Shown here one piece after another: positions 1-64,000 of a stretch of 64,000 nt of DNA (positions within the stretch are counted from its first letter, which is position 1; every line of letters begins with the position of its first letter). The position numbers were made by a program, and so were the translations under genes. A model generated the notes under the pieces. It saw only the letters and a program-made list of their open reading frames with translations, did no database searches and was not told the DNA's origin. The stretch is from an uncultured candidate division Zixibacteria bacterium (GTDB lineage Bacteria > Zixibacteria > MSB-5A5 > UBA10806): NCBI GenBank assembly GCA_963801605.1, contig CAWDFP010000007.1:32001-96000 (forward strand), given 5' to 3'.

Positions 1-355
1 GCCTGGCTATAATATCAATTCCATCCTGCCAGGCGCCTGCCAAAATAGTCGTCATTCCGGTGATTACGAACAATAAAAGATTTATCCAGGGGAATTTTCT
101 TTTTTCAATTTGCCCCGGAGACATCAACCGTACAATCAATTCCGGTTCGGTAGAGATTACCTCCGCTTTATACCCTAAATATTCCAGCCTCGATTCTATT
201 TCAATTCTCATACCCGAAAGCAGGATTATCGGTTTGCCTTTAAGCAGAATTTCACGCTTGGATACATAAACGGCTGTAACCTCGGCGATACCGATTAACG
301 ATTCCGCTATTTGTTGCGTCATGTCGTACGTAATATCAACTTCCTTTATTTTCAT
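1..355 (-). CDS. Site-2 protease (peptidase M50) family membrane protein, N-terminal part; runs off the window start
   Basis: Manual translation from ATG at 355: MKIKEVDITYD...KRKFPWINLLLFVITGMTTILAGAW. The 'W.NLLLF..T..TT..AG' segment is typical of the first TM of M50 proteases. The HExxH motif would lie outside the window. Confidence 0.6.
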   Translation of the reverse strand, partial: MKIKEVDITYDMTQQIAESLIGIAEVTAVYVSKREILLKGKPIILLSGMRIEIESRLEYLGYKAEVISTEPELIVRLMSPGQIEKRKFPWINLLLFVITGMTTILAGAWQDGIDIIAR

Positions 356-495
356 ACTAAAAAGTATCGCCCCATTAACCAATAATACTGTGATAATATA
401 CGGTTTCTTTTATTATAGACAAACTCAGATTAATTGTTTGCCGTTCCTGTGTTTAATGCCCCCGATACCCCACGAATGATCGGCTAAAATTAAGA

Positions 496-523
496 TTGAC
501 AATCATATCAACATGGTTATTTT
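496..523 (+). promoter_or_regulatory. sigma70-type promoter for the M14 peptidase
   Basis: TTGACA-16 nt-TATTTT; SD GGGAG before ATG 556. Confidence 0.5.
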
Positions 524-555
524 ACATTCAGCCAACTTTATAACGGGAGTTATTC

Positions 556-3500
556 ATGAAACGCCTTTGTTCAGCAGCTTTGTTCGCAATCATCCTCACC
601 GGCGCAGTTATACTGCATGCGGAAATCTACAAACAAGTCAGGATATCCTATCCGGATAAGCCGGTATTATTAAAAATAGTTCAACTTGGACTGGAGCCGA
701 TAGCCGGCCAGGCTGGGACTTATCTCGATTTTGCCATCCCGGAGCATGACATGCCCGGCTTTATTGGCCTGGGGATTCCTTATACCGTCATCCACGATGA
801 TTTAACCGCTTTTTATCAAAGCCGCAATCCCGTTGGGACCACCATGGGTGGATATAGGACATTTCTCGAGATGGTCGCTGTAATGGATTCCCTGGCCAAC
901 GCTTATCCAAACTTTTGCACGCCCAAATTTCATATTGCTACTACCACCGAGGGACGGTCAATTTGGGTGATGAAAATCTCTGATAATCCTAATATCGATG
1001 AGGACGAAACGGAGCTTTTTGTTTCGGGCCTGATTCACGCCAGAGAACCGATAACCGGAGAAATTTGCCTGGAGTTCATGAGATATATCTTAGTTAATTA
1101 CGGAACCGATGCTATCGCTACGGACCTTATCAATAATTATGAGCTATTTTTCTGCCCCGTTTTGAACCCCGATGGGTATGAATATAACCGGCAGACCGAT
1201 CCTGGCGGCGGAGGTATGTGGCGTAAAAACAGGCGCAATAATGGGGATGGTAGCTATGGGATCGATCTGAACCGCAATTTCAGCTATTTCTGGGGTTATG
1301 ACAATAATGGTTCTTCGCCTTATACTGGGGACGAAACCTATCGAGGCTTATCCCCGGCCTCGGAACCGGAGATCTCTGGTGTTCAGGATTTTATAAATAG
1401 CCATAATTTTGCATTAGTCCTTAATTATCATGCTTATGGTAATTACTTTTTATTTCCCTGGGGCTACTATGATGCCCAATGCGATGATTATAGTTTTTAT
1501 GATACCCTCGCCGCTTATGCCCAATCTGTGGGTTATAGCGTCGGAGCGCCGTGGCAGCTTCTATACAATACCAACGGTGATATAGGAGATTGGGGCTATG
1601 GCGAGGACAGACTCCATAAAAAAACCTTCTCTGAGGTAATCGAGGTCGGAGGCGATGCTGACGGTTTCTGGCCGCCGCAGAACCGTATCGCTCCCTTGAT
1701 CCAGCAAAATATCGGCATTATGAAAGATCTCCTGCCGCGAGGCCTGGCATCTTATAGACGAAGATTGCCTCAAATGCCAACCGTCGTATCGCCATCCGCA
1801 GCGACTCCTGACAGCCCATTCTACCTGCATTGGCAGGGCTCAACCACCGACACTTTCAACCTGGCAACCAGCTATCGAGTCACCACGCTGGCCGATTATT
1901 CTCGTGCTACTCAGACTTTCGAAACAACTTCAGGGTACTCCCTTGATGGTTTTACTCGAAATAACACCATTCGTCATAGCGGGACTTACAGCGCCTTCTC
2001 CGGAACCGGAGTAAATAATATCCGCTATTACGTAACCATAGCGGAGCGACTTAAAGTCCAGGACGGGGACAGCCTGACTTTCTGGACCCGCTACAGTCTC
2101 GAACCCGATTACGATTACGCCTATGTACAGGTCTCAACCGATGGCGGTGTCTCCTGGTGGGAAATTGAGGGTAACCTTTCGACGACAACGAATCCTCATC
2201 GGCACAACAAGGGATTTGGAATTACTGGAAGCTCCAGCGGCAACTGGGTACGGGGAGTCTTTCCGTTGGGGACTTATGCCGGTCAGGAAATTAAAATCCG
2301 ATTTGCATACTGGACTGACGCCAGTGTTACCAGCGATGGAATTTATATTGATGACATTTACCCCTGCGATACCTATGCCACCTCTGCAGTCCTTGCCGAA
2401 AATGTTAATGCTGAGAGTTTGCTAGTGGGGCCATATGTCTTGGGAACTCGATGGTTTAAGGTCGAGTCTCGCGACGCTAACTCGCAAATTGGACCGCCGT
2501 CGGAGAGATTTCAAGTATCGCTCCAGGGGGATGTTTTTGCTTTGAATGGCCACGTGGCATTATCAAATTCGCCCGGAGATTTATCGGGAACTATCGTTAG
2601 TATAACCTCATTAGGCCTTGCAGATACAACCGATACTTCAGGCAGCTACAGTCTTCAAACGATTCCGCAGGGAACCTATAATATCAATGCTGCCCATGCT
2701 GGATATTATCCCGACACGGTTTTCGCCTTCGTCCTATCCCATGATAGTACCTTAAGCTTTAATCTCGAACATCATGCCCCCGACGACTCCCGGGCTTAAT
2801 CTTCCTGCCAACAATTCAACACTTGATACGGCTTATGCTAACTTTGATTGGTCCGATGTTCCAACTGCCGACCGCTATGTGTTTGAACTAGCTGGAGATC
2901 AAAACTTCACAAATATTATCTTTTTCGATTCCACGCTAACAAACTCCAACTACCAAAATACAAATCCTTTTGCCAACGGGTCATTCTATTGGAGAGTAAC
3001 GGCCTTCAATCAGGCAGGCTACTCCTCGCGCTCGACGGCCTGGAGATTTAATATCAACGTGATTCTGCAGGCGCCAGTCTTAATCGCTCCAATCAATAAC
3101 TTTGTGTCAACCTTGCCATTTATCAATTTCAATTGGAATAGCCTGGGACAAGGAGTCCAATATTTATTCGAGCTTTCCCGGAATCAGCAATTCACCGATA
3201 TGGTTATCGTCGATTCGGCCCTGACTACCGCCAATTTCACGAATGCCTCGCCGCTCGCAAACGGCGTTTATTTCTGGCGTATAAAAGGCACGGATGGAGT
3301 ACGATGGTCGCCATATTCGGATATTTGGGGCTTTTCCGTTGATGCCGGGGGCAGCTATATTCCCGGCGACGCTAATAATTCTGGTGTGGTAAATGGGCTT
3401 GATGTTATTTATCTTGTAAATTACTTGAAAGGAGGGGGACCAGCGCCCTCACCTTACTTGGCAGGGGATGCCAACGGCAGTTGCGACGTTAACGGTCTTG

Positions 3501-3568
3501 ATGTTGTATATCTGGTGAACTTCTTCAAAGGCGGACCCTTTCCATTCGGAGGCGATTGTAAGGATTAG
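556..3568 (+). CDS. Secreted M14 zinc carboxypeptidase (carboxypeptidase T-like) with accessory beta-sandwich domains and a C-terminal dockerin-like repeat; split by an apparent +1 frameshift near 2770
   Basis: Signal peptide; HARE Zn motif, DLNRNF, LNYHAY, catalytic-region VIEVG. ORF 556-2799 joins ORF 2774-3568 if one base is removed (gaa-c-atc-atg-ccc gives E-I-M-P-P). Duplicated GDANxSxxVNGLDVxYLVNxxKGG at the C-terminus. Confidence 0.85.
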
Positions 3569-3605
3569 GTCAATTTCGGGCGCTGTCTGCCGAATAATTT
3601 CTTAG

Positions 3606-4955
3606 ATGGCAGATTTAGAAGAACGTGATAAAAAAATAGACCCGGTCGCCAAGCCGGGCCTCGAGGAATCACCGGTCGCAAACCATATTGGCGTCCTTAC
3701 CGACGCCAACAAAAGTCTGCGGCGCAAAATCTTCGATCTTTATACTATTTTCGAAATTTCGCGGCATCTCAATTCCATGCTGAATGTGGAATCGCTTCTT
3801 GATGCCACTCTGTTTACCTGTATCGGCCAGATGGGAGTTGCTGGCGCCGCCATCATTGTTCAGGACCCCAAAGATAACAAACTATCGCATTTTCATTTTA
3901 AGGGATTGACCCTGCCCAAAGACGTTTCTATCAAGTTTTCCCGGGTGGGCCGGCTGGCTCGCCATCTGCAGCGCGTTGGCCAGCCCCAGCTAATCGGCGA
4001 ATTGGATGAAGCTGTCCCGCCCGATACCGAGGATTATTCCAAGCTGAGAATCGTTGAGGCCGAGCTTATCGTGCCGCTTATTTCCAAGGCGAATCTGTTG
4101 GGAATACTATTTTTGCCCCGCAAACTTTCGGGCCTGCCATATCAGGAAAACGATTTAGAATTTGTTTCCATTCTGGTGAATCAGCTAAGCGTGGCAATCG
4201 TTAATGCGCATCTTTATCAGAGCGAAACGGACGCCCTGGTAGAGCTCCGGTCGGCCCAAAAGAGGTTAATTGAATCTGAAAGACTGGCCGCCTTGGGACG
4301 GTTGGCCGCCTCGATCGCACATGAAGTCAATAATCCGCTGGGAATAATAAAAAATTACCTGACGATCATATCAAAATCAGCGGGAGCTTCCGACGATATT
4401 AAAAGCAATATTGCCGTAGTTCACGAGGAGGTTGACCGTATCGCCAGGATCGTCCGGCAATTGCTCGATTTCTACCGCCCGGCCCTGGAGCAGCAGGTGG
4501 AAATTAATGTCATCGAGGTTCTTAACTCTACTTTGGATCTAACCGCCCAAAAACTTCATAGCCAGGATATTCAGATAATTCGGAATTTCGAACAGGGTGA
4601 CATTAAAGTTAATGGCTCGCCCAATAAATTAAAACAGGTATTCCTTAATCTGATCCTCAACTCTCGCGATGTTATGCCGCAGGGGGGAAGCCTTACCGTG
4701 ACTGCAATTCGTCGCGATGGTTTTGCCGAAATTGATTTTTCCGATACCGGAACAGGAATAGAATCAACTGAATTACCTCATATCTTTGAGCCATTCTATA
4801 CCACCAAAAAAGAATCAGGTACCGGATTGGGCCTGGCCGTTTGCCATGGAATTATAACATCCCATAACGGCACTATCTCGGCATTCAACAACGGTAATGG
4901 CGGGGCTACGTTCACCATAAAATTGCCACTTTCAACCAAGATAAAAAATGACTGA
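3606..4955 (+). CDS. GAF-domain sensor histidine kinase
   Basis: GAF (LIVPLISK...NDLEF..ILVNQLSVAI.NA), H-box IAHEVNNPL, N-box NLILNS, DTGTGI, FEPFYTTK, GTGLGL. Confidence 0.92.
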   Translation: MADLEERDKKIDPVAKPGLEESPVANHIGVLTDANKSLRRKIFDLYTIFEISRHLNSMLNVESLLDATLFTCIGQMGVAGAAIIVQDPKDNKLSHFHFKGLTLPKDVSIKFSRVGRLARHLQRVGQPQLIGELDEAVPPDTEDYSKLRIVEAELIVPLISKANLLGILFLPRKLSGLPYQENDLEFVSILVNQLSVAIVNAHLYQSETDALVELRSAQKRLIESERLAALGRLAASIAHEVNNPLGIIKNYLTIISKSAGASDDIKSNIAVVHEEVDRIARIVRQLLDFYRPALEQQVEINVIEVLNSTLDLTAQKLHSQDIQIIRNFEQGDIKVNGSPNKLKQVFLNLILNSRDVMPQGGSLTVTAIRRDGFAEIDFSDTGTGIESTELPHIFEPFYTTKKESGTGLGLAVCHGIITSHNGTISAFNNGNGGATFTIKLPLSTKIKND

Positions 4956-7038
4956 ACGAAGAATACTTGTCATAGATGATGAACCTCGCATGGTGGATAG
5001 CCTGAAGACTCTCCTGACTATGGAAGGGTACCAGGTTATCGGCGAACATGATCCTCAAAAAGCCCTCAAGCGTCTTGATGAACTGGATTTCGATCTTATT
5101 ATTACTGATATAAAAATGCCGGTGTATGATGGTATAGATATCCTTACTCGCGCTCACTCCAAAGACCCCTTTATGGGTGTGATCCTTATCACCGGCTACG
5201 CCTCCCTCGACAGCGCCAGGCTGGCAATCGATAAGGGCGCCTTTGGCTACTTGACTAAGCCCCTGGAAATGGATGAGCTGAAGTTAGCCGTTGCTCAGAG
5301 TATCGAGAAACGCCAGATCGAACTCGAGCGTTTGAAGCTCTTGAATGAGCTTAAAGTAGCGAATGAGACTCTTGAGCTTAAGTTGGCTCAAATCAATGCC
5401 TTATCGGCGGCGGGCAATCTCCTGGCCACAACCATCGATCTTAGGGAGGCTCTAACCTCAATCCTCTCCTTGGCCATTGACGTCATTGGCGCCAAGATGG
5501 GTTCTGTAATGATTCTGGACCCCCATAAAAGCGAGCTCTATATCGGTGCGTCTTGCGGCCTGGAGGACAGCGTGGTGCAATCTACCAGGATGAAGGTTGG
5601 CTCTTCTATTTCGGGTTATGTAGCTCAAACCGGTCGGGCGCTCATAATCGGTGATATCGAAAAAGATCCCAGGTTTGCCCGCATCAACCGTCAAAAATAC
5701 GAATCTAAATCGCTGATTTCGGTACCGCTTATTTATAAAGATCAGATCTTCGGAGTCATCAATCTCAATAATAAACTTAACGGTAAGCCGTTTACTCAGG
5801 ACGATCTTTCGATGTTAGTCTCATTGGGCCTTCCGGCGGCGGTGGCTATCGACCGGGCCAATCTTATCGCCGACAAGACTCGGACTATCAATGAACTGAC
5901 CGTTCTTCACGGCCTGGCGGAGAAAGTTTCGATGCTTGATGATCCGGCCAAAATCGGGCAGGCAACATTTGAGGGTTTAGAGCAGCTATTTAATATCGAG
6001 TTTATTATATGGTATGATTATTATGAACGGGGCGGTCAATTACAATTGGAGTTTTCCTTCGGGAAATTGCCGAATAAAACTATCCCGCCATCGGTCAGGA
6101 CCATTGAGTTGGGACATGAACCGATTGTATTGGGAGATAAATCTAATATTCAATCGATGGAAACAGCGTTAGCGGAAAATATCAGGAATTTTGTAGGCGA
6201 CTATCAGGCTCAGATTATTCCACTTTCGATCTTTTTGAAACGTTCACTCGCGGGTGTGGCTGTTCTGGCTTTCCCGGCCGATTTTCAATTCACATCAACT
6301 CTTAAGGAATTGGCGGTCTTAGCCCTTTCGCAGACTGCCGCCATCTACCAGCGCCAGCGCGCCGTGCTCAATGCTGCCCAGTTAGTCACTATGGGCAAGC
6401 TCCTGGCCGATATCGGTCACGACCTTAGAAAACCCTTGACTAATCTTAAGGGAAGTATTCAAATTTATAAAGACAAGATCGAGGGTAAAAAGGCCAGGGA
6501 GTTCTTTCCGGAAGCTGAAAAAGAGGTTAACCGCTTGTCGGAATTGGTCAAGGAAATGGTTGAGTTCGCCAATCCCAATAAATACCAGACCCGCAAGGTC
6601 TGTATTACCGATCTTTTGGAAAAGAGTCTGGATCTCCTAAAATCCGATGTAAAAAATAAGGAGATCAAGATTGTCCGCGAGTACGAACCGGGCTTGCCCT
6701 CAGTTATGGTTAACGAACGAGAAATGTATCAGGTTTTCGTTAACATTATCCTAAATGCTGTCGATAGTATGGAGACAGGGGGGACGCTCGGGCTGAAGTG
6801 TGAACTTGTGTCAAATGATGGCGAAAATTGGATTCGATTGCATGTGGAAGATACCGGTTGCGGGATACCAGAGGACAATTTGAACCGTATTTTTGATCGA
6901 TATTTCACCACCAAACAATCCGGCACCGGGTTGGGCCTGGCAATTGTAGAAAGAATTATTTCAGTGCATAATGGTAAGATAAACGTTAAAAGTGAAGTCG
7001 GAAAAGGCACGGCGATAACAATCGATCTAAGCGTATGA
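4948..7038 (+). CDS. Hybrid REC-GAF histidine kinase
   Basis: N-terminal receiver (ILVIDDE, ITDIKMP, YLTKP), GAF, H-box IGHDLRKPL, HATPase motifs DTGCGI and GTGLGL. Confidence 0.92.
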   Translation: MTERRILVIDDEPRMVDSLKTLLTMEGYQVIGEHDPQKALKRLDELDFDLIITDIKMPVYDGIDILTRAHSKDPFMGVILITGYASLDSARLAIDKGAFGYLTKPLEMDELKLAVAQSIEKRQIELERLKLLNELKVANETLELKLAQINALSAAGNLLATTIDLREALTSILSLAIDVIGAKMGSVMILDPHKSELYIGASCGLEDSVVQSTRMKVGSSISGYVAQTGRALIIGDIEKDPRFARINRQKYESKSLISVPLIYKDQIFGVINLNNKLNGKPFTQDDLSMLVSLGLPAAVAIDRANLIADKTRTINELTVLHGLAEKVSMLDDPAKIGQATFEGLEQLFNIEFIIWYDYYERGGQLQLEFSFGKLPNKTIPPSVRTIELGHEPIVLGDKSNIQSMETALAENIRNFVGDYQAQIIPLSIFLKRSLAGVAVLAFPADFQFTSTLKELAVLALSQTAAIYQRQRAVLNAAQLVTMGKLLADIGHDLRKPLTNLKGSIQIYKDKIEGKKAREFFPEAEKEVNRLSELVKEMVEFANPNKYQTRKVCITDLLEKSLDLLKSDVKNKEIKIVREYEPGLPSVMVNEREMYQVFVNIILNAVDSMETGGTLGLKCELVSNDGENWIRLHVEDTGCGIPEDNLNRIFDRYFTTKQSGTGLGLAIVERIISVHNGKINVKSEVGKGTAITIDLSV

Positions 7039-8438
7039 AAGATGCAACCAACAATCTCGTGAATATCCTCGTAATCGATGATGATCCCAAGGTCTCCTGG
7101 ATTCTATCCGAAGGATTGGGACAAGATTATTGTATCGATAACGCCAGGGATGGCAAAGAGGGGATAAACAAAATTACAAAAACGCCGGCGGGCAAACGGC
7201 CCGAATTGGTATTGCTCGATATCCAGATGCCGGGCATGAACGGCATCGATGTTTTGGAGAAAATTCGAGGAATCGATGAAAATGTCGATGTGATTATGCT
7301 ATCCGGCCACGGCGATACCAAAAACATAGTTGAATCTGTTCGTCGTGGCGCCGCCGAGTTTATCAACAAACCGTTCGATGTACGCGAGGTTGAAATCCAT
7401 ATCCGTTCGGTATTGGAGAAACGCAAACTCAAAGCCGAGCTCTCCCAGCTTCAGGAACGCCTGCGGGAAAGTCAAACCGAGGCCCTTATTGGCGATTCAC
7501 AATCTATGGCCGATGTCCGTAGCCTGATAGAGGAAGTTGCCAATTCGGATCTCACCGTGCTCATTCGCGGCGAATCGGGGACCGGTAAAGAAATTGTAGC
7601 CCGCATGATTCATTCCCGCTCAACGCGCCGTCATGAACCGTTCGTTAAGGTTAACTGCGCCGCGATCCCCCGCGATTTGCTGGAGGCCGAGCTTTTCGGA
7701 TATGAAAAAGGAGCCTTTACCGGCGCCCACAAAACCAAACCCGGACGATTCGAGGTCGCCAATAAAGGAACCATGTTCCTCGATGAAATCGGAGATATGC
7801 CTCTGGAGCTGCAATCAAAGCTGCTTCAGGTACTCGAACAGCAGGAGTTCGTCAGGGTGGGCGGCATCAATAATATTCATGTCGATGTTCGAATTGTGTG
7901 CGCCACCAATAAAAATCTCGAGGATGCTATTTCGCAGGGCGCCATGCGGGATGATCTCTTTTATCGACTTAATGAGATTACCATCAGCTTGCCGCAGCTT
8001 AGAAACCGCCGCGGAGATATCCCGTTGTTAGTCGACCATTTCCTTGAAAAGCTTTCGATTCTCTATGGTAAGCCGCGTAAAGAAATCAAACCTGAGACCA
8101 TGCGTTTACTGCAGGCATTCGATTGGCCTGGCAATGTCCGGCAGCTTGAAAATCTTATCAAGCAGATCGTGGTGCGTTCCGACGAAAATATCATTTATGA
8201 CACTCTCAAAGGACCTATCCCCAATCCCGGCGGCCGCAAAGGTCCGATTCTCGATATAGACGATGACGATTTTACCATGAAAGGCAAGGTTGAAAGCGCC
8301 ATTTCCGAGGTTGAGAAGATTATGATTACAAAGGCGCTTCATAAAACCAACTGGAATCGCCGAAAAGCGGCCAAACTCCTTGATATCAGCTACCGGTCGC
8401 TGTTATACAAAATCAAGGACTATAAAATAATCGATTAA
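7035..8438 (+). CDS. sigma54-dependent response regulator (NtrC/AtoC family)
   Basis: REC domain, GESGTGKE, GAFTGA, FLDEIG, WPGNVRQL, Fis-type HTH. Confidence 0.95.
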   Translation: MKDATNNLVNILVIDDDPKVSWILSEGLGQDYCIDNARDGKEGINKITKTPAGKRPELVLLDIQMPGMNGIDVLEKIRGIDENVDVIMLSGHGDTKNIVESVRRGAAEFINKPFDVREVEIHIRSVLEKRKLKAELSQLQERLRESQTEALIGDSQSMADVRSLIEEVANSDLTVLIRGESGTGKEIVARMIHSRSTRRHEPFVKVNCAAIPRDLLEAELFGYEKGAFTGAHKTKPGRFEVANKGTMFLDEIGDMPLELQSKLLQVLEQQEFVRVGGINNIHVDVRIVCATNKNLEDAISQGAMRDDLFYRLNEITISLPQLRNRRGDIPLLVDHFLEKLSILYGKPRKEIKPETMRLLQAFDWPGNVRQLENLIKQIVVRSDENIIYDTLKGPIPNPGGRKGPILDIDDDDFTMKGKVESAISEVEKIMITKALHKTNWNRRKAAKLLDISYRSLLYKIKDYKIID

Positions 8439-8720
8439 GCTGTCAATTACGCGATCCCATTGACTTCGTAAAATATTAGCCTTCAGGTTATCCGCTATAA
8501 ATCATTGTATTATAAGGCTGTTATCATTATTCATATTGAAAAAAAGAGCCAATCCGGACATTTATATGAAAGTTTTTGCATTTTGCAAAACTCATTATTA
8601 AGTATTATTATCATTATATATTATAGCGTCTTAGCGTCACCTTTCATAATATCAAATATGTTATTGGGTTGATAATATTCCCTGCAATTGCCTATTAGAT
8701 AATATGATAACCATGGAATA

Positions 8721-8737
8721 ACGGCACCCAATTTGCA
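8721..8737 (+). promoter_or_regulatory. sigma54 (-24/-12) promoter
   Basis: acGGCACccaatTTGCA has exact GG-N10-GC spacing and matches TGGCAC-N5-TTGCW except at the first base; AT-rich upstream region. Confidence 0.75.
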
Positions 8738-8793
8738 GTATAATATTGTGGGACCGGGACCACGCCTCAGGCGGGATTGTACGTTTGTCCCAA

Positions 8794-9270
8794 ATGTGTA
8801 TGCCAAAAAAGCTAAAAAACATCCTTGATGCTGATCGGCTCTATAAAGACCCAATGGCATTTAAGGCGCGAGCGCTTGAAGAGATAAAGCGCGCTAAACG
8901 CTATGCTACTTTTGTCTCTATGATCGCCCTGGACCTGACGCATATAGATGCTTTCAGCGATATCGAAAAGTTTAAAAGCTACGAAGACTTTATCGCATCA
9001 TTTAGGAAACTCATAAGGGGCTCAATCCGAGAAACCGACATACTTGGCATTTATAATAGAAACAGGGCCTTTATCCTTCTCTTAGATACTCCTCGCGAAG
9101 GGGCCGAGGTTCTTGAGGAACGACTTAAAACAGCGCTTCGTTATTTCATGGCCGGTTATATTAAATCGCCCTTAAACTGGCATGTGCCCATGAAAGAATA
9201 CAGCTTCCCCAATGCCTCGAATGACGATTTAGGCTTCCAGGCTTTTATCGATAATATAGACGAGAACTGA
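8794..9270 (+). CDS. Stand-alone degenerate GGDEF-fold protein (I-site RxxD kept, GGDEF replaced)
   Basis: EEIKRAKRY...VSMIALDL...SIRETDILGIYNRNRAFILLLDT..EGA..L.ERL aligns to a GGDEF domain. Start chosen at ATG 8794/8800, downstream of the sigma54 promoter. Confidence 0.75.
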   Translation: MCMPKKLKNILDADRLYKDPMAFKARALEEIKRAKRYATFVSMIALDLTHIDAFSDIEKFKSYEDFIASFRKLIRGSIRETDILGIYNRNRAFILLLDTPREGAEVLEERLKTALRYFMAGYIKSPLNWHVPMKEYSFPNASNDDLGFQAFIDNIDEN

Positions 9271-9322
9271 AATATTATCGCACTCCCTAACCTTCTATAA
9301 TCCATACTAAAACTCTGTTATA

Positions 9323-9351
9323 TTGACATGGTTGGTATTATTGATTAGTAT
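9323..9351 (+). promoter_or_regulatory. sigma70-type promoter
   Basis: TTGACA-17 nt-TAGTAT, ending 11 nt before ATG 9363. Confidence 0.55.
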
Positions 9352-9362
9352 TCAAAAAGTTT

Positions 9363-11198
9363 ATGGCTATTAATCTACGCGAGAAACTTGACGCTGGCAT
9401 TCTTATTTGCGATGGCGCCATGGGGACCTATCTCAACCAAAAGGGGATCTCCTATGACCGCTGTTTCGATGAGCTTAATATTTCGGCGCCCCATCTGGTG
9501 GGCGAGGTGCATCGCGAATATATCGAGGCCGGAGCCGAAATCATTGAAACCAATACTTTCGGCGGCAATCGTTACCGCTTGACTGCTCATGGCTTAGAGC
9601 AAAGCCTCAGAGATATAAATCTGGCTGGCGCCAGGATCGCTCGTGAGGCCCGCGAGGTTTCCGGTATTGATGTTCTGGTGGCCGGATCAATAGGCCCGCT
9701 CGGCAAGCCGCTGGAGCCAATCGGCAAAATTAAACTTTTCGATGCTAAAAATGCTTTTGCTGAGCAGGCTGAGGCTCTCCTCGAGGGTGGCGTCGATTTC
9801 TTTATGATCGAAACCATTTCCAGTCTCGATGAAATGGAAATTGCTATACAGGCTATCAGGGCTGCCTGTGATCTGCCTATCGTTGCTCAGATGACTTTTA
9901 CCGCTGAGGGAAGTACTTATTTCGGGCATACACCGGCCGAAATGGTGGCCAGGTTACTTCCGCTTCGGGTTGATGTTATCGGAGCTAACTGTTCCGTAGG
10001 GCCCCAGAAAATGCTTGATGTCATCGAGCAGCTCTCCGAGCTCGGCGTGGGGTATATCTCCGCTCAACCTAACGCCGGCCTTCCGCGTTACTATGGAGGA
10101 CGGTTCATCTATCTCTCCTCACCCGATTATTTCGCGGAGTATGCCAAATCGTTTGTCAAAGCGGGCGCGTTGATTGTTGGGGGATGCTGTGGGACTACGC
10201 CGGATCATATTGCGGCCGTGGTTAAGGCCACAAAGGGATCAGTTGTTAGCAAAAGAACAAGTACCGTTAGAGTAAATGGGACCGGCATCATCAAAGCAGT
10301 TGAACCGGCTGGAGGAGCCAAAACAAGATTATATGAAAAGCTTACCAGCGGCTTTGCCGTATCCGTTGAAATAGATCCTCCCAAAGGGACAAATCCCGCC
10401 AAATTGGTTGAGGCTGCCAGCAAGATTCTCGATGCTGGGGCCGATGCCGTCAACGTTGCCGATTCGCCGATGGCGCGCGTTAGGATGAGCTGTATGGCCC
10501 TGGCCTATTTGATAGCGTCATCAGTTGATATCGATATAGTTCTGCATTTTACAACTCGCGACCGAAATCTGATGGGTCTTCAGGCTGATCTCATTGGCGC
10601 TAATGCGATCGGCATCCACAATATCCTGGCTCTTACGGGCGATCCGCCCTCCATAGGCGATTACCCTCAAGCTACGGCTGTTTATGATGTGGACTCGATT
10701 GGATTGGTGAGAATTATTTCGCGTTTGAACTCCGGCGCCGATTTAGCAGGCAATTCAATCGGCAAACCAACTGCTCTTTCGATAGGGGTCGGCGTAAATC
10801 CAACATCCCCCAACCAGGATCTTGAGCTTAAGCGTTTGAGAGAAAAACTTGACGCCGGCGGTCAGTATATCATGACTCAGCCTCTTTACGAACTGGATCA
10901 TCTCAAAAGGTTCGTAGACAGTTTTAAGCCTAATGTGCCGGTTCTGCTCGGCGTATTGCCATTGGTAAATTTCAAGCACGCCCAGTTCCTGCACAACGAG
11001 GTCCCCGGAATTGAAATTCCCGAACGAACCAGATCGATTATGCTGAAAGCGGGAGAACGGTCAGCGCAAACGGGCGGTGAACTTGCCGAGGAATTTATTG
11101 AGCAAGCCAGGGGATATGTAACCGGTATTTATCTCATGCCATCATTTGGTCGGTTTGAAACCTGTATCGAACTGGTCAAGCATCTCAAGCAGAAATAG
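9363..11198 (+). CDS. yitJ: Bifunctional homocysteine S-methyltransferase / 5,10-methylenetetrahydrofolate reductase
   Basis: DGAMGT, ETNTF, GANCSVGP, GGCCGTTP (HMT domain); VEIDPP, ADSPMA, RDRNLMGLQ, LTGDP, MTQP (MTHFR domain). Confidence 0.92.
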   Translation: MAINLREKLDAGILICDGAMGTYLNQKGISYDRCFDELNISAPHLVGEVHREYIEAGAEIIETNTFGGNRYRLTAHGLEQSLRDINLAGARIAREAREVSGIDVLVAGSIGPLGKPLEPIGKIKLFDAKNAFAEQAEALLEGGVDFFMIETISSLDEMEIAIQAIRAACDLPIVAQMTFTAEGSTYFGHTPAEMVARLLPLRVDVIGANCSVGPQKMLDVIEQLSELGVGYISAQPNAGLPRYYGGRFIYLSSPDYFAEYAKSFVKAGALIVGGCCGTTPDHIAAVVKATKGSVVSKRTSTVRVNGTGIIKAVEPAGGAKTRLYEKLTSGFAVSVEIDPPKGTNPAKLVEAASKILDAGADAVNVADSPMARVRMSCMALAYLIASSVDIDIVLHFTTRDRNLMGLQADLIGANAIGIHNILALTGDPPSIGDYPQATAVYDVDSIGLVRIISRLNSGADLAGNSIGKPTALSIGVGVNPTSPNQDLELKRLREKLDAGGQYIMTQPLYELDHLKRFVDSFKPNVPVLLGVLPLVNFKHAQFLHNEVPGIEIPERTRSIMLKAGERSAQTGGELAEEFIEQARGYVTGIYLMPSFGRFETCIELVKHLKQK

Positions 11199-11221
11199 TT
11201 TGCTGTGCGAAAAGGCTGTCT

Positions 11222-11427
11222 CGCGGGTTCCGCGGCCCCGACAAGGTCGGGGCATCGAAATCCGATTGGGGGGCTTCCCATCGGGCATTCGCGTCCGTTT
11301 ATAGGCTTCTGAGAATTGACTTCATTATCTTGGGATTTTCATAATAGATTCTGAAATCCAGCTCTCCGGGCAATCCCCAATCGGATTTCTTGCTATCGGT
11401 CCTCCGGACCGATAGGCGGAACCCGCG
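11222..11427. repeat. Nested inverted-repeat (four-way junction) element between convergent genes
   Basis: 11222-11233 pairs with 11416-11427 (12 bp); 11257-11271 pairs with 11375-11389 (15 bp); hairpins at 11235-11253 and 11393-11415. Confidence 0.8.
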
Positions 11428-11526
11428 GCCGAGTAATTCTCTTCGATATGGTACTCGAAACACCCAAAAAAATAATGCCGCCCGGAAACGATTACCTGGC
11501 GGCACTATTAAACTTGTTTGGTTTAT

Positions 11527-12361
11527 CTATCTAATTATCGTCCCGATTCGTGACCAGCGTACTCTTTCCGGAAGATGATAAATATTGAAAGCTACGTTCT
11601 GGACTATCGAAAGCGGATTGGCGGCTGCGATCTCCGGCGGTTTGGGAAAATGCACATCGGGGTCGCTCGGATCATACGACTGCCAGGACCAATGGATCAT
11701 CATCGCTTTGCCTTGTACCAGGCGACGATCTAAAAATCCCCAATAACGCGAATCTGCCGAGTTATCGCGATTATCGCCCATCATAAATAGCTTTCCCTTG
11801 GGGACCACAATTTCAGGCATGTTGTCGCGGTTGCCTTCGGTTTCATAATACCCGCCGGCGTTATCCCAGGTATAATTGCCGGCTTTCCACACTTTCTCTT
11901 CGGTGTGCGGAAGCATCGGCCAGGCTGAACTTGCGTATTGCCCATGTGGTGGAAGCGGCACTAATTTATCATCGACATAAACCTGTTTATCGACAATTTT
12001 GACTTTTTGGCCCTCGATCGCGATACAGCGCTTGATATAATTCTGACGGGTATCTCCGGGGAATTTAAAAATGATGATATCGCCGGGCTTGGGTTCGGCT
12101 AAGGCTGGAAGCCTGATATCGGTAAACGGTATAGGCAAACGCATTCCATAGACGAATTTATTGGCTAATAGGAAATCTCCGACCAAAAGAGTTTTTTCCA
12201 TCGAGCCTGATGGTATCTTATATGCCTCTACAACCGAGGCTTTAATCATCAGGGCCAATATTAGGGCTACTCCCAAGAGATTGGGTGTAATCCCATACGG
12301 TTTCAAGGAATGTGCGGTTTTGCTTTACTTTTTTCGGCTTTTTCTTGGAGAACAGTGACAT
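11527..12361 (-). CDS. lepB: Signal peptidase I; apparent +1 frameshift near 12272
   Basis: IPSGSME (catalytic Ser), YIKRC (Lys), MGDNRDNSADSRYWG. AGGAG-ATG at 12361 encodes MSLFSKKK...DYTQSL, which joins ORF 11527-12306 after removing one base. Confidence 0.93.
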
Positions 12362-12590
12362 TAACGCTCCTTTTAGAAAGCTGCTTATTCAGCTAATTCT
12401 ACCCTTTTTATCCACAAAAGGTTGCATAAATCTAACACAATATAAGCTTTTAATCAAATTTAATTCATTAGCGATAACTGCCAAATTTCATGGCTTTTAG
12501 TCCGTAAAAGTATTATTTAAAATTGCTCCTCACATTCTATTTATAATATGTCAAATAAAAATACTTGAACGAACTTTAATCTGATAGTAT

Positions 12591-13082
12591 ATGCAAAGCA
12601 TGATAGCCAAATCGGGACCATCCGGAAATGACGGGATCAAGGTCGTGGCCACCAACCGCAAGGCTCGTCACGACTTCGAGATATTGGAATCGTTTGAGGC
12701 CGGGCTGTCGCTTCTTGGAAGCGAGGTCAAATCGCTTCGGGATGGCAAAGCCACACTTAAGGACTCTTATGCCACTGCGGCGTCCGATGGTGTTATCCTT
12801 CATAATATGCATATTGCGCCTTATGAGAAGACAGGCTATGCCGGCCATGAACCTGAACGAGCCAGGCGGCTTCTGCTTCATGATCGAGAAATCCGCAAAC
12901 TAATCGCACTTTCTGACGAGAAAGGGTTGACACTTATCCCGTTAAGGCTTTATTTCAAGGGAAAGTATGCCAAGGTCGAATTGGCCGTGGCACGCGGCAA
13001 ACGTCAATATGATAAGCGGGCCGCCATTATTGAACGCGAAACCAGGCGGGATATCGATCGGGAATTTAAGCGCCGTCGATGA
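12591..13082 (+). CDS. smpB: SsrA-binding protein
   Basis: NRKARHDF, EAGLSLLGSEVKSLR, RRLLLH, GKRQYDKR; start could be 12600. Confidence 0.97.
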   Translation: MQSMIAKSGPSGNDGIKVVATNRKARHDFEILESFEAGLSLLGSEVKSLRDGKATLKDSYATAASDGVILHNMHIAPYEKTGYAGHEPERARRLLLHDREIRKLIALSDEKGLTLIPLRLYFKGKYAKVELAVARGKRQYDKRAAIIERETRRDIDREFKRRR

Positions 13083-13110
13083 ACAAGCCTGCCTTGATGG
13101 GGTATAAAAC

Positions 13111-14580
13111 TTGATGCGAAATTACTTTCTGGTACTTTTAATTATAGCCTTTGCTTTTATCCCTATAGCTTATGGCCAAACGCCTGCAAGCGGCGGCGGG
13201 GATATTGAATCTTATCAAATCGATGGTGATACTTATGTCAAATCAAGCGCTGTCGCCCAATTTTTGGGCGGCACCGAAAGCGTTGATTTCCTGTCCAAGA
13301 GAGGCAAAACCGATTTTAATGGCATCAGTATCGAATATTCTCTTTTCTCGCCATTTATCAAATCCGGTGATGATATCTACAATATCTACAAACCGGTTAT
13401 ATTTCAGGATGGCTCATTTCTGCTTCCGATCAATTACCTTATTTCGGTGCTAAATAAGATATCCAACCAGGAATACGCTTGGGCCGGGAAAAGCCTCAAA
13501 GTATCCAGCCCGGAGTTTAACGTTACCGGTATCAGCGCCTCGCAGAAAATAAATGGCCTTCTTATTGAAATAAATATGAAGGAAAATCTGAAATTCGATG
13601 CCATGAAAACGGATGATAACTGGTTGGCGGTTACCATATCCGATGGCAAGATAGATTCGATGGCGTTCCGTAAACGAATTCCCGCTAAGGCGATTTACGA
13701 GGTTAAAACTTATCAGTTCGATAATTCATGCCAGGTTTCAATTCGGCTTCGTCCCCGGGAATTCACCTATACCGCCAAAGTCAAAGAAGACCCTCTTCGC
13801 ATTCAGTTCCTTATCAGGGGCGATGGTTTTTCTGATTCGGCTATGATTGCCGAGGAAAAAGCTCCTCTTTCCGATAATCCCATCGATGTCATTGTCATCG
13901 ATCCCGGTCATGGCGGTGAGGATAACGGCGCGGTTGGACCTACCGGCACCAAGGAAAAGAATATCACCCTGAAAATTGCCAATGAGCTTTATAAACTCCT
14001 CAAAGACGATGGCCGATTCAAGCCGGTTTTGACTCGTCAGGATGATGTCTTTGTCCCGCTGTCTCAAAGGACCGCTCTGGCCAATTCGGTCGGCGGAGAT
14101 ATTTTAGTTTCGATCCACACCAACGCCGCCAAGAATAAAAAAGCGACCGGCGCCATCGCGTTTTTCCTGGCCGACGCCAAAACCGATCAGGCCCGCGCTG
14201 CCGCCAGTCTTGAGAACAGCGCCATTCGATTTGAAAAATCCGATGAGCAAAAGCAATACGACACCGATCTTGATTTTACGCTCCGCGATATGGTGCAGAC
14301 TGAATATCAACGAGAGTCCGCCGATTTCGCCGATATTATGGTAAAGGATATGACCAGCCTTACCGATGTTGCCTCGCGCGGAGTCGACCAGGCTGGATTT
14401 TTCGTACTCGATAAAGCCTATATGCCGGCCGTGCTTCTGGAAACCGCTTTTATTTCCAATAACAGCGATGAGAAAAAACTCAAGAGGGATGATTTCCAGA
14501 AGAAAACCGCCAAAGCCATATATGATTCCATAGTCTCTTTCAAGGAAAGATATGAAAGCCAGAACCGATCATCGCACTAA
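13111..14580 (+). CDS. N-acetylmuramoyl-L-alanine amidase (Amidase_3, AmiA/AmiC-like)
   Basis: Signal peptide; VIDPGHGGED, EK, SIHTNA, PAVLLETAFISN. Confidence 0.92.
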   Translation: MMRNYFLVLLIIAFAFIPIAYGQTPASGGGDIESYQIDGDTYVKSSAVAQFLGGTESVDFLSKRGKTDFNGISIEYSLFSPFIKSGDDIYNIYKPVIFQDGSFLLPINYLISVLNKISNQEYAWAGKSLKVSSPEFNVTGISASQKINGLLIEINMKENLKFDAMKTDDNWLAVTISDGKIDSMAFRKRIPAKAIYEVKTYQFDNSCQVSIRLRPREFTYTAKVKEDPLRIQFLIRGDGFSDSAMIAEEKAPLSDNPIDVIVIDPGHGGEDNGAVGPTGTKEKNITLKIANELYKLLKDDGRFKPVLTRQDDVFVPLSQRTALANSVGGDILVSIHTNAAKNKKATGAIAFFLADAKTDQARAAASLENSAIRFEKSDEQKQYDTDLDFTLRDMVQTEYQRESADFADIMVKDMTSLTDVASRGVDQAGFFVLDKAYMPAVLLETAFISNNSDEKKLKRDDFQKKTAKAIYDSIVSFKERYESQNRSSH

Positions 14581-15376
14581 AGCCATTGGCGTTTTCGATT
14601 CCGGTATCGGCGGCCTGACAGTCGCCAAGGAGATTTTCCGGCTTCTTCCCAATGAGAACGTCGTCTATTTTGGCGATACCGGACGATATCCTTATGGCCC
14701 GCGTTCCCCTGAAATCGTTCGCAAATTCGCTCGTCAGGATGTTAATTTTCTGCTGGAGCATGATGTCAAATTTATCGTGGTGGCCTGCAATACCGCCTCG
14801 AGTTTGGCTCTCGGATATATTCAGCGTATCTATAATATCCCCATGCTGGGCGTTATCGAACCTGGCGCCAAAGGCGCGATCAACAAATCGGCCACCAAAC
14901 GGATCGGAGTAATCGGAACTCAGGGAACGATTAACTCTCTGGCCTACGAGAAAGCGCTTAAGGCCTTGGATGGTTCACTTCGAATCTATTCCCGCGCCTG
15001 CCCGCTTTTTGTGGCGCTCGCGGAGGAAGGATATATCGATCAGCCCGCCACCAGGCTTATCACCGAGGATTATCTCAGCGAACTTAAAAATAAAAAGATC
15101 GATACGCTTATTTTCGGATGCACCCATTATCCGCTTCTGAAACACACCATTGCGGCCGTCATGGGTAATGGCGTCAGGCTGATCGATTCCGCCGAGGAAA
15201 CCGCTCGGGCCACTCAACAGGCCCTGAGTTCGCTCGATCTGCTCAGCCCTTCAACCATTGCAGGAAAACGACAGTTTTTCGTATCCGATTCCCCCGACAA
15301 ATTCAAGCGTATCGGCCGGCTTTTTCTGGGTACCAGGATCGGTAAAGTCGGCCTGGTCGATATCAATTCGTATTAA
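14552..15376 (+). CDS. murI: Glutamate racemase
   Basis: FDSGIGGLTV, PYG, VACNTAS, GCTHYP. Confidence 0.97.
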   Translation: MKARTDHRTKAIGVFDSGIGGLTVAKEIFRLLPNENVVYFGDTGRYPYGPRSPEIVRKFARQDVNFLLEHDVKFIVVACNTASSLALGYIQRIYNIPMLGVIEPGAKGAINKSATKRIGVIGTQGTINSLAYEKALKALDGSLRIYSRACPLFVALAEEGYIDQPATRLITEDYLSELKNKKIDTLIFGCTHYPLLKHTIAAVMGNGVRLIDSAEETARATQQALSSLDLLSPSTIAGKRQFFVSDSPDKFKRIGRLFLGTRIGKVGLVDINSY

Positions 15377-15402
15377 TTAATCCAAATTACTGATTTAATC
15401 TT

Positions 15403-15999
15403 GTGAAAAAGCTCATACTGGCTACAAATAATATTCATAAGATCTCTGAGATGACCGAAATTCTGACAGGTCTCAATTTGGAGATTCTATCTGCCAGGGA
15501 TTTCCCTGATTTCCCGGATGTTGAGGAAACGGGGGAGACGATGCTTGAAAATGCGATCCTGAAGGTTACAGCCGTTTGGGATAAATATCATTTGCCCGCG
15601 GTCGCCGACGATACCGGTCTGGAGGTTGATTACCTGGGTGGGGCGCCGGGGGTTTACTCCGCGCGTTTTGCCGGTCCGGGATGCTCCTTTGCCGACAATA
15701 ACCATAAACTCCTGTCGCTGTTGAAAAACGTTCCCGATGAGGAACGAGGGGCGCGTTTCAAATGCGTTATTTCTTTCGCTGACGAAACCGGTAAAGTTTT
15801 TTCGGTCGAGGGAATCCTGAATGGGAAAATCGCGTCGTATCCGAGCGGCAAACACGGCTTTGGTTATGATCCTATTTTTATTGTGGAGGAAACAGGCAAG
15901 ACTTTGGCCGAGTTGCCCGCGGCCGAAAAGAATAAGATCTCTCATCGCGGCCGGGCATTGGCTAAGATTCGTCCCTTCATCGAGCTTGCTCTGGGATAG
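15403..15999 (+). CDS. rdgB: Non-canonical purine NTP pyrophosphatase (Ham1/RdgB)
   Basis: ATNN.HK, ADDTGL, PGVYSAR, GFGYDPIF, SHRG. Confidence 0.95.
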   Translation: MKKLILATNNIHKISEMTEILTGLNLEILSARDFPDFPDVEETGETMLENAILKVTAVWDKYHLPAVADDTGLEVDYLGGAPGVYSARFAGPGCSFADNNHKLLSLLKNVPDEERGARFKCVISFADETGKVFSVEGILNGKIASYPSGKHGFGYDPIFIVEETGKTLAELPAAEKNKISHRGRALAKIRPFIELALG

Positions 16000-16068
16000 T
16001 TCATCCTCTAAATAGTTTGATACCACACTTGATTTTATCGGTTTTACGATTTATATTCGCGCTTGAAA

Positions 16069-16142
16069 CGGGGCGTGGCGCAGCCTGGTAGCGCACATGG
16101 TTTGGGACCATGGGGCCGGAGGTTCAAATCCTCTCGCCCCGA
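16069..16142 (+). tRNA. tRNA-Pro(TGG), CCA not encoded
   Basis: Acceptor CGGGGCG/CGCCCCG, anticodon arm CATGG-TT-TGG-GA-CCATG, GTTCAAATC T-loop; TTGATT-17-TATATT promoter upstream. Confidence 0.96.
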
Positions 16143-16211
16143 TTTTATCAGTTCAAAGTAATTTGTGCTGAGAATTAAAAATTGCAGTGATCAATATAAT
16201 TTTGAATTATT

Positions 16212-16285
16212 GCCCCCGTAGCTCAACTGGATAGAGCAGCTGCCTTCTAAGTAGCAGGTTAGCCGTTCGAGACGGCTCGGGGGTA
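16212..16285 (+). tRNA. tRNA-Arg(TCT), CCA not encoded
   Basis: Acceptor GCCCCCG/CGGGGGT, anticodon arm GCTGC-CT-TCT-AA-GTAGC, T-arm AGCCG-TTCGAGA-CGGCT. Confidence 0.95.
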
Positions 16286-16300
16286 ATTGATTTATTTGTC

Positions 16301-16831
16301 TTACTCCGCAGGGTACCATACTTTCACGCCGTCCACTTTTGCAAATGATGTCAGCCGATGCAGGCTGGCCGATTTGGCCGATGAAATATGACGCACCTCG
16401 ATACCGCGAGCCGTTAGGGCATCTGCTATCAGGGAACGATGGCAATGGTAGGGATTTCCCTCGGCGCACATAATAGCGACTCGTTTTTTATCTGCAATAT
16501 CTATAAGTTCTTTGAGTGCCATTTCGAAATCCGAGCTTTGCATATAATCGGCGTAACCTCGAAAGCTGGCATTTTCCCAGGCAGTGTTGATTGAATCCTT
16601 TATGGGGTTTCTTAGCCCGCCCAATGCTTTTAGAGGATGATATTCCATACCTTCCAAAGGTAATTTTTCGGCAAGATTTTCAAGGTTGAAATGGGGATAA
16701 CGTCGGGATTTTGGAAGCGTTCTGACGTCCGCTAAAATTTCTATCTGATGCCCTTTGAGCATTTCGACAAAATTCTCGAATGGTTTTGTCGAATGCCCAA
16801 TTGTAAATATCTTTTTAATTTCGTTACTCAT
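16301..16831 (-). CDS. DUF488 family protein
   Basis: IFTIGHST, LADVRTLP.SRR.PHFN, LGG.R, FRGYADYM, MCAE..P..CHR.LIADAL. Confidence 0.9.
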   Translation of the reverse strand: MSNEIKKIFTIGHSTKPFENFVEMLKGHQIEILADVRTLPKSRRYPHFNLENLAEKLPLEGMEYHPLKALGGLRNPIKDSINTAWENASFRGYADYMQSSDFEMALKELIDIADKKRVAIMCAEGNPYHCHRSLIADALTARGIEVRHISSAKSASLHRLTSFAKVDGVKVWYPAE

Positions 16832-16864
16832 ACTGATTATACCCTTTGTTTCAGGAATATTTAT

Positions 16865-18340
16865 CTAAAAAATTGCTGCAAATAAGCTAAACACAATTCG
16901 GCCGACTTTGTATGGAATCAAACTCAATTCACCGACCCTCTTTGATATCCAGGGGATAAACTGCCGAGCACTAGAAAGCCGCTTGATAAAAGAATCGCCC
17001 ATATATTGAATCATGGTCGGTAAATCCTTTTCGGTCGGCTCGTGGAATCTAAGAACCATCAAGGCCGCCAGCATCCGCAGTAGGCTTGAGATAGCAAAGA
17101 GCAGATGATAATTGATCACCGTCTGCGGTCCCAACTGCCAGTGAATCTCTTTCCAGTTTTGAGCAAGTGTCCCGCCTAATATCGAGGCTATAAAAAACGC
17201 CAACCCCGTAATAACCGAAAAGACCGCCAAATACGCCGTCCGGCTTTGTTTCGGGCTGTTGGCAATCGGGATATTAAATGCCGCTAAATTGAATCCCGTC
17301 CAGAGTGCGCCGGAGTAGACAGCCTCGAAAGCCAGTATCCAGAGATGGCCCGGCCGAGGTATCCACCAGAGCAGCGGCACAAACGCGATTCCAAAAGCGC
17401 AGAAAACTATTATCGGTTTGGACCCGAATCTGTCAACCAACGCGCCCCAGGGCCTGTTGAGCAGCACCGCCGCAATCGATGATGCGCTGGCATAGATCGA
17501 AATCTGAGTAAAGCTCATCTTAAGAATGGAGATCATGTGAGCCGAGAAAAACGCGGCCGCGATCCCGCAGGCGAAATTCCATACTAAAAATATTTTAATA
17601 AGATGTCGGAAGTTCTTGTTCTTTAATGGCTCCTGTATATAGGTCCAGAGAATCTTTGATCTGGTTTGTTCCAATGGCCGATCCGGAAGCTTGTTCATTT
17701 GCATGATTGCGATCAATCCGAACGCACAGCCCAGTCCTATGATTATTGAAAAGCCCCATCCGGCATGATCTATTCCCTTAAAATAATCTAATACTGCCCC
17801 TCCGACCAGGGTCGCGGTAATCGTGGAAATCGCTATAATCCCGCTTCGAAAACCGAAATAACGCCCGCGTATGCGATCCGGCACCAGGTCTGCTACCCAT
17901 GACATCCAGGCGGCCGTTCCCATCATTGCCGCGATATTGGAGATGATTACGATAGCCAATAGTATTCCCAGCCCCCATTTATTATCGATAAGGGGGAGAG
18001 GCAAAAGCAGCCACCAGGTCTGACGGGCCATAACCAGGCTGCGAATAGTGATCGCTTTCCTTTTACCCGATAAATCCACCATATAAGCTGATGCTAATTG
18101 TGCCACCTGCGCCAAAAAGGGAATAGCCCCGAGAAGGCCGATCTCAAAATCGTTGGCGCCCATGAGTAACGCCAATCCTGTTAGAAAAGCCCCGCCGGTT
18201 AAAACGGCGAAAACCATCCCAAATGTGCCTTCAAGCGTGATCCACTCAAGCGATTTACGCAGGGTCGGTCCGCCGCTTGAAGAATTGCCTATATATGATG
18301 GCTCCAAATTGATAGAAGCCCCCGTTATATTCATATCCAC
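16865..18340 (-). CDS. MFS transporter
   Basis: About 12 hydrophobic segments; DLVPDRIRGRYFG and LVDRFGSK MFS-type motifs. Confidence 0.85.
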   Translation of the reverse strand: MDMNITGASINLEPSYIGNSSSGGPTLRKSLEWITLEGTFGMVFAVLTGGAFLTGLALLMGANDFEIGLLGAIPFLAQVAQLASAYMVDLSGKRKAITIRSLVMARQTWWLLLPLPLIDNKWGLGILLAIVIISNIAAMMGTAAWMSWVADLVPDRIRGRYFGFRSGIIAISTITATLVGGAVLDYFKGIDHAGWGFSIIIGLGCAFGLIAIMQMNKLPDRPLEQTRSKILWTYIQEPLKNKNFRHLIKIFLVWNFACGIAAAFFSAHMISILKMSFTQISIYASASSIAAVLLNRPWGALVDRFGSKPIIVFCAFGIAFVPLLWWIPRPGHLWILAFEAVYSGALWTGFNLAAFNIPIANSPKQSRTAYLAVFSVITGLAFFIASILGGTLAQNWKEIHWQLGPQTVINYHLLFAISSLLRMLAALMVLRFHEPTEKDLPTMIQYMGDSFIKRLSSARQFIPWISKRVGELSLIPYKVGRIVFSLFAAIF

Positions 18341-18471
18341 AAAATTATCCTGTTATCGGGATGATTCTTTAATAGCATGAATTGATGCGCCTTATTCCCA
18401 TTACATCCAAACATAGCTTTTTCGCGCCTGACGAAATAAATCATCTCCGTTGAATTCTTTATACTAAACAA

Positions 18472-18500
18472 CCGTCAGGGCTCTCACATATCCCTGACGG
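18472..18500. repeat. REP-like palindrome
   Basis: CCGTCAGGG-11 nt-CCCTGACGG (9 bp perfect stem), intergenic. Confidence 0.5.
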
Positions 18501-18607
18501 CTGATAAAATACTTCTGGCGATTAATATGTCAAACAGATTCGAAATAAATCGTATTTGACAATTTATTAAATCCCGGAAGAAATTAAACCGGGCTAATCT
18601 CGCTATA

Positions 18608-18793
18608 TCAGGATGGCAACTCCAGAACGCCCTCGGCTCTCCAGGCGAGTTTGCGCAGGCATTCAGGACATACGTATGTTCCGTTGAAGAGGTCGATATC
18701 GGCAAATTTGACCTGGATATTGCACATCTCGCATGTAGCGATGCCAACCTTATCGAGTTTGGCCAGCATACTTTCGATCTCTTTTAGTTCCAT
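18608..18793 (-). CDS. Small (61 aa) CxxC...CxxC zinc-finger-like protein
   Basis: CEMC-17 aa-CPEC; SD GGAG before ATG; co-oriented with flanking genes. Confidence 0.7.
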   Translation of the reverse strand: MELKEIESMLAKLDKVGIATCEMCNIQVKFADIDLFNGTYVCPECLRKLAWRAEGVLELPS

Positions 18794-18874
18794 TTTGTCT
18801 CCAATGATTATTAAGGTGTATTTTCAATCTTTTTGTCGCAAATTTCCAATTAGCTTACAAAAATTCTTAACTAT

Positions 18875-21101
18875 TTATAATACCTGCGACGGTTCTGCGT
18901 TCATCGCTTCCGATACCGCCATAAGCCTGTTTGATCCCCGATCATATCCTTCATTGAAGGCCGGGCCAAAAAACCAAATATGATATTTCTCGGTATTCCC
19001 CTCAGGTACTGAAAGGCACAATCGATATCGTTTTGGTTGATTCCATTTCATTTAACGGATCCAGCACAATCTTGTCGACTAACGAACCGGCGTTGTTTAA
19101 CTTCCGCCAGTAAGTTTTAAGAATTTCAAATTGAGGATTTTGTATAGAAAGTGATAAAATATCCTCTTTGATACTTTGCTCCTTGGTGATATTAAAAGCT
19201 GCGCAAAAAGCATTATTGGCATACAGGCTTCTGCCCCGGAAATCGGTGATTAATATCGGCTCTTCGAGATGCTCGAAAATCTGCTGGATAAATCCGGCTT
19301 TCTCCAGGGCTCGTTTATGCTCACTTATGTCTCGGACATTCCATTGTACCAGGGTATTCTCTCCGGTATAAATTATCGAAACCGTGACCAGGGCTGGAAT
19401 CTTTTGGCCATCGTGCGCCATATATTCTATTTCGCCGAGCCTTCCCCATCCGATCTTATTGACCTCCTGCCATAATCTTTTGGCGATATACATCTGAGGC
19501 TCGGGCTGCAATTCCCAGATATGAAAAGCCGTATATTCCGATTTAGTATATTTAAATAGCCTCTGGGCGGTCTCGTTGGAATCTTTGATCTTTCCGGTCT
19601 CGGGATCCACGAAAAATATGGCGTCTCCGGCCAAATCGACCGAAAATTTATAGAGCTTCTCGGAAGCCTTAAGTTTCATGTAGAGACGGCTGTTTTCAAT
19701 TACCGCTGATGCCTGCGATGCGAAAACCGTCAGCACCTTAATGTCATCTTCCTCAAAACATCGTCTGCCCATCTTGTATAATGTCAGGGCGCCGATCACG
19801 AGGTCCTTGGCCATCAGCGGCACCGAGAGCAGAGATTCTTCCTCATCCTTCGTGCCCGGAATAAGCACGGATATCTTGGATTCTTCGTTATAATTTTGAA
19901 TCCGCGGTTTACCATCGGCAACCACAGCGCCCGTCAGTCCCTGGCCTATCGGTAGCTCAAAATTCATAACCTCGGCCTCAAACGCTTCTTCCGAGGAAAA
20001 TATGGTTTTAACAATCTGCCGGGAGTGATCCAGAGAAAATATCACGCAGCTATCCGCCTTGGTCAGATTTTGTGCCGCCGCCGAAATAGCGTTTAGAACA
20101 TCCTTCATTTCCAGAGATGACGATAGGGCCGCGCTGGTTTCGTAGAAGCCTTTAAATTTGGTTGATTCATTTTTCAGACGAATTTCAAGTGACTCTCGTT
20201 CCTGTTCATCGTGAACGATGCAAAGCAGGTTGCACAGCTTTCCCTTGGTGCTGTGAATTTCATTGAGCCGCAGCATTACCGGCGTTCGTTTATCGCTGTT
20301 GCATATTAACCTGCATCGGATTTTCATCTGGCCGTCCGAGGAATTTGCCTTGAAACGCCAATCCGACGGAATATCAAAAAGCTCTATGGCCTCGCTTTGA
20401 AGAATCTTTTCGTTATCATGGCCGCTTAGTTTGGAGAATTCGCGGTTAGAATAAACAATTTTCCCCGATGGATCAATAATTATAAAAGCTTCTGCGATGG
20501 AATCAACAAATTCCTTCAGGTTGAAAGCAAAGCCTTGGTCAGATGATGTTTTACTCCTTAAGAAGCTTTTAAATAAGGCAGTACCTCCTAAGAGAATGCT
20601 CATACCGAGAGCTACTGACTGAGGAAGCGCACTCAGCTTTAACGCCCAGATAATCAGGGCAAATCCCAGGATTATTCTATTCAGTCCCTTGAATAAAAAT
20701 ATGGAAGTTAACAGCAACAGGATTGCAATTGCCGGGGCGCTGAAATAATAGTTGGGAGCCATATTCCAAATTGAATTCAGAATCAGGGAATATAATGTTA
20801 TGCCTGTTCCCGCCATTAACCAATTTAACGTTCCCCGGTTTTTCCCTTCCTGTTTTGCCATTTCGGCTGATACCGCCGCTGGCAGAAATAAGAGCATAAG
20901 AATGCAAAATTCGCTTGATACGGCTAAATCTGTCCAATTATTCAAGGCTAACAGCATTCCCTCAAAAATCAGATATATTGCTACTACAATTTCGGGAAGG
21001 TTTTCGGTTAATTGTCGCACGCCCGAGTTTGCCTTCATTCTAACGATATTTATCGCCAAAATGAAGCCCATCGAAATAATTATTATCTCATGATATGCCA
21101 T
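18875..21101 (-). CDS. Membrane-anchored PAS-GAF-PAS-PAS sensor without an output domain; apparent +1 frameshift near 19008
   Basis: N-terminal TM segments, PAS (IIIDPSGKIVYSN), GAF (GQGLTG, SLLSVPL), two more PAS. Removing one base after IVPF extends the frame (VPEGNTEKYHIWFFG...SQVL) to TAA at 18875. Confidence 0.8.
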
Positions 21102-21250
21102 AAGCTTATCCTCTTATAAATGCACCTTGATTTTATATCGACATTATTTATCGTAGAATTAGGAAAGAATGAGAATTCCACTCACAAAAAAACGGCATTA
21201 AACTGGGAAAAATATAATGCCGCCCTAAAGATCGATAATATAAATTTACT

Positions 21251-22675
21251 TTAATTAGGTAAATCTGCCTTCTGAATACAGAAGGTAAAATGAGAGCCAA
21301 CGCCTAATCTGCTTTCCAGTTGAAGCTTATGTCCGTGGGCCTGGATAATCTCTTTGGCCAGCGCCAGCCCCAGCCCGGCTCTATCCTGAGCGTCGATAGG
21401 CTCAACCTGGTAGAATCGCTCGAAAACCTTATCGATCTGATTTTGAGGAATTCCGCGGCCCGAATCCTCGATACTAACCGAAATCTCATCGCCGGCGTCT
21501 CTGCAGGTTATTCTTACATGTCCGTCGTCGGTAAAACCGATAGCATTTGAAATGAGATTTTCCAGCGCTAATGTCATCCATTTCCTATCGATCATCACGC
21601 TGAAATCATTCGACATCAGCTTCATTTCGAATTTTAGTCCCTTATGCCTGGCCTTAGCCTTGAACTGCTCATAGACGGGCTCCATGAACGTTTTTAAGGA
21701 TACCGGTTTCAGATCCAATATCGTTTCGCCATGTTCGAGTTGTGATATATCGATCAGGGTTCTAATTATTTCCTGTACCTTTTTAATTTGCTCAAGCGCC
21801 CGGCATAACAATGCCCGATGATCCTCATTGCCCGATTTATTGAGTTCGACGATGCTCCTTATTTGCCCTTGAATTTCCAGCAGGGGCTGCTCCAGCCGCT
21901 CACCGATTTGCCCGAAAAAATCCCTTTGGGTCATTTTAAGCTTTGAAAGGTCCCCTTTGGCCCGGTTGAGATTATCGACGATATCGTTAAGGGCGTCCGC
22001 CAGGTCGCCAACCTCATCCGGACTTTTAATATCTATTTTCTCCGGCGATTCGCCCTGGCGGATATGCTGAGCTAATATGGTAAGTTTTTCGAGTTGACCG
22101 GTGATTTTCGCCGATACCCAGAAGGCTACCGCAATGAGCGCCAACAGGCTCAGAAAACTTGACCAGAAAATCACTTCACGCATACGAGCTTTTAGCATGG
22201 AGACTCTGCTGTATGATTTTACCTGCAATAGCAAATCGCCGTTGGAAAGCTCCGTTTGGACCTGCAAATATCGGTTCATTCCGATATTGATAAATTTATG
22301 CCTAACTTTATCCGAAATATCCTGAGCGCTTTTTTCGATAGGAATAGACAATAGAAATACGGAATCAGCCGGAGGCTCGTCGTAGTGGCGCGAAAGAATA
22401 TCGCTGTTTTTTGAAAGTAGAAATACGCTGGTGCCCGTTATTTTGGAGATTTCCGCAGTCAGGCTGTCCGGATTGAACGGCGCATTCGCCATTGAGAGAG
22501 CGCCTGCAACCTGGCCGGCAACCCGCATTTGCTGAAGGTACATGCCATCGAAAAAGATATTAACCTGATTGAAAGCATAAATGATCGCCGGTATTGCCCC
22601 GGCCAAAAAAAGCAGCGAGAAACTCAAGGCAATTCTAACCTTGATTCGCCTTAAAAATTCAAAATTCAACTTCAC
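21251..22675 (-). CDS. PhoR-like membrane HAMP-DHp-HATPase sensor kinase with degenerate H-box
   Basis: Two TMs, HAMP (SPDEVGDLADALN), NLISNA, DSGRGI, FERFY, GLGLA; H-box reads FFGQIGERLEQPL (no His). Confidence 0.85.
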   Translation of the reverse strand: MKLNFEFLRRIKVRIALSFSLLFLAGAIPAIIYAFNQVNIFFDGMYLQQMRVAGQVAGALSMANAPFNPDSLTAEISKITGTSVFLLSKNSDILSRHYDEPPADSVFLLSIPIEKSAQDISDKVRHKFINIGMNRYLQVQTELSNGDLLLQVKSYSRVSMLKARMREVIFWSSFLSLLALIAVAFWVSAKITGQLEKLTILAQHIRQGESPEKIDIKSPDEVGDLADALNDIVDNLNRAKGDLSKLKMTQRDFFGQIGERLEQPLLEIQGQIRSIVELNKSGNEDHRALLCRALEQIKKVQEIIRTLIDISQLEHGETILDLKPVSLKTFMEPVYEQFKAKARHKGLKFEMKLMSNDFSVMIDRKWMTLALENLISNAIGFTDDGHVRITCRDAGDEISVSIEDSGRGIPQNQIDKVFERFYQVEPIDAQDRAGLGLALAKEIIQAHGHKLQLESRLGVGSHFTFCIQKADLPN

Positions 22676-22780
22676 CCGGCCGCTCTCTCATTCATCAAGG
22701 GAAATATGTATCATTACCCAATTCCAAAAGCAAGGCAAATCGACTGTTGCTCCGTTCGATAAAACCAATATATTGTCGTT

Positions 22781-23980
22781 ATGACAAGGTCTTACTGGCA
22801 AATTAAGGGCGATCATCTGGTGCGCCCGCCAAAACCCGAGGGCGCCGTTTCTCGCGTTTGCGATATTGCTGTTGTCGGAGGCGGCCTGCTGGGCATCTCA
22901 ACTGCCCACTACCTCAAATCCCTAGGATGCAACCGAGTTATTGTCCTGGAAAAAGAGCATGTCGGTTATGGGGCATCCGGGCGTAATGCCGGTTTTCTTC
23001 TTTCGGGAATGGCTGAGCCATACTCGCGCCTGTTGGTCGGCATGGGCCGCGATTGGGCCATGGCGCTCATGAAAGCGACAATTGAAAATCATGACTTGAT
23101 TGCTAATGTCATCTCCGAAAAAAAGATTTCTTGCAATTATCAGAGGATCGGTTCATACCATCTCGCCGTTACGGATGCTGAACGTCGCGAACTGGCCGAT
23201 TCTGTCGAGAAGCTTCAAAAGGACGGTTTTACCGGTGAGTTTTTCGGCGCTGGAGCCATTGCCGCCAATTTGGGATTTGGAAACTATACTGGCGGCTATT
23301 TCTGCCCTGTAGACGGTAATCTCGATCCTTACGCCTTTGTAAATGGTTTAGCGGACGGTCTTGATATTATCGAGGGGTTCGATGTCAGATCGATTCGTAA
23401 GATTGGCGGCCAGGTAGAGCTGTTGGGGGATATCGGATCAGTTAAGTCTGAAATGATTGTATTAGCCACTAATGCCTACTCGCCTTTGCTCGATGATTAT
23501 TTCAATAATATGATTTTTCCGGTCCGAGGCCAGATGCTTGCCACAACCGCCGGGCAGAATAAACATTTAGCTAAAACCACATATTACGCCAATTTTGGCT
23601 ATGATTATTTCCGTCAATCGCCCGACGGGGCCATTCTTATGGGAGGCTTACGGGATAAGTTCATCGAAAGCGAGGTAGGTTTTTCCGATGATCTCAACCC
23701 TGCCCTTCAGAAAGGATTGGAGGATTACGTTCATGCCAATCTCGGGCTGGATTCATTTGAGGTAGAGTACCGCTGGAGCGGACTGATGGCCAACACTATC
23801 GATGGCCTACCGCTCGTAGGCGCTTTGCCTCACAATAGCTCCGTGGTGGCCGCCGTCGGATGCAATGGCCATGGCTTTGGACTGGGAATGATTATTGCCC
23901 GCGATGTTGCCAGGGCGCTCGTGCTTGGAGAGACGTCCGATCTCCTGAAACGGTTTTCCCTGAAACGATTCGCCAGATAA
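22781..23980 (+). CDS. FAD-dependent oxidoreductase (DAO family, PuuB-like)
   Basis: DIAVVGGGLLG, GASGRNAG, LATNAY, WSG, GCNGHGF. Confidence 0.88.
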   Translation: MTRSYWQIKGDHLVRPPKPEGAVSRVCDIAVVGGGLLGISTAHYLKSLGCNRVIVLEKEHVGYGASGRNAGFLLSGMAEPYSRLLVGMGRDWAMALMKATIENHDLIANVISEKKISCNYQRIGSYHLAVTDAERRELADSVEKLQKDGFTGEFFGAGAIAANLGFGNYTGGYFCPVDGNLDPYAFVNGLADGLDIIEGFDVRSIRKIGGQVELLGDIGSVKSEMIVLATNAYSPLLDDYFNNMIFPVRGQMLATTAGQNKHLAKTTYYANFGYDYFRQSPDGAILMGGLRDKFIESEVGFSDDLNPALQKGLEDYVHANLGLDSFEVEYRWSGLMANTIDGLPLVGALPHNSSVVAAVGCNGHGFGLGMIIARDVARALVLGETSDLLKRFSLKRFAR

Positions 23981-24040
23981 TCCTCAATAGGGAAGATCGC
24001 CTGTAAAATCATCTATATTTTATTTTGATTGAAAAAGTAA

Positions 24041-24685
24041 TTATATTCTTAGCGACGCAATCGCCTTATCGTATCCCTTGGAATTAAAAATATAATCTCC
24101 TGCTACAATCAGCGATGCGCCATTGGCTGCCGCCCTTTTCACGGTTTCGCTATTTAGCCCGCCATCAACCTCGATCTCAAACCGATAATTTTTATCACGT
24201 TTAACCTTATCAGCCTGCGCGATTTTGGGCAGCATGGCTTCAATAAACTTTTGCCCGCCAAATCCGGGGTAGACAGTCATTATCAAGAGCAGATCGATAT
24301 TGGCCAGGTAATCCGAAATTGCCTCTATCGGAGTATCCGGTTTGATACTGATTCCAAATGATTTTCCCAGGGCTCTCGTCATCTTAAGTAATTCCGAAAT
24401 CGGCCTTTTCACTTCCGAATGCACTGTGATATTATCGGCTCCCGCCCTGGCAAATTTTTCGATAAATTCCTCGGGATTGTCGACCATCAGGTGAACGTCG
24501 AGAGGCAGTCTGGTAATCTTTCGCACCTCGCTGACAAGTTTTGGACCAAAAGTCAGGTTGGGGACAAAATGGCCGTCCATGATATCTATATGAAGCCAAT
24601 CGGCGCCCGCTTTTTCGACTGCCTTAATTTCATCTTCGAGATGCAGAAAATCTGCTGAAAGAATTGAGGGCGCTACCTTGGTCAT
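24041..24685 (-). CDS. rpe: Ribulose-phosphate 3-epimerase
   Basis: APSILSADF, HIDIMDGHFVPNLTFG, DVHLM, MTVYPGFGGQ, EVDGG. Confidence 0.97.
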   Translation of the reverse strand: MTKVAPSILSADFLHLEDEIKAVEKAGADWLHIDIMDGHFVPNLTFGPKLVSEVRKITRLPLDVHLMVDNPEEFIEKFARAGADNITVHSEVKRPISELLKMTRALGKSFGISIKPDTPIEAISDYLANIDLLLIMTVYPGFGGQKFIEAMLPKIAQADKVKRDKNYRFEIEVDGGLNSETVKRAAANGASLIVAGDYIFNSKGYDKAIASLRI

Positions 24686-24687
24686 CT

Positions 24688-25470
24688 TTATTCCGTTGAT
24701 GTTACAGTCAGGTTTATGGCGCTCCATTTTTTGACATCTTGTCCGGCTTCTACCGATTGCGCCACTACGGTCTCCGGAAGCAGGTTTTCATTCTCGGCGT
24801 AATTTAGATCGCCAATAAGCAGGTAATTCTCTTCGGCGACCGCTTTTGCTTTTTCCAGATCAAGTCCGATAAAATTCGGTACTTTTACCATCATCTCAGT
24901 CTCAACCCGATTTACCACCAACTCCACGTCGGCGTTCAGTTTCATCACTGTACCGGCGGCCGGATTGGAACTGATTATAACTCCATCTGGACGGGTTTCA
25001 TCGGCGTACCAGGTGATATTACCTTGGCGAAGCCCCTCTTTTTCGAGAAGCAGGCGTGCCTCACGTAGCGTAAATCCCTCGAGCGTTGGCACGGTGGCCG
25101 AGGCTGATCCCTTACTAATTGTTAATACTACTCTTCTGCCTGTCTTGACGACTGCCCCGCCCTCGGGTACCTGTATTATAACTGTGCCCTTAGGACGCTT
25201 GGGGTCGTACTCTTCGCCGCCCATTACGACTGATAGGTTGGCATCTTTGAGACGAGCTTCTGCGGCTTGAAATGAGAGATCGATTACATTGGGAACATTC
25301 GTTTCTGCGCCTTGCCTGGTCCAGGCCGGCATGACGATAACATCGGCCAAAATTAACAGGACAAAAAACCCGGCTAAAAAAGTCCCTGCCATAATCCCCA
25401 ACCGGATTAAATTTTCCCTGCCGATTCGCTCCACTATCTTTTCGACTATTTTCTTAAACTTATCTCTCAT
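24688..25470 (-). CDS. Membrane protein with three PASTA domains
   Basis: TM followed by three VP(N/T)xxG repeats. Confidence 0.9.
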   Translation of the reverse strand: MRDKFKKIVEKIVERIGRENLIRLGIMAGTFLAGFFVLLILADVIVMPAWTRQGAETNVPNVIDLSFQAAEARLKDANLSVVMGGEEYDPKRPKGTVIIQVPEGGAVVKTGRRVVLTISKGSASATVPTLEGFTLREARLLLEKEGLRQGNITWYADETRPDGVIISSNPAAGTVMKLNADVELVVNRVETEMMVKVPNFIGLDLEKAKAVAEENYLLIGDLNYAENENLLPETVVAQSVEAGQDVKKWSAINLTVTSTE

Positions 25471-26800
25471 GATCTTTCCTTAAAAGAGCAAATCCGCCGC
25501 CTCCGATTTCATGCTTATGCGGCCAAGTTCTGTAAATGCCCGGCCTGGTAGCGAAAGGAGCTAACAACTCGCTCCGCTCGCTTTCGAGTTTGAATGAAGT
25601 GTTTGTCTTCAGAAATCGATCAATCACATCCTCAATCTCATCAGGCTCTGTTGTGCAGGTAGAATATACCAGACGGCCGCCATCGGCAAGCAGATTTGAC
25701 GCTTTTTCAAGTAAGAGACTTTGTATTTTTGCCAGGGCCTTAATGTCATTTTCCTTTTTAGTCCATCGCAGATCGACATTTTGCGATAAAGTACCTAAGC
25801 CGCTGCAGGGAACATCAAGCAGAATATATCGGAATTTTCGCTCCGGCGCAAATTCAATCAGGTCAGATTCTATAAATTCAATATTTTCAAAACCGATCCT
25901 TTTTACATTTTCCCGCACCTGCTTGAGTCGCACCGGGTTTATATCGAGCGAGAAAACTTTGCCCTCAGAACCGACCCTATCGGCCAATGCGATCGTTTTG
26001 CCTCCCGGCGCCGAACAAAGGTCGATCGCCTCATCCCCCGGGTCGGGAGCGAGCAGATGTACCGGTAGGCCTTGCGATTGGTCCTGCACCATTAAATAGC
26101 CTTCTTGAAATAATCTGCTTTTAATGATAGGCTGGCCATCAGTCGCGGTTATGAAATCACCGAAATATCTGGCCGGCTCAACTTCCAACCCCTCATTTTT
26201 CAATTCATCCAAAACACTTTGTCTGTTAATCTTTCTATTGATTACCTTAAAAAATGTTTGGGAACGGGCGTTATTGACAACGAGCATTTTCTCCGTCTCG
26301 TCATAGCCAAATCTGGAATGCCAGCGTTTTACCAGCCACTCCGGATATGAGTAATAGCTCGAAAGGTAGGATATAGGATCTTTTGTCTTATCGGGAAATT
26401 CAACTTTATTCGGTTCTCTGAGGTATGATCTCAAGATGGCATTAACAAATCCGGCATCGCGCTTCATTCCTTCATCGGCTGCCAGCCGAACCGTTTGATC
26501 CACCGCCGCAAATTGCGGAATTCCGTTCATTTCTGTAAGCTGATATAATCCGATTCTCAGGGCCGCCAGTACCTTCGGTTTTTGGGCGCGTATGGGAGCC
26601 TTAACAAATGCTTGAGCGATAAAATCAAGCTTCTTCAGATATCGAATCGTCCCTTTGGTAATTTCCCAGGCCAGCGACTTGTCACGCTCCTTAATTGCAG
26701 GATCAATTAAGCTCCCGAGAATTTCATCGGGGTCGCCTTTGGTTTGCTCAAATTCCCTGACAGCCTCCCAGGCGATTTTGCGGGGATTACTGAGCTTCAT
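25460..26800 (-). CDS. rsmB: 16S rRNA m5C967 methyltransferase (Sun/RsmB)
   Basis: NusB-like N-terminus, QDQSQ, DLCSAPGGK, DVPCSGLG, YSTCT. Confidence 0.93.
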   Translation of the reverse strand: MKLSNPRKIAWEAVREFEQTKGDPDEILGSLIDPAIKERDKSLAWEITKGTIRYLKKLDFIAQAFVKAPIRAQKPKVLAALRIGLYQLTEMNGIPQFAAVDQTVRLAADEGMKRDAGFVNAILRSYLREPNKVEFPDKTKDPISYLSSYYSYPEWLVKRWHSRFGYDETEKMLVVNNARSQTFFKVINRKINRQSVLDELKNEGLEVEPARYFGDFITATDGQPIIKSRLFQEGYLMVQDQSQGLPVHLLAPDPGDEAIDLCSAPGGKTIALADRVGSEGKVFSLDINPVRLKQVRENVKRIGFENIEFIESDLIEFAPERKFRYILLDVPCSGLGTLSQNVDLRWTKKENDIKALAKIQSLLLEKASNLLADGGRLVYSTCTTEPDEIEDVIDRFLKTNTSFKLESERSELLAPFATRPGIYRTWPHKHEIGGGGFALLRKDHER

Positions 26801-29340
26801 ACCAAATCCAACGGCTCGATTAACCTCTGGCCCGATTTATGAAATTGATTTTTACGATGAATCGTCAAAGCCTTGACCAGACCAGGATCGATCCCTAATC
26901 CGAATATCGGAATTTCCTCCGGCTTGATATGACCATCGGATGTTTGCGAAACCTCCAGTAGAATCCCCATTTCGCTTGTCGAAAGATTTTCGATAAACGG
27001 GCCGGCGTCAATCTGAGATTTCTCGCCATTTTTTATCCGCGTGACTAAAAGAGTTTTATCTCTGACGATATTCGCCAGTTTCTCCGCGTCATACCGGATT
27101 CCCTCGATCAAGGGGATTTCATAATGAGCTAAGTTTAGCTGCTTGGTTAGCGACGCAATATTGGCGAAATAATATTTATATCCGGTGATTTCCAAACCCG
27201 GCGGCATGGCCGCTTTGAGTCTGTTCATATACTCTTCACGGAACGGCTGAGAAAGCTGAAGATCGAAATACTCGGCCTCTGATGTGTACCCCAACGGCAG
27301 CGGTTGCCCGAATGAAATCTTGATATGGGGATGATAGCCCTCGCTGTATGCCACCGGAATTTCGCCTCGGCGAAGAGCTCTATATAGAGTCCTGATAATA
27401 TCGAGATGCGACAGATAGCGAATTTCCTCGCCGCGCGAATAGCGGACCCGAATCTTGTAGCTGCCCGGCGTTGACGATTGTTTTACGATTCGCTTGGGTT
27501 TCCTGCCAAAACCGTTATCGGTTTGGGTTTTGGTACTCACATTATTGCCGCGATCAAATGCTGTAACCGGAGGAATCCCTTCTTTGGATTTCAAATTATC
27601 GCTTTTAAGAAACTCCTTTGAGATTCCCTTTTCGATATGATCCCAGGGGAGAGGAGCCTCGAGATCGATTGCCTCCGAATAATAGGCGGGATCGATCTGG
27701 CATTCGGCAAAAGCCTCATACCATCTTTGAGCGGAAAACCATTCTGACCAGCCGTCGAGACGCGATCCTTTTTGCCAGGCCCTTAGAATCACTTTCGAGA
27801 GCCGCCTGTCGCCTCGCCCGATAATTCCTTCGATTGCGGATAAATCCAAATCGCGATACTTAATATTAATATTGGGTTTGCGAACGCCGCTGATAATCCT
27901 ATCTATTTTGCGTTTCAAATCAATTATGCCAACCTGCTTTTCCCATTGCCACGGAGTATGCGTTTTGGGATTAAACGGCGAAATAGATACATTGACGTTG
28001 CATCGTCCCTTTTTCTGATGAGCCAAAAAGGCGACATGACGCAGAATAGTTACTATGCCATCGATATCTTCGACAGTTTCAGTGGGCATTCCGATCATAA
28101 AGTATAGCTTGAACGACTGCCAGCCGTTATCGAGTGCGGTTTCGATTGCCCTGTATATTTCCTCATCGCTGATATTTTTCCCTGATGCTGCTCTCAGCCT
28201 TTCCGTCCCGGTTTCAGGAGCTAATGTCAAACCCGATTTACGCGCCGACGAGATTGCCTCCAAAATCGAGGACGTAATCGTCTCGGGCCTCAGCGATGGC
28301 AGTCCCAGGCCAACTCGTTGTTCGCTTAACCGAGGATTGATTTTGGTCAGAAGTTCGCCCAGATGTTTATAATCTGTCGATGAGAGCGAAAGCAGGGTCA
28401 CATCATCGAGACCGGTGCAAAGTAAGCCTGAGAAAATTTGCGATGCTACCTCATCTGCCGGCCGTTGGCGACGGGGCCGATACTGATAACCCGCCTGGCA
28501 GAAACGGCAGCCCCTGACGCAACCGCGCATGATTTCCACTGATAAATGATCGTGTGTTGTTTCGATGAATGGTACGATTGGATTTGATGGATAATTTTCG
28601 GCCTTCAGCTCGTGCACGCTTCTAACTTTAATCTCATCGGGGGCGTAAGGATTCAATTTCTTAAGCGCTGAAAATCCGCCATCCGGATTATATTCCGGCT
28701 CATAAAACCGAGGAACATAGACTCCCGAAATCTGCGCCAACTGCAATAAAGTCTCTTCACGCGAAAGCCCCTGAGCCTTTGATTGCTTTATCGAATCGAT
28801 TAGTTCGCCTATCGCTTCTTCGGCATCACCTATAAAGAATGCATCGATAAACTCAGCCATCGGTTCCGGGTTGAGTATCGATGTGCCGCCCGCGATAACC
28901 AGCGGATCGCTTTGCGTTCTATCTTTTGAATGAATGGGTATACCGGCCATATCCAGCATGTTGATAGCCGTAGTGAATGTCATTTCGTATGTCAGATGCA
29001 GCCCCAGAACATCGAATTCTTTAAGGGGTGTAGATGATTCCAGAGAAAAGAGGGGGACGGCGTTTTTGCGAAGAGCCTCTTCCATATCGGGCCAGACCGC
29101 AAACGCCCGCTCGGCCAGGCTATCAGGCCTGCGATTTATAATGTGATAGAGTATCTGCATCCCCTGGTATGACATCCCGATCTCATACATTTCCGGAAAG
29201 CAAAGCGCGATTTTTATTAGTCCGGCATCATGACGCTTGTGGATTGCATTGAGTTCATTTCCCACATAACGTCCGGGCTTGATAACAAAGGGAAGGATCT
29301 CTTTGTTGAGGCGATTCCAAAGACTGTGTTTATATTTCAA
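26797..29340 (-). CDS. B12-binding radical SAM protein fused to a C-terminal radical-SAM-linked (DUF2344-type) domain
   Basis: KPGRYVGNE, YEIGMS, RGCVRGCRFCQAG (CxxxCxxC); C-terminal YLSHLD...YSEGYHPH.KISF..PLPLG..S.AEY. Confidence 0.9.
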   Translation of the reverse strand: MKYKHSLWNRLNKEILPFVIKPGRYVGNELNAIHKRHDAGLIKIALCFPEMYEIGMSYQGMQILYHIINRRPDSLAERAFAVWPDMEEALRKNAVPLFSLESSTPLKEFDVLGLHLTYEMTFTTAINMLDMAGIPIHSKDRTQSDPLVIAGGTSILNPEPMAEFIDAFFIGDAEEAIGELIDSIKQSKAQGLSREETLLQLAQISGVYVPRFYEPEYNPDGGFSALKKLNPYAPDEIKVRSVHELKAENYPSNPIVPFIETTHDHLSVEIMRGCVRGCRFCQAGYQYRPRRQRPADEVASQIFSGLLCTGLDDVTLLSLSSTDYKHLGELLTKINPRLSEQRVGLGLPSLRPETITSSILEAISSARKSGLTLAPETGTERLRAASGKNISDEEIYRAIETALDNGWQSFKLYFMIGMPTETVEDIDGIVTILRHVAFLAHQKKGRCNVNVSISPFNPKTHTPWQWEKQVGIIDLKRKIDRIISGVRKPNINIKYRDLDLSAIEGIIGRGDRRLSKVILRAWQKGSRLDGWSEWFSAQRWYEAFAECQIDPAYYSEAIDLEAPLPWDHIEKGISKEFLKSDNLKSKEGIPPVTAFDRGNNVSTKTQTDNGFGRKPKRIVKQSSTPGSYKIRVRYSRGEEIRYLSHLDIIRTLYRALRRGEIPVAYSEGYHPHIKISFGQPLPLGYTSEAEYFDLQLSQPFREEYMNRLKAAMPPGLEITGYKYYFANIASLTKQLNLAHYEIPLIEGIRYDAEKLANIVRDKTLLVTRIKNGEKSQIDAGPFIENLSTSEMGILLEVSQTSDGHIKPEEIPIFGLGIDPGLVKALTIHRKNQFHKSGQRLIEPLDLV

Positions 29341-29540
29341 GTAAATTTATCTCCATTGCTCCACGATCTGCCAAAATTTTATGCTTATAACAGCACCTTT
29401 CACGTTGCGATTTTTACGCTCAGCCAAACAATATAAGCTTATCAGGGAGATATGGCAATAACTCCAAACAAGCGCAGGGAATTCATGTAAATAGAATTCC
29501 TGCTCTTCAAATATTCCTGTCTATTGCCTTTGATTTCTCG

Positions 29541-29577
29541 TGTGTCGGGTCTTTGGCCCCGGCGGTGACCCGACACA
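29541..29577. repeat. REP-like palindrome
   Basis: TGTGTCGGGTC-15 nt-GACCCGACACA (11 bp perfect stem) between divergent genes. Confidence 0.55.
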
Positions 29578-29652
29578 TCGAAAGAAGGTGGATAAAAGAC
29601 AGAAGCTGCTTGTGGGAAAAATTTTGAGGAATACTCTTCCTATATTGAGCAT

Positions 29653-29681
29653 TTGACATTCACTCATTCTTAAAGTATATT
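29653..29681 (+). promoter_or_regulatory. sigma70-type promoter for lemA
   Basis: TTGACA-17 nt-TATATT. Confidence 0.65.
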
Positions 29682-29753
29682 TCGCGACTAACGGGTTTTA
29701 TATCCGTCGATGAGGGGTTTGGGCGTCAATAAGACAAATTTGAGGAGTAGCCA

Positions 29754-30336
29754 ATGGCTTTATCAAAAGGCGCGATAATCGGAATCGGGATTGTGGCTGT
29801 CCTGCTCGTTCTTATCTTTATGGCCGCTATTTCTATTATAGTACCCTACAATAAGTTAACTAAATTAGAAGTCGAGACTCAAAGAACCTGGGCCGAGGTT
29901 GATAATAATCTTCAACGCCGAAGCGACTTGATTCCTAATTTGGTCGAAACTGTCAAGGGTTATGCTACCCATGAAAAAGAGCTGTTTGAGCATATCGCTG
30001 ATGCTCGCGCCAGGTTGGGCGGAGCCACCAATATCAATGATAAGATGAACGCTTCTAATGAATTGAGCGGATTGCTTTCGCGTCTTATTGGTGGTAGTTG
30101 AAAATTATCCTCAACTCAAAGCCAATGAAAACTTCCTGCAGCTTCAGAATCAACTTGAGGGCACCGAAAACAGATTGGCGGTTGCCCGTAATAGATATAA
30201 TCAGGCAGTTACGGATTATAATACCAAGATCAGGCAGTTTCCCTCCAATGTAATAGCCGGTCTCTTTGGATTTACTGCCAAGCAATTCTTCGAAGCCCCA
30301 GAATCTGCCAAACAGGTTCCTCAGGTCGCTTTTTAA
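29754..30336 (+). CDS. lemA: LemA family protein; apparent +1 frameshift near 30088
   Basis: YNKL, WAEVDNNLQRRSDLIPNLVETVKGYA, then VVVENYPQLKANENFLQLQ..LEGTENR; removing one T gives LSRLMVVVENYP. Confidence 0.93.
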
Positions 30337-30389
30337 GGTCTTAGCCGGAATTAGTAAATTGTATCGGCCAGGATCAAATTCTAAAAATA

Positions 30390-30759
30390 TTGAGCAGGTC
30401 GGGCGGCCGCTCCCGGAACAAAACGGGGGAGGAAAGTCCGAGCTTTCAAGGGCAGGGATGCCTCGTAACACGAGGGGACCTGTGGAAATCGTAAGATCTA
30501 CATGGGTCACGGATAGCGCCACAGAAAATATACCGCCCGTAAGGGTAAGGGTGAAATGGCGGTGTAAGAGACCACCGGGATCGTCGCAAGACGATTCGCA
30601 CGGCAAGCCCCATCCGAAAGAAAGGCCAAATAAGGGGAGAGAGGTGACCCGCTTCGCTTGATCCCCGGGTAGGCCGCTTGATCCCGATGGTGACATCGGG
30701 ACCAGAGAGATGGTCGCCGACCCTAACGGGGACAGAACTCGGCTTACAGACCTGCTCAA
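30390..30759 (+). ncRNA. rnpB: RNase P RNA (type A)
   Basis: P1 TTGAGCAGGTC/GACCTGCTCAA; GAGGAAAGTCCGAGC; AGCGCCACAGAAAA; AAGGGTGAAA-GGCGGTGTAAGAGACCACC; ACAGAACTCGGCTTAC. Confidence 0.97.
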
Positions 30760-30783
30760 AATATTAAAAGGGATGTTCTTACG

Positions 30784-32521
30784 TTGAAAGCAATGGAGTT
30801 GAAATGGGTCGTGCAGCCCGAACCCGATTATAATGTCGTGGCGAGGCTGGCACGCGAACTTAATATTCCGGAGATCTCCTGCCGCATTCTGGCATCGCGC
30901 GGCTTGCAGGATCCCGCTATCGCTCAAAAATTCCTTAACTCCGGTCTTTCAGATCTATTCGATCCCTTCATGATGTCCAGTATGGATAAGGCCGTCGATC
31001 GCGTTATCCAGGCTCTCAAAGCCAACGAAAAGATCATGATCTATGGTGATTATGATGTCGATGGAATCACCGGAACCGCTCTGATGTTCCTCGTCCTAAA
31101 TCGTCTTGGCGCCTCTGTTTCTTATTACCTTCCCAATCGCTTAATCGAGGGTTATGGCATTTCCGAGGATGGACTCCAGGAAGCTGAAAAGCGTCAGATC
31201 AATCTGCTTATTTCTGTTGATTGCGGTATCACCGCCGTCGAGGAAGTCATTGCGGCCCGGAAGATGGGGATCGATTGCATTATTACCGATCACCATGAGC
31301 CGGGCGGTAAAATCCCCGAGGCGGTTGCCATGGTCAACGCCAAGCTCGATGGTCCTAACAGTCCCGGGTTTTGAGCTTTCGGCAGTTGGCGTTGCCTATA
31401 AGTTTGCCCAGGCGTTATACCGCAAATTGGGCCAGGATGAAGTTGAGCTTGAACAGCATCTTGATTTAGTTGCGCTTGGCACTGCCGCCGATATCGTCCC
31501 CATGATCGGCGAAAACCGTATTCTTACCAGATTTGGACTTCAGCAAATTGCGCGTACTACCAAGCCCGGCCTCAAAGCCTTGATCTTTATCGCCGGCCTG
31601 ATGGGCCAGAAGATCGGCACCGGCCAGGTGGTATTTATTTTGGCGCCGCGAATCAACGCTATCGGCCGTCTGGGCGATGCTCAACAGGCAATCAAGCTTC
31701 TTTCCACCAAAGACGAAAACATGGCCCATGCCATTGCGCGGATATTGAACGCCGAAAATAAAAGGCGCAAAGATATCGATGAACAAACGCTTCTCGAGGC
31801 TCTGGAGCAGATCGATCAAAGCGTCGATATCGACCGCGACCGCGCGATAGTGTTAGCCTCCAAGGGCTGGCATCAGGGCGTGATCGGTATCGTCGCCTCG
31901 CGCCTTGTGGAACGTTTCCACCGTCCGACCGTGATGATTGCCATTGATGGTCTCGAAGGGAAAGGCTCGGCCCGCTCCATTCCGGGTTTTCACCTCTATG
32001 AGGCTCTTCGCGAGTGCGAAGGTGAGCTTCTCCGTTATGGCGGACACAAATACGCCGCCGGGCTTTCTATTCTCCCCGAGAAGATCGATTCGTTCCGGCA
32101 AGCGTTGAATGTGGTTTCAGCCCGCATGCTCTCCGATGAAGACCTTATCCCCAAACTCGATATCGATGCCGAGCTTGATCTCGAAAAAATCAACGATGAT
32201 CTGGTTGTTACTCTGGAGAAGTTTTCACCCTTTGGACCAATGAATATGCGTCCTGTTTTTGTCAGTTATGGCGCCGAGATCGTCGGATCACCTCATGTGG
32301 TTGGTAATAATCATCTGCGGTTCCGAGTCAGAAAAGGCAACAAAGTCCTCGATTGTATCGGATTTAACCTCGGCGATTTCCTGAAAAATATGACTTATCA
32401 TCCGCTTTTGGTGGATATCGCCTATGTTCTCGAACACAACTACTGGAACGGCTCCAACCGCATTCAGCTCAGACTAAAGGCTGTTCGCTTGACCGGGCAA
32501 ACTCATATTACCTCGGGCTAA
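30784..32521 (+). CDS. recJ: Single-stranded-DNA exonuclease RecJ; apparent +1 frameshift near 31370
   Basis: YGDYDVDG, VDCG, ITDHH, then ELSAVGVAYK, GTAADIVP, APRINA, GSARS, GGHKYAAG; extra T in a TTTT run. Confidence 0.95.
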
Positions 32522-32590
32522 AATCTAAGTTTAATCGGCCTTGTCGAAATCCGTATTATTCGCTCGACGTCCACTTACTCTTCAAGTCCA

Positions 32591-32618
32591 TTGACAACCT
32601 ATCATAGATTAATATAAT
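32591..32618 (+). promoter_or_regulatory. Consensus sigma70 promoter
   Basis: TTGACA-16 nt-TATAAT. Confidence 0.7.
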
Positions 32619-32695
32619 ACCGCCTTAATTTAGGTCCTGGCATTGGCTAAGGTAAACGGAACCGAAACCTTAAATGTCCTGTTGTTGACAGGTAA

Positions 32696-33715
32696 GTGAT
32701 TATGAAAACGCAGTTGTCTCATAAAGAACGAATCGAACGCCTTCTAAACGGCAAGGATATTGATCGTCCCGCAATTTCCACCTGGCGTCATTTCTATCAT
32801 AGAGAAAATTCCAGTGATGATTTAGTCGAGGCCATGATCGAATTCCAGCGTAAATTCGATTGGGATTTCATGAAAATAAATCCGCGGGCTTCATATTTTG
32901 TCGAGGCTTGGGGGGCCAAGTACATACAATCCCGCGAGCCTCTTGTTAAAGCTGCCAAAATCAGTCTTCCCGTAAACAAAATCGATGATTGGTCCAAAAT
33001 TAGACCGTTGACCCCAACTTCAGGTAGCCTCGGTGAGATATTGGACGCTACCCGCAAAATAGTAAAACAGGCCGCTTCTGAGGTTCATATCGTACAAACT
33101 GTCTTTTCGCCCTTATCTATCGCAGGCGACCTGGTTGACGATGGTGATGCGCATTTTGTCCGTCTGCTTCGTGACGGGCCAAAAGAGCTGCATCGCGCTC
33201 TTGAGGCGATTACCGAAACCTTCGTTGGTTTTGTGAGAGAGCTGATGTCTACCGGTATCTCCGGTATCTTTTTCGCCACTACCGAATGGGCCAGCCGCGA
33301 TCTGATTACCGAAGAGGAATACCTGGAATTTGGACCCCAATATGATCTAGAATTGTTGAAGGCAGCCCAAACCGCTGAATTCAATATTGTGCATGTCTGC
33401 AATAAGAATAATATGTTGCCCCTGATAAAAGACTATCCCGCCCCGGTTCTGAGCTGGAATCCTTACGAGCCGGGTAATCTCTCAATTCATCAGGCTGCTC
33501 AGATTTCAGATAAGATATTCTTAACTGGAATGGATCAAAACATAGCCCTTCTCAACGGGCCATCGGAGATAATAACAAAACAGATCGAGGAGGCGTTGCG
33601 TGATGCTCCCTTGGGACGGCTTATTCTTGGGCCGGGATGTGCCTTGAAAGTCAGCACTCCCGATAAACATCTTCAAACTGCGGTTGATACCGTGCAAAAA
33701 TGGAAAGAATTATGA
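32696..33715 (+). CDS. Uroporphyrinogen decarboxylase-like (URO-D/MtaA-CmuA superfamily) protein
   Basis: DRP...WRHF, QTVFSP, IVHVC, LILGPGC; lacks the HemE RQAGR motif. Confidence 0.75.
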   Translation: MIMKTQLSHKERIERLLNGKDIDRPAISTWRHFYHRENSSDDLVEAMIEFQRKFDWDFMKINPRASYFVEAWGAKYIQSREPLVKAAKISLPVNKIDDWSKIRPLTPTSGSLGEILDATRKIVKQAASEVHIVQTVFSPLSIAGDLVDDGDAHFVRLLRDGPKELHRALEAITETFVGFVRELMSTGISGIFFATTEWASRDLITEEEYLEFGPQYDLELLKAAQTAEFNIVHVCNKNNMLPLIKDYPAPVLSWNPYEPGNLSIHQAAQISDKIFLTGMDQNIALLNGPSEIITKQIEEALRDAPLGRLILGPGCALKVSTPDKHLQTAVDTVQKWKEL

Positions 33716-34185
33716 AAGACGAATTTCTATCCGGATTGTCTGCTGAACAAATACTTGAATTAGCCGATGATTTTATCAAAACCGCTACCAATTCTCATTC
33801 TGCTATGGAAAGCATAGTCAGCTTGTTGAAAGCAAGTATACCGCATTATAATTGGGTCGGTTTTTATCTATTAAATGATGGCAACATGCTTGAGCTAGGG
33901 CCGTTTCGAGGCGAGCCGTCGCCTCACGCGGTTATTCCAGTCGAAAGCGGAATTTGTGGCGCTGCGGTCCGCGAGAAACAAACTATTATCGTTCCTGACG
34001 TAAATGCTGATCCTCGATTTCTGGCCTGCTCGCTATGTACCCGTTCTGAAATTGTAGTCCCTATCAAACGCGGCGACGATGTGCTTGGCGAAATTGATAT
34101 CGATTCCGATACGCCGGACGCTTTCAAGGATCAGGATCGATTATTGCTGGAATCGATTGCGATGAAAATCGCTGATATCCTATAG
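33700..34185 (+). CDS. msrC: GAF-domain free methionine-R-sulfoxide reductase-like protein
   Basis: NWVGFYL, LGPF.G, GICG, FLACS..TRSEIVVP, EIDIDS; start could be 33712. Confidence 0.82.
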   Translation: MERIMKDEFLSGLSAEQILELADDFIKTATNSHSAMESIVSLLKASIPHYNWVGFYLLNDGNMLELGPFRGEPSPHAVIPVESGICGAAVREKQTIIVPDVNADPRFLACSLCTRSEIVVPIKRGDDVLGEIDIDSDTPDAFKDQDRLLLESIAMKIADIL

Positions 34186-34417
34186 TCAATATTTATCCCA
34201 CTAATCATAACTCGTATAAATGATGCCATGATTCTGCGTGTCCCGAATTTTAATCGAGGCCTTTCGGTCTAATAAATCGAAAGCAGGAAATCTAATTGGG
34301 GCTGGGTCCCCCTTCAATCTGGGTGAGATGCTTTCTGAGGTTCCTTGCACAGAAGTAAGCATACTTTTGGCCACAATGCTCTTGCCGGAAATGACGGCTT
34401 TCTCTATATTCAACCTC

Positions 34418-34504
34418 GGAGAGGTGCCTGAGCGGTCGAAAGGGGCGGTCTCGAAAACCGTTGAGCCTGTGAGGGCTCCCAGGGTTCGAATCCCTGCCTC
34501 TCCG
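34418..34504 (+). tRNA. tRNA-Ser(CGA), long variable arm, CCA not encoded
   Basis: Acceptor GGAGAGG/CCTCTCC, anticodon arm GCGGT-CT-CGA-AA-ACCGT; TTGCCG-17-TATATT promoter immediately upstream. Confidence 0.96.
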
Positions 34505-34631
34505 GATTGAATCGTCACAAGTATTAAGTATATGTTTATTTGAATATGATTGACCTTTTCGCATTTCGCATTATCTTAACAATCGTAGTAAGTTTTGATT
34601 ACTATTAGCAATACGCTTAAGGGAGGATGTT

Positions 34632-35078
34632 ATGGGGTTTGTGGATGATCTGACAAAAACGCAGGCCGAAGTACTCGAGGCTATTGACGGCCTTACCGCC
34701 GAGGAAATGACCCGGGAAAACGCCATTGGAAAATGGTCGGTTAGGGATATTATCCTGCACATGGCTATGTGGGATGGCGAGGCTCTCAAAGGTTTTGCTA
34801 TCTGGCGAACCGGCCACGACGTTGATTGGGCTTATACCGAAAGTTATCTCAAGTTCAACGAATTCTGGCATGAAAATCTTAAGAAACTTTCATTAAATCA
34901 AGTTATTCAAATGTTCAATCTGACACGCCACGCCCTTATTAACGATATCTCAGCCGTATCTGCCGAGGTTTGGGAAAAGCGCGGTGGTATTCCGTCCTGG
35001 CTGCCGGGCATAATAATAAAGCATGGGAATCATCATATTGAGAAACTTCAGGCCTATAAAAAATCGTTAAGTAAGTAG
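34632..35078 (+). CDS. DinB/ClbS-DfsB-like four-helix bundle protein
   Basis: GKWSVRDIILHMAMWD...KHGNHH; SD GGAGG. Confidence 0.75.
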   Translation: MGFVDDLTKTQAEVLEAIDGLTAEEMTRENAIGKWSVRDIILHMAMWDGEALKGFAIWRTGHDVDWAYTESYLKFNEFWHENLKKLSLNQVIQMFNLTRHALINDISAVSAEVWEKRGGIPSWLPGIIIKHGNHHIEKLQAYKKSLSK

Positions 35079-35170
35079 CAAATTAACCGATTGTTCGAAA
35101 ACCTTACTCGGAGAGCCCAATAATCGAGTCCTGAGAAATGCGGCCGATTAATACCATAACTTAAGAATAT

Positions 35171-36688
35171 ATGTTTAAGAGAATTCTTATTGCCAACAGA
35201 GGCGAAATCGCGGTCAGAATAATACGAGCTTGCCGCGATCTTAATATTACATCCATTGCAGTATTCTCGGACGCGGACCGAGCCTCTTTGCATGTCAGGC
35301 TGGCGGATGAGGCCTACCCGATTGGCCCGGCGCCATCTTTGGATTCTTATCTCGTCATGTATAAAATTATCGAGACCGCTCAAAGAGCGCATGCCGATGC
35401 TATTCATCCCGGATACGGATTTCTATCGGAAAACGCTGTCTTTGCCGAGGCCTGTAGCCGAGCAGGTATAGTTTTCATCGGGCCGCCGCCGGATGCTATC
35501 AGAACTTTAGGTGATAAAATGGCCGCGCGCAAGATGATGAAACAAGCCGGTGTCCCGATCGTTCCCGGTACCGAGGACCCCATTGAGGATGAAATCGGTA
35601 CAATCAAGATTGCCGAGTGGATCGGTTACCCGATTCTGATAAAGGCCGCTGCGGGCGGTGGCGGTAAAGGGATGAGGGTGGTAAATGAAAAGTCGGAAAT
35701 TAAATCGGCGGTGCGTGCGGCGCGATCCGAGGCTAAATCGGCTTTTGGCGATGATCGCATTTATGTCGAAAAATATCTACCGCGTCCCCGTCACATCGAA
35801 ATTCAGATTATTGCTGATGCCCATGGTAATTATGTCTATCTCGGCGAACGCGAATGTTCAATCCAACGCCGTCACCAAAAGGTTATTGAGGAAGCTCCCA
35901 GCCCGCTCGTGGACAGCGCCATGCGGGCTAAAATGGGCAAGGCCGCTGTATCGGCCGCCCGCATTGCCGGATATGTTAATGCCGGCACGATTGAGTTTTT
36001 GGCTGACGACAAAAAGAATTTCTATTTTTTGGAGGTCAATACCCGACTGCAGGTTGAACATCCGGTAACGGAGCTTGTAACGGGGATCGATCTGGCGGTT
36101 GAGCAAATCAGAATAGCCGCGGGGGAGAAGTTATCATTCGATCAATCTGATATCGAAATAAAAGGCCACGCCCTCGAATGCCGTATTTACGCCGAGGACG
36201 CCTCATCCAGTTTTTTACCGTCTACGGGCAATATCAGCTTCTATCAGGAACCTGGAGGGCCCGGCGTGCGAGTCGATTCCGGTGTTTATGAAGGCGCCGA
36301 AATTTCGGTATATTACGATCCCATGATCGCCAAACTTTTGTCTTATGGAAAAGACCGCTCTCAGGCCATTGCCAGAATGCTTCGCGCCCTGAATGAATTT
36401 CATATAGCGGGAGTGACCACCAATATTAACTTCCATAAGACTATCTTAAGTCATCCTGAGTTTGTAGCGGGACATCTTACCACTCGGTTTATTGAACACT
36501 ATTATAAGCCCGCTGACGAAACTTCGGAGCCTTTATTGAATTCCATTGCCCTGGCTGCTGCCTTGGCCGAACATCAGACTCGCACTAAATTCTCTGCGTC
36601 CGTAAATCTCAAACAGCAGACATCTAAGTGGAAATCTAGCAATCGGTTACAGGCATTTAATAATGTATCGCATAAAGGCTGGAAATGA
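35171..36688 (+). CDS. accC: Biotin carboxylase subunit of an acyl-CoA carboxylase
   Basis: IANRGEIA, HPGYGFLSEN, GGGGKGM, ERECSIQRRHQK, EVNTRLQVEH, YDPMIAK. Confidence 0.95.
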   Translation: MFKRILIANRGEIAVRIIRACRDLNITSIAVFSDADRASLHVRLADEAYPIGPAPSLDSYLVMYKIIETAQRAHADAIHPGYGFLSENAVFAEACSRAGIVFIGPPPDAIRTLGDKMAARKMMKQAGVPIVPGTEDPIEDEIGTIKIAEWIGYPILIKAAAGGGGKGMRVVNEKSEIKSAVRAARSEAKSAFGDDRIYVEKYLPRPRHIEIQIIADAHGNYVYLGERECSIQRRHQKVIEEAPSPLVDSAMRAKMGKAAVSAARIAGYVNAGTIEFLADDKKNFYFLEVNTRLQVEHPVTELVTGIDLAVEQIRIAAGEKLSFDQSDIEIKGHALECRIYAEDASSSFLPSTGNISFYQEPGGPGVRVDSGVYEGAEISVYYDPMIAKLLSYGKDRSQAIARMLRALNEFHIAGVTTNINFHKTILSHPEFVAGHLTTRFIEHYYKPADETSEPLLNSIALAAALAEHQTRTKFSASVNLKQQTSKWKSSNRLQAFNNVSHKGWK

Positions 36689-37185
36689 TCTATCTGATCA
36701 CCATTGGCGATAAAAAATACGAAATTTCTATCGACGGCGATCTCTCGTCGATAAAGATTAATAACCGGGACGTTAACGTTGATTATCGTCTACTAAGAGG
36801 CGGTAAGCTGCATTCAATTCTTGCCAATCATATCGGTCATGAATTTGCCTTAACGCGTACTGATGGTGGTTTCGAGGCCTGGCACGGTTCCCGGCAATTG
36901 CATATCGAAGTTAGCGATGAAAAAACCGAACGATTTAAAAGCCTGATGGGTGGTATTAAAGGCGCGGCCAGGGCCGAATCGCTTAAAGCCCCAATGCCCG
37001 GTTTAATCCTGAAAGTCGAAATCGAAGTTGGACAGAGTATCAAGAAGGGGGATGGGCTTATCATTATCGAGGCTATGAAAATGGAAAATGAATTGAAAGC
37101 CCATAGTTCCGGTATTATCAAAGAAATCAAAGTAAAGCCCGGCCAGCCCGTCGAAAAGAATCAGGTTCTGATAGTTTTTGAGTGA
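36685..37185 (+). CDS. Biotin carboxyl carrier protein
   Basis: APMPG...EAMKMENE biotinylation motif. Confidence 0.93.
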   Translation: MIYLITIGDKKYEISIDGDLSSIKINNRDVNVDYRLLRGGKLHSILANHIGHEFALTRTDGGFEAWHGSRQLHIEVSDEKTERFKSLMGGIKGAARAESLKAPMPGLILKVEIEVGQSIKKGDGLIIIEAMKMENELKAHSSGIIKEIKVKPGQPVEKNQVLIVFE

Positions 37186-37331
37186 TCCTTTAGTTCTTCA
37201 TGCTAATTTAATCACATATAGATATTTTGCGAAATATTATTTAATTCACTTCTTGACTTGTAATATCCGAAGCAATATTTTATGCGAAAATTAATATAGA
37301 ATTCGCGAAAACATTTTTAAAGGAGGAGGAC

Positions 37332-37934
37332 GTGAAACGTTTCATTCTAACATTAAGCATTATAGCGGTCGGCTTGATGCTTGTTAGCCCCGCTATAGCT
37401 CAGGATACGAAGAAAGCCCCTACCCAGGAAGAAATGATGGCGTCTTACATGAAGTATGCGACTCCAGGGCCATTCCATAAATATCTGGATCCGTTGGTTG
37501 GCAGTTGGGATTGCACCGCTACGATGTGGGAAGACCCCAGCGCTCCGCCATCGGTATCCAAAGCCACCAGCGAAAAGAAATGGGTGCTTGGCGGACGGTT
37601 TGTTCAGGAGGATGCCTCTGGTGAGATGAATGGGATGCCCTTCCACGGTATTGGCATGACCGGTTATGATAATATATCCAAAAAGTTTAACTTTATCTGG
37701 TTGGATGAAATGGCAACCTCAATGATGTATATAACCGGCGACTGTGATTCTACCGGCAAAGTTATTACCATGTTCGGAAACTACACCGATCCCATGTCCA
37801 ACATGCAGGAAAAGAAATTCAAATCGGTCTTACGCATCATCGATAACGATCATCATGCTTTTGAAATGTACAACATCGGACCCGACGGTAAAGATGTCAA
37901 AACTTTCGAACTCGCTTACACTCGCAAAAAATAG
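37332..37934 (+). CDS. Secreted DUF1579 family protein
   Basis: Signal peptide; TPGP.H..L..LVG.W, LGGRF, F.G.G..GYDN...KF...W.D; SD AGGAGG. Confidence 0.82.
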   Translation: MKRFILTLSIIAVGLMLVSPAIAQDTKKAPTQEEMMASYMKYATPGPFHKYLDPLVGSWDCTATMWEDPSAPPSVSKATSEKKWVLGGRFVQEDASGEMNGMPFHGIGMTGYDNISKKFNFIWLDEMATSMMYITGDCDSTGKVITMFGNYTDPMSNMQEKKFKSVLRIIDNDHHAFEMYNIGPDGKDVKTFELAYTRKK

Positions 37935-37971
37935 TATATCGAATAAAATCCGGTAAACGATAGTTCCTGAT

Positions 37972-38022
37972 TCGGCCCGAAGACCCGTCTTATACTAACG
38001 GGATTTCCGGGCCGATTTGTTT
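37972..38022 (+). terminator. Intrinsic terminator-like hairpin
   Basis: TCGGCCCG...CGGGCCGA stem with inner CCCGT/ACGGG, followed by TTTGTTT. Confidence 0.55.
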
Positions 38023-38161
38023 CTAAAATTAATAGAAATATTTCCTTAATTAATTAGCCTTTCCATACCCACTTTTGTTTGAACTTAGTACGCCCAATCT
38101 TAGTTATTAAAAACAAATATCAATAAGAACGATTCATCCTTAATAGAGAATTCGAGGATAT

Positions 38162-39643
38162 ATGGCAGTCAAAGATAGACCGAAAACTCTTGGAGAGTTG
38201 AGAAAAACGGGATGGCACAGCAAGTCAGTAAAAGAGGAGTTGCGTCAAAACCTTCTTAAAAGGATAAAATCCGGCAAACCGATTTTCGACGGCATAATCG
38301 GTTACGAGAGAACCGTGGTGCCTCAACTCGAAAATGCCATTCTTTCAAAACATAATTTTATTCTCCTGGGGTTGCGTGGCCAGGCCAAAAGCCGGATCAT
38401 CAGGCAGCTTTTCACTTTGCTTGACGACTTTATCCCGATTATTCCCGGAACGCTTCTGAACGAGGACCCTCTCAACCCGATTTCGCCCAAAGGAAAGAGA
38501 ATGGTGGATGAGTGCGGCGACTCAATGCAGATCGAATGGCTTCCGGCCGAGGCGCGGTATCATGAAAAACTGGCAACACCCGATGTTTCAATCGCCGATC
38601 TCATTGGTGATATAGACCCCATCAAGGCTGCCCGCGAAAAACTGGATATCTCGAATGAGGAAGTTATCCATTGGGGTATAGTTCCCCGCACCAACCGCGG
38701 AATATTTGCCATTAATGAGCTTCCTGACTTGCAGCCCCGTATCCAGGTTGGCTTGCTTAATATTCTTGAGGAAAACGATATTCAGGTCAGAGGATTTCCG
38801 CTTCGGGTGCCGCTTGACATGCTTCTGGTTTTTACCGCCAACCCCGAGGATTATACCAACCGCGGTAATATCATAACCCCGCTCAAAGATAGAATCGATT
38901 CGCAAATCATCACCCATTATCCGCGTTCTATCGATGAGGGCAAGCGCATTACCGAGCATGAGATCACGCATAAAGGTGTAGGGGCCGCTATTCCGGAATT
39001 CATTCGCGACTTGATTGAAGAGGTTTCTTTCCAGGCCAGGTCCAGCGAATTTGTCAATCAGGCATCCGGTGTATCGGCCAGGGTCTCGATTTCTGCCTAT
39101 GAGAATTTCCTGTCGAATATCGAGCGCCGTGTTCTCATAAACAACGACAATGACTACTTCCCCAGAATGTGCGATATCTATTCAATTATCCCCTCGATAA
39201 CCGGAAAGATCGAACTGGTATATGAGGGCGAGCAGGAAGGCTCGGTGCTGGTTAGTTATAATTTGATTGGCGCTGCGATTAAGAGCGTATTTTCGAGATA
39301 TTTTCCCAAACCCATCAAGGATAAAAGCCGGATGGATAAGGGAGAGGATGATAATCCGTTCGAGGCGATCACTGATTACTTTTCATCGGGAAAGAAGCTC
39401 GAGCTGTCTGATTATATGCCGTTTCCCGAATATAAAAAACGGTTGGAGGCTGTCAGCGGTTTGCGGCAGGTAATCACAAAATATTTCAACACCGATAACG
39501 ATCGTGAATTCCTGTTGCGCATGGAGTTTGTGCTTGAGGCGCTGCATCAAAACAATATGATTTCACGCGAGGTTCATGACGCTGTTATTCAATACTCCGA
39601 TCTATTCTCCAAGATGCTTAGCGGCATGGGAGGCCTGCAATGA
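38162..39643 (+). CDS. Magnesium-chelatase-like AAA+ ATPase
   Basis: LGLRGQAKSR, EKLATPD, AINELPDL, TANPEDYTNRG.IITPLKDR. Confidence 0.88.
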   Translation: MAVKDRPKTLGELRKTGWHSKSVKEELRQNLLKRIKSGKPIFDGIIGYERTVVPQLENAILSKHNFILLGLRGQAKSRIIRQLFTLLDDFIPIIPGTLLNEDPLNPISPKGKRMVDECGDSMQIEWLPAEARYHEKLATPDVSIADLIGDIDPIKAAREKLDISNEEVIHWGIVPRTNRGIFAINELPDLQPRIQVGLLNILEENDIQVRGFPLRVPLDMLLVFTANPEDYTNRGNIITPLKDRIDSQIITHYPRSIDEGKRITEHEITHKGVGAAIPEFIRDLIEEVSFQARSSEFVNQASGVSARVSISAYENFLSNIERRVLINNDNDYFPRMCDIYSIIPSITGKIELVYEGEQEGSVLVSYNLIGAAIKSVFSRYFPKPIKDKSRMDKGEDDNPFEAITDYFSSGKKLELSDYMPFPEYKKRLEAVSGLRQVITKYFNTDNDREFLLRMEFVLEALHQNNMISREVHDAVIQYSDLFSKMLSGMGGLQ

Positions 39644-40734
39644 AATTTGTATATTCGCAATGGGACGATGAGTTTTATCAGCATCTCAAACAACTCAGCG
39701 ACTTGATGGCGATATTTAATTATCTGCTGGTCAGAACCAACGGTGATGTTGAAGAAACTTTCAAGATCATGCAAAAACTGCAGCGCGAGGGCTTGATCGA
39801 TCCCGGTTTCGATCTCGGAGAGTTTAAGAAGCAGCTTCAGGAAAACAACATGATCCAGAATTCCCAGGCAGGCTTGAAACTGACCTCCAAGGGCGAGCAG
39901 AGCATCCGTCAGGACGCTTTTGAACTTGTATTTAAAAAGATGAAAGGATCGGGCAAGGGCCAGCATCTTCTACCGTATGAGGGCGGCTCCAGTGACGAGT
40001 GGCTTCCTGAAAAGCGATCCTACAAATTCGGCGATAATTTTCAGGCGATTGACTATAGCGCCTCGCTCCTTAATTCAATTACCCGCAATAACGATTTCAA
40101 TTTCGATCTAAATGAAAAGGATTTGGAAGTATTCGAGTCGGAACGCACCTCGTCCTGCGCTACGGTCTTGATGATTGATATTTCTCATTCGATGATTCTC
40201 TATGGAGAGGACCGCATTACGCCTGCTAAAAAAGTGGCTATGGCATTTACGGAGCTTATACTGACTAAATATCCCAAAGACGATTTATCAGTGGTTCTTT
40301 TTGGGGATGATGCCAGGGAGGTCAAGATCAAAGACCTGCCATATATCAGCGTCGGGCCGTTCTATACCAATACTCAGGCCGGTTTGCGATTGGCCAGACA
40401 AATCCTTATGACAAAAAAGCATGTTAATAAACAAATCTTTATGATAACCGACGGCAAACCATCGATGATTATTCGTGCCAATGGTCAGATATATCGAAAT
40501 CCTGCCGGGCTGGATCCTATGATTGTAAATCGTACGCTTGATGAAGCGGTTATCTGCCGTAAAAAGAAAATTACGATTACCACTTTTATGGTTACCGACG
40601 ATTCATACCTGCAAACTTTCGTTCAAAAACTGACCGAGCTTAACAAGGGACGAGCTTACTTTTCGTCGGTTGATAACCTTGGCAGTTATATTCTTTGGGA
40701 TTTTGTATCCAACCGCAGAAAAAAGTATAGCTAA
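39640..40734 (+). CDS. vWA domain protein (partner of the AAA+ ATPase)
   Basis: MIDAS DISHS, YTNT, ITDGKP; ATGA overlap with the ATPase. Confidence 0.88.
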   Translation: MKFVYSQWDDEFYQHLKQLSDLMAIFNYLLVRTNGDVEETFKIMQKLQREGLIDPGFDLGEFKKQLQENNMIQNSQAGLKLTSKGEQSIRQDAFELVFKKMKGSGKGQHLLPYEGGSSDEWLPEKRSYKFGDNFQAIDYSASLLNSITRNNDFNFDLNEKDLEVFESERTSSCATVLMIDISHSMILYGEDRITPAKKVAMAFTELILTKYPKDDLSVVLFGDDAREVKIKDLPYISVGPFYTNTQAGLRLARQILMTKKHVNKQIFMITDGKPSMIIRANGQIYRNPAGLDPMIVNRTLDEAVICRKKKITITTFMVTDDSYLQTFVQKLTELNKGRAYFSSVDNLGSYILWDFVSNRRKKYS

Positions 40735-40757
40735 AGTTATAATTAGCTTAAAATGAA

Positions 40758-40785
40758 AACGGCTGCATTCAATAACACAGCCGTT
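40758..40785. terminator. Probable bidirectional terminator
   Basis: AACGGCTG-12 nt-CAGCCGTT between convergent genes with A/T-rich flanks. Confidence 0.5.
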
Positions 40786-40812
40786 ATTTCTTATAACCTG
40801 CAATTGCTTTTA

Positions 40813-42171
40813 TTACTTCTCGGCAATACCCGATTCGCTCTGGAGTCCCTTTAACTTTTCTCGAAGAGTTTTTCTATCGATCCCCAGAATTTCGGCCGCC
40901 CTGGTTTTGTTGCCATCGACACTGGCGAGCACATTCTGAATGTATTCGGTCTCGACTTCGGCTAAAGTGCGATCCAGGCCGGTTTCCCTCATTGCTGAAA
41001 AACGCATGTTGGATGGCAGATCGGGGGCATCGATTACGCCGCTATCGGACATTACCGCCAAACGCTGCATTAAATTTTCAAGCTCCCGCACGTTACCCGG
41101 CCAGTCGTAGCGCCGCAGTATATCCAATGCTTTATCTGTAAATTGTGGTTGAGCCTTGCCGAATTCCGATGCAAACTTGGCCGCGAAATGCCGAACTAAG
41201 AGCAAAATATCTTCTTCACGTTCCCTGAGTGGCGGGATATTTATCGTAATCACCGAAAGTCGAAAATAGAGGTCTTCCCGGAATGTCCCCTTTTTAACCA
41301 AACTCTGTAAGTCCTTATTTGTTGCCACCACAACCCTGACATCGACCTTTCGCGGTTTGGTGTCTCCAACCATGCAGACTTCTTTATCCTGTAGAACTCG
41401 GAGCAGCTTAACCTGCATCGATGGACTGGTTTCGCCAATCTCATCGAGAAATATCGTGCCGCCGTCGGCTGTCTGAAAAAAACCGGCTCTCGAATCGCTA
41501 GCGCCCGTAAAAGCCCCTTTGATATGGCCAAACAGCTCACTTTCTAATAAGCCTTCCGGAATTGCGCCGCAATTTATTGGCACGAATGGGGCCGAGCCGC
41601 GAGGGCTCGCGTAATGAATTGCTCTGGCGACAAGTTCCTTACCCGTGCCGCTTTCGCCGGTTAGCAGAACGGTAGCCGACGTAGCCGCCGATTTGGATAT
41701 GGCCTCAAAAATCTTTTGCATCGCTTCCGAATTGCCCAAAAGCCCGTGCGATGGCGATTTTATTTTGCTCTGAGTGGCGTTCATTGACCGCCGGAGTCTA
41801 AGTTTTTCCAGGGCGCGTTCCACCGCCGAAAAAAGCTCCTCTTCGGTAAAGGGTTTTGCCAGGTAATCCTCGGCGCCGCTTCTAACGGCTTCAACCGCCC
41901 CCTCGATTGAAGCATAACCGGTCATCATCATGATCTCGGTGTCCCTGAGATTTTCGCGGACATGCTTAATGAGATCGAGTCCACTTACGCGGGGCATTTT
42001 TAGATCGGTTATTATTAGATCGACTGCTCCCGATTCCAGAATCTTAAGTGCCTCGGCCACGCTGGAGGCTACATACACTTCGTAACCTTGCGACGACAGA
42101 TTCCTGCGTAAAACCTCGAGCGTATCGGGTGCATCATCGACAACAAGTATTTTCTCGTTTCTATCAGTCAT
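40813..42171 (-). CDS. sigma54-dependent response regulator (NtrC/AtoC family)
   Basis: REC, GESGTGKE, GAFTGA, FLDEIG, WPGNVREL, HTH. Confidence 0.95.
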   Translation of the reverse strand: MTDRNEKILVVDDAPDTLEVLRRNLSSQGYEVYVASSVAEALKILESGAVDLIITDLKMPRVSGLDLIKHVRENLRDTEIMMMTGYASIEGAVEAVRSGAEDYLAKPFTEEELFSAVERALEKLRLRRSMNATQSKIKSPSHGLLGNSEAMQKIFEAISKSAATSATVLLTGESGTGKELVARAIHYASPRGSAPFVPINCGAIPEGLLESELFGHIKGAFTGASDSRAGFFQTADGGTIFLDEIGETSPSMQVKLLRVLQDKEVCMVGDTKPRKVDVRVVVATNKDLQSLVKKGTFREDLYFRLSVITINIPPLREREEDILLLVRHFAAKFASEFGKAQPQFTDKALDILRRYDWPGNVRELENLMQRLAVMSDSGVIDAPDLPSNMRFSAMRETGLDRTLAEVETEYIQNVLASVDGNKTRAAEILGIDRKTLREKLKGLQSESGIAEK

Positions 42172-43912
42172 CCTGGCCACCTTCTCCAGCCTCATCATCA
42201 CCTTTTACGGGTAACTGGATCTCAAAAATCGATCCTTTGCCAACTTCGCTGGCAACTTTGATTGTACCGCCATGCGATGTCACAATTCCATGCACTACCG
42301 AGAGCCCCAACCCCGTGCCTTCGTTGACGTCTTTAGTGGTAAAAAAAGGTATAAAAAGCTTATTCATGATATCCTTACTCATCCCAATCCCGGTATCTTC
42401 TACACGCAATAAAATATGGCCGTCAACCAGCGACGTTGAAATAGTCAGTTTGCCTCCGCCGGGCATGGCCTGAACGGCATTCACCGAGAGATTAACCAAT
42501 ACCTGATAAAGCTGCGATTGATCGGCTCTGATCAACGGTAGATCTGGCGTTAAACAACGCACCATCTCAACACCGGCTTTCTGGCATCGAGATTCCAGGA
42601 AATACAAACCTTCCTTAACCATCTTATTGACATCGACCAGCGATTTCCTGGTGGGCATTTGACGGGCAAATAGCATTAGCTTCTTAACGACTTCTCTGGC
42701 GTGCAAGGTAGCGTTGATTATTTTGTCGATATCAGATCCAGTCTGCGGCGGCAGATCTGCGGTTTTTTTAACAAGCTGCGCGAATCCGAGAATTCCACCC
42801 AACGGCTCGTTCAACTCATGGGCTACACCGGCGGATAATTGGCCGATGGTCGCCAGGCGATCGGCGTGCCTGAGTTGCTCCTGAAGACGCTGGCGGTCTT
42901 CCTCCGCCTGTTTTTGTTCGATAATAAGATTGATTTGAGTGGCTATCGTATCGATGAGTTTGCGTTCTTCTCTTAGAAACGGTCCTTCGTCAATCGTGGG
43001 TTTCGGTTCAGTATAGATTACTTCTACATAACCGCGAGATTTTTCATGAACGATAATTTCGGCTCTTTGTTTATCGATCCCGTCCTTAAAACAAGGGGAG
43101 ATGTAAGTGCTGCCGTTGAAAACGATTTTGGCGCAGGTGTTTTCGGGATATTGCCAGGCGGCCGGCAACAGGTCAACGATGCCCTGCAAAATTTCCTGCG
43201 ACGATATATCGACTTTTTCGGTGAGGGTTGCAATTCCATAAAGACAGGTTAATTCCTTAATCCTTTCTCGAAGCGCCGCCTGGGCCCTTTGATTTACCAG
43301 GGCGACTCCCAGGGTCTGGGCCACCGCCTCGTACAACCCGATCTCAAACTCGGTAAATCGATTTCGGTTGCGGGCCAGCAGCTCTAACGCCCCAATAATT
43401 TCGGTGCCCACGGTTATCGGTATAATAACTATCGATAGAAATTCGCCTCCGATAATCAGCCCGTGAAAACGTGAATAACCCCGCGTGACCTGGCCAAAAT
43501 CAAGAGGCTTATCAGCATCGCCTGTCCAAAAGCTGCCATAAGCCGTAAAGAACGGCAGCATAGGATCGGCGTTGCGGTTTATCACGTCCTGTGTCAAACA
43601 TTCAAGCGGTGAACGCTGTTCGGAATTTGACTCCCCATTTTTACTGGGGGGGCAGGGGATATTTTCAAAACTACAGGCGGCTTGATCATTGCGCCTCGCC
43701 GAGAAACATTGAAGATTACCACCTTCGCGGGAAATCGTCCTGACCGCATCGCAACTGGAGAAATCGAGGATTAAGCATAATACCTCGCGCATAAAATCAA
43801 TTTTCGGTTCGCCGCGGTTGGCGCAATTTAAAATTGAATGCGATAAAGCCCTAAAATCGTCGGGCAGCCTGAGAGGTGGTTGATTATCGAAATTTCCCGC
43901 AAATTCATTCAT
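42164..43912 (-). CDS. GAF-domain sensor histidine kinase
   Basis: GAF, LRERIKELTCLY segment, H-box VAHELNEPL, DTGIGM, GTGLGL. Confidence 0.92.
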   Translation of the reverse strand: MNEFAGNFDNQPPLRLPDDFRALSHSILNCANRGEPKIDFMREVLCLILDFSSCDAVRTISREGGNLQCFSARRNDQAACSFENIPCPPSKNGESNSEQRSPLECLTQDVINRNADPMLPFFTAYGSFWTGDADKPLDFGQVTRGYSRFHGLIIGGEFLSIVIIPITVGTEIIGALELLARNRNRFTEFEIGLYEAVAQTLGVALVNQRAQAALRERIKELTCLYGIATLTEKVDISSQEILQGIVDLLPAAWQYPENTCAKIVFNGSTYISPCFKDGIDKQRAEIIVHEKSRGYVEVIYTEPKPTIDEGPFLREERKLIDTIATQINLIIEQKQAEEDRQRLQEQLRHADRLATIGQLSAGVAHELNEPLGGILGFAQLVKKTADLPPQTGSDIDKIINATLHAREVVKKLMLFARQMPTRKSLVDVNKMVKEGLYFLESRCQKAGVEMVRCLTPDLPLIRADQSQLYQVLVNLSVNAVQAMPGGGKLTISTSLVDGHILLRVEDTGIGMSKDIMNKLFIPFFTTKDVNEGTGLGLSVVHGIVTSHGGTIKVASEVGKGSIFEIQLPVKGDDEAGEGGQDD

Positions 43913-44199
43913 ATTAAAACCTGATCATTCTTGCCGCTAACCGGAGCATTAAATTGGATTCATCGGCTATGCTCCTCAATCTCATAAAGTACTATGAAAG
44001 TATGGTATTGTCAAATCAGCCTGGCAATGGAGAAACTTAAATCCTGGCAAGTTTTAGAGCTTTACTCCATGATTTCAATTTAATATAATATTATTTGAGT
44101 ATTTTAAGCGACAAAGATGGTATGACGGAATTTTTTCGAAAATTTAGGAAATTAACGGTTGAAATAGTCCTGTCAAAATCAATCCTGAGAGGTTAGCTG

Positions 44200-45576
44200 A
44201 TGCATTACCCCTGGTGGTACGTTCCGTTCCTGACATCTCCGATGCTAATTGCCATAATTTCAATATTGCATGTGATAGTGTCGCATTACGCTGTCGGAGG
44301 CGGTTTTTTTCTGGCAATCGAAGTTGGATATGCCTACAAATCCGGAAATAAGGATTATTTGAATTATCTTAAGGATCACGCCTGGTTTTTTATTCTGATA
44401 ACCGTGGTCTACGGAGCTATTACCGGAGTTGGCATCTGGTGGACCATTGGCCTGGCCTCGCCCCTGGCAACGGAGACCCTGATTCACAATTTCGTTTTCG
44501 GCTGGGCGATGGAATATGTAGCCTTCATCATCGAATTGACGGCAGCATTTATCTTCTTTTATTATTGGGGCAAACTTGAGCCTAAAATGCATACCAAAAT
44601 CGGATGGATTTATGCTATTGCCGCCTGGGTCAGCCTGGTTCTCATTACGGCCATCACAGCCTTCATGCTTAACCCTGGTAGTTGGACTATTCATCGCACC
44701 TTCTGGCGAGGCATCTTAAATCCCCAATTCCTTCCGCAAGTCTTGGCCAGAACCGGAGGCTCATTCTTGCTGGCCTCTCTCTATGTTTATTTGCATTCAT
44801 CTCTCAGAGTCAAAGATAAAAATCTGCATAATCTTATCGAAAGCCGGTCGGCTCGTCCGGCGCTTTGGGGAGGAGTATTGATTGTTTTGGGCGGTATCGG
44901 ATGGCTTATTGCTTTACCGGAATCCGCCAGAGCGGCGTTGGCGGCCGCCAGTGTTCTAAATGTTCTGACGGTAATTATATTCGCCTTAACCCTGGCGGTC
45001 CTGGCAATGATTTATCTGGGACCATATCGAAATCCCGGATGGTTTACCCCCGGATTTACCATATTGATCTTTCTTTCGGGAGTAGCCGCTGTAACGACCG
45101 GGGAATATATCCGGGAGGCGGTTCGCAAGCCATACATCGTTTACAATACAGTGTTGTCGAATCAAATTCTGCCGGAAGAGATTCCGAAAATGAAAGCATC
45201 CGGCTATCTCGAAAGCGGAGTCTGGACCAAAGAGCTGATCTCCCAAAAATATCCGGCGGCGCTTTCCGATGGCAAAATCGATGGTGCTAAATTATTGAGT
45301 CTTCCCGATTCGGAACAACGCCAGATTGGCGAGGTGCTATTTCAATATCATTGCAATGATTGCCACGCCGTACAAAATGGTTATTCGGCTATAAATAACT
45401 CGACCCGCGGCTGGACCGAACAAATGATTTTCGAAGTTGTGGAACATCCGGAGAAAGCTCACTTTTTCATGCCTCCCTGGGCCGGAACAAGGGAAGAGGC
45501 CACATTGCTCACCAGGTATCTGACAAATATCGCCCCGGCGCATCCAGCGGGCATGTACTACGGGAATGGGAGGTAG
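44200..45576 (+). CDS. Cytochrome bd ubiquinol oxidase subunit I-like membrane protein with C-terminal c-type heme
   Basis: ILHVIVSHYAVG (helix I His), FGWAMEYVAFIIE, SLVLITAITAFMLNP, EYIREAVRKPY; C-terminal CNDCH and FMPPW. Confidence 0.82.
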   Translation: MHYPWWYVPFLTSPMLIAIISILHVIVSHYAVGGGFFLAIEVGYAYKSGNKDYLNYLKDHAWFFILITVVYGAITGVGIWWTIGLASPLATETLIHNFVFGWAMEYVAFIIELTAAFIFFYYWGKLEPKMHTKIGWIYAIAAWVSLVLITAITAFMLNPGSWTIHRTFWRGILNPQFLPQVLARTGGSFLLASLYVYLHSSLRVKDKNLHNLIESRSARPALWGGVLIVLGGIGWLIALPESARAALAAASVLNVLTVIIFALTLAVLAMIYLGPYRNPGWFTPGFTILIFLSGVAAVTTGEYIREAVRKPYIVYNTVLSNQILPEEIPKMKASGYLESGVWTKELISQKYPAALSDGKIDGAKLLSLPDSEQRQIGEVLFQYHCNDCHAVQNGYSAINNSTRGWTEQMIFEVVEHPEKAHFFMPPWAGTREEATLLTRYLTNIAPAHPAGMYYGNGR

Positions 45577-46726
45577 GATGAATCCGGGAGCATTAATTGC
45601 ACCATCGAGTCCGGTCGGTTTTCCGGCCCCATACTGGTTTCTCGTTCTTTTCAAAGTATTAGGTTTTACGCTTCATGTATCGCTTATGAACCTCTGGTAT
45701 GCCGGACCGGTCATAGCGCTCATCCTGTGGTTTCGAGGAGGATTCTCACGCGCCCTCACCAATCGCCTGATGAAAAAGATGCCGATTATAGTTGCTTATG
45801 GGATTAATTTCGGAATCGTGCCTCTTCTGTTTGTACAGGTTGCCTACTACAAAGTGTTCTATCCATCGACAATTCTCATGGCCTGGCCCTGGCTAAGCGT
45901 TATTGCTTTGCTGACCGTCGCCTATTATGGCGTTTATATCTACGCCACTGCACTCAAAAAGGACGGTGATAATATCGCGTCATGGAAACGCGCCGCCGGA
46001 TGGATTTCCGCGTTGTTTTTTTTGATTATCGGATTTATTTTTGCCAGCGAATTCAGCCTCATGACCAATCTCGATAACTGGAAACGAATCTGGCTCGATG
46101 GCAATATCGCCGGAGCGGTATATGGCCTGGCGCTTAATTCTGGCGATCCAACACTAATACCCCGATGGCTTACGATGTTTGGCCTGGCGATCACTACAAC
46201 CTCGGCATTTATGGCGGTTGATACCGGTTTATTCGCGTCCAAAGAAAGCCTTGATTACAAAAAGTGGGCCAGTCGTTTTGTCTATAAACCGTACACTCTG
46301 GGAATAATCTGGTATGCCATAGCCGCATCCTGGTATGTTTTCGGGACCTGGCAGGCCGATATTAAGAGCCTTATGTTTTCGTCTCCTATGATAATCCTAA
46401 CGGTTATCACCGCCGTCTCAATGAGCTTACCCTGGCTTCTGCTGTTTATATTTACCCGCAACCGAGTAATCGGACGAGGACTTGCCATCGGAGTCGGCCT
46501 GACACAATTTGGAGTAATTGCCTTGAACGCTATCAGCCGTCAGGTCGTACAGAACGCCGAACTCGGGCGCTATCTAAATATTACAGATGAGGTTGTCCGG
46601 ACCCAATGGAGTCCGATGATCATCTTTTTAGTGTTGTTTGTCGCGGGGATCGCTTTATGCGTCTGGATGATTCGGCAAGCCGCCAAATCCGGCCAAAACA
46701 GTTTACCTCCTGAAACGACCGGATAA
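45566..46726 (+). CDS. Polytopic membrane protein, probable second subunit of the bd-like complex
   Basis: FTLHVSLMN, INFGIVPLLFVQV.Y...FY; about 9 TMs; overlaps the preceding gene. Confidence 0.7.
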   Translation: MGGRMNPGALIAPSSPVGFPAPYWFLVLFKVLGFTLHVSLMNLWYAGPVIALILWFRGGFSRALTNRLMKKMPIIVAYGINFGIVPLLFVQVAYYKVFYPSTILMAWPWLSVIALLTVAYYGVYIYATALKKDGDNIASWKRAAGWISALFFLIIGFIFASEFSLMTNLDNWKRIWLDGNIAGAVYGLALNSGDPTLIPRWLTMFGLAITTTSAFMAVDTGLFASKESLDYKKWASRFVYKPYTLGIIWYAIAASWYVFGTWQADIKSLMFSSPMIILTVITAVSMSLPWLLLFIFTRNRVIGRGLAIGVGLTQFGVIALNAISRQVVQNAELGRYLNITDEVVRTQWSPMIIFLVLFVAGIALCVWMIRQAAKSGQNSLPPETTG

Positions 46727-46831
46727 TTATGTAACTTGCCTGTTGCCAGAAACGTAGTTTATGGTGTAAGATAAAGTTCAGGGCGCTTGATTTTCGATAA
46801 TGTGAAATTGAAATAGCAAAGGAGTCTCCCC

Positions 46832-47692
46832 GTGGATAACTTACAACATTGCCACAACTGCGGCTGGCCTATAGAGTCCGGCGACAAATTTTGCAGAAAT
46901 TGCGGGAAACCGTTTGAGGATAAAGAGCAGGAAATCCCGCCATTATCGGCTACTCCTCCGGTTCCGCCTATTCCCCCGGAAGAACCATCGCAGACGCTTC
47001 CGCCAGCGGAAGAGCCAAAATATGTTGCTTGGGAGGATAGACAGCATCTTGGCTTTTTTGCGGGACTCTGGAAAACCTGGGTGGAATCCGTTTTTAACCC
47101 TGAGAAGTTTTTCTCAAAGCTGCCGTTTTCCGGCGGTATGGGAAGCCCAATTCTATATGCGTTGATCGTAATGTGGCTGAGTTCTATAATCAGTAAATTC
47201 TATGGGGTTATTTTTGCGAATGTCTGGTTATCCGCGTTCGAGAAATATCTCGATAAAGCCGGCCCGGGTTTTGATTTTGGTATTGGGAAAAGCGTCACGA
47301 TTCTTTCCTTTTTCCAATCAATTTTCATTGCTCCTATATTGATTATTCTGGGCCTCTTTATCATGAGCGGAATTTATCATCTCCTTTGCATGATCTTCGG
47401 CTGGTCTAAACGCGATTTCGAGGCTACTCTTCGAGCGGTGGCGTATGCCAGCGGTCCCGCCATTTTCGCGATCGTCCCCATGTGCGGCTCGCCAATTGGA
47501 TGGATCTGGGGGTTGGTACTGGCGGTCATTGGCCTCAAGCACATGCAGCAAACAACCAGCGGGAAATCGGCCCTTGTGATCCTGCTCCCCATAGTACTGT
47601 GTTGCTGCCTGATATTCATACTGGCGCTCGTTTTTGGAACTGCGATTTGGGCCTTTATTCAAAACGCATCGCGTAGCGGTTACAGTTATTAA
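46832..47692 (+). CDS. Zinc-ribbon plus Pro-rich linker plus YIP1-family membrane protein
   Basis: CHNCG...FCRNCG; WEDR..LGFF; FEATLRAVAY. Confidence 0.75.
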   Translation: MDNLQHCHNCGWPIESGDKFCRNCGKPFEDKEQEIPPLSATPPVPPIPPEEPSQTLPPAEEPKYVAWEDRQHLGFFAGLWKTWVESVFNPEKFFSKLPFSGGMGSPILYALIVMWLSSIISKFYGVIFANVWLSAFEKYLDKAGPGFDFGIGKSVTILSFFQSIFIAPILIILGLFIMSGIYHLLCMIFGWSKRDFEATLRAVAYASGPAIFAIVPMCGSPIGWIWGLVLAVIGLKHMQQTTSGKSALVILLPIVLCCCLIFILALVFGTAIWAFIQNASRSGYSY

Positions 47693-47750
47693 AAATGAAT
47701 TAGGTTTTGTAAACAGGCTTATCTTATGATTATGGTGAGCCTGTAGTTTT

Positions 47751-48158
47751 ATGAAGTTAAAAATTGAAAATAAGGCGCCTCAATCACCGGTTCACATCGT
47801 TTGGGGCGCCATGGTTATATTTGTAATCGTTGGCGCTAAAATTATGAGCGCTTACCTGCCGCTCCTGCCGCCATGTATTTTTCGCACACTAACCGGAATT
47901 CCCTGCCTGACCTGCGGCGGGACCCATTGCATTAGCGCCTTATCTAATTTTGAAATAACCTCCTCATTTCTCTATAATCCGCTGATTATGATCAGTCTGA
48001 TGGGATTAATAATATTCTCGCTGATATACTTAGCAGGAGTTCTATTTAGCAGAAGACTTATCATTACGCTTACCTCCATTGAGAAGACGACGCTTAGAAT
48101 ATCTGTAATTTCTCTCATAGCGCTAAACTGGATATATCTAATTATAAAATTGAAATAG
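47751..48158 (+). CDS. DUF2752 family membrane protein
   Basis: CIFRTLTGIPCLTCGGT...YNP...NWIY. Confidence 0.82.
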   Translation: MKLKIENKAPQSPVHIVWGAMVIFVIVGAKIMSAYLPLLPPCIFRTLTGIPCLTCGGTHCISALSNFEITSSFLYNPLIMISLMGLIIFSLIYLAGVLFSRRLIITLTSIEKTTLRISVISLIALNWIYLIIKLK

Positions 48159-48255
48159 AGAATCTCGGGGCACCGGAATGCTTGCTTTGATGTTTATTGA
48201 TATCCGAGACAGTTTTTATTATACTCAGGGCTGTTTTAGATGACAGGAACAGGAT

Positions 48256-48691
48256 GTGAAATTGGCTAAAATTTAGGAATATATTTATCTCCGGTGTAAT
48301 CCAGGGATCAGCGCTGGGTCGGAATATTCACTCGCAGGAATACCGGACTCAAATTAGAGACATTCTTCGGGATGCCATGCCGGATGCCAAAATCTATGAT
48401 CCTTTCGATGGTCACGAGAATTCGATTGATTATGACGATGACCAGGGACGGAAAACCTTTTTACATCATATCAAGCAGGTTCAGGAATCGGATCTGGTGA
48501 TCGCTTATTTACCGCACGCCTCTCTGGGAACGGCCATCGAAATCTGGGAATCGTATAAGCTTGGCATTCCAGTCTGGATCATTAGCCCGATGAGCACCAA
48601 TTGGGTGGTGCGGTTTTGCAGCGATAAGGTCTTCGGCGATATTGAGTCATTTGCCGACTATCTCAAGCACGAGTATGTAAATGTGGAGTAA
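48256..48691 (+). CDS. Nucleoside 2-deoxyribosyltransferase-like protein; apparent +1 frameshift near 48270
   Basis: Frame upstream of ATG 48377 stays open (FRNIFISGVIQGS...HSQEYR) and joins SD-GTG 48256 after removing one A; SDLVIAYLPHASLGTAIE motif. Confidence 0.62.
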
Positions 48692-48696
48692 TTAAA

Positions 48697-48993
48697 ATGC
48701 CTACTTATGAATATAAATGCCGGGATTGCGGCGAGAAATTTGACGAATTCCAAAAAATAACCGATCCGCCTTTAACACGATGCCCATCGTGCGGAGGAGA
48801 AATCGATAGATTAATTTCAGGCGGCTCGGGAATTATGTTCAAGGGGTCAGGCTTTTATATTACGGATTATCGGTCGGCAAACTATAAAAAGGCTGCCGAG
48901 AGCGAGAAATCGGCCGATCTGGCATCCAAAGCCAAGAGCGATACCAAGCCCGCGAGCGAATCCAAGCCCAAAACCGAAACGAAAAAAGATTAA
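48697..48993 (+). CDS. FmdB family zinc-ribbon protein
   Basis: MPTYEYKCRDCG...CPSCGG...FKGSGFYITDY. Confidence 0.92.
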   Translation: MPTYEYKCRDCGEKFDEFQKITDPPLTRCPSCGGEIDRLISGGSGIMFKGSGFYITDYRSANYKKAAESEKSADLASKAKSDTKPASESKPKTETKKD

Positions 48994-50030
48994 ATGATTT
49001 TCTGCCCGCCGAGATGACCTGCGAGCTGGCCACAGGCTCCCTTGATATCGGCCCCTCGGCTTTCCCTGATCATAGCGGCATAAACCCGCGGATATAAATA
49101 TTCTCGAAAAGCAATTACGTCATTTTCATTCGGACGTTTAAAGGGCAGCCCCTCGACCGGATTATATCGCATCAAATTAATTTTGCAGGGGATTCCCTCA
49201 ATTAATTTTATAAGTTTTTTGGCATCCGAAATTGAATCGTTCACGCCTCCCAGGAGCAAATATTCGAACGATACTCGTCGTCCGCTTATTTGGGTGTAAC
49301 GTTTGGCCTCAGTCATTATTTCCGAAAGACTATTGCTTTTCGCAGGGGGGATGAGACGCTCTCGAACATTTTCGTCGGCTGAATGAAGCGAAATGGCCAG
49401 CCCCAGTTTACCGGGGTTGGAGACAAATCGTTTCATTCCGTTCAATATTCCAACTGTGGAAATTGTGATCTTTTTCTGCGAGAGAGATGGCCCATAATCA
49501 TCGGTTAATATCGCGCAAGCCTTAAGGACATTATCGAGGTTCAGCATCGGCTCTCCCATGCCCATAAAAACGATATTGGATATCCTGCGCTTAATTGCCC
49601 TCCGGGCCTGAAGAAATTGATCGACGATTTCGCCGGCATCGAGATTGCGCTTAAATCCAATTTGCCCTGTGGCGCAGAACAGACAACCCGCAGGACATCC
49701 GGCCTGACTGGAGACACATAAAGTGACACGATCTCTTTCGGGTATCAACACTGATTCGATATAAGGACCGTCATGAAGCTTAAAAAGGAATTTCATCGAA
49801 CCGTCGGTGGAAGACAATTGCTGTTCGCAGTCAAGTTTGGTGATTCGAGTGTTTTCGGATAGTTTCAAGCGAACAGGTTTTCCGATATCGCTCATAAGAT
49901 CGAAACTTTCAACACCCTCCTGATAAATCCATCGAAAAATCTGTCGTCCTCTGAACGCTTCGAGATTCAGGCTGACGGCGAAAGCTTCAAGCTCGCTTCG
50001 ATCCATACCTTTCAGGTCAATTGACTTCAT
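48990..50030 (-). CDS. rlmN: 23S rRNA/tRNA m2A radical SAM methyltransferase
   Basis: TLCVSSQAGCPAGCLFCATG, FMGMGEP, ISLH, GACGQL; start could be 50072. Confidence 0.95.
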   Translation of the reverse strand: MKSIDLKGMDRSELEAFAVSLNLEAFRGRQIFRWIYQEGVESFDLMSDIGKPVRLKLSENTRITKLDCEQQLSSTDGSMKFLFKLHDGPYIESVLIPERDRVTLCVSSQAGCPAGCLFCATGQIGFKRNLDAGEIVDQFLQARRAIKRRISNIVFMGMGEPMLNLDNVLKACAILTDDYGPSLSQKKITISTVGILNGMKRFVSNPGKLGLAISLHSADENVRERLIPPAKSNSLSEIMTEAKRYTQISGRRVSFEYLLLGGVNDSISDAKKLIKLIEGIPCKINLMRYNPVEGLPFKRPNENDVIAFREYLYPRVYAAMIRESRGADIKGACGQLAGHLGGQKII

Positions 50031-50115
50031 CACAGTGGAATTTACGATTTTTATCGCCTCCTTCAAAATCATTTATCTTGACTGCTCCCGCCATTTTTTC
50101 TAAGCTTATGCTATT

Positions 50116-50922
50116 ATGAGAGTAGCGGCAGTTCAATTTGACCCTCAATTCGGCAAGGTATCCGAAAATATCGACCGCGTATTTTCTCTGGTTGAGGGCA
50201 CCCGAGCCGATCTCTATGTCCTCCCGGAACTATGCTTTAGCGGTTATACGTTTCAATCCCACGATGAGGCTCAAGCCCTTTCGGAAGGCGTCAAAGGGGG
50301 GCTCTCGATTGGCAAAATGGCCGAGCTTGCTGCCCGTCAAAATGCGGCCTTAGTATTCGGATTTCCCGAAAAAGCGTCCGAGGGATTGTACAACTCCAGC
50401 GCCTTTATTTCACCTGATGGCGATGTCGCGATATACCGCAAAATACATCTATTCATGAATGAAAAAGATTGGTTTTTGCCGGGCAACGAGCCTCCCAAAA
50501 TTGTCGAATTCCGCGGTTGCCGTTTGGGGATGATGGTTTGTTTTGATTGGATATTTCCGGAAGCGGCCCGAACGCTGGCTCTTATGGGCGCCCATTTAAT
50601 TTGCCATCCGGCGAATCTGGTGCTGCCGTATTGCCAGTCGGCGATGATCACCCGTTGCCTGGAAAACCGCGTATATGCCATAACTGCCAACAGGATAGGG
50701 GAGGAGCTTAGAGGCGGATTCGAAAACCGGTTTACGGGTCAAAGTCAGATAATTTCCCCCCAAGGAAAAGTTCTTTATAAAGGCTCAAACGATAAAGATG
50801 AGATTGGATTTGCCGATATAGAATACAGGGAGAGCGAAAATAAGGCAGTGAACCATAAAAATAACCTGTGGGAGGATCGTCGCCCACGATTCTATTTCGG
50901 CAATGATGAGAAAAAATTATAA
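50116..50922 (+). CDS. Nitrilase/carbon-nitrogen hydrolase
   Basis: VLPEL, YRKIHLF, VCFDWIFPE catalytic triad. Confidence 0.92.
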   Translation: MRVAAVQFDPQFGKVSENIDRVFSLVEGTRADLYVLPELCFSGYTFQSHDEAQALSEGVKGGLSIGKMAELAARQNAALVFGFPEKASEGLYNSSAFISPDGDVAIYRKIHLFMNEKDWFLPGNEPPKIVEFRGCRLGMMVCFDWIFPEAARTLALMGAHLICHPANLVLPYCQSAMITRCLENRVYAITANRIGEELRGGFENRFTGQSQIISPQGKVLYKGSNDKDEIGFADIEYRESENKAVNHKNNLWEDRRPRFYFGNDEKKL

Positions 50923-51289
50923 AATACTCGTCATCGATGATGAACCAGAGATAACCGAGATTATCAAATCGTTTTTGAGCGGGGCCGGTTATGATGTCCT
51001 GATCGAAAATTCATCGGTTATGGGAGTCGAGAAGGCTAAATTATACAAGCCGGATATGATCCTTCTCGATATAATGATGCCCGTTATGGACGGCTATGAG
51101 GTTTGCGCCAACATCAAAAGGGATATGGAGCTTTCAAACATTCCGATCCTTTTCCTGACCGGAAAGGACGCTAACGAAGATGCGGGCAGAAGCTTTAAAT
51201 CCGGCGCAGATCTATTTATAAAAAAGCCGTTTTCCTGCGAGCGTTTACTCCAACTGGTGAAGATGGTATTGATGTCTGTAGCCCGGTAA
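50903..51289 (+). CDS. Stand-alone response regulator receiver
   Basis: ILVIDDE, LLDIMMP.MDG, FLTG, FIKKP. Confidence 0.92.
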   Translation: MMRKNYKILVIDDEPEITEIIKSFLSGAGYDVLIENSSVMGVEKAKLYKPDMILLDIMMPVMDGYEVCANIKRDMELSNIPILFLTGKDANEDAGRSFKSGADLFIKKPFSCERLLQLVKMVLMSVAR

Positions 51290-51314
51290 TCTCAGTTATT
51301 TAATAGATGATCAC

Positions 51315-51346
51315 AAGCGAGCCTTTTGGCTCGCTTTATTTATTTT
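51315..51346 (+). terminator. Intrinsic terminator (plus strand)
   Basis: AAGCGAGCC-TTTT-GGCTCGCTT followed by a T-rich tail. Confidence 0.75.
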
Positions 51347-51351
51347 CGCTC

Positions 51352-51386
51352 AAAAAAAAGCCGGGATTCTTTCGAATTCCCGGCTT
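51352..51386 (-). terminator. Intrinsic terminator (minus strand)
   Basis: AAGCCGGGA...TCCCGGCTT stem with an A8 run on the plus strand. Confidence 0.75.
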
Positions 51387-51403
51387 GATTCATTTAACGG
51401 CGT

Positions 51404-52252
51404 TTAGTTTTTGAAGAAATGTTTGGCGATAAAGAATACATTTTCTTTCCGCTCTCTCAATCGTCGGTAATAATAGGGGAACCAGTGATCGCCGTAAGGA
51501 ACGTAAATCAGCATGCCATATCCTTCTTTTACCAATTGAATCTGGCCGCTTCTGTTGATTCCATACAGCATCTGGAATTCGAATTTATCCTTATCGATTC
51601 CCTTTTGTTTGGCATATTCTTTGGTTGCGGAAACCATAGCGCCATCATGAGTCGCTATGGAATGGAAAATGCCGCTGTCGAGCAAAATCTTCATTAGTTT
51701 GATGTAGTTGGAATTGACATCATCCTTTTTCTGAAAAGCAAATGAGGCCGGCTCTTTGTAAGCGCCTTTGCACAGTCTTACCTTAATTCCCCGCCTGTTG
51801 AGTTCCTTGATATCAGCCTCCGAACGATACAAGCTGGCCTGAATTACCGTGCCGACATTGTCATACTTTTCGGCCCAGCGATAAACCAGCTGCAAAGTAC
51901 GTTCGGTGTACTTGGTACCCTCCATATCGATCCGAACAAAGCTGTTATGCGACTTGGCAGCCTCTATAATCCGGCTGACATTATCGTAACAGAACTGATC
52001 GGAAACATCAAGACCCATCTGCGTAAGTTTCACGGAAACATTGGCCGTGACTTTTTCTTTATCTATGGAATGGACTAACTCGATATAAAGATCAGCAAGC
52101 TTGGTAGCCATTTCGGAAGATGTAACATTTTCACCAAGGATATCCATGGTGGTTCTCATTCCCATTTTATTGAGCCTGCGAACCGCCTCGAAAGCATCCT
52201 CTTTGGTTTCACCAGCGATAAATCGCTTTGCTAAGAATGTAAATAAACCCAC
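51404..52252 (-). CDS. Monofunctional proline dehydrogenase
   Basis: RFIAGE, SVKLTQMG, VRIDME, RLCKGAY, IATHD, FQMLYG, RRLRER; AGGAG-GTG start at 52252. Confidence 0.93.
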   Translation of the reverse strand: MGLFTFLAKRFIAGETKEDAFEAVRRLNKMGMRTTMDILGENVTSSEMATKLADLYIELVHSIDKEKVTANVSVKLTQMGLDVSDQFCYDNVSRIIEAAKSHNSFVRIDMEGTKYTERTLQLVYRWAEKYDNVGTVIQASLYRSEADIKELNRRGIKVRLCKGAYKEPASFAFQKKDDVNSNYIKLMKILLDSGIFHSIATHDGAMVSATKEYAKQKGIDKDKFEFQMLYGINRSGQIQLVKEGYGMLIYVPYGDHWFPYYYRRLRERKENVFFIAKHFFKN

Positions 52253-52353
52253 ACCACACTCCTTTCGAGCGGGGAATCTAACACTAATAGTCTTAGACAG
52301 CAAGTGAAATATTTAACGATCATTGGGAGAAAAAAATGTTCTTTAATGGAGGT

Positions 52354-53529
52354 CTATTCGATCTTTTTCTTTTTGCTTTTTTCGATATCGATCATTTCCA
52401 GTCCGGAGGCATATGGACTGGTAACAGGTTCGATGATCGACATGAGTTTGGCGGTTGTCTCTCGGATTTTAATGGCGGAGCGTTCGATGGTTTCAAGTTT
52501 GGTTACAATATCGGCAGGCAATTTATCGCGTGACATAAGCATCAACTGGGTGTTGCCCAGTATAGCCGTCAGAGGATTGTTGATCTCATGATTGATTGTA
52601 ACAGTTGTTTCAGTGATGGCGGCCGCCCGTTCCGATTTTACCAATTTCTGGAAATCGGCTTTAAGCTTTTCGAACGATTTAATTAAATAGGCGGTGTCGT
52701 TCTTAGCCTTTAGATCAATCAGTTCCTTTATTCGGCCCGCAATCTTAGTATTAACATGCTTGCGATCTTCAAAGCCCAATGCCAGATAATATCCGGCCAG
52801 AGTAGAAACCCAAACTCCGGCTGCAACTTCCATATCGGCCCAGAGATACTTGAGAGTGTTTTCGCCTATTACTTCGCCGTCATTAATAACAGCCACCTGA
52901 TCCTGCGGCAGCCTCTCGATCTCCCGAACTATTGTCTTATTTCGATGAATATATAGCGACATCCAGGCATCACCGCCAGTAGCGGAGCCGATCGTTAAAC
53001 ATCGAATACCGTCAGCTTTCAGAGCCAAAAGCAACTGACGACCTAAAATCTCCATCACAACCGAGCCGACGGGGGCAAGCAGAGTATGCATTCGGACTCC
53101 AAGTTGCGACGAACACAGCCAGAGCGCTTCCGAAAGGGCCAGTGGATTTTCGTCATTATCCTCCGCAATAGCGGCAATTTGGCCAACGGGGCTGCCAAGA
53201 TGCTTTATGATGCTAATGCAGATTATTTTTCCATCATCGGTTGTAACGGATAAATTATTGGGAAGAGGAGTCTTGCCCTGATCCGAAGGTTCAAGTCCAT
53301 AATCCTTGATAACTTTATACAGGGCATTTTGATACCTTTCCGGCCCATGAATGAAATTTTCCTCCTCAAGGCCGGGTATTCTAACTGTTATTATCGTAGC
53401 GAGGGGATGAGAGATATTGGCGAGAGCGGTTCCGCAAGTTGATGCAAGTTCACCAAGACGGCTTTTACCGATCGATTTTAGATATGTAATCACTAAATTT
53501 AGCCGCGAATCAGGAACTTTCATCACCAT
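52354..53529 (-). CDS. Protein with C-terminal HisKA (DHp) domain and no HATPase domain
   Basis: TINHEINNPLTAILGN, then only a short tail (YASGLEMIDIEKS) and a stop. Confidence 0.8.
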   Translation of the reverse strand: MVMKVPDSRLNLVITYLKSIGKSRLGELASTCGTALANISHPLATIITVRIPGLEEENFIHGPERYQNALYKVIKDYGLEPSDQGKTPLPNNLSVTTDDGKIICISIIKHLGSPVGQIAAIAEDNDENPLALSEALWLCSSQLGVRMHTLLAPVGSVVMEILGRQLLLALKADGIRCLTIGSATGGDAWMSLYIHRNKTIVREIERLPQDQVAVINDGEVIGENTLKYLWADMEVAAGVWVSTLAGYYLALGFEDRKHVNTKIAGRIKELIDLKAKNDTAYLIKSFEKLKADFQKLVKSERAAAITETTVTINHEINNPLTAILGNTQLMLMSRDKLPADIVTKLETIERSAIKIRETTAKLMSIIEPVTSPYASGLEMIDIEKSKKKKIE

Positions 53530-53558
53530 TTTACCCTTATAACTTTTAGGTAATATAC

Positions 53559-53587
53559 TTGACAACGCCGGAATTGGTCAATATGAT
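53559..53587 (+). promoter_or_regulatory. sigma70 promoter for purF, overlapping a divergent promoter
   Basis: Plus: TTGACA-17-TATGAT. Minus: TTGACC-18-TATATT over the same segment. Confidence 0.65.
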
Positions 53588-53684
53588 TTGGCCTTCAATT
53601 CCGGCGGCGTTGTCCGCAGAATCATTCTGTTTTGAAAACAGGTGATCCTAATGAGAATATCGGCGGATTAAGGGGAGTTATTAA

Positions 53685-55064
53685 TTGGATACTTTAAGAG
53701 ATAAATGTGGTGTTTTCGGTATTTACGGGGTGCGAAACGCAGGCGCTTTGACATATCTCGGTCTTTATGCGCTGCAGCATCGCGGCCAGGAATCCTGCGG
53801 CATTATAACTGCCAATAACGGCGGTTTTCATTCCAGGCTGGGCATGGGACTGGTGAACGAGGTTTTTGCATCACCGGAGGATATAGAATCACTCAAAGGC
53901 CGCTCTGCGATCGGCCATAACAGGTATTCGACCACAGGCTCATCATCGCCGGAGAATATCCAGCCTCTGGTCATGAATTACAGCCGCGGATACCTGGCAA
54001 TCGGGCATAACGGCAATCTGACAAATTACCCGCGGGTCAAGCGCGAGCTTGAAAAAGCCGGTTCCATTTTGAGAACATCATCGGATACCGAAGTCATTTT
54101 GCATCTTTTGGCACGTTCCAAAAAGCAAAGGATCGAGCAGGCGCTGGCCGAATCGCTACAAAAGGTGGTTGGCGCCTACAGTTTAGTGCTTCTAACGCCC
54201 AGGCAGCTTGTGGCCGCCCGCGACCCTGCGGGGGTCCGTCCGCTGGCGTTAGGGCGGCGCCGTTCGAACTGGGTGGTGGCATCGGAAACATGCGCCTTCG
54301 ATATCATCGGAGCCAAATATGTCCGGGACGTTGAACCGGGCGAGATTATTGTAATCGATCAGGATGGCCTTCACAGTTACACCAATCTTCTGAAAAAAAG
54401 CCCGCATGCATTTTGTATATTCGAGTTGATATATTTTTCAAGGCCCGATTCAAAAATTTATGGCACCAATGTCGATAAGGTTCGTCGCCGGTTAGGACGG
54501 GCGTTAGCCAAAGAGCATCCGGTTGAGGCGGATATCGTCATCTCCGTGCCCGATAGTTCGAATACGGCGGCATTGGGATATTCGGAGGAATCCGGGATAC
54601 CATACGATATCGGATTAATCAGAAATCATTACGTGGGGCGAACCTTTATCCAGCCAGAGCAAAAAATCCGCGATCTCGATGTTAAGATTAAGTTTAATGT
54701 TGTCAAAGGTGTGATTAATAACAAACGGGTGGTAGTTGTAGATGATTCTCTGGTGCGAGGCACAACATCGAGGAAATTAGTTCAAATGCTTCGGGAAGCG
54801 GGCGCCAGGGAAGTTCATCTGAGGTTATCATCGCCACCGATAACAAATCCGTGCTTTTATGGAATCGATATGCCGACAAAAAGGGAGTTGATCGCATCCC
54901 GCAAATCTATAGAGGCTATCAGGCGTTATTTGGAGGCCGACTCTATAGGCTATTTGTCGCTCGATAGAATGCTCGATATGCCGTCTCTTCCCAAAGAAAG
55001 CTTTTGCCATGCCTGTTTCTCGGGAAAGTACCCTATCGATATTTATAATAGAGGGAAGAAGTAA
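53685..55064 (+). CDS. purF: Amidophosphoribosyltransferase
   Basis: Propeptide then CGVFG, LQHRGQE, GHNRYST, VVVDDSLVRG, C-terminal FCHACF. Confidence 0.97.
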   Translation: MDTLRDKCGVFGIYGVRNAGALTYLGLYALQHRGQESCGIITANNGGFHSRLGMGLVNEVFASPEDIESLKGRSAIGHNRYSTTGSSSPENIQPLVMNYSRGYLAIGHNGNLTNYPRVKRELEKAGSILRTSSDTEVILHLLARSKKQRIEQALAESLQKVVGAYSLVLLTPRQLVAARDPAGVRPLALGRRRSNWVVASETCAFDIIGAKYVRDVEPGEIIVIDQDGLHSYTNLLKKSPHAFCIFELIYFSRPDSKIYGTNVDKVRRRLGRALAKEHPVEADIVISVPDSSNTAALGYSEESGIPYDIGLIRNHYVGRTFIQPEQKIRDLDVKIKFNVVKGVINNKRVVVVDDSLVRGTTSRKLVQMLREAGAREVHLRLSSPPITNPCFYGIDMPTKRELIASRKSIEAIRRYLEADSIGYLSLDRMLDMPSLPKESFCHACFSGKYPIDIYNRGKK

Positions 55065-55154
55065 TCGCATAAATCAATTCTTTGGCGAGATTTGATTTCG
55101 GTTATTTCATTTTGTCGTTCTCCTTTTAAGGTTTTAAGGTTTACAGACGGACTT

Positions 55155-55182
55155 GTCAAATCTCCGAGGAGATTTGACCTAC
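55155..55182 (-). repeat. GTAG-type REP-like palindrome
   Basis: Minus strand reads GTAG-GTCAAATCTCC-TC-GGAGATTTGAC. Confidence 0.65.
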
Positions 55183-55211
55183 TATTTTTAGTTTCAAGTC
55201 CCCTTGCAGTA

Positions 55212-55430
55212 TTGTAAGGGGGAGGTCCCGGGACCGATAATCCCGCCGGAAAATGGCGGGCAAACCCTTTACAAGATGGGACCTGTCCTGACCTGCCTCC
55301 AGTTTCTCCTCTCTTTGGAGAGTCAAACTGACCTCCTTTGGGAGAAGCGATCCTGGCTGCCGGTTGAATCGACGACGATTCCGGGGGACCCCTGTGGGTC
55401 CCGAGAGGACAGCCACCTGTAGGGAAGGTC
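55212..55430 (+). ncRNA. Candidate multi-stem structured RNA of unknown family
   Basis: Three-way junction at 55212-55274 and a six-helix domain at 55280-55430 (see findings); strand is tentative. Confidence 0.4.
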
Positions 55431-55602
55431 TTGTGGCCACAATTGTCCTTCCACTTATAAGCCTCTATAAATCAAAATGCACTTTGAACGCGTTTTGGAG
55501 GATTCTAAGAGCGTGGAGGAAAATAGAGAAATCGGCGTTCACGGAGAGAAAGGGATTCTGCGGGAATGCAAATAAAGTAAATTGGTGCGCATAGCGTACG
55601 CC

Positions 55603-55751
55603 AGACTGTTGACAATTAGTCATTTCGAGAATTGTTGCTTATAAGAGCATATTTCTTTTTTGCTTAAGGTGTAAGGGCGTATTGCAATACGCCCCTACAA
55701 CAAAATGATTAAATTTCGAATGCGATAAATCAATGACTTTGTAAACAATCT
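55603..55751. mobile_element. MITE-like element with imperfect terminal inverted repeats and an internal REP
   Basis: Left end AGACTGTTGACAATTAGTCATT vs right-end reverse complement AGATTGTTTACAAAGTCATT; flanked by two copies of TGGTGCGCATAGCG. Confidence 0.5.
55671..55698. repeat. GTAG-type REP-like palindrome
   Basis: GTAAGGGCGTATTGCAATACGCCCCTAC; perfect 20-bp palindrome core, ends in CTAC. Confidence 0.75.
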
Positions 55752-55753
55752 CT

Positions 55754-55774
55754 GGTGCGCATAGCGCACCCTAC
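55754..55774 (-). repeat. GTAG-type REP-like palindrome (degenerate copy at 55584-55602)
   Basis: GGTGCGC-ATA-GCGCACC-CTAC. Confidence 0.65.
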
Positions 55775-56066
55775 ACGGGTTTGTCGAAACCTATCATTCG
55801 ATTTTTCAGTTGACCGCAAGCTTTGGATTTGCAGATTAAGGCAGGGCATATAGAGATATCCCCCTGCGAAATCCATATTAAGAATAATTTGGAATATTGC
55901 GGGGATTATCGCCCAATTAAAGTCGACAAGAACGCGGTTTACCGAGCTTGATTCGGCAGATTATTACAGCATTCATTATTCATCATATTTAAAAATAATT
56001 ACAATGCGTATAAATCCTAATGTCTTGAAGGATTTTACGGTTTTGCGGGCTAATATTTGAAAAGAC

Positions 56067-56095
56067 TTGACATAGATGGACTGAGTCAATATTAT
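56067..56095 (+). promoter_or_regulatory. sigma70 promoter of the tRNA pair
   Basis: TTGACA-17 nt-TATTAT. Confidence 0.75.
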
Positions 56096-56112
56096 TTGAG
56101 ACTGAAACAAGT

Positions 56113-56186
56113 GGGCCCATAGCTCAGTTGGTTAGAGCAGCAGACTCATAATCTGCGGGTCCCAGGTTCGAGCCCTGGTGGGCCCA
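56113..56186 (+). tRNA. tRNA with CAT anticodon, most likely tRNA-Ile2 (lysidine)
   Basis: Acceptor GGGCCCA/TGGGCCC, anticodon arm GCAGA-CT-CAT-AA-TCTGC; lacks initiator features (C1 mismatch, three G-C pairs). Confidence 0.92.
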
Positions 56187-56206
56187 TGTTGAGCGAAAGT
56201 TAGCGT

Positions 56207-56283
56207 GGGCGATTAGCTCAGCTGGTTAGAGCGTTCGGTTCACATCCGAAAGGTCACTGGTTCAAGTCCAGTATTGCCCACCA
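56207..56283 (+). tRNA. tRNA-Val(CAC), CCA encoded
   Basis: Acceptor GGGCGAT/ATTGCCC, anticodon arm TTCGG-TT-CAC-AT-CCGAA, ends ACCA. Confidence 0.96.
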
Positions 56284-56414
56284 TTTGATAATATTATTAC
56301 AGGCAGGTGTGCGATTCCTGACATTAATCCATTTTCGGCTACGGTCGCAGGCAGTCCGGCGAATCTCGGACTGGAAACAGACTGATCGTGAATATAGAGT
56401 GGGATATAATGACT

Positions 56415-56445
56415 ATGCGCCGTATTTGCGGCGCATTTTTTATTT
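56415..56445 (+). terminator. Intrinsic terminator after the tRNA pair
   Basis: ATGCGCCGT...GCGGCGCAT followed by TTTTTATTT. Confidence 0.75.
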
Positions 56446-56458
56446 ATAAAGGCGGAGG

Positions 56459-57183
56459 TTGAAATTGCAGAAAGATCTAACAATGCTTTTGGATTTACAG
56501 GAAATCGATGATCAGCTTGGCGAATTGGAGCGCTCCAAGATATATCTTCCGGAGATGATTCATAATCTCGAAAAGGAAATCGAGGAGCTAGCCCAGGCGA
56601 TTGCCACCAACGATAAAATTCTGGAAGAAAGCCAGAGGGAACAGCGCCTCATCGAGCTCGAAATCGAAACCGATAAAGTCGATCTCGATAAATTCCAAAA
56701 GCAGATGCGGGTTATCAAAACAAACAAGGAATATGACGCTTTAACCGCCGAAATCGACACTAAAAAGCAGGGCATAGCCGACAAGGAGGAGAAGATCCTG
56801 ACGCTTATGTCGGCGGCCGATGAGGCCCGCGAGAAAGCGGCGGAGATGAAATCGATGTTGGCTGAGGTTCGGACCAGAAACAATGAGCAGTTCGAAACAT
56901 TGCGCAATCAGGAATCGACTCTTCAGGCCAAGATCGAGGATAAGACTGGCTGAAAGAACGAATCTGGTTAAAGGATATTAATCGGCAGATCGTGGGAGTT
57001 TACGAGCGAATTCGCAAGGGCAAAGGCGGTATGGCTGTAGTGCCGATCCGCAAAAGAGCCTGCAGCGGTTGTTTCAAGCAGATACCGCCGCAGCGAATTC
57101 AGGAGATCCGTCGCGGCGACCGCATCTTTGCCTGCGATAGTTGCGGTCGGATACTAACCTGGACCGACGAAGAAAACGCCTGA
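56459..57183 (+). CDS. Coiled-coil C4-type zinc-ribbon protein (DUF164-like); two apparent +1 frameshifts near 56945-56972
   Basis: LLDLQEID, KTNKEYDAL..EI coiled coil; C-terminal YERIRK, ACSGC, FACDSCGRIL; removing two A gives EDKLAERTNLVKDINRQIVGVYE. Confidence 0.88.
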
Positions 57184-57268
57184 TAAAATTTTAAGCGATC
57201 TTGCTTACTAAATCAGATAATTAACGATTGGGTAAGGATGATCGCTTTTTTATCTAGAAGGAATAATT

Positions 57269-58729
<1,461 letters not shown>

Positions 58730-58777
58730 ATAATATTATTGGTAAACGCCTTGACTTATGGTGAATTAGGTATTATC

Positions 58778-58796
58778 ATTGAATATGAATGTCAAT
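58778..58796. promoter_or_regulatory. Fur-box-like palindrome overlapping the fur transcription start
   Basis: ATTGAATATGAATGTCAAT (7-1-7 type) directly after TTGACT-17-TATCAT. Confidence 0.5.
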
Positions 58797-58847
58797 GTCA
58801 GTAAATGAGATGAGAAAACGGCAGTTGTTGATAAAGAAAGGGATGAT

Positions 58848-59273
58848 ATGAAACGCGAACAGGAAATATTGGCTGGTTTTCTCAAACAGAAAGGCCTGAA
58901 ACAGACCGGGCAACGCGAGAAGATACTCGATATATTTCTTTCGAATATGAAGCATGTATCGGCTGATGAACTGCACGCGATCATAAGAAAGAGCGATCCC
59001 AGGATAGGATTTTCAACAGTATATCGAACGCTCAGGCTTCTCACCGAATGCGGGTTGGCCAGAGAGGTTAATTTCGGTGACGGCCGGGCGCGTTTTGAAA
59101 GAGCATTCGATAAGGGCCAGCATGGACATCTCATTTGCACTAACTGCGGCAAGACCGAGGAGTTTGCAATCGGTACCATTGAAAAATCGTTAAAGCAGAT
59201 TTCGGCAAATGCAGGTTTTAAGGTGCACGGGCACAGGCTGGAGGTTTACGGGTTGTGTAAACGCTGCCAGTAG
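58848..59273 (+). CDS. fur: Fur family transcriptional regulator
   Basis: T.QR..IL..F, HVSA, STVYRTL, HGHLICTNCG, VYGLCKRC. Confidence 0.93.
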   Translation: MKREQEILAGFLKQKGLKQTGQREKILDIFLSNMKHVSADELHAIIRKSDPRIGFSTVYRTLRLLTECGLAREVNFGDGRARFERAFDKGQHGHLICTNCGKTEEFAIGTIEKSLKQISANAGFKVHGHRLEVYGLCKRCQ

Positions 59274-59302
59274 GGCAGTTTATTTTTTTGCCTAGATTAT
59301 TA

Positions 59303-59321
59303 ATTGATAATTATTCTAAAT
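59303..59321. promoter_or_regulatory. Fur box upstream of feoB
   Basis: TGATAAT-T-ATTCTAA vs consensus TGATAAT-N-ATTATCA. Confidence 0.65.
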
Positions 59322-59357
59322 AGACAATAATCAAATTAGTTTTCCGGCCCGAGTGTT

Positions 59358-61324
59358 ATGAAAGAGCAACAAGAGATAAAGACACTCGCCTTATCGCCGG
59401 TTATTCTGGTTGGCAATCCGAACGTAGGTAAATCGGCATTGTTTGGAGCTCTCTCGGGTAAATATGTCGAGGTTTCAAACTATCCGGGCACGACGGTTGA
59501 TTTTTCAGCAGGCTGGATTAAAGCCGATGGCCAGAGGCGCGAGATATTCGATTCACCGGGGGCCGATACCTTATCGCCGGTCTCCGAAGACGAAATCGTG
59601 ACCCGCGATCTGATCCTGGATTATCCTGATTCGCCAATAATTTATGTAATCGATGCCAAGAATATTATTCGCGGTTTGGTACTGCTTTCGCAGTTAGCCG
59701 AGTATAGGCGCAAGGTCATAGTGGCGCTCAATATGATGGATGAATCGGCGGCGGCCGGGACGGTTATCGATACCGCGGCTCTTTCAAGGGTATTAGGAGT
59801 CCCGGTTATTCCCACAGTGGCGGTTCAGAGATCGGGAATCGAGGAGCTTAAGAAAGCCATAGCATCGGCGGCTGTTCCCAATTTAGTATTCGATTTTGGA
59901 AAGATGATTGAAGATGGTATCACCCGCATTGCCGGAATACTGGGAAAAAAATCGAATAATTACCCGCGGGCTTTCGCTTAGTTATTTGAGCGGCGAAAAC
60001 GGGTTTTCGGATGAAATTAAAAAATATATATCGTCGGATAAGTTAGGGAATATTTCCGAAATCAAATCCCGACTTCAAAGCTCGCATGTAGAACCGTTGG
60101 GATTTATAATCGCGAAAACCAGAAACGTCGAAGCCCAAAGATTCCTGACGCCTTTTATTAAGCACAAAGAATCGGGTTCCGGGCGGTTTATGCGATCGAT
60201 GGGAAGATATTCGCATCATCCGTTATGGGGCATACCGTCTCTTTTGTTGATACTTGTGGGACTGTACTATTTTGTCGGGGTCTTTGGCGCTCAAACTTTG
60301 GTCGGATTATTCGAAAAGAAGTTGTTTGGCGGCTTCATCAATCCCTTTTTTATCAAGTTATTTTCATATTTACCCTGGGCTTTTCTGCGGGATTTATTTA
60401 TCGGTCAATACGGAATTATCACGATGGCGTTGACCTATGCCTTGGCGCTCATATTTCCAATCGTGACGACTTTTTTCCTGGCTTTCGGAATTCTAGAGGA
60501 TTCCGGATATCTGCCTCGTCTGGCGTTCATGGTGGATCGCATATTCAAGAAGATCGGCCTTAACGGCCGGGCCGTGCTGCCTATGATTCTGGGTCTGGGA
60601 TGCGATACCATGGCGGTTCTGACCACCCGGATACTATCGACAAAAAAAGAAAAACTGATGGTTACATTTCTTCTGGCGCTGGCGGTACCCTGTTCGGCAC
60701 AACTGGGCGTCACGCTTGGTATCCTGGGAGCAATATCGCCGCTGGCTATAGCAATCTGGCTGGGAGTGATTCTGGCGGTTATGTTTTTAGTCGGATATTT
60801 ATCATCAAAAGTAATTCCAGGGCGGTCATCCGATTTTATTCTGGAGATCCCGCCGCTTCGCCTGCCGCGATTACAAAATGTGATTGTTAAGACTCTAATG
60901 CGTCTGGAATGGTATCTTGAAAGAGGCGGTCCCGCTGTTTGTTCTGGGGACGTTGATCCTTTTTATACTCGATAAGCTCCATTTTCTAAAATTAGTGCAG
61001 GAGGCGTTTAGTCCAATAGTGGTTACCGTACTTGGTCTTCCCGCGAAAGCATCCGAGTCATTTATAATGGGCTTTTTGCGGCGCGATTACGGGGCAGCCG
61101 GTTTTAAGGGATTATTCGATCAGGGGCTGCTCGATCCGGTGGGGGCGATTGTGGCCATGACCACGATCACATTGTTTGTCCCCTGTATCGCCAATTTCTT
61201 CGTGATCGTAAAGGAGCGGGGCGTTAAAACGGCTATCGGCATGGTTTTGTTTATTATTCCTTTCGCAATAGCTGTGGGAGGAGCCTTGAATCTCATTTTG
61301 AGAGGATTTGGGCTATGGCAGTAA
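59358..61324 (+). CDS. feoB: Ferrous iron transporter FeoB; apparent +1 frameshifts near 59948 and 60915
   Basis: GNPNVGKS, NYPGTT, DSPG, NMMD (GTPase); LEDSGYLPR, GLGC, VPCSAQ, FILEIPP, FVPCIA. Confidence 0.95.
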
Positions 61325-61512
61325 AATGTCCATTATGCGGATATCGGTTTAATTCGGAAGATGCTAAAAGCCATTGCGCCAGTTGCCCGATAAATTCGGG
61401 ATGCGGCAAAATATGCTGTCCCAACTGCCAATATTCCTGGGTGGAATCATCAACCTGGGTGAGCGGCTTGATAGCATTTGCAAAAAAGGGGTTGAGACAT
61501 GGAAGATCATAG
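61315..61512 (+). CDS. Small Cys-rich protein in the feo operon
   Basis: CPLCG...CASCP...GC...CCPNC (8 Cys); overlaps both neighbours. Confidence 0.78.
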   Translation: MAVKCPLCGYRFNSEDAKSHCASCPINSGCGKICCPNCQYSWVESSTWVSGLIAFAKKGLRHGRS

Positions 61513-62155
61513 GGATCATCCGTTAGAGGAGTTGTTAGAGGCGCTGTATAAGGCCCAGGAGGACGGACATCTGCCAATAAGGCCCGGAGAGCTTCATCTT
61601 CCCGCTGAGCCATCGCCAGCGGAATTAGAGTCATATATTGGTCGAGGGCTAATTGATGCCAAAAACAGTCATATCGATCTCACGCCGCTGGGGTTGGCCA
61701 AAGCAGAGCTTCTGGTGCGACGGCATCGATTGGCGGAGCGGCTATTTTCGGAAATACTGCAGCTCGATGAATCAGCGCTTCATTCCACAAGCTGTTCGTT
61801 TGAACATGTACTCGAACCGGCTGTAACGGAATCCGTTTGCACAATGCTGGGGCATCCTCCAACCTGTCCTCATGGCAAACGAATTCCGCCAGGCGAGTGC
61901 TGTAAAAATTCCCGTAAGGAGTTGGCTCCGATAGTAATTCCGCTGGCAGAGCTACCGGCGGGTTCGAATGCCAGAATTGTGTTTGTGACTACTCCTTATC
62001 ACCAGAGATTGAGCCGCCTGGTAAATCTGGGCGTAGTGCCGGGCGGATATATTACGCTCCTTCAAAAAAGGCCGTCATTCTTATTGCGTTCCGGTTCGAC
62101 AGAGATCGCTATCGATGAGGAAATTGCCGGCGAAATCTATGTCAGGAAAACTTAG
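61499..62155 (+). CDS. DtxR/MntR-family metal-dependent regulator with C-terminal FeoA domain
   Basis: EELLEALY, LT..G, RRHRLAERLF, FEH, CPHGK.IP; FeoA-like RL..LGVVPG. Confidence 0.88.
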   Translation: MEDHRDHPLEELLEALYKAQEDGHLPIRPGELHLPAEPSPAELESYIGRGLIDAKNSHIDLTPLGLAKAELLVRRHRLAERLFSEILQLDESALHSTSCSFEHVLEPAVTESVCTMLGHPPTCPHGKRIPPGECCKNSRKELAPIVIPLAELPAGSNARIVFVTTPYHQRLSRLVNLGVVPGGYITLLQKRPSFLLRSGSTEIAIDEEIAGEIYVRKT

Positions 62156-62209
62156 GAGCGGTTGGATATAATATATTACGTGGGAATCGAGCGATATTCA
62201 GGCTATTAA

Positions 62210-63485
62210 CTAATCGCTGATTATTTCAGGTAAAAATTGCGCGCCTACTTTTTTTCGCGGTTCTTTAAGCTTCATTGATATAAGATATGAGCTGATTGTT
62301 GTTAAGCAGACGATAAAGAACAGAAGCTTAAGAGAGAAGACCTGACTTAATAATCCTCCCAAAGCGGAGCAAAAAACGGTTGGCGCGATCAGAGTATGCA
62401 TCACTCCAATCGATAGCAACCGTCCCTTTTCAGGGGAAATTTCCAGAAGATAGTTTACATATCCCATGCTGATCCCGGCCTCAGCCGTTCCCAAAAGGAG
62501 AAAGACGGCGGCGAACGCTATGGGGGAGATGGGAAAGAAGGACGATGTCAGGGCAATTAACGGGGGAAAGACGCTGAAAAAGGCGGCCACCACAATCACC
62601 TTCTTATTTGAAATATGATTCGATAACCAGGCCCAAAGGATATTCGAGCCCAGGTATCCGATCATCTGAGCTGTCAAATATACTCCGGCAATCGATTTGG
62701 AAGCTCCCAGCCTGTTGATGGCAAAAACCACATAAAAAGGGGATGCCAGGTAGTAGGTATTGATTATGGCCCGAGACCAGAATAATCGTCGGAAGTTGCC
62801 ATCATTGGTAAATATCGCCAGGGCTGATTTTAGCTGCTGTCCGGGGACTGGCTTTTTCGAGTCTATCCTCAGTTACCGGCTCCTTAACAAAGGCGAAGGT
62901 GATAAGCCCCAGAAGCATCAGAAGACAGGCGACAATATAAAGATAACCGAAATTAAAGGGGAACGAATAGCCCTGTATCATCCGTCTCACAAGCAGACCC
63001 TCGGCGGCCGCGACGCTGCCCCCGATAAACATTCTTAAACCGAAATAGCTGCCGCGTTTATTGGTGGGAATTGTCTTGCCCACAATCTCCGTAAAGGCGG
63101 CGCCGGCAAAACCGGCGGCGATATTAACAAGCGCATAACAGACTCCAAAGGATATCAGAATTCCCACGGGATTGTCGCTGAATGCAAAAATGCCGGCTAT
63201 GGCTAAGAGGAAAAATCCAAATCTTAAATAGGATAATTTATTATAGAATCCCAGGACTTGTTTCCGGTGGACTATAAAAACGGCGGCAAATAGCTGAGGA
63301 AAAAACCATCCAAAATTCTCGATCGAGGAAAACAGGCCAATTAAGACTTTGGAATTGGTAAGCTGTGAAATAAAAACCGGTAATATTGTAGAGCCGGAGA
63401 GGAATGCCGCCGAGGCGTTGAAAAATACGCCGTTTATTACTCCCAATGAGAAATTGCGTTTGAAATCATTGCCCGTTTTTGACAT
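62210..63485 (-). CDS. MFS transporter; apparent +1 frameshift near 62855
   Basis: ORFs 62802-63521 and 62210-62731 join (EKPVPGQQLKSALAIFTNDGNFRRL...) after removing one A; IVGKTIP..KRG.YFG. Confidence 0.85.
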
Positions 63486-63588
63486 GGGCCACAAGATATA
63501 TGGAAGGTTGGCTCTCTGCAAGAGATTAGGATGATTTATCGCTATATCCGGGCTTGAAAATCAAGGGCATTTATATTATTATCGCTTG

Positions 63589-64000
63589 GTGCAAGCAACT
63601 TACGAACATAGGAATATCCATTTTGCAGAGTTATCGTCGGGCGCTTTGTCGCGATTTCTTTTCAGTATCTCGCTGGCGCTGGCAACGATAGCTACAAAAA
63701 GCCTTTTTTACCTGGTTTTGCTTTTGGCTTTTGGTATGTTGGCAATTCTTTCGTGGAATGGAAGTTTCAAGGCCATCCTTAAAATAGCGAGCTATACAAT
63801 TTTCTTTCTGGCGTTCATATTCATGCTGCATCTCTTTTTTAATCCGGGGAAAGTGATATTCAAGTTCTGGTTTCTCACTGCCACCGTTGAAGGCGCCAGG
63901 GCCGGGCTTTTGTACGGCCTGAAACTATTGGTCTTTTCCTACGCCGCCGGAATAATTTTTCTATCGGTTGATCCCTTTGAGTTGATATCGCCAATGGAAC
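63589..64000 (+). CDS. ECF transporter transmembrane component (EcfT/CbiQ), partial; runs off the window end
   Basis: Manual translation from GTG 63589: ...FIFMLHLFFNPGKVIFKFWFLTATVEGARAGLLYGLKLL...SVDPFELI. Confidence 0.75.
   Translation, partial: MQATYEHRNIHFAELSSGALSRFLFSISLALATIATKSLFYLVLLLAFGMLAILSWNGSFKAILKIASYTIFFLAFIFMLHLFFNPGKVIFKFWFLTATVEGARAGLLYGLKLLVFSYAAGIIFLSVDPFELISPME

Follow-up and report, generated by a model that had tools for sequence, protein, structure and literature searches.

What does a GC-rich, foldable stretch without a credible gene do in an intergenic gap of an uncultured Zixibacteria genome? The stretch lies within 64,000 nucleotides of contiguous DNA (the window; its genome is called G000 here), and a first-pass annotation made from the sequence had read positions 55280-55430 as an unrecognized multibranched RNA, either a novel noncoding RNA or part of a mobile element. 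Much of what it described is there. All the arms that it listed are found where it placed them; GC content is 60%, compared with 35 to 39% in the flanks; and the region folds better than dinucleotide shuffles on both strands (plus, z −2.27, 4/200 as good; minus, z −3.25, 1/200). A 94-codon minus-strand ORF exists, and by eye its frame is lost in other copies, in keeping with the claim that no credible ORF is present. The window was not matched at the gathering threshold in Rfam 15, which includes ROOL, GOLLD, OLE, HEARO, and riboswitches, and the gap gave just three chance-level matches (E 4 to 7). A search for homologues and covariation, the check that had been proposed, returned related copies with stems that covary. 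Since there is no Rfam family, the stems covary, and several copies sit at nonorthologous sites, the proposal was broadly right and both of its halves seem to apply, but the strand, the boundaries, and most of the helices were wrong. The real association of the element, a control motif in common with capsid operons of viral origin at other genomic locations, is invisible from the window alone. We lean toward the view that this is an accessory mobile RNA gene, likely co-induced with genes for particles resembling a gene transfer agent (GTA), whose transcript would oligomerize through two symmetric kissing loops.

A duplicated unit in a repeat-rich gap

The predicted RNA, about 257 nt with inferred ends, occupies 55198-55454 of the minus strand; it folds better than its shuffles (z −3.30, 1/200 as good) and shows covariation. 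The duplicated unit, which is the conserved extent in the window, runs from approximately 55153 to 55552, so the boundaries 55280-55430 were too narrow and enclosed the variable middle. According to the motif, the element is on the minus strand, opposite to the strand first read. Its upstream flank (55497-55552, minus) was copied along with it and is partly common to the upstream region of a protease operon. At the other end, a GTAG-type REP-like hairpin with independent dispersed copies (55155-55182, minus) abuts the 3′ end of the element. Further hairpins of this type lie at 55583-55610, 55670-55699, and 55753-55775. The segments 55602-55752 and 55753-55844 each have one more copy elsewhere in the genome, making the gap a mosaic of repeats.

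A core gene, which we take from its sequence to be purF-like (53685-55064, plus), is convergent with the element, and tRNA-Met(CAT) and tRNA-Val(CAC) occupy 56113-56280 (plus). The minus strand of 55088-55125 carries AAAGGAG, a Shine-Dalgarno-like sequence found 3′ of the REP in most copies of G000 and of G001, a genome of the same genus; an ORF of 2 to 6 codons sometimes stands behind it, Met-Lys-stop in two copies. At 57269-58729 and 59358-61324, genes that we presume to be IMP-dehydrogenase-like and FeoB-like are each broken across several frames, which suggests indel errors in the assembly. The same errors may explain a 1-base insertion that breaks the first palindrome of the C7:368k copy.

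Copies and distribution

Six full dispersed copies are present in G000, in two subfamilies with about 92 to 94% and 76% identity to the window copy, and G001 has three, of which two are full and one lies at the edge of a contig. A search with covariance model R1 added copies from G006, G009, G012, and G003. Searching by the motif alone brought in G002 with three copies, G004 with six, and G008 and G013 with four divergent forms between them. Elements thus occur in 10 of the 14 genomes of one Zixibacteria family, 8 of them with a clear core, at 0 to 6 copies per genome; none was found in G005, G007, G010, or G011. The 27 copies that we examined, including the four divergent forms, are 80 to 290 nt long. 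An Rfam search of seven loci with G002, G004, and G009 copies returned tRNAs only. As judged by sequence, the element is a previously uncatalogued multicopy RNA gene of one family of uncultured Zixibacteria.

Outside the family, a pattern scan of 275 phylum genomes gave nothing convincing, with one outside match left unread, and the same was true of a scan of 150 genomes with model R2, which could miss distant forms. Six weak R2 matches (E 0.003 to 0.025) were rejected, having neither the motif nor the palindromes. Of 73 loose-motif sites in the sister family, we read 30, all of them without an element. Genome scans produced 41 matches, of which only 2, both G001-type loci, are homologous; one further scan produced 14, comprising 6 known family loci and 8 in unrelated phyla that we took as chance without inspection. 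The metagenome scan had two matches, one a true G001-type copy (L049) and the other chance. Pattern scans of viral contigs gave 0 matches, and blastn against plasmids and phages found nothing.

RNA architecture and covariation

The copies share a plan: a stem, P1, with an apical palindrome; an optional stem, P3; then arm b, palindrome 2, b′, and b″, often followed by an A-rich tail. P1 (55423-55452, minus; GGAAGG/CCUUCC) would hide the Shine-Dalgarno-like 5′ end of the RNA. It is kept in all core-type copies, and 2 of its 6 pairs change on both sides. By eye, no start codon or frame is kept across copies behind the hidden Shine-Dalgarno, as a small ORF of a type I toxin-antitoxin system would require. 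P3 (55275-55417, minus; arms 55407-55417 and 55275-55288) has a 3-nt GUC/GUA bulge and closes a variable domain; it occurs as GGUGG/CCACC, GAUGG/CCAUC, and GGUAG/CUACC, is missing in G002, and is a short hairpin in G004. The insert that it closes (55289-55406, minus) is the region first annotated. It contains covarying hairpins at 55385-55402 and 55366-55381 and is dispensable: about 16 nt remain in G006 and G009, and none in G002. The 3′ domain (55200-55274, minus) consists of arm b (55265-55274), an optional hairpin (55242-55260), b′ (55212-55221), and b″ (55200-55209), and in all 21 copies that have palindrome 2, b′ could pair with either b or b″. In the C11 copy (L027:4640-4946), one hairpin is tandemly duplicated and the optional 3′ hairpin is missing, changes that illustrate modular gain and loss of stems.

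Over 8 aligned copies, 98.3% of cells pair, both partners change in 7 of 52 pairs, and the covariation score was reached by 0 of 500 shuffles; this support is overstated because the sequences are related and the structure was derived from those 8 sequences. The multibranched fold proposed earlier has an energy of −51.7 kcal/mol, compared with −64.5 for the MFE. Two of its helices, AATCG/CGATT and GGGACCC/GGGTCCC, hold over the 8 copies with compensatory changes, but no other does: neither the closing stem GACCTGTCCT/AGGGAAGGTC nor the TGGCTG/CAGCCA helix is conserved, and the arms of both have other pairing partners. The two C(UUUG)G loops exist in the window but are not conserved, the first occurring in 2 of 6 G000 copies and the second being confined to the copy in the window. 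Readings as an HDV-like, hammerhead, or hairpin ribozyme were set aside by eye, the core motifs being missing, as was a GGUCCC/GGGACC pseudoknot, an arm of which is lost in G006.

Truncated or divergent copies exist (G012, G002_c, and G008_b/c), as would be seen if the elements were decayed duplicates of operon promoters with fortuitous hairpins. Compensatory changes and a single architecture across four genera speak against such decay; covariation already largely refutes a relic, and we consider this explanation highly improbable.

An upstream motif shared with capsid, packaging, and lysis operons

Every copy is immediately preceded, at a fixed distance, by a promoter-like motif of GCATT, about 16 nt, and YATAA (55455-55496, minus, in the window). 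G000 has nine exact sites, namely, those of the six elements and of only three operons. One of these operons carries the genes for portal and terminase, another those for a protease-like protein and the major head protein, and the third that for an endolysin-like M15 peptidase. "Protease" is our reading of a protein whose PHROG function is unknown. A matrix trained on 8 virion and lysis upstream regions from six other genomes, one of them a close relative, ranked the nine sites at 33 to 42 bits, with the next best at 19. The motif is kept ahead of the orthologous operons in relatives. It lies 10 to 40 nt before the operon start codons, which suggests that it is a promoter; 55455-55496 has no sigma-70 consensus site. 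Its position would have transcription run along the minus strand of the window from about 55454. In five of seven genomes, the element motif is closest to the operons of its own genome (0.94, 0.83, 0.86, 0.77, and 0.69, the last, from G004, being marginal). Against the reading that we favor, the element motifs of G006 and G009 are nearer the operons of G008 than their own.

In G000, the protease-like/head/neck and portal-terminase operons lie at C6:1311685-1319620 and C6:1334379-1337937, and the distant endolysin-like gene lies at C6:363529-364080. The major head gene is matched once per genome in 118 of 121 genomes of the phylum, with 56 to 82% identity, and its best viral relatives are about 32% identical. 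Agents of the RcGTA type have single-copy, chromosomal, widely inherited virion genes. The Zixibacteria virion genes are likewise single copy, chromosomal, and widely inherited and have no close viral relative. By distribution and gene identity, the split capsid system is GTA-like and phylum-wide; particle production and DNA transfer are predictions. The element is likely transcribed when these particles are built because it has the same upstream motif as the capsid, packaging, and lysis operons. The motif would be read by a dedicated factor, and the nine-site regulon would represent a putative promoter of an undescribed GTA-like system in Zixibacteria. Between the operons, C6:1326257-1326751 encodes a 164-aa protein with a sigma region 4 (Pfam score below cutoff) that has strong single matches in 22 of 24 genomes of the order. 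We regard it as only a candidate regulator of the regulon because it is unlinked to the cluster in G006.

The 5′ end of the RNA is identical to the Shine-Dalgarno region of the operons. This identity would suit sibling regulatory sRNAs that tune particle output, whether by pairing of the P1 anti-Shine-Dalgarno arm (CCUUCC) with the protease and endolysin mRNAs at their 5′ ends or by titration of the late regulator, and multicopy sibling sRNAs are a known pattern. However, the match is only 6 to 7 nt and is already paired inside P1, and two self-complementary loops together with free gain and loss of domains would go unexplained. Regulation of this kind is, in our view, quite unlikely.

Palindromic loops and predicted dimerization

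Two loops are predicted kissing sites. Palindrome 1, the apical loop of P1 (55431-55442, minus), is self-complementary over at least 8 nt, with differing sequence, in 24 of the 27 copies; palindrome 2 (55224-55235, minus), with an RTCC-NN-GGAY core, is found in 21. The former is missing in 3 copies and the latter in 6, including all four divergent G008/G013 forms. Centers of palindrome 1 are GGCC, GCGC, CCGG, ACGU, and GCGU, with no conserved sequence. Those of palindrome 2 are CG, GC, AT, and TG (CCGG, CGCG, CAUG, and CUGG), TG being self-complementary only through G-U on the promoter strand. The centers covary from one palindrome to another, as in a kissing-loop RNA. For a baseline, 4-nt centers between 4-bp arms in G000 are self-complementary in 938 of 14,267 cases (6.6%), or in 13.5% with G-U, a comparison in which our loops were defined after inspection and the copies are related. 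By analogy, such symmetry would mark the RNA as one with symmetric kissing loops; within a single molecule, neighboring loop bases are unable to pair. Kretsch et al. treat palindrome switching as evidence for intermolecular kissing in OLE and GOLLD (bioRxiv 10.1101/2024.12.08.627333). The computed homodimer gain for 11 of the 27 copies was −14.7 to −20.7 kcal/mol, compared with −8.8 to −11.2 for shuffles, and was above that of the shuffles in 11/11. Counting against an oligomerizing RNA, palindrome 1 is weak in individual sequences (shuffle P of 0.002 to 0.97; ≤0.05 in 6 of 27).

Folding does not fix the strand, and the assignment therefore rests on the motif and on loops with G-U pairs. The RNAalifold consensus is slightly better on the plus strand (−71.9, versus −69.7 on the minus strand), which goes against our reading, as does an A-C mismatch in the b/b′ helix of the promoter strand; the opposite strand would have a G-U pair there. 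In G004, G009, and G012, symmetry needs promoter-strand G-U and fails on the opposite strand: palindrome 2 of G004 extends over 14 nt on the promoter strand and 6 to 8 nt on the other, and palindrome 1 of G009 and G012 extends over 12 and 2 nt, respectively.

The fixed TCC-NN-GGA core of palindrome 2 also fits a dimeric DNA-binding site, a further point against an RNA. Together with the shared motif and the variable, defense-like genes seen by eye upstream of several copies, it would suit start sites for DNA packaging: transcription initiated at the late promoter would extrude cruciforms or make TCC-NN-GGA accessible to terminase, DNA next to the element would be packaged in preference, and the cassette would thereby spread. 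But the sequence of palindrome 1 is not conserved, some of the symmetries need G-U pairs and hold on one strand only, and packaging does not need long covarying domains of an RNA type. We judge this distinctly unlikely.

If the element is an accessory RNA, as we favor, a minus-strand transcript would be made from about 55454 while the cell builds particles, and the loops of palindromes 1 and 2 would kiss, joining the RNA into dimers or chains. As transcription ends, b′ may swap b for b″, freeing palindrome 2, and the oligomers would accompany particle assembly as accessory or passenger. Since the RNA was found in one family only, against a phylum-wide capsid system, it is probably not an essential part of the motor. 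The smallest natural forms measure about 80 nt and have two swappable palindromic loops, which makes dimerization and particle association directly testable in vitro. A bolder version, in which a small self-polymerizing RNA lives on a domesticated virus and is switched on together with the phylum-wide GTA-like capsid system, with kissing-loop oligomers packaged in the particles or scaffolding their assembly and the gene spreading as a mobile promoter-plus-RNA cassette, seems to us possible but doubtful. If true, a gene transfer agent would have an RNA as its partner or parasite, an arrangement of which we found no description in the literature searched.

Mobility and genomic sites

Elements are present or absent at orthologous sites. 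In G001, the purF-like gene runs directly into the tRNA pair, an empty site from which the whole gap is missing. Of the 23 foreign copies, 6 have no mappable flank, and 16 of the 17 informative ones map >11 kb from any G000 copy or to contigs without one; the remaining one, in G004, shares the tRNA pair of the window but points the other way. Upstream DNA was copied too, so a DNA route of movement is likely. The promoter-plus-RNA cassette would likely be copied as DNA into REP-rich gaps, tending to point toward the 3′ end of a core gene.

REP and REPIN sequences with RAYT, and MITEs, are dispersed, palindrome-rich, and intergenic, at variable sites. The element resembles them in all of these respects and often lies beside REPs: REP-like sites are near 10 of the 27 copies, compared with 1.8% of random windows. 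Furthermore, copy number varies from 0 to 6 at nonorthologous sites, both strands fold equally well, and G000 has one Y1_Tnp gene. All this would be consistent with nonautonomous, MITE- or REPIN-like DNA that moves single stranded via an HUH enzyme, its hairpins acting in DNA and the GTA motif captured incidentally. However, 17 of the 27 copies are without a REP-like site by a strict rule, and the Y1_Tnp locus has no matching REP. A REPIN, two inverted REP units with a matching REP flanking the RAYT gene, was not found here; the REP lies outside the conserved core. The six G000 copies, whose ends are approximate, have no shared target duplication or terminal inverted repeat. Symmetry inside a loop is useless to a DNA hairpin, and the virion-operon motif, internal to the cassette, holds a constant spacing in all copies and varies in step with the operons. 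Given also the multihelix covarying fold, which such elements lack, mobile DNA of this kind is an unlikely explanation.

The first-pass annotation had suggested looking for reverse transcriptase or IS110 neighbors. No such link was found: PF00078 (RVT_1) and PF02371 (Transposase_20) had no match in the 87%-complete G000, and by eye no partner genes of bridge RNAs, retrons, or OMEGA systems lie next to the copies.

Comparison with known RNAs

By analogy, the predicted RNA works like ROOL, GOLLD, and OLE, and loosely like phi29 pRNA; it fails membership of each. ROOL, GOLLD, and OLE have symmetric kissing loops whose centers switch between GGCC, GAUC, and AGCU, and ROOL is encoded in prophages and phages (bioRxiv 10.1101/2024.12.08.627333). 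The likeness, predicted symmetric kissing loops with palindrome-switching centers, is one of working only. Those RNAs are several hundred nucleotides long and form Rfam families, whereas the Zixibacteria RNA is short, unmatched in Rfam, multicopy, dispersed, and tied by its motif to host-owned capsid operons. The small pRNA of the phi29 DNA-packaging motor oligomerizes through two loops, left and right pairing together into a ring (PMC4707685); each loop of the Zixibacteria RNA, in contrast, is self-complementary. Cross-loop complementarity of the pRNA type was not found in the copies, nor, by eye, was cross-loop covariation. The phi29 pRNA is essential and phage encoded. An RNA of that kind would be present wherever the packaging motor is; this one is in 10/14 family genomes, whereas the capsid is in 118/121 phylum genomes.

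Short natural RNAs that form cages and filaments are reported in a preprint (bioRxiv 10.64898/2026.07.01.735769) and a review (PMC12990946). No paper on this RNA, or on a kissing-loop RNA of a GTA regulon, came up in a search of mainly open-access papers and the main text of preprints. For self-assembling bacterial RNAs, structures are available and functional leads are few; the present family gives one through a motif specific to capsid, packaging, and lysis operons.

Divergent forms and neighboring genes

The G013 and G008 loci L250, L251, L236, and L246 hold short, differently folded elements behind the same motif, with a CCCCGGGG-type loop and no palindrome 2; their homology to the core elements is uncertain. 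Two more motif sites (L241 and L276) run into N-gaps. By eye, several copies have variable, defense-like genes immediately upstream, where core DNA ends (L128:8119-9834, L129:8615-11917, L155:1651-2367, and L020), and the upstream genes in G009 look methylase- and Vsr-like. One mutase-like gene adjoins both the G013 copy and one G003 copy.
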